In this document: positions 1 to 10,423 of the stretch, in pieces | Numbering within the stretch: position 1 is the stretch's first letter | Layout of the letters: every line of letters begins with the position of its first letter | Assembly (NCBI GenBank): GCA_039591655.1 | Contig: JBDHDE010000074.1 | Coordinates: 1-10,423, forward strand | From: Gemmatimonadota bacterium | GTDB lineage: Bacteria; Gemmatimonadota; Gemmatimonadetes; Gemmatimonadales; GWC2-71-9 | Direction: 5' to 3' | Length of the DNA: 10,423 nucleotides | The notes under the pieces: model-generated | What the model was told of the DNA's origin: nothing | Database searches by the model: none | Seen by the model: the letters and a program-made list of their open reading frames with translations, nothing else | Program-made: the position numbers and the translations under genes

Positions 1-1751
1 GCCCTGACGCCGCCGGCGAGTCCGAGGATTAGGTTGGGATCCGGCGAGAGACTGAGCCAGACGCTCCGTTCGCTGGGAGCAGCTACACCCGGGTACTCAC
101 CTTCCCGGTCGAGTGCGTCGGTCACGATCTGGAAGTGCAGGTGGGGCGGCCATTGGCCGTTCACCTCGAACTCACCGATGCGCGCGAAGGGATCCCCCCG
201 GGCTACTTCCATGCCCGGGGCGAGGCGCAGGGCGTCCTCCCCCAGGTGTCCGTACAGGGTGTAGAACCGCGGGCCGCCGGGCGGCTCGTGCTCCAGGATG
301 ACGGTGGGTCCGTAGTCCAGAGCGGCACTGTTGTTCCTGACGCTGTGCACGCGTCCATCCAGCGGGGCGAAGACCGTCGCCCCGGGCTCGATGAAGAGAT
401 CGGCCCCGAGATGCACCGTGCGCCTCTCCGGGTGCTCGCCCGGGGGTCCTTCGAACGCGTCGGCGGTGTACACCTGCCGTGCTTCGTCGTACCGTCCGAT
501 CCCGATGCGGGCGCCGCGCGCTTCCAGCCGGTCGGATACGAATCGCGTGAACGCCGGCGTGCCGACCATGGCGGCCGCATCCTCCAGTTCCTGACTCGCA
601 ACGCTCAGGTCGAGTTGGGCAGTAGAGACGGCGGCCGGGTCCGGCTCGACCACCGGGTGGCAGTCACCGTGCTCCGTGAGCCAGCGCACCACTGCCGGGC
701 TCGTGGGGCACGGGGAGAGCCCACAGCGATCGCGCAAGACGTTCCGGACGAATCGAGGGTGTACCTCCGCCAGGCGCTCCAGGACCTCCCACGCCGGCTC
801 CTCGCTGACGAACAGGTAGTCGTCATGCGGCTCGTCCCGCTGCCGTCGTGCCGCGAGGCTCACGCTGGTGGCCAGCCGGGCGCAGGCGAGCGAGAACAGC
901 ACCTCGAGCTCGTCCTCCGTCAGAGGGTGTGTCTCTTGGTAGCCCTCCACCACGAGTGCCGCCGCCGTCACTGGGTTCGACTTGCCCAGCATCGCATAGG
1001 CGACGGCGATGGCAGGATCGCAGACGATGCGGCTCTCGTGCATGTCGCCGAGATCGATGAAGCCCGTGACCCGCCGCGGCTCTGCCGGCGATTCGCTCAC
1101 GAGCACGTTGTAGTCGTTAGCGTCGTTGTAGATGACTCCCGACCGCAGCGAAGAAAGGACCGGCTCCACCACCGTCGCCCACTGCTCCAGCACCCCCTCC
1201 AACAGCGCCCGCCGGAGAGCGTCGTCGACTGCGTCGAGGTGGCTGCGGATCATTTCGGGTGCCCGGGTCAGGTTCCACATGAATTCCGGCCGGTGTGCCG
1301 CGGGGTGGGAGAACTCGGCCAGGGTCCGGTCCATCTCCCCCAGGCGGCGTCCCAGGTCGCGCAGCAGGGCCGGTGAGTGTGGTCGTGCCTCGGCGAGCAC
1401 TCGTCCGGGAAGGAAGCTGAGCAGGCGCACGCCGTGCTTGCGGCCGCTCGCGCCTTGCACGACCGGCATCACCTCCCCGGCGAGCGTCGGGCGCAGGCGC
1501 TGGATCGGCAGGGCTTCGTTGCGCTCCGCCAACCAAGCCAGAGTTGCGTTCTGGAGCTCAAGATGATCGGGGTCCTCCTCTGCTCCGGAGATCTTGAGGA
1601 CCCATCGGTCGCCGGCGGGAGTGGTCAGACGGAAGTTCTGGTCGCGCTCGCTGGGAAGAGGTGCGAGATCCCCAGTGAGTCCGTAGAGCTTCTCGGCGAG
1701 ATGCGCAGCCTCCGGAGGATCGAGTGTGGGACGTTGCGAGCTGAGGGGCAT
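1..1751 (-). CDS. Aminoglycoside-phosphotransferase/hydroxylysine-kinase-like domain fused to an M23 peptidase-like domain; 3'-truncated by the window edge, probably continuing into a class-III PLP aminotransferase/phospho-lyase domain
   Basis: Manual translation from ATG 1751 (MPLSSQRPTLDPPEAAHLAEKLYGL...) stays open to the window edge, which is why the ORF track omits it. Kinase motifs: SERDQNFRL, VLKIS, GVIYNDANDYNVLV, IDLGD. M23 motifs: TVHLGADLF, YGHL, WPPHLHFQ. The C-terminal PLP domain is inferred from the known architecture and is not visible here. Confidence 0.88.
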   Translation of the reverse strand, partial: MPLSSQRPTLDPPEAAHLAEKLYGLTGDLAPLPSERDQNFRLTTPAGDRWVLKISGAEEDPDHLELQNATLAWLAERNEALPIQRLRPTLAGEVMPVVQGASGRKHGVRLLSFLPGRVLAEARPHSPALLRDLGRRLGEMDRTLAEFSHPAAHRPEFMWNLTRAPEMIRSHLDAVDDALRRALLEGVLEQWATVVEPVLSSLRSGVIYNDANDYNVLVSESPAEPRRVTGFIDLGDMHESRIVCDPAIAVAYAMLGKSNPVTAAALVVEGYQETHPLTEDELEVLFSLACARLATSVSLAARRQRDEPHDDYLFVSEEPAWEVLERLAEVHPRFVRNVLRDRCGLSPCPTSPAVVRWLTEHGDCHPVVEPDPAAVSTAQLDLSVASQELEDAAAMVGTPAFTRFVSDRLEARGARIGIGRYDEARQVYTADAFEGPPGEHPERRTVHLGADLFIEPGATVFAPLDGRVHSVRNNSAALDYGPTVILEHEPPGGPRFYTLYGHLGEDALRLAPGMEVARGDPFARIGEFEVNGQWPPHLHFQIVTDALDREGEYPGVAAPSERSVWLSLSPDPNLILGLAGGVR

Positions 1752-1760
1752 GGCTGTGAC

Positions 1761-1862
1761 TCAGCGATTCAAGATCTCGTCGTTGGGCCCATCGGCCTGG
1801 CCGGCGGCTGTCGCAGAAAGAGCGACGGTCGCCGCCACCAGGGTCCTCACTGCACGCCACAT
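1761..1862 (-). other. Possible 33-aa sORF or gene remnant with a signal-peptide-like N-terminus (MWRAVRTLVAATVALSATAAGQADGPNDEILNR)
   Basis: ATG at 1862, TGA at 1761-1763, GGGGTG shortly upstream. Basic N-region, Ala/Val/Leu-rich core, small-residue cleavage-like site. Fills most of the gap between the rhodanese and kinase genes. Confidence 0.3.
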
Positions 1863-1895
1863 ACGATCACCCCGCTGCGAGTCGGGAGCCCGTAC

Positions 1896-2303
1896 TCACC
1901 GTGCCACAGGTAACCTGTCCTGGCGCCAGGCCCGCATGTCGCCCTGGAGATGGCGCACGTTCGTGAACCCTGCCTGCTGCAGTATGTCCTGGGCCACCTG
2001 TGCCCGCGGTCCCACCTCGCAGTAAACCACCACCTCGCGCTCCCGTACTGCTGCGAGGTCGGCCAGGCGCGAGGGTATCTGGCGGTACTCGATGTTGACG
2101 GCCCCCGGCACGTGCCCTGACTGGAACTCACGAGGGGTACGGACGTCCAGCACGATGGGCGCGGGAGTGTCCTGCAGCCTGTCGAGCAGGTCCCGCTGCG
2201 CGATCACATCGCTGTTGCCGGACCGCTGGCACCCCGTGAGGAGTCCCACGAACGCTGCGAGGGCGAGTGCCCCGCGGGCGTGAGAGACGAGTCTGCCAGT
2301 CAT
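1896..2303 (-). CDS. Single-domain rhodanese (sulfurtransferase), predicted lipoprotein
   Basis: LDVRTPREFQSGHVPGAVNI, active-site loop YCEVGPRA, C-terminal HLQGDMRAW. Hydrophobic N-terminus ends in lipobox LLTG-C. ATGA overlap with the upstream gene at 2300-2303. Confidence 0.9.
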   Translation of the reverse strand: MTGRLVSHARGALALAAFVGLLTGCQRSGNSDVIAQRDLLDRLQDTPAPIVLDVRTPREFQSGHVPGAVNIEYRQIPSRLADLAAVREREVVVYCEVGPRAQVAQDILQQAGFTNVRHLQGDMRAWRQDRLPVAR

Positions 2304-2842
2304 GCAGTCACCAGGGCCAACAGGGAGAGCAGCAGCGCGAGTGCCCCGATCACGACGCTCGAGAGCAGGAGCAAGCTACCCCAAGTCATGCCCGGAACCG
2401 CGCTGTCCCGCACCAGCCAAGCCTCAATGGCTCTGGGCACCGCGGGCACTCCCGGCGCGTCGGGGTTGCCGGCGGTCCCGCCCAGCACCGCATCGAGGGT
2501 CTCCAACAGCTGCTCCGAGGTGAACGGCTTGGGCAGCGTCTTGAGGGCCCCCAGTCCCTCGGCCTCGGCCAGCAGGGCCGGGACGTCCTGGTCGATGGCG
2601 CCGGAGATTGCGACGATCCGGGCGCTCGGATCCTCGGTGCGCAGGTCCTTGATCAACCCCTGTCCGCCCTTTCCCGGCATGACGAGGTCGGTGACGACCG
2701 CATCGGCAGGGGACTGCCGGTAGAGGTGCAGCGCCGTCTCGCCGTCGGCCGCCTCCAGCACCTCGAAGCCGCTCCTCTCCAGCCGCTTCCGGAGGATTCT
2801 GCGGACCTGGTCATCGTCGTCAACGAGGAGAATACGCTTCAC
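2300..2842 (-). CDS. CheY-like response-regulator receiver domain with a Pro/Ala linker and C-terminal hydrophobic helix
   Basis: ILLVDDD acidic pocket, VVTDLVMP phosphoacceptor Asp, AISG, LPKPF Lys. Tail SLLLLSSVVIGALALLLSLLALVTA. GTG start with GGGGGA RBS-like sequence. Confidence 0.88.
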   Translation of the reverse strand: MKRILLVDDDDQVRRILRKRLERSGFEVLEAADGETALHLYRQSPADAVVTDLVMPGKGGQGLIKDLRTEDPSARIVAISGAIDQDVPALLAEAEGLGALKTLPKPFTSEQLLETLDAVLGGTAGNPDAPGVPAVPRAIEAWLVRDSAVPGMTWGSLLLLSSVVIGALALLLSLLALVTA

Positions 2843-2898
2843 GGTTCCCCCTGCGCGGCGCTCTCACGGTGCTCCGGCGTTCTCATTCTGGCTGGGGA

Positions 2899-2928
2899 AA
2901 TCTACTAGGTAAGGTGGTCGGGCGTCAT
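2899..2928 (-). promoter_or_regulatory. Candidate sigma70-type promoter for the receiver-rhodanese unit
   Basis: Minus strand ATGACG (2928-2923), 18-nt spacer, TAGATT (2904-2899), within a relatively AT-rich patch of the 108-bp intergenic gap. Confidence 0.3.
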
Positions 2929-2950
2929 TCGGTCATGTGGCGCCACCCGG

Positions 2951-3307
2951 CTACTCGCCGCCCGCTGCTTGGGCAGGAGCGAACTGCATCAGCTCGACGG
3001 GCGCGCCGTTCTCCACGATGAAGGCCACAACCACGCCGGGAGAGGGGCTGTTCGGCTCGATCAGCACCTCCTTGCCTGCTAGCTCCACCTCCAGGTCGTC
3101 TACGCGAAACGCCACGTGCGGCACGGTCTGGACCAGCTCCGGCAACGGGCAGCCGGGCTCGAAGCGCATCCACTCTACACCATACTCGCTGCTGTCGTAT
3201 CCCGAGACGTGCACCCGGAAGCGCTCCAGATAGGTCTCGTCGGGCCGCGGGACCGTGGTTGGGATGCCGATGTGGTGATACCGTCGCACCATGCTGGTCT
3301 CGGTCAT
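2951..3307 (-). CDS. VOC/glyoxalase-like small protein
   Basis: YHHIGIP...VEW...PHVAFRVDDL...VAFIVENGAPVELMQF gives the H/E/H/E pattern typical of VOC metal sites. ATGA coupling with the upstream gene at 3304-3307. Confidence 0.72.
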   Translation of the reverse strand: MTETSMVRRYHHIGIPTTVPRPDETYLERFRVHVSGYDSSEYGVEWMRFEPGCPLPELVQTVPHVAFRVDDLEVELAGKEVLIEPNSPSPGVVVAFIVENGAPVELMQFAPAQAAGGE

Positions 3308-3630
3308 GTCGCGCTCCCAGATGGCACCTGGCCGGCGTCGCGCCTATGTCGTGCCCAGGGCCTGAGCTCGAGGTACCGCTCACGTGGCTCGCAGGTGAGC
3401 CAGTCGATGCCGTGCTGCCGACACCACCAAATGTGGCCCCCGATCCCCAACGCCGGATGGCCGATGATCCAGATGAGAGACCAGTGACCCACGAGCGAGG
3501 ATAGGACGGCTGAGGCGGCGAGATAGAACGCCAACTTGCCGAAGATCTTCCACCGTGGGGCGATGAAACGACCGAGGAGGGCATACCCGGCAGCCCAAGT
3601 GAAGACCGCGACCGTGAGGTCAACCGTCAT
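3304..3630 (-). CDS. Small hypothetical membrane protein (108 aa, about 3 hydrophobic segments)
   Basis: ATG at 3630, 7 nt after the upstream stop. Hydrophobic segments are followed by GHIWWCRQHGIDWLTCEPRERYLELRPW. Fits the operon packing. Confidence 0.7.
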   Translation of the reverse strand: MTVDLTVAVFTWAAGYALLGRFIAPRWKIFGKLAFYLAASAVLSSLVGHWSLIWIIGHPALGIGGHIWWCRQHGIDWLTCEPRERYLELRPWARHRRDAGQVPSGSAT

Positions 3631-3637
3631 GGCGGGG

Positions 3638-3835
3638 TCAGTCGTGATGCTCTGCGGGCCGCAGGTGCTCGGCGCCGGGGAGCTTGTCGATGAGCTGCGC
3701 CGGATCATGGATCAGGATCGGCAGGTGCTGGGGGCAGATCCACAACCGGGCGTCCCGGTACTCCAGTGAGATGAGCGGCGTGTGGTCGGGCCCCCGTTGG
3801 CAGGCGAGGCACAGCTTGTCTGGTGCGTCGTTCAT
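3638..3835 (-). CDS. 65-aa hypothetical protein with CxxC...CxxH putative metal-binding motif
   Basis: ATG at 3835 (MNDAPDKLCLACQRG...WICPQHLPILIHDP...EHHD) fills the gap between the cupin and membrane-protein genes without overlap. Confidence 0.68.
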   Translation of the reverse strand: MNDAPDKLCLACQRGPDHTPLISLEYRDARLWICPQHLPILIHDPAQLIDKLPGAEHLRPAEHHD

Positions 3836-3869
3836 TCGGACACTCGCTTTCGGTTGTCGGCGGTTTCGA

Positions 3870-4220
3870 TCAGGTCGCGTACTCGTCGGCACCCAGGAAG
3901 TGTAGTGACACGTATGGCTCCTCACCCACCACCCAGCTGTCGTGTCCGGGCCCGATGGCGAACAGGTCGCCCGGCCCGAGCTCCAGCTCCCGCCCGTCGT
4001 CCATGGCCACCATGACCCGTCCGGACAGCACGAGGCCGACGTGATCGGTCTGACAGCTGGAGGCGCCGGTCTGCGGTCCCACGTGCTCGGACCACTTCCA
4101 GCCCGGTTCGTAGCTGGCCCGCCCGATGACGAGGTCCCCGATCTTCACCACTTCGAAGCGGCCCCTGTCGAAGTTCCGTGTCTCGTCGGGCGCGTCAAAC
4201 CGCTTGATGATCGTGTGCAC
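3870..4220 (-). CDS. Cupin-domain protein
   Basis: EPGWKWSEHV, CQTDHVGLVLSGR, ELGPGDLFAIGPGHDSWVVGEEP match cupin motifs 1 and 2. GAGAGGA RBS upstream of the GTG start. Confidence 0.85.
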   Translation of the reverse strand: MHTIIKRFDAPDETRNFDRGRFEVVKIGDLVIGRASYEPGWKWSEHVGPQTGASSCQTDHVGLVLSGRVMVAMDDGRELELGPGDLFAIGPGHDSWVVGEEPYVSLHFLGADEYAT

Positions 4221-4262
4221 GGGAATCCTCTCGAGCTCAGGGGAGACCGGCCGCGCCGGCGC

Positions 4263-4823
4263 TCAGGTGCGCTTCAGCTTCTCGAGAAAGCGCTGCCGCA
4301 GCTTGGTGACCTTCGGCGCGATGACGACCTGGCAGTACCCTTGGGTGGGGTTCCGCAGGTAGTAGTCTCGGTGGTAGTCCTCGGCCGGGTAGAACACGTC
4401 GAGCGGCGTCACCTCGGTGATGATTGTGTCGGGCCACACCCCGTCCGCTTGTACTTCGCCGATCACCCGCTCCGCCTCCGACCGCTGCTCGTCGGTGTGA
4501 TGGAAGATGGCCGACCGATACTGGGTTCCCACGTCGGGCCCCTGACGGTTCGGCGTCGTCGGGTCGTGCAGCGTGAAGAACACCTCGAGCAGCTCGGCGT
4601 AGGAGATGACTCCGGGATCGAACGTGATCTGCACGGCCTCCGCATGTCCGGTGGTGCCGCTGCAGACCTGCTCGTAGGAAGGCTGGGACACGTGGCCGCC
4701 CGAGTAGCCGGACTGTACCCGTTCCACGCCGCGCAGCTCCTGGAATACGGCCTCCAGGCACCAGAAGCATCCTCCGGCCAGGGTCGCGACCTGACGTTCG
4801 CTTGGGGGGGAGGTGTCACTCAT
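4263..4823 (-). CDS. msrA: Peptide-methionine (S)-S-oxide reductase MsrA
   Basis: AGGCFWC catalytic motif, YEQVCSGTTGHAEAVQ, HDPTTPNRQGPDVGTQYRSAIF, FYPAEDYHRDY, GYC resolving Cys. Confidence 0.97.
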   Translation of the reverse strand: MSDTSPPSERQVATLAGGCFWCLEAVFQELRGVERVQSGYSGGHVSQPSYEQVCSGTTGHAEAVQITFDPGVISYAELLEVFFTLHDPTTPNRQGPDVGTQYRSAIFHHTDEQRSEAERVIGEVQADGVWPDTIITEVTPLDVFYPAEDYHRDYYLRNPTQGYCQVVIAPKVTKLRQRFLEKLKRT

Positions 4824-4825
4824 GT

Positions 4826-4926
4826 TTGAGAGGACCCATGATCCTCAAGCACCGAGCCTGATGGCGGAAAGCTGTGCCTGCACCATCGACACAAAGAGTC
4901 GTGCATGGGATGCAGCGCCGAAGGCG
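4826..4926. repeat. Run of five adjacent short inverted repeats in the hcrB-like/msrA intergenic region
   Basis: 4826-4848 ttgagaggacc-cat-gatcctcaa; 4860-4887 gatggcg...caccatc; 4887-4901 cgac-acaaaga-gtcg; 4902-4914 tgcat-ggg-atgca; 4916-4926 cgcc-gaa-ggcg. Confidence 0.4.
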
Positions 4927-4929
4927 GGC

Positions 4930-5928
4930 TCAGCGTGCCACGTGCCGCGCTCGCAACTCCTGGAGCGCGCCCCGCACGTAGTTCCGCGTCATCTCCTTCC
5001 GCCACGCCAGCCCGAAATCGGTGTTGTCCATCGGTTTGGAAGGCTTGAAGGCGGCTGCGGCGGCCGCCTCGATGGCGTCGTCCTCCAGCTCCGTGCCGAC
5101 GACAGCCCCGGCTGCAGCCGGCACCGGCATCGGATAGCTGGCCACCGCTCCCAGAACGACTCGTGCATCGGCCACCAGGTCTCCGTCCCATCTGATCCAT
5201 GCAGCCACGCCGAGGACCGGAAAGTCGAACGACCCTCGCCGTCGCAGCTTCCAGTAGGTCGCGTCCCATCCGTCCGGCGGAGGCAGGCGGACTTCGGTGA
5301 GGATCTCGTCCGGGTGTTTGGCCAGATAGCGGATCCCGTCGTCGTTGAAGAAATCGGATGCGGGGATCGCACGCTCATCGTCGGTGCCGGCGAGCACGAA
5401 CTCGGCCCCCAGTGCCACCGCAACCGGGGCCGTGTCGCTGGAGTTGACGGCCCAGCAGCGGGGACTCGCCGGCGCCACCCAGCAAATCTCACCGTCCCGC
5501 TTCATACAGAAGTCGATGGCCTTCCGCCACTCATATGTCTGATTGTAGTAGTTGCACCGCGTGTCGAGGCAGAGGTTACCACCGAACGTTCCCATGTTTC
5601 GCAGCAGCGGCGTGCTCACCAGCTCCGCGGCCCTCGTCAGAGCCGGATAGCCTAGCGGGAGACGGCGGTGGGTGTGCACTTGCGTGAGGGTCACGCCGGC
5701 CCCGATCGCCACCTCCGAGCCGCCAGTTCCCCCGGTGATCCGGCGCAAGGCCCGGATGCCGGCGAGGGAGATCACGACTCTCGGCGTCTGGTGGCGCCGC
5801 TTCATGTTGGGATACAAATCGGTCCCGCCCGCCACGTACATCCCGTCCGGGCCCGCGTCGTGCTTCATCCGAAGCGCCTGTCGCACGCTCTTGGGCTCGA
5901 GGTAAGTGAACTCGGGAAGTCGCAGCAC
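4930..5928 (-). CDS. Xanthine-dehydrogenase-family FAD subunit with [4Fe-4S] insertion (4-hydroxybenzoyl-CoA reductase beta/HcrB-like)
   Basis: FAD motifs AGGTDL and LRNMGTFGGNLC. Insertion C-x15-C-x7-C-x8-C at 5455-5556 (TRCNYYNQTYEWRKAIDFCMKRDGEICWVAPASPRC). C-terminal KLRRRGSFDF. Confidence 0.92.
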   Translation of the reverse strand: MLRLPEFTYLEPKSVRQALRMKHDAGPDGMYVAGGTDLYPNMKRRHQTPRVVISLAGIRALRRITGGTGGSEVAIGAGVTLTQVHTHRRLPLGYPALTRAAELVSTPLLRNMGTFGGNLCLDTRCNYYNQTYEWRKAIDFCMKRDGEICWVAPASPRCWAVNSSDTAPVAVALGAEFVLAGTDDERAIPASDFFNDDGIRYLAKHPDEILTEVRLPPPDGWDATYWKLRRRGSFDFPVLGVAAWIRWDGDLVADARVVLGAVASYPMPVPAAAGAVVGTELEDDAIEAAAAAAFKPSKPMDNTDFGLAWRKEMTRNYVRGALQELRARHVAR

Positions 5929-5937
5929 GCCTCGCCG

Positions 5938-6510
5938 TCACTCCTTCCAGCGGATGTCGAACTCCACCGCCCAATCCCCACTGGGCAAGAGTCGCCGATT
6001 GCGTTCCGCGACCCGGACGGCCCGGCCGCCCGAGAGGGTCACAGCCTTGGTCGAGTAGCCGAGGCAGGCCGGCCCCAACCAGTCGAGGAACATCTCCGGT
6101 AGCTCGAACCTCACCTGCGCCGAGCCCTTCTCAGCCTTCGGGACCTCGACCTTGCCCACGACGAAGAACCGGGTCCACAGCTTGGGGTAATTGCCGATCA
6201 CGAACGAGGGATTCGCGAATCTGAAGAAGATCTTGTACACCGCGCTGAGACTACGGTCGGCGATGTACTCGTACATCCTGGCAAGCTCACGATCGTCACC
6301 CGCGCCGGTCTCGGCCGCAACGGCTGCGGCCATGGCCTTGAACGCGGTGAACGAGTACGCACCGAACGGAACCAGCACCCCGGTCCACACTTTCGCGTTT
6401 TGCTCATGAAGTCGCTGGAGGGCGTGGCGCCACACGTCCTCGCCGTGCTTCTCGAGGATGTACTCCTTCGCGAACACGAAATTGACGCCCTTCGCGACTT
6501 CGTCGTCCAT
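5938..6510 (-). CDS. Hypothetical protein, H-NOX/V4R-like fold (possibly DUF2378-like), apparently lacking the heme ligands
   Basis: N-terminal KGVNFVFAKEYILEKHGEDVW, PFGAYS, YKIFF and C-terminal VEFDIRW follow the H-NOX/V4R pattern. ATG 6510 has a GGGAG RBS. An alternative ATG at 6540 overlaps the upstream stop (TGATG). Confidence 0.7.
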   Translation of the reverse strand: MDDEVAKGVNFVFAKEYILEKHGEDVWRHALQRLHEQNAKVWTGVLVPFGAYSFTAFKAMAAAVAAETGAGDDRELARMYEYIADRSLSAVYKIFFRFANPSFVIGNYPKLWTRFFVVGKVEVPKAEKGSAQVRFELPEMFLDWLGPACLGYSTKAVTLSGGRAVRVAERNRRLLPSGDWAVEFDIRWKE

Positions 6511-6539
6511 GGCGCTCCCGCGGGTCGGCGAGTGCTCCA

Positions 6540-8993
6540 TCAGTGCCGGCGCTCCTGGGGAAAGGAGCGCCTCATGGATCGCTCTGCCCCGTCCGTTGCC
6601 CGACCGTCGCCGCCCTCCCAGGGCGGAGGTACCCGCGTCGGCTTCGGCCAGTTGATCTCCGGAAACGACGCAGGTCCGTAACGCGGTTCTTCTCCTTGCT
6701 TTCCTCGCTTGATTGCCTTCAGGACTTTCTCGGGCATGATGGGGACCTCATCGACCCGGACACCGACCGCGTCGTGCACGGCGTTGGCGATGGCCGGAGC
6801 GACTGGGAGCAACGGTCCCTGTCCCACCTCTTTCGCCCCGAACGGGCCGCTCGGATCGGGATCCTCGATGAGGTAGGTCACGACATCGCACATCTCGAGC
6901 GTCGTTGGGCTCTTGTACTCCAACATCGACGGGATCTTGTGCACGACGCCCCGGTTCGACCGATACGCCATCTCCTCCATCAACGTCTCGCCCAGCCCCA
7001 TGTACACGCCGCCCTCGACCTGTCCCACCACGGTGACCGGGTTGATGCAGCGCCCGACGTCGTGGGCGATCCAAATCCTCGGAACCGTGACGACGCCGCT
7101 GGGAGGGTCCACCTCGACCTCTGCCACTGCCGCGCTGTAGGAGTACGCCGGTGACGGCCCCACTCCGGCTCCGCGGTAGCGACCGGGGCTTGGTGGGGGC
7201 GTGTACGACCCCACCGTGCCTACCGTCCCCTCAGCCGCCTCCGCGAGCTGCACCGCTTCGGCGAAGCTCATGCCGTTATCCGGATCCTCGACGTCGAACA
7301 CCCGGCTCTCCGCGAACGCGAGGCGCTCCGGGTGCACCCCGAGCCGCTGCCGGGCGTGCCGCGCCAGGATCTCGCGGGCTCGCTCGGCGGCCTGCAGCGC
7401 GGCGTTGCCGCTCATGAGCGTCACACGGCTCGAGTAGCTACCCAGGTCCACCGGTGTCAGGTCCGTGTCCGCCGTGACCACCTGTATGTCCCCCACTTCT
7501 ACCCCCAGCACCTCGGCCACGATGTAGGCGAGGACGGAATCGGAGCCCTGCCCGATGTCGGTCGACCCGCAGAACACGGTGACGCCTCCGCCTCGGTCGA
7601 GCTTGAGCTGCACGCCGGAGTGGGGCATTTGGTTCCAGTAGATCGGCAGTCCGGCGCCGCTTATGTAGCTCGAGCAGGCGAGCCCCACACCAAGGCCGTA
7701 GGGGAGGCGACGGAACTTCTCAGTCCAACCGGCCCCTTCGGTTACGCGCCGTAAACACGCGCCCAATCCCATCGTGCCGATCGTGAGGTAGTTGGCGGTC
7801 ACGGAGTCGGGTGGGACGAGGTGCCTGAGCCGCAGCTCCGCCGGGTCCATCCCCAGGTCCTCGGCGAGCTTGTCCATGTGCACCTCGAGGGCATAGCGCG
7901 GCTGCGGAGTGCCGTGGCCGCGCTTGGGCCCGCACGGCGCCTTGTTGGTGAAGACCCGCGCGCCCTGGAACCGGTAGCGCTCCACGTGGTAGGTCGTCGT
8001 CTGGAGCGCACCGGTGTAATACGTGCTCGCGACCCCGTAGGAACCGTAGGCGCCTCCGTCGAGGAGCGTCTTGAAGTGCATGCCCTTGATGGTGCCGTCC
8101 TTCGTGACGCCGGTCTTCACCCACATTAGCGTCGGGTGGCGGCCGCGATGGCAGTAGAAGACCTCCTCCCGGGTGAGAGCCATCTTCACCGGCCGTCCGG
8201 TCATCATAGCGAGCTTGGCCACCGCGATTTCGTGACTGAAGGGGTCGCTCTTGCCGCCGAACCCGCCGCCGTGGGCACACGCGATGACGCGGATGCGTGA
8301 CGCGGGGAGCTCCAACACTTTGGCCAGCGCCCGGTGCACGTAGTGCGGCGTCTGCGTTGAGCTCCACAGCGTGAGCTTCCCGTCGGCGGACCATTCGGCG
8401 AGGGCGGCGTGTTGCTCCATCGGGAGGTGCGTATTGCCCTCGTAGAACAGCAGGTCCTCACGTACGTGGTCGGCCTCGGCGAAACCCTGCTCCACGTCGC
8501 CGAACTCCAGATCGACCAGCTTGTGGAAGTTGCCGTCGGGGCCGTAGTCGTGTATGCGCGGCTCTGGGGTTCTCACCGCCTCCTCCGCCGAGGCGATGGG
8601 CGGCAAGTCCTGGTAGGAGACCTCGATCAGGTCGAGGGCCGAGGTGGCGACCTCCTCGCTGACTGCCGCCACGGCCGCAACCGGATCGCCGATGAACCGC
8701 GCCACGTCCGGGGCGAGAACGTGCTCGTCCTGGCTCACCGGGAGGATGCCGAAGGGAATCGGGAGATCTTTCCCCGTGAGCACGGCCTTTACCCCGTCGA
8801 GGTCCTGGGCCTTGGAGGTGTCGACCTGCAGGATCCGCGCATGGGGCCTGGTGCTGCGTAGCAGCTTGGCGTGCAGCATGCGTGGCAGGACGAGGTCGTC
8901 GGCGTATTTCGTCTGCCCCGTGACCTTCGCAACGGCGTCCACCTTGCGCTGGGGCGTGCCGACGACGCGGAGCTGCTGCCTACCGCCGGCCAT
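6540..8993 (-). CDS. Xanthine-dehydrogenase-family molybdopterin-binding subunit (4-hydroxybenzoyl-CoA reductase alpha/HcrA-like), 817 aa
   Basis: KVTGQTKYADD, LRSTRPHARI, STQTPH, GGGFGGK, HRGR, CGPKRGHG, DIGQGS, DLGSYSSRVT, GQVEGG, GPFGAKEVGQG. ATG 8993 has an AGGAG RBS and overlaps the small-subunit gene by 14 bp. Confidence 0.93.
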   Translation of the reverse strand: MAGGRQQLRVVGTPQRKVDAVAKVTGQTKYADDLVLPRMLHAKLLRSTRPHARILQVDTSKAQDLDGVKAVLTGKDLPIPFGILPVSQDEHVLAPDVARFIGDPVAAVAAVSEEVATSALDLIEVSYQDLPPIASAEEAVRTPEPRIHDYGPDGNFHKLVDLEFGDVEQGFAEADHVREDLLFYEGNTHLPMEQHAALAEWSADGKLTLWSSTQTPHYVHRALAKVLELPASRIRVIACAHGGGFGGKSDPFSHEIAVAKLAMMTGRPVKMALTREEVFYCHRGRHPTLMWVKTGVTKDGTIKGMHFKTLLDGGAYGSYGVASTYYTGALQTTTYHVERYRFQGARVFTNKAPCGPKRGHGTPQPRYALEVHMDKLAEDLGMDPAELRLRHLVPPDSVTANYLTIGTMGLGACLRRVTEGAGWTEKFRRLPYGLGVGLACSSYISGAGLPIYWNQMPHSGVQLKLDRGGGVTVFCGSTDIGQGSDSVLAYIVAEVLGVEVGDIQVVTADTDLTPVDLGSYSSRVTLMSGNAALQAAERAREILARHARQRLGVHPERLAFAESRVFDVEDPDNGMSFAEAVQLAEAAEGTVGTVGSYTPPPSPGRYRGAGVGPSPAYSYSAAVAEVEVDPPSGVVTVPRIWIAHDVGRCINPVTVVGQVEGGVYMGLGETLMEEMAYRSNRGVVHKIPSMLEYKSPTTLEMCDVVTYLIEDPDPSGPFGAKEVGQGPLLPVAPAIANAVHDAVGVRVDEVPIMPEKVLKAIKRGKQGEEPRYGPASFPEINWPKPTRVPPPWEGGDGRATDGAERSMRRSFPQERRH

Positions 8994-9519
8994 GAAGAGA
9001 CTCCTGCGAGGGCTCGGCGGGCTCGCCCCGCATACGGGCAGCGGCGAGCTCCACTGCTTCATAGATCTTCAGATAGCCTGTGCAACGGCAGAGGTTCCCA
9101 GCCAGGGCCTCCTTGATCTCATCACGGGTGGGCGACAGGTTCGCCTCGAGCAGGGCCTTCCCGGTCAGCAGGAACCCCGGGGTGCAATAGCCGCACTGCG
9201 CGGCGCCGAGGTCGGCGAAGGTGGTCTGCAGGGGATGGAGCGTCGGTCCCTCGGCCATCCCCTCGACCGTGTCCACTCGCCTTCCGTCGCACGCCTGGCC
9301 TAGCACCAGGCAGGAGAGCACGGGCATCTCATCCAGCAGCACGGTGCAGGTGCCGCACTCGCCCAGCTCACATCCGTGCTTCGTGCCGGTGAGACCCAGG
9401 TCCTCGCGCAGCACCTCGAGCAGGGTCTTGTGGGGCGCGAACGCGATCTCGACGGGGTCGCCGTTCACCACCAGCCGGATCTGGACTTTCTGGTTTCGCT
9501 TACTCCTGCGGCTGGCCAA
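8980..9519 (-). CDS. Two-[2Fe-2S] small subunit of an XDH-family enzyme (HcrC/CoxS-like)
   Basis: GTKHGCELGECGTCTV...SC and QCGYCTPG...GNLCRCTGY cluster motifs. TTG start with upstream GGAG; the exact start is uncertain. Confidence 0.95.
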   Translation of the reverse strand: MASRRSKRNQKVQIRLVVNGDPVEIAFAPHKTLLEVLREDLGLTGTKHGCELGECGTCTVLLDEMPVLSCLVLGQACDGRRVDTVEGMAEGPTLHPLQTTFADLGAAQCGYCTPGFLLTGKALLEANLSPTRDEIKEALAGNLCRCTGYLKIYEAVELAAARMRGEPAEPSQESLHGRR

Positions 9520-9739
9520 AGAGGAAGGTCTCCGTCTGCTTCGTGAGAAACTGCCGGGCTTCGGGATCGCGCAGGTCCAACCCGTAGTGGTTGATGATGG
9601 CCGTCTGGTGCTGCAGCCAGTCCTGCCAACAGGATTGGCAGATGGAGTCGTAGATCTTGTTTCCCAACTCCCCCGGCAACGGAGGGGCCGTAAGCTGCGC
9701 GCCGCTTCGGCCGCAACGACTGCAATTCACCTCGGCCAT
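9500..9739 (-). CDS. yggX: YggX-family Fe(II)-trafficking / oxidative-damage protection protein (79 aa, four-Cys variant)
   Basis: ATG 9739. PGELGNKIYDSI...WQDWLQHQTAIINHYGL...FLF closely parallels E. coli YggX (PGELGKRIYNEI...WAQWQHKQTMLINEKKL...FLF). Confidence 0.88.
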   Translation of the reverse strand: MAEVNCSRCGRSGAQLTAPPLPGELGNKIYDSICQSCWQDWLQHQTAIINHYGLDLRDPEARQFLTKQTETFLFGQPQE

Positions 9740-9745
9740 GGCCCG

Positions 9746-9751
9746 AATGTA
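9746..9751 (-). promoter_or_regulatory. Candidate -10 element (TACATT) for a leaderless yggX-first transcript
   Basis: Minus strand TACATT-cgggcc-ATG, a 6-nt spacer with no Shine-Dalgarno. Lies in the relatively AT-rich 53-bp divergent gap. Confidence 0.4.
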
Positions 9752-9792
9752 ACCTTGCAATTGACCTGACGCGATACCAGCTTTCGCTCGAC

Positions 9793-10011
9793 ATGATCCC
9801 CGCCGACCCTGCCGTTGGCTTGTGCGCGACCTGCCACCACCGTCGCGTGATCCGCTCCCGCCGCGGATCGGCCTTCTGGTTCTGCAGGTTGTCCGAGGCC
9901 GATCCCCAGTACCCCAGGTATCCGCGGCTACCCATTCTGCAATGCGACGGACACGAGTCCGGGGCCCGTGCAGAGGACCATGGGGAGATCGCGCATGAGG
10001 AAAGCCAATGA
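9793..10011 (+). CDS. 72-aa hypothetical Cys-rich protein (CxxC...C...C), probable metal-binding
   Basis: GLCATCHHRRVIRSRRGSAFWFCRLSEADPQYPRYPRLPILQCDGHE. Its stop overlaps the dipeptidase start (ATGA at 10008-10011). Confidence 0.72.
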   Translation: MIPADPAVGLCATCHHRRVIRSRRGSAFWFCRLSEADPQYPRYPRLPILQCDGHESGARAEDHGEIAHEESQ

Positions 10012-10423
10012 TCGGTGACCGTCTCTTGAAGCTGGCCCTGCTGAGCTGTGTCAGCGTGGTCGTTCCACCCACCGTCAGCGCCCAGGAGAGCGACCAGTAC
10101 TTGGAGCGGGCCAAGGAACTCATGCGGCAGGTGCCCCTCATCGACGGCCACAACGACCTCCCCTGGAGCCTGCGGGTCAGCTACGGAATCAGCGTCGACT
10201 CGTTCGACCTCTCGCAGCGCCAATCGCAGGGTCACACCGACATACCGCGGCTCCGTGAGGGATTGGTGGGCGCGCAGTTCTGGTCCACGTTCACGCCGTC
10301 CATCTTTGGGAGCGGTGGGGCGGCGCGGGCGGGCATGGAGCAGGGCGATATCGTCCACCGCCTGGTGGAGCGCTACCCAGAGGCCTTCGAGCTGGCCGGA
10401 ACGGCCGCCGACATCGTGCGGAT
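10008..10423 (+). CDS. Membrane/renal-type dipeptidase (peptidase M19), exported; 3'-truncated by the window edge
   Basis: Manual translation: MIGDRLLKLALLSCVSVVVPPTVSA-QESDQY (signal peptide), PLIDGHNDLPW, GHTDIPRLREGLVGAQFWS. GAGGAA RBS upstream. Absent from the ORF track because there is no stop in the window. Confidence 0.92.
   Translation, partial: MIGDRLLKLALLSCVSVVVPPTVSAQESDQYLERAKELMRQVPLIDGHNDLPWSLRVSYGISVDSFDLSQRQSQGHTDIPRLREGLVGAQFWSTFTPSIFGSGGAARAGMEQGDIVHRLVERYPEAFELAGTAADIVR

Follow-up and report, generated by a model that had tools for sequence, protein, structure and literature searches.

The glutamate (Glu) at the molybdenum (Mo) site of the xanthine oxidase family is described as conserved and essential in the accessible portions of several papers (PMC13753352, bioRxiv 10.1101/2025.01.17.632430, PMC11760930, PMC13653126, PMC10420851, PMC7500099, and PMC4539516), and these portions make no mention of a natural glutamine (Gln) in its place. 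Reviews, in the parts available, propose the same Glu as a proton donor in oxygen abstraction as well (PMC13653126, PMC10420851), and the mechanism of 4-hydroxybenzoyl-CoA reductase (Hcr) is presented as unsettled between one- and two-electron chemistry in the available part of bioRxiv 10.1101/2025.01.17.632430. Three described systems of the family are close enough to be set beside the locus analyzed here. The first is HcrCAB of Thauera aromatica (PDB 1RM6/1SB3; TIGR03193-5). The second is the urolithin C dehydroxylase of Enterocloster (Ucd/Ucdh), a xanthine oxidase-family enzyme that reductively dehydroxylates phenols and contains MCD, FAD, and a pair of [2Fe-2S] clusters (PMC11760930; bioRxiv 10.1101/2025.01.17.632430, both in part). 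The third is the putative 4-aminobenzoyl-CoA reductase of Desulfatiglans anilini, whose Hcr-annotated subunits are tied to benzoyl-CoA formation; aniline and 4-aminobenzoate strongly induced its beta and small subunits, for which a reductive deamination is suggested by the authors in the accessible part of that paper (PMC7500099). A literature search that left most subscription journals outside its scope found nothing on the Gln-bearing clade or its motifs.

The window, i.e., the whole stretch of 10,423 nucleotides analyzed here, holds an operon with the subunit set of the xanthine oxidase family: a large subunit with the molybdopterin-subunit fold (PF01315, PF02738, PF20256), a [2Fe-2S] subunit, and a FAD subunit (Table 1). 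Genes follow the Hcr order gamma-alpha-beta, with a genus-specific open reading frame (ORF) between alpha and beta. For alpha and beta, the best NCBIfam models were those of 4-hydroxybenzoyl-CoA reductase, and for gamma TIGR03193 came second in a near tie; all three subunits missed the equivalog cut-offs of TIGR03193, TIGR03194, and TIGR03195. The strict four-Cys pattern of the FAD subunit, a predicted Hcr-type [4Fe-4S] site, was matched in 68 of 77 FAD-subunit hits. Six further loci with a Gln-bearing large subunit (Gln type) fell outside it, 5 with a longer loop and 1 without a displayed loop, and in the same 77-hit set 3 loci with a Glu-type large subunit had a FAD subunit without the four-Cys loop. 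The 200-aa ORF was present in 11 loci (L004 and L085 among them being the same contig), all from the host's genus, and gave no Pfam or NCBIfam match; because of this and its confinement to the genus it was not counted as a subunit, and it is probably a passenger.

Table 1. Positions of the operon and of its Mo-site features in the window.
Feature	Position	Strand	Basis
Two-[2Fe-2S] (gamma) subunit, HcrC-like; TIGR03193 174.8 bits (cut-off 257.8)	8980..9519	-	profile search
Molybdopterin (alpha) subunit, HcrA-like, 817 aa; TIGR03194 836.1 bits (cut-off 994.55)	6540..8993	-	NCBIfam/Pfam profiles, 1RM6 match
Helix 321-333; A321, S322, T326, A328, Q330, and T333 fixed together with Gln724	7992..8030	-	alignment
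Mo-site loop G-P-K-R-G-H-G; HcrA has A-M for P-K; also in Glu-type sisters	7911..7931	-	alignment
Glu721, upstream of Gln724; in HcrA and all Glu-type sisters	6828..6830	-	alignment
CAG codon of Gln724 (P0001), at the position of the catalytic Glu (Glu726 of HcrA)	6819..6821	-	sequence reading and alignment
200-aa ORF separating the alpha and beta genes; no lead beyond a DUF2378 likeness	5938..6540	-	found only in genus genomes
FAD (beta) subunit, HcrB-like; TIGR03195 278.2 bits (cut-off 404.55)	4930..5928	-	profile search
Four-Cys loop Cx15Cx7Cx8C in FAD subunit, predicted Hcr-type [4Fe-4S] site	5455..5556	-	motif pattern

The closest solved relative of the alpha subunit in sequence was chain 1rm6_A (E 8e-184), and the AlphaFold model (pTM 0.75) also found its best fold match in 1RM6 (TM 0.84/0.90). 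The model is uninformative on the geometry of the Mo site, because pLDDT falls below 50 at the loops 241-248, 355-361, and 713-718. Beyond sequence, fold, and gene order, the likeness to HcrCAB extends to the four-Cys loop, the Gln, Arg, His, and Y-S-S-R motif of the Mo site, and the upstream Glu. In contrast, identity is about 41% in the structural alignment, every subunit scores below its cut-off, the operon is unlinked to aromatic genes in 80 loci, and the sequence departs from HcrA at the catalytic position (Gln instead of Glu726), ahead of the conserved Arg (P-K instead of A-M), and in G-G-K-S-D, which stands where HcrA has G-A-R-T-E. Ucdh, as described in the accessible part of its report, differs in carrying Glu (E741) and no [4Fe-4S] loop (PMC11760930). 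The Mo hydroxylases XOR, CoxL, QorL, and PaoC share fold and domains (PF01315, PF02738, PF20256), but they are only 24-29% identical, have Glu in the alignments shown, and work in the oxidative direction.

A reading made from the sequence alone (the sequence-only reading) had placed a Gln within the motif GAKEVGQG of this gene, where the catalytic Glu would stand, and had taken the gene to be full length; each of these points was borne out. Minus-strand positions 6839-6816 read GGG GCG AAA GAG GTG GGA CAG GGA, i.e., G-A-K-E-V-G-Q-G, with CAG at 6821-6819, and the alpha frame (8993-6540) is intact, encoding 817 aa with its Met and Gln as residue 724. In the phmmer alignment to PDB 1RM6, Gln724 falls on Glu726 of Thauera HcrA, gap-free near the site, the paired lines ending in "gakevgq 724" over "GAKEASE 726" of 1rm6_A, and Glu occupies the same column in 3 other solved members of the family. 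Glu721 was considered as a shifted catalytic Glu and rejected, since HcrA and every Glu-type sister carry Glu721 in addition to the canonical Glu.

The substitution was found throughout the close relatives. Gln was present in all 120 protein-search hits and in all 71 loci that reach the site (60 with CAG and 11 with CAA), the remaining 9 of the 80 genome loci stopping before it; these loci come from Gemmatimonadota, Acidobacteriota, and one member of Planctomycetota. Five database proteins were 100% identical to the query over residues 400-790. Contigs from marine-sediment runs of 2 studies (X1 and X2 of study P1, X5 of study P2) span positions 6819-6821 with no alternative letter, X1 possibly being the source of the window itself and X3 not bridging the codon. 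Agreement among close homologs had been proposed as a check, and it came out in favor of the Gln; a sequencing error or private SNP was rejected on the 120 hits, the 71 loci, the use of both Gln codons, and the contigs of 2 studies. dN/dS was 0.09-0.17 in 9 of 9 comparisons with close loci, which shows purifying selection. Among 620 matching plasmid records, all were below 60% identity, and no clade member occurred among the 40 matches listed.

The near-invariance claimed for the Glu held in part. In the catalytic column of the best 150 representatives (50% clustering), 123 had Glu, 6 had Gln, 7 had a gap, and 14 had another residue; about 5 of these 14 rows were garbled or truncated tails, and the rest looked intact with D, M, R, N, L, or I. 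Glu is thus the rule but, with 123 of 150 representatives and several intact-looking motifs bearing other residues, not absolute among uncharacterized relatives, where it is less invariant than had been stated. The earlier preference for a conserved subfamily over a decayed gene finds support in the fixation of Gln in 3 phyla, dN/dS of about 0.1, the grouping in one clade, and the cofactor machinery that has been kept; the different chemistry suggested along with it remains a hypothesis. The loss of the catalytic Glu in this Hcr-like enzyme is real, selected, and clade-wide.

In a 51-row quick-search tree, the 31 Gln rows formed one group (SH-aLRT 100) with short inner branches on a stem of 1.74, a length that is overstated because this tree lacks the nearest sisters. 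An 18-row careful-search tree that includes the sisters placed the Gln rows P0001, P0242, P0250, and P0245 in one clade (99/97), adjoining Glu-type groups such as P0244 (Ignavibacteriales) and P0251; Glu-bearing sisters are 51-56% identical to the Gln type. FastTree split off P0245, which would mean 2 Gln origins within the P-K group, but the careful tree and the shared helix residues place P0245 in the main clade. P0274 (Dehalococcoidia) and P0371 each look like a separate origin of Gln.

We compared 55 main-clade Gln sequences with 12 Glu-type P-K relatives and identified 26 columns in which the Gln clade is at least 96% fixed for a residue that none of these relatives has. The sole acidic residue among them was Glu699, replacing Asp, and no compensating new acidic residue fixed with Gln724 was found in this comparison. 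Six of the residues fixed with Gln724 cluster in helix 321-333 (Table 1), which the AlphaFold model places at 319-332, and the cluster is common to the main Gln clade and the P0245 group. This helix, which we take from family structures to line the substrate pocket, would be a putative pocket helix that changed along with the Gln. Residues 355-357 presumably lie against Mo. Pro355 and Lys356 predate the Glu-to-Gln change, as Glu-type relatives share both; Lys356 was rejected as a Gln-specific compensation, P-K being present in 10 Glu-type representatives too, and is at most a pre-existing permissive feature. Gln213, Arg357, His359, and the Y-S-S-R motif were invariant in all covering rows of the 55, and Glu721 was invariant in 55 of 55.

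XdhC, which inserts the sulfurated cofactor according to the accessible part of PMC13653126, was found in 35 of 41 related genomes; those in which it was not found are G014, G040, and 4 genomes (98-100% complete) without any MoCoBD_2 match. It was present in G024 (98% complete) and G003 (78%), whose sole MoCoBD_2 match is the Gln type. In the Acidobacteriota loci L143-L145, the distance between xdhC and the operon is about 2-3 kb (Pfam-checked for L143). A MobA/MocA-like gene family occurred in 13 of 80 loci, and in the 2 loci read, L053 and L075, the gene directly follows the FAD gene. The host carries 2 other members of the family. One, on contig C54, is a Glu-type gamma-alpha fusion, 46.6% identical, with 959 bits against TIGR03194 (vs 836 for the Gln type) and a FAD subunit without the four-Cys loop, and the other, on C25, is a distant family member. 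An obligate Glu-type partner was rejected, because among the 26 Gln-type genomes no more than 3 yielded a paralog of the C54 class.

No aromatic neighbors were found around the host operon, and no aromatic-pathway family was common to at least 4 of the 80 loci, as judged by representative sequences and for 6 also by Pfam; these loci likewise showed no aminobenzoate gene adjoining the operon. The host genome (G000) does encode a benzoyl-CoA pathway unlinked to the operon, with BzdO, BzdN, Oah, and Had on C35 and BzdQ on C87, all above cut-off, and a second class I reductase-like set, below cut-off, also on C87. IorAB was above cut-off, and an unassigned DMSO reductase-family set was identified on C5. 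No benzoate-CoA ligase reached its cut-off in the host (best 217.6 vs 375.25), and no host route to 4-hydroxybenzoyl-CoA was found, the later steps after IorAB being among those not found.

We counted as Gln-type genomes those with a match of at least 64% identity, i.e., 26 of 41, with the copies of G005 and G006 in pieces and G023 contributing one row. A BcrB or BoxB match (E<=1e-10) was identified in 25 of the 26 Gln-type genomes vs 3 of 15 other genomes of the Gemmatimonadota group, counts that are not independent because the genomes are kin. These matches were mostly below cut-off (18 BcrB-like and 14 BoxB-like), and the BoxB-like genes sit beside crotonases, aldehyde dehydrogenase, and thiolase. 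In the Acidobacteriota Gln-type genomes tested, BoxB was above cut-off in 4 of 4 and no BcrB was found; the planctomycete with the Gln type gave weak BcrB and BoxB matches only. Among 71 genomes of the Acidobacteriota class of L053, 31 had a Gln-type match (Gln directly read in 6) and 4 a Glu-type operon that is about 50% identical (in 3 of these the four-Cys loop was read); the two types were never found in one genome. A search covering BoxB and PaaA in this sample identified BoxB in 14 of the 31 Gln-type genomes, 3 of the 4 with the Glu type, and 4 of the 36 with neither, and found no PaaA above cut-off. The link between the Gln type and benzoyl-CoA genes is strong in the Gemmatimonadota group and partial in the Acidobacteriota class, the genomes being non-independent kin in both. 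In L144-L146 the operon is immediately preceded by a TetR gene, whose product shares 41-44% identity with the TetR at the head of the host had-oah-bzdNO cluster and 20-29% with the TetRs of the other aromatic clusters tested.

By analogy with Hcr, we read the locus as an active Hcr-like enzyme that would reductively strip an aromatic CoA thioester of its para substituent, most likely OH, and feed benzoyl-CoA breakdown, and we give this reading a probability of about one half. The enzyme is not HcrCAB as defined but probably works like it. Electron flow in Hcr is said, in work of Unciuleac from 2004, to be inverted; on the Hcr model, electrons would enter at the extra [4Fe-4S] cluster and pass via FAD and the two [2Fe-2S] clusters to the sulfurated Mo-MCD center, where Mo(IV) would take the substrate oxygen. 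Gln724 may still hydrogen-bond the Mo-bound OH or water, positioning without protonating. Because Gln cannot shuttle a proton, the proton would have to come from elsewhere, possibly Mo-SH, water, or a pre-existing ionizable residue (Lys356, His359, Asp249), and the proton chemistry of the Gln-type enzyme would then differ from the textbook one. On the side of the Hcr-like reading are the closeness to 1RM6, the four-Cys loop, low dN/dS, the single clade, the XdhC and MobA/MocA-like genes, the bzd genes, the co-occurring BcrB or BoxB matches, and TetR. On the other side stand the sub-cut-off subunits, the higher score of the C54 paralog, BoxB in only 14 of 31 genomes of the L053 class, the failure to find shared aromatic neighbors, a ligase or route, or a compensating acid, and the description of the Glu as essential.

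A Mo enzyme that is active on some substrate with no relation to benzoyl-CoA, carrying out a base-free reductive or oxygen-transfer reaction from a vertically inherited stand-alone operon, is unlikely yet deserves attention: BoxB was not found in 17 of the 31 Gln-type genomes of the Acidobacteriota class, no aromatic neighbor is common to at least 4 of 80 loci, and the clade has a remodeled helix 321-333 and a long stem. Ring-attacking genes in 25 of 26 vs 3 of 15 genomes, the TetR link to the bzd cluster, and the kept four-Cys loop argue against it. Doubtful to a slightly greater degree is the idea that the same architecture takes the amino group off 4- or 2-aminobenzoyl-CoA, as an aminobenzoyl-CoA reductase (deaminating). 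By our own chemical argument, a neutral amide fits a nitrogen leaving group better than a carboxylate does; the product would still be benzoyl-CoA, so the co-occurrence data fit as well. The induction of Hcr-annotated D. anilini subunits on aniline and 4-aminobenzoate also favors it, but the large-subunit entry of that organism, in the accessible part of the report, is a 183-aa fragment (PMC7500099), and no aminobenzoate gene was seen beside the operon.

A catalytically dead Mo site, with the complex retained for electron transfer, for sensing, or as partner of a Glu-type paralog, is improbable. The lost residue is called essential in the available parts of PMC13653126 and PMC10420851, and the host has a 46.6% identical Glu-type paralog; however, only 3 of the 26 Gln-type genomes yielded such a paralog, genomes in which no family member besides the Gln type was found still carry XdhC, and Gln213, Arg357, His359, and Y-S-S-R are invariant in the covering rows of the 55. 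More improbable still is that a carboxylate remains in use, either Glu721 swinging in or Gln724 being deamidated after translation. Glu721 is invariant in 55 of 55 sequences, and Gln724 is followed by Gly, a context that favors deamidation, but Glu721 is equally invariant in HcrA and the Glu-type sisters that have the canonical Glu, and deamidation leaves the fixation of the Gln codon unexplained. For a sequencing error or a private mutation in a decaying gene we leave next to no room, given the 120 of 120 hits, 71 of 71 loci, identical proteins, dN/dS, and contigs of 2 studies.

A wider proposal, to which we give a little more weight than to the deaminating reductase taken singly and which nonetheless remains speculative, is that the clade cleaves aryl C-N or C-O bonds at Mo without a catalytic carboxylate. 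Such a xanthine oxidase-family enzyme, possibly an aminobenzoyl-CoA reductase (deaminating), would feed both the anaerobic (Bcr/Bzd) and the oxygen-dependent (Box) benzoyl-CoA routes across Gemmatimonadota, Acidobacteriota, and Planctomycetota of soil and sediment.

The active-site Glu is a cornerstone of the xanthine oxidase mechanism, and a natural, selected Glu-to-Gln clade with close Glu sisters offers a ready pair for probing the role of this Glu in the reductive direction. Members of the clade are frequent in genomes from soil and sediment, where they often bear the label 4-hydroxybenzoyl-CoA reductase, so the true substrate affects how aromatic carbon turnover is read from metagenomes.

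The 200-aa ORF lying between the alpha and beta genes of the Gln-type operon had no match in Pfam or NCBIfam and was found in the host's genus only, and the alpha-beta gap in other genomes holds different inserts at the same position. Feature searches placed this ORF with Myxococcota hypothetical clusters (0.95) and with a TIGR02265/DUF2378 cluster (0.93), of which 15% of the members carry the family label. At the contig edge, the APH/M23-like protein matched the N-terminal part of PRK06148-type fusions.

Features of the window and of other contigs of the host genome (G000)
Feature	Location	Strand	Remark
Phosphotransferase (APH) and M23-like domain protein	window 3-1751	-	continues past contig end
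200-aa ORF between alpha and beta genes	window 5938-6540	-	position in operon
Gene for YggX-like Fe(II)-trafficking protein, immediately upstream of operon	window 9500-9780	-	17 loci
M19 dipeptidase, divergent	window 10008-10421	+	30 loci
Glu-type HcrA-like paralog, 933 aa, fused to own [2Fe-2S] domain	L081 7816-11568 (C54)		
Enzyme of the DMSO reductase family, plus Fe-S and membrane subunits	L154 5996-10303 (C5)		

The strict four-Cys pattern of the FAD subunit was missed by six Gln-type loci (L099-L104), all belonging to one family; in five of these, the Cys loop was lengthened and included an additional insertion that itself contains Cys. In a related genome that is 73% complete (G006, C349), the alpha gene of locus L106 was split into separate frames around residues 709-724, reflecting either an assembly error or a pseudogene.

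Loci L126 (C87) and L127 (C35) of the host together contained two class I benzoyl-CoA reductase-like sets, with the bzd-type set scoring above cut-off and the second, BcrB/BcrC-like set, which adjoins a 930-aa GltD-like Fe-S flavoprotein, scoring below it; this second type was present in 18 of 41 relatives. The DMSO-reductase-family enzyme reached no family cut-off and adjoins a class III CoA transferase; by analogy, we take it to be a candidate for the arylacetyl-CoA oxidation step. Relatives also harbor a conserved cluster (L130, L131, L132, L135, and L136) encoding TetR, crotonases, aldehyde dehydrogenase, pcaF-like thiolase, GDPD-like protein, 3-hydroxyacyl-CoA dehydrogenase, amidohydrolase, and a short BoxB-like di-iron protein (~372 aa; 220-236 bits vs. 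a cut-off of 499).

The FAD subunit accompanying the Glu-type paralog on C54 was without the four-Cys loop, and a relative of this paralog in G027 was located within a true bcr cluster (L128). A Glu-type gamma-alpha-beta operon with ~50% identity was identified in 4 Acidobacteriota genomes without the Gln type (L139-L142), and the four-Cys loop was read directly in L139-L141; these operons form a natural control pair with the Gln type. Elsewhere in the family, Q, R, D, M, N, L, or I occupied the catalytic column amid intact-looking motifs in P0274, P0371, P0302, P0309, P0335, P0343, P0329, P0355, P0375, P0389, and P0325, which look like independent losses of the Glu.
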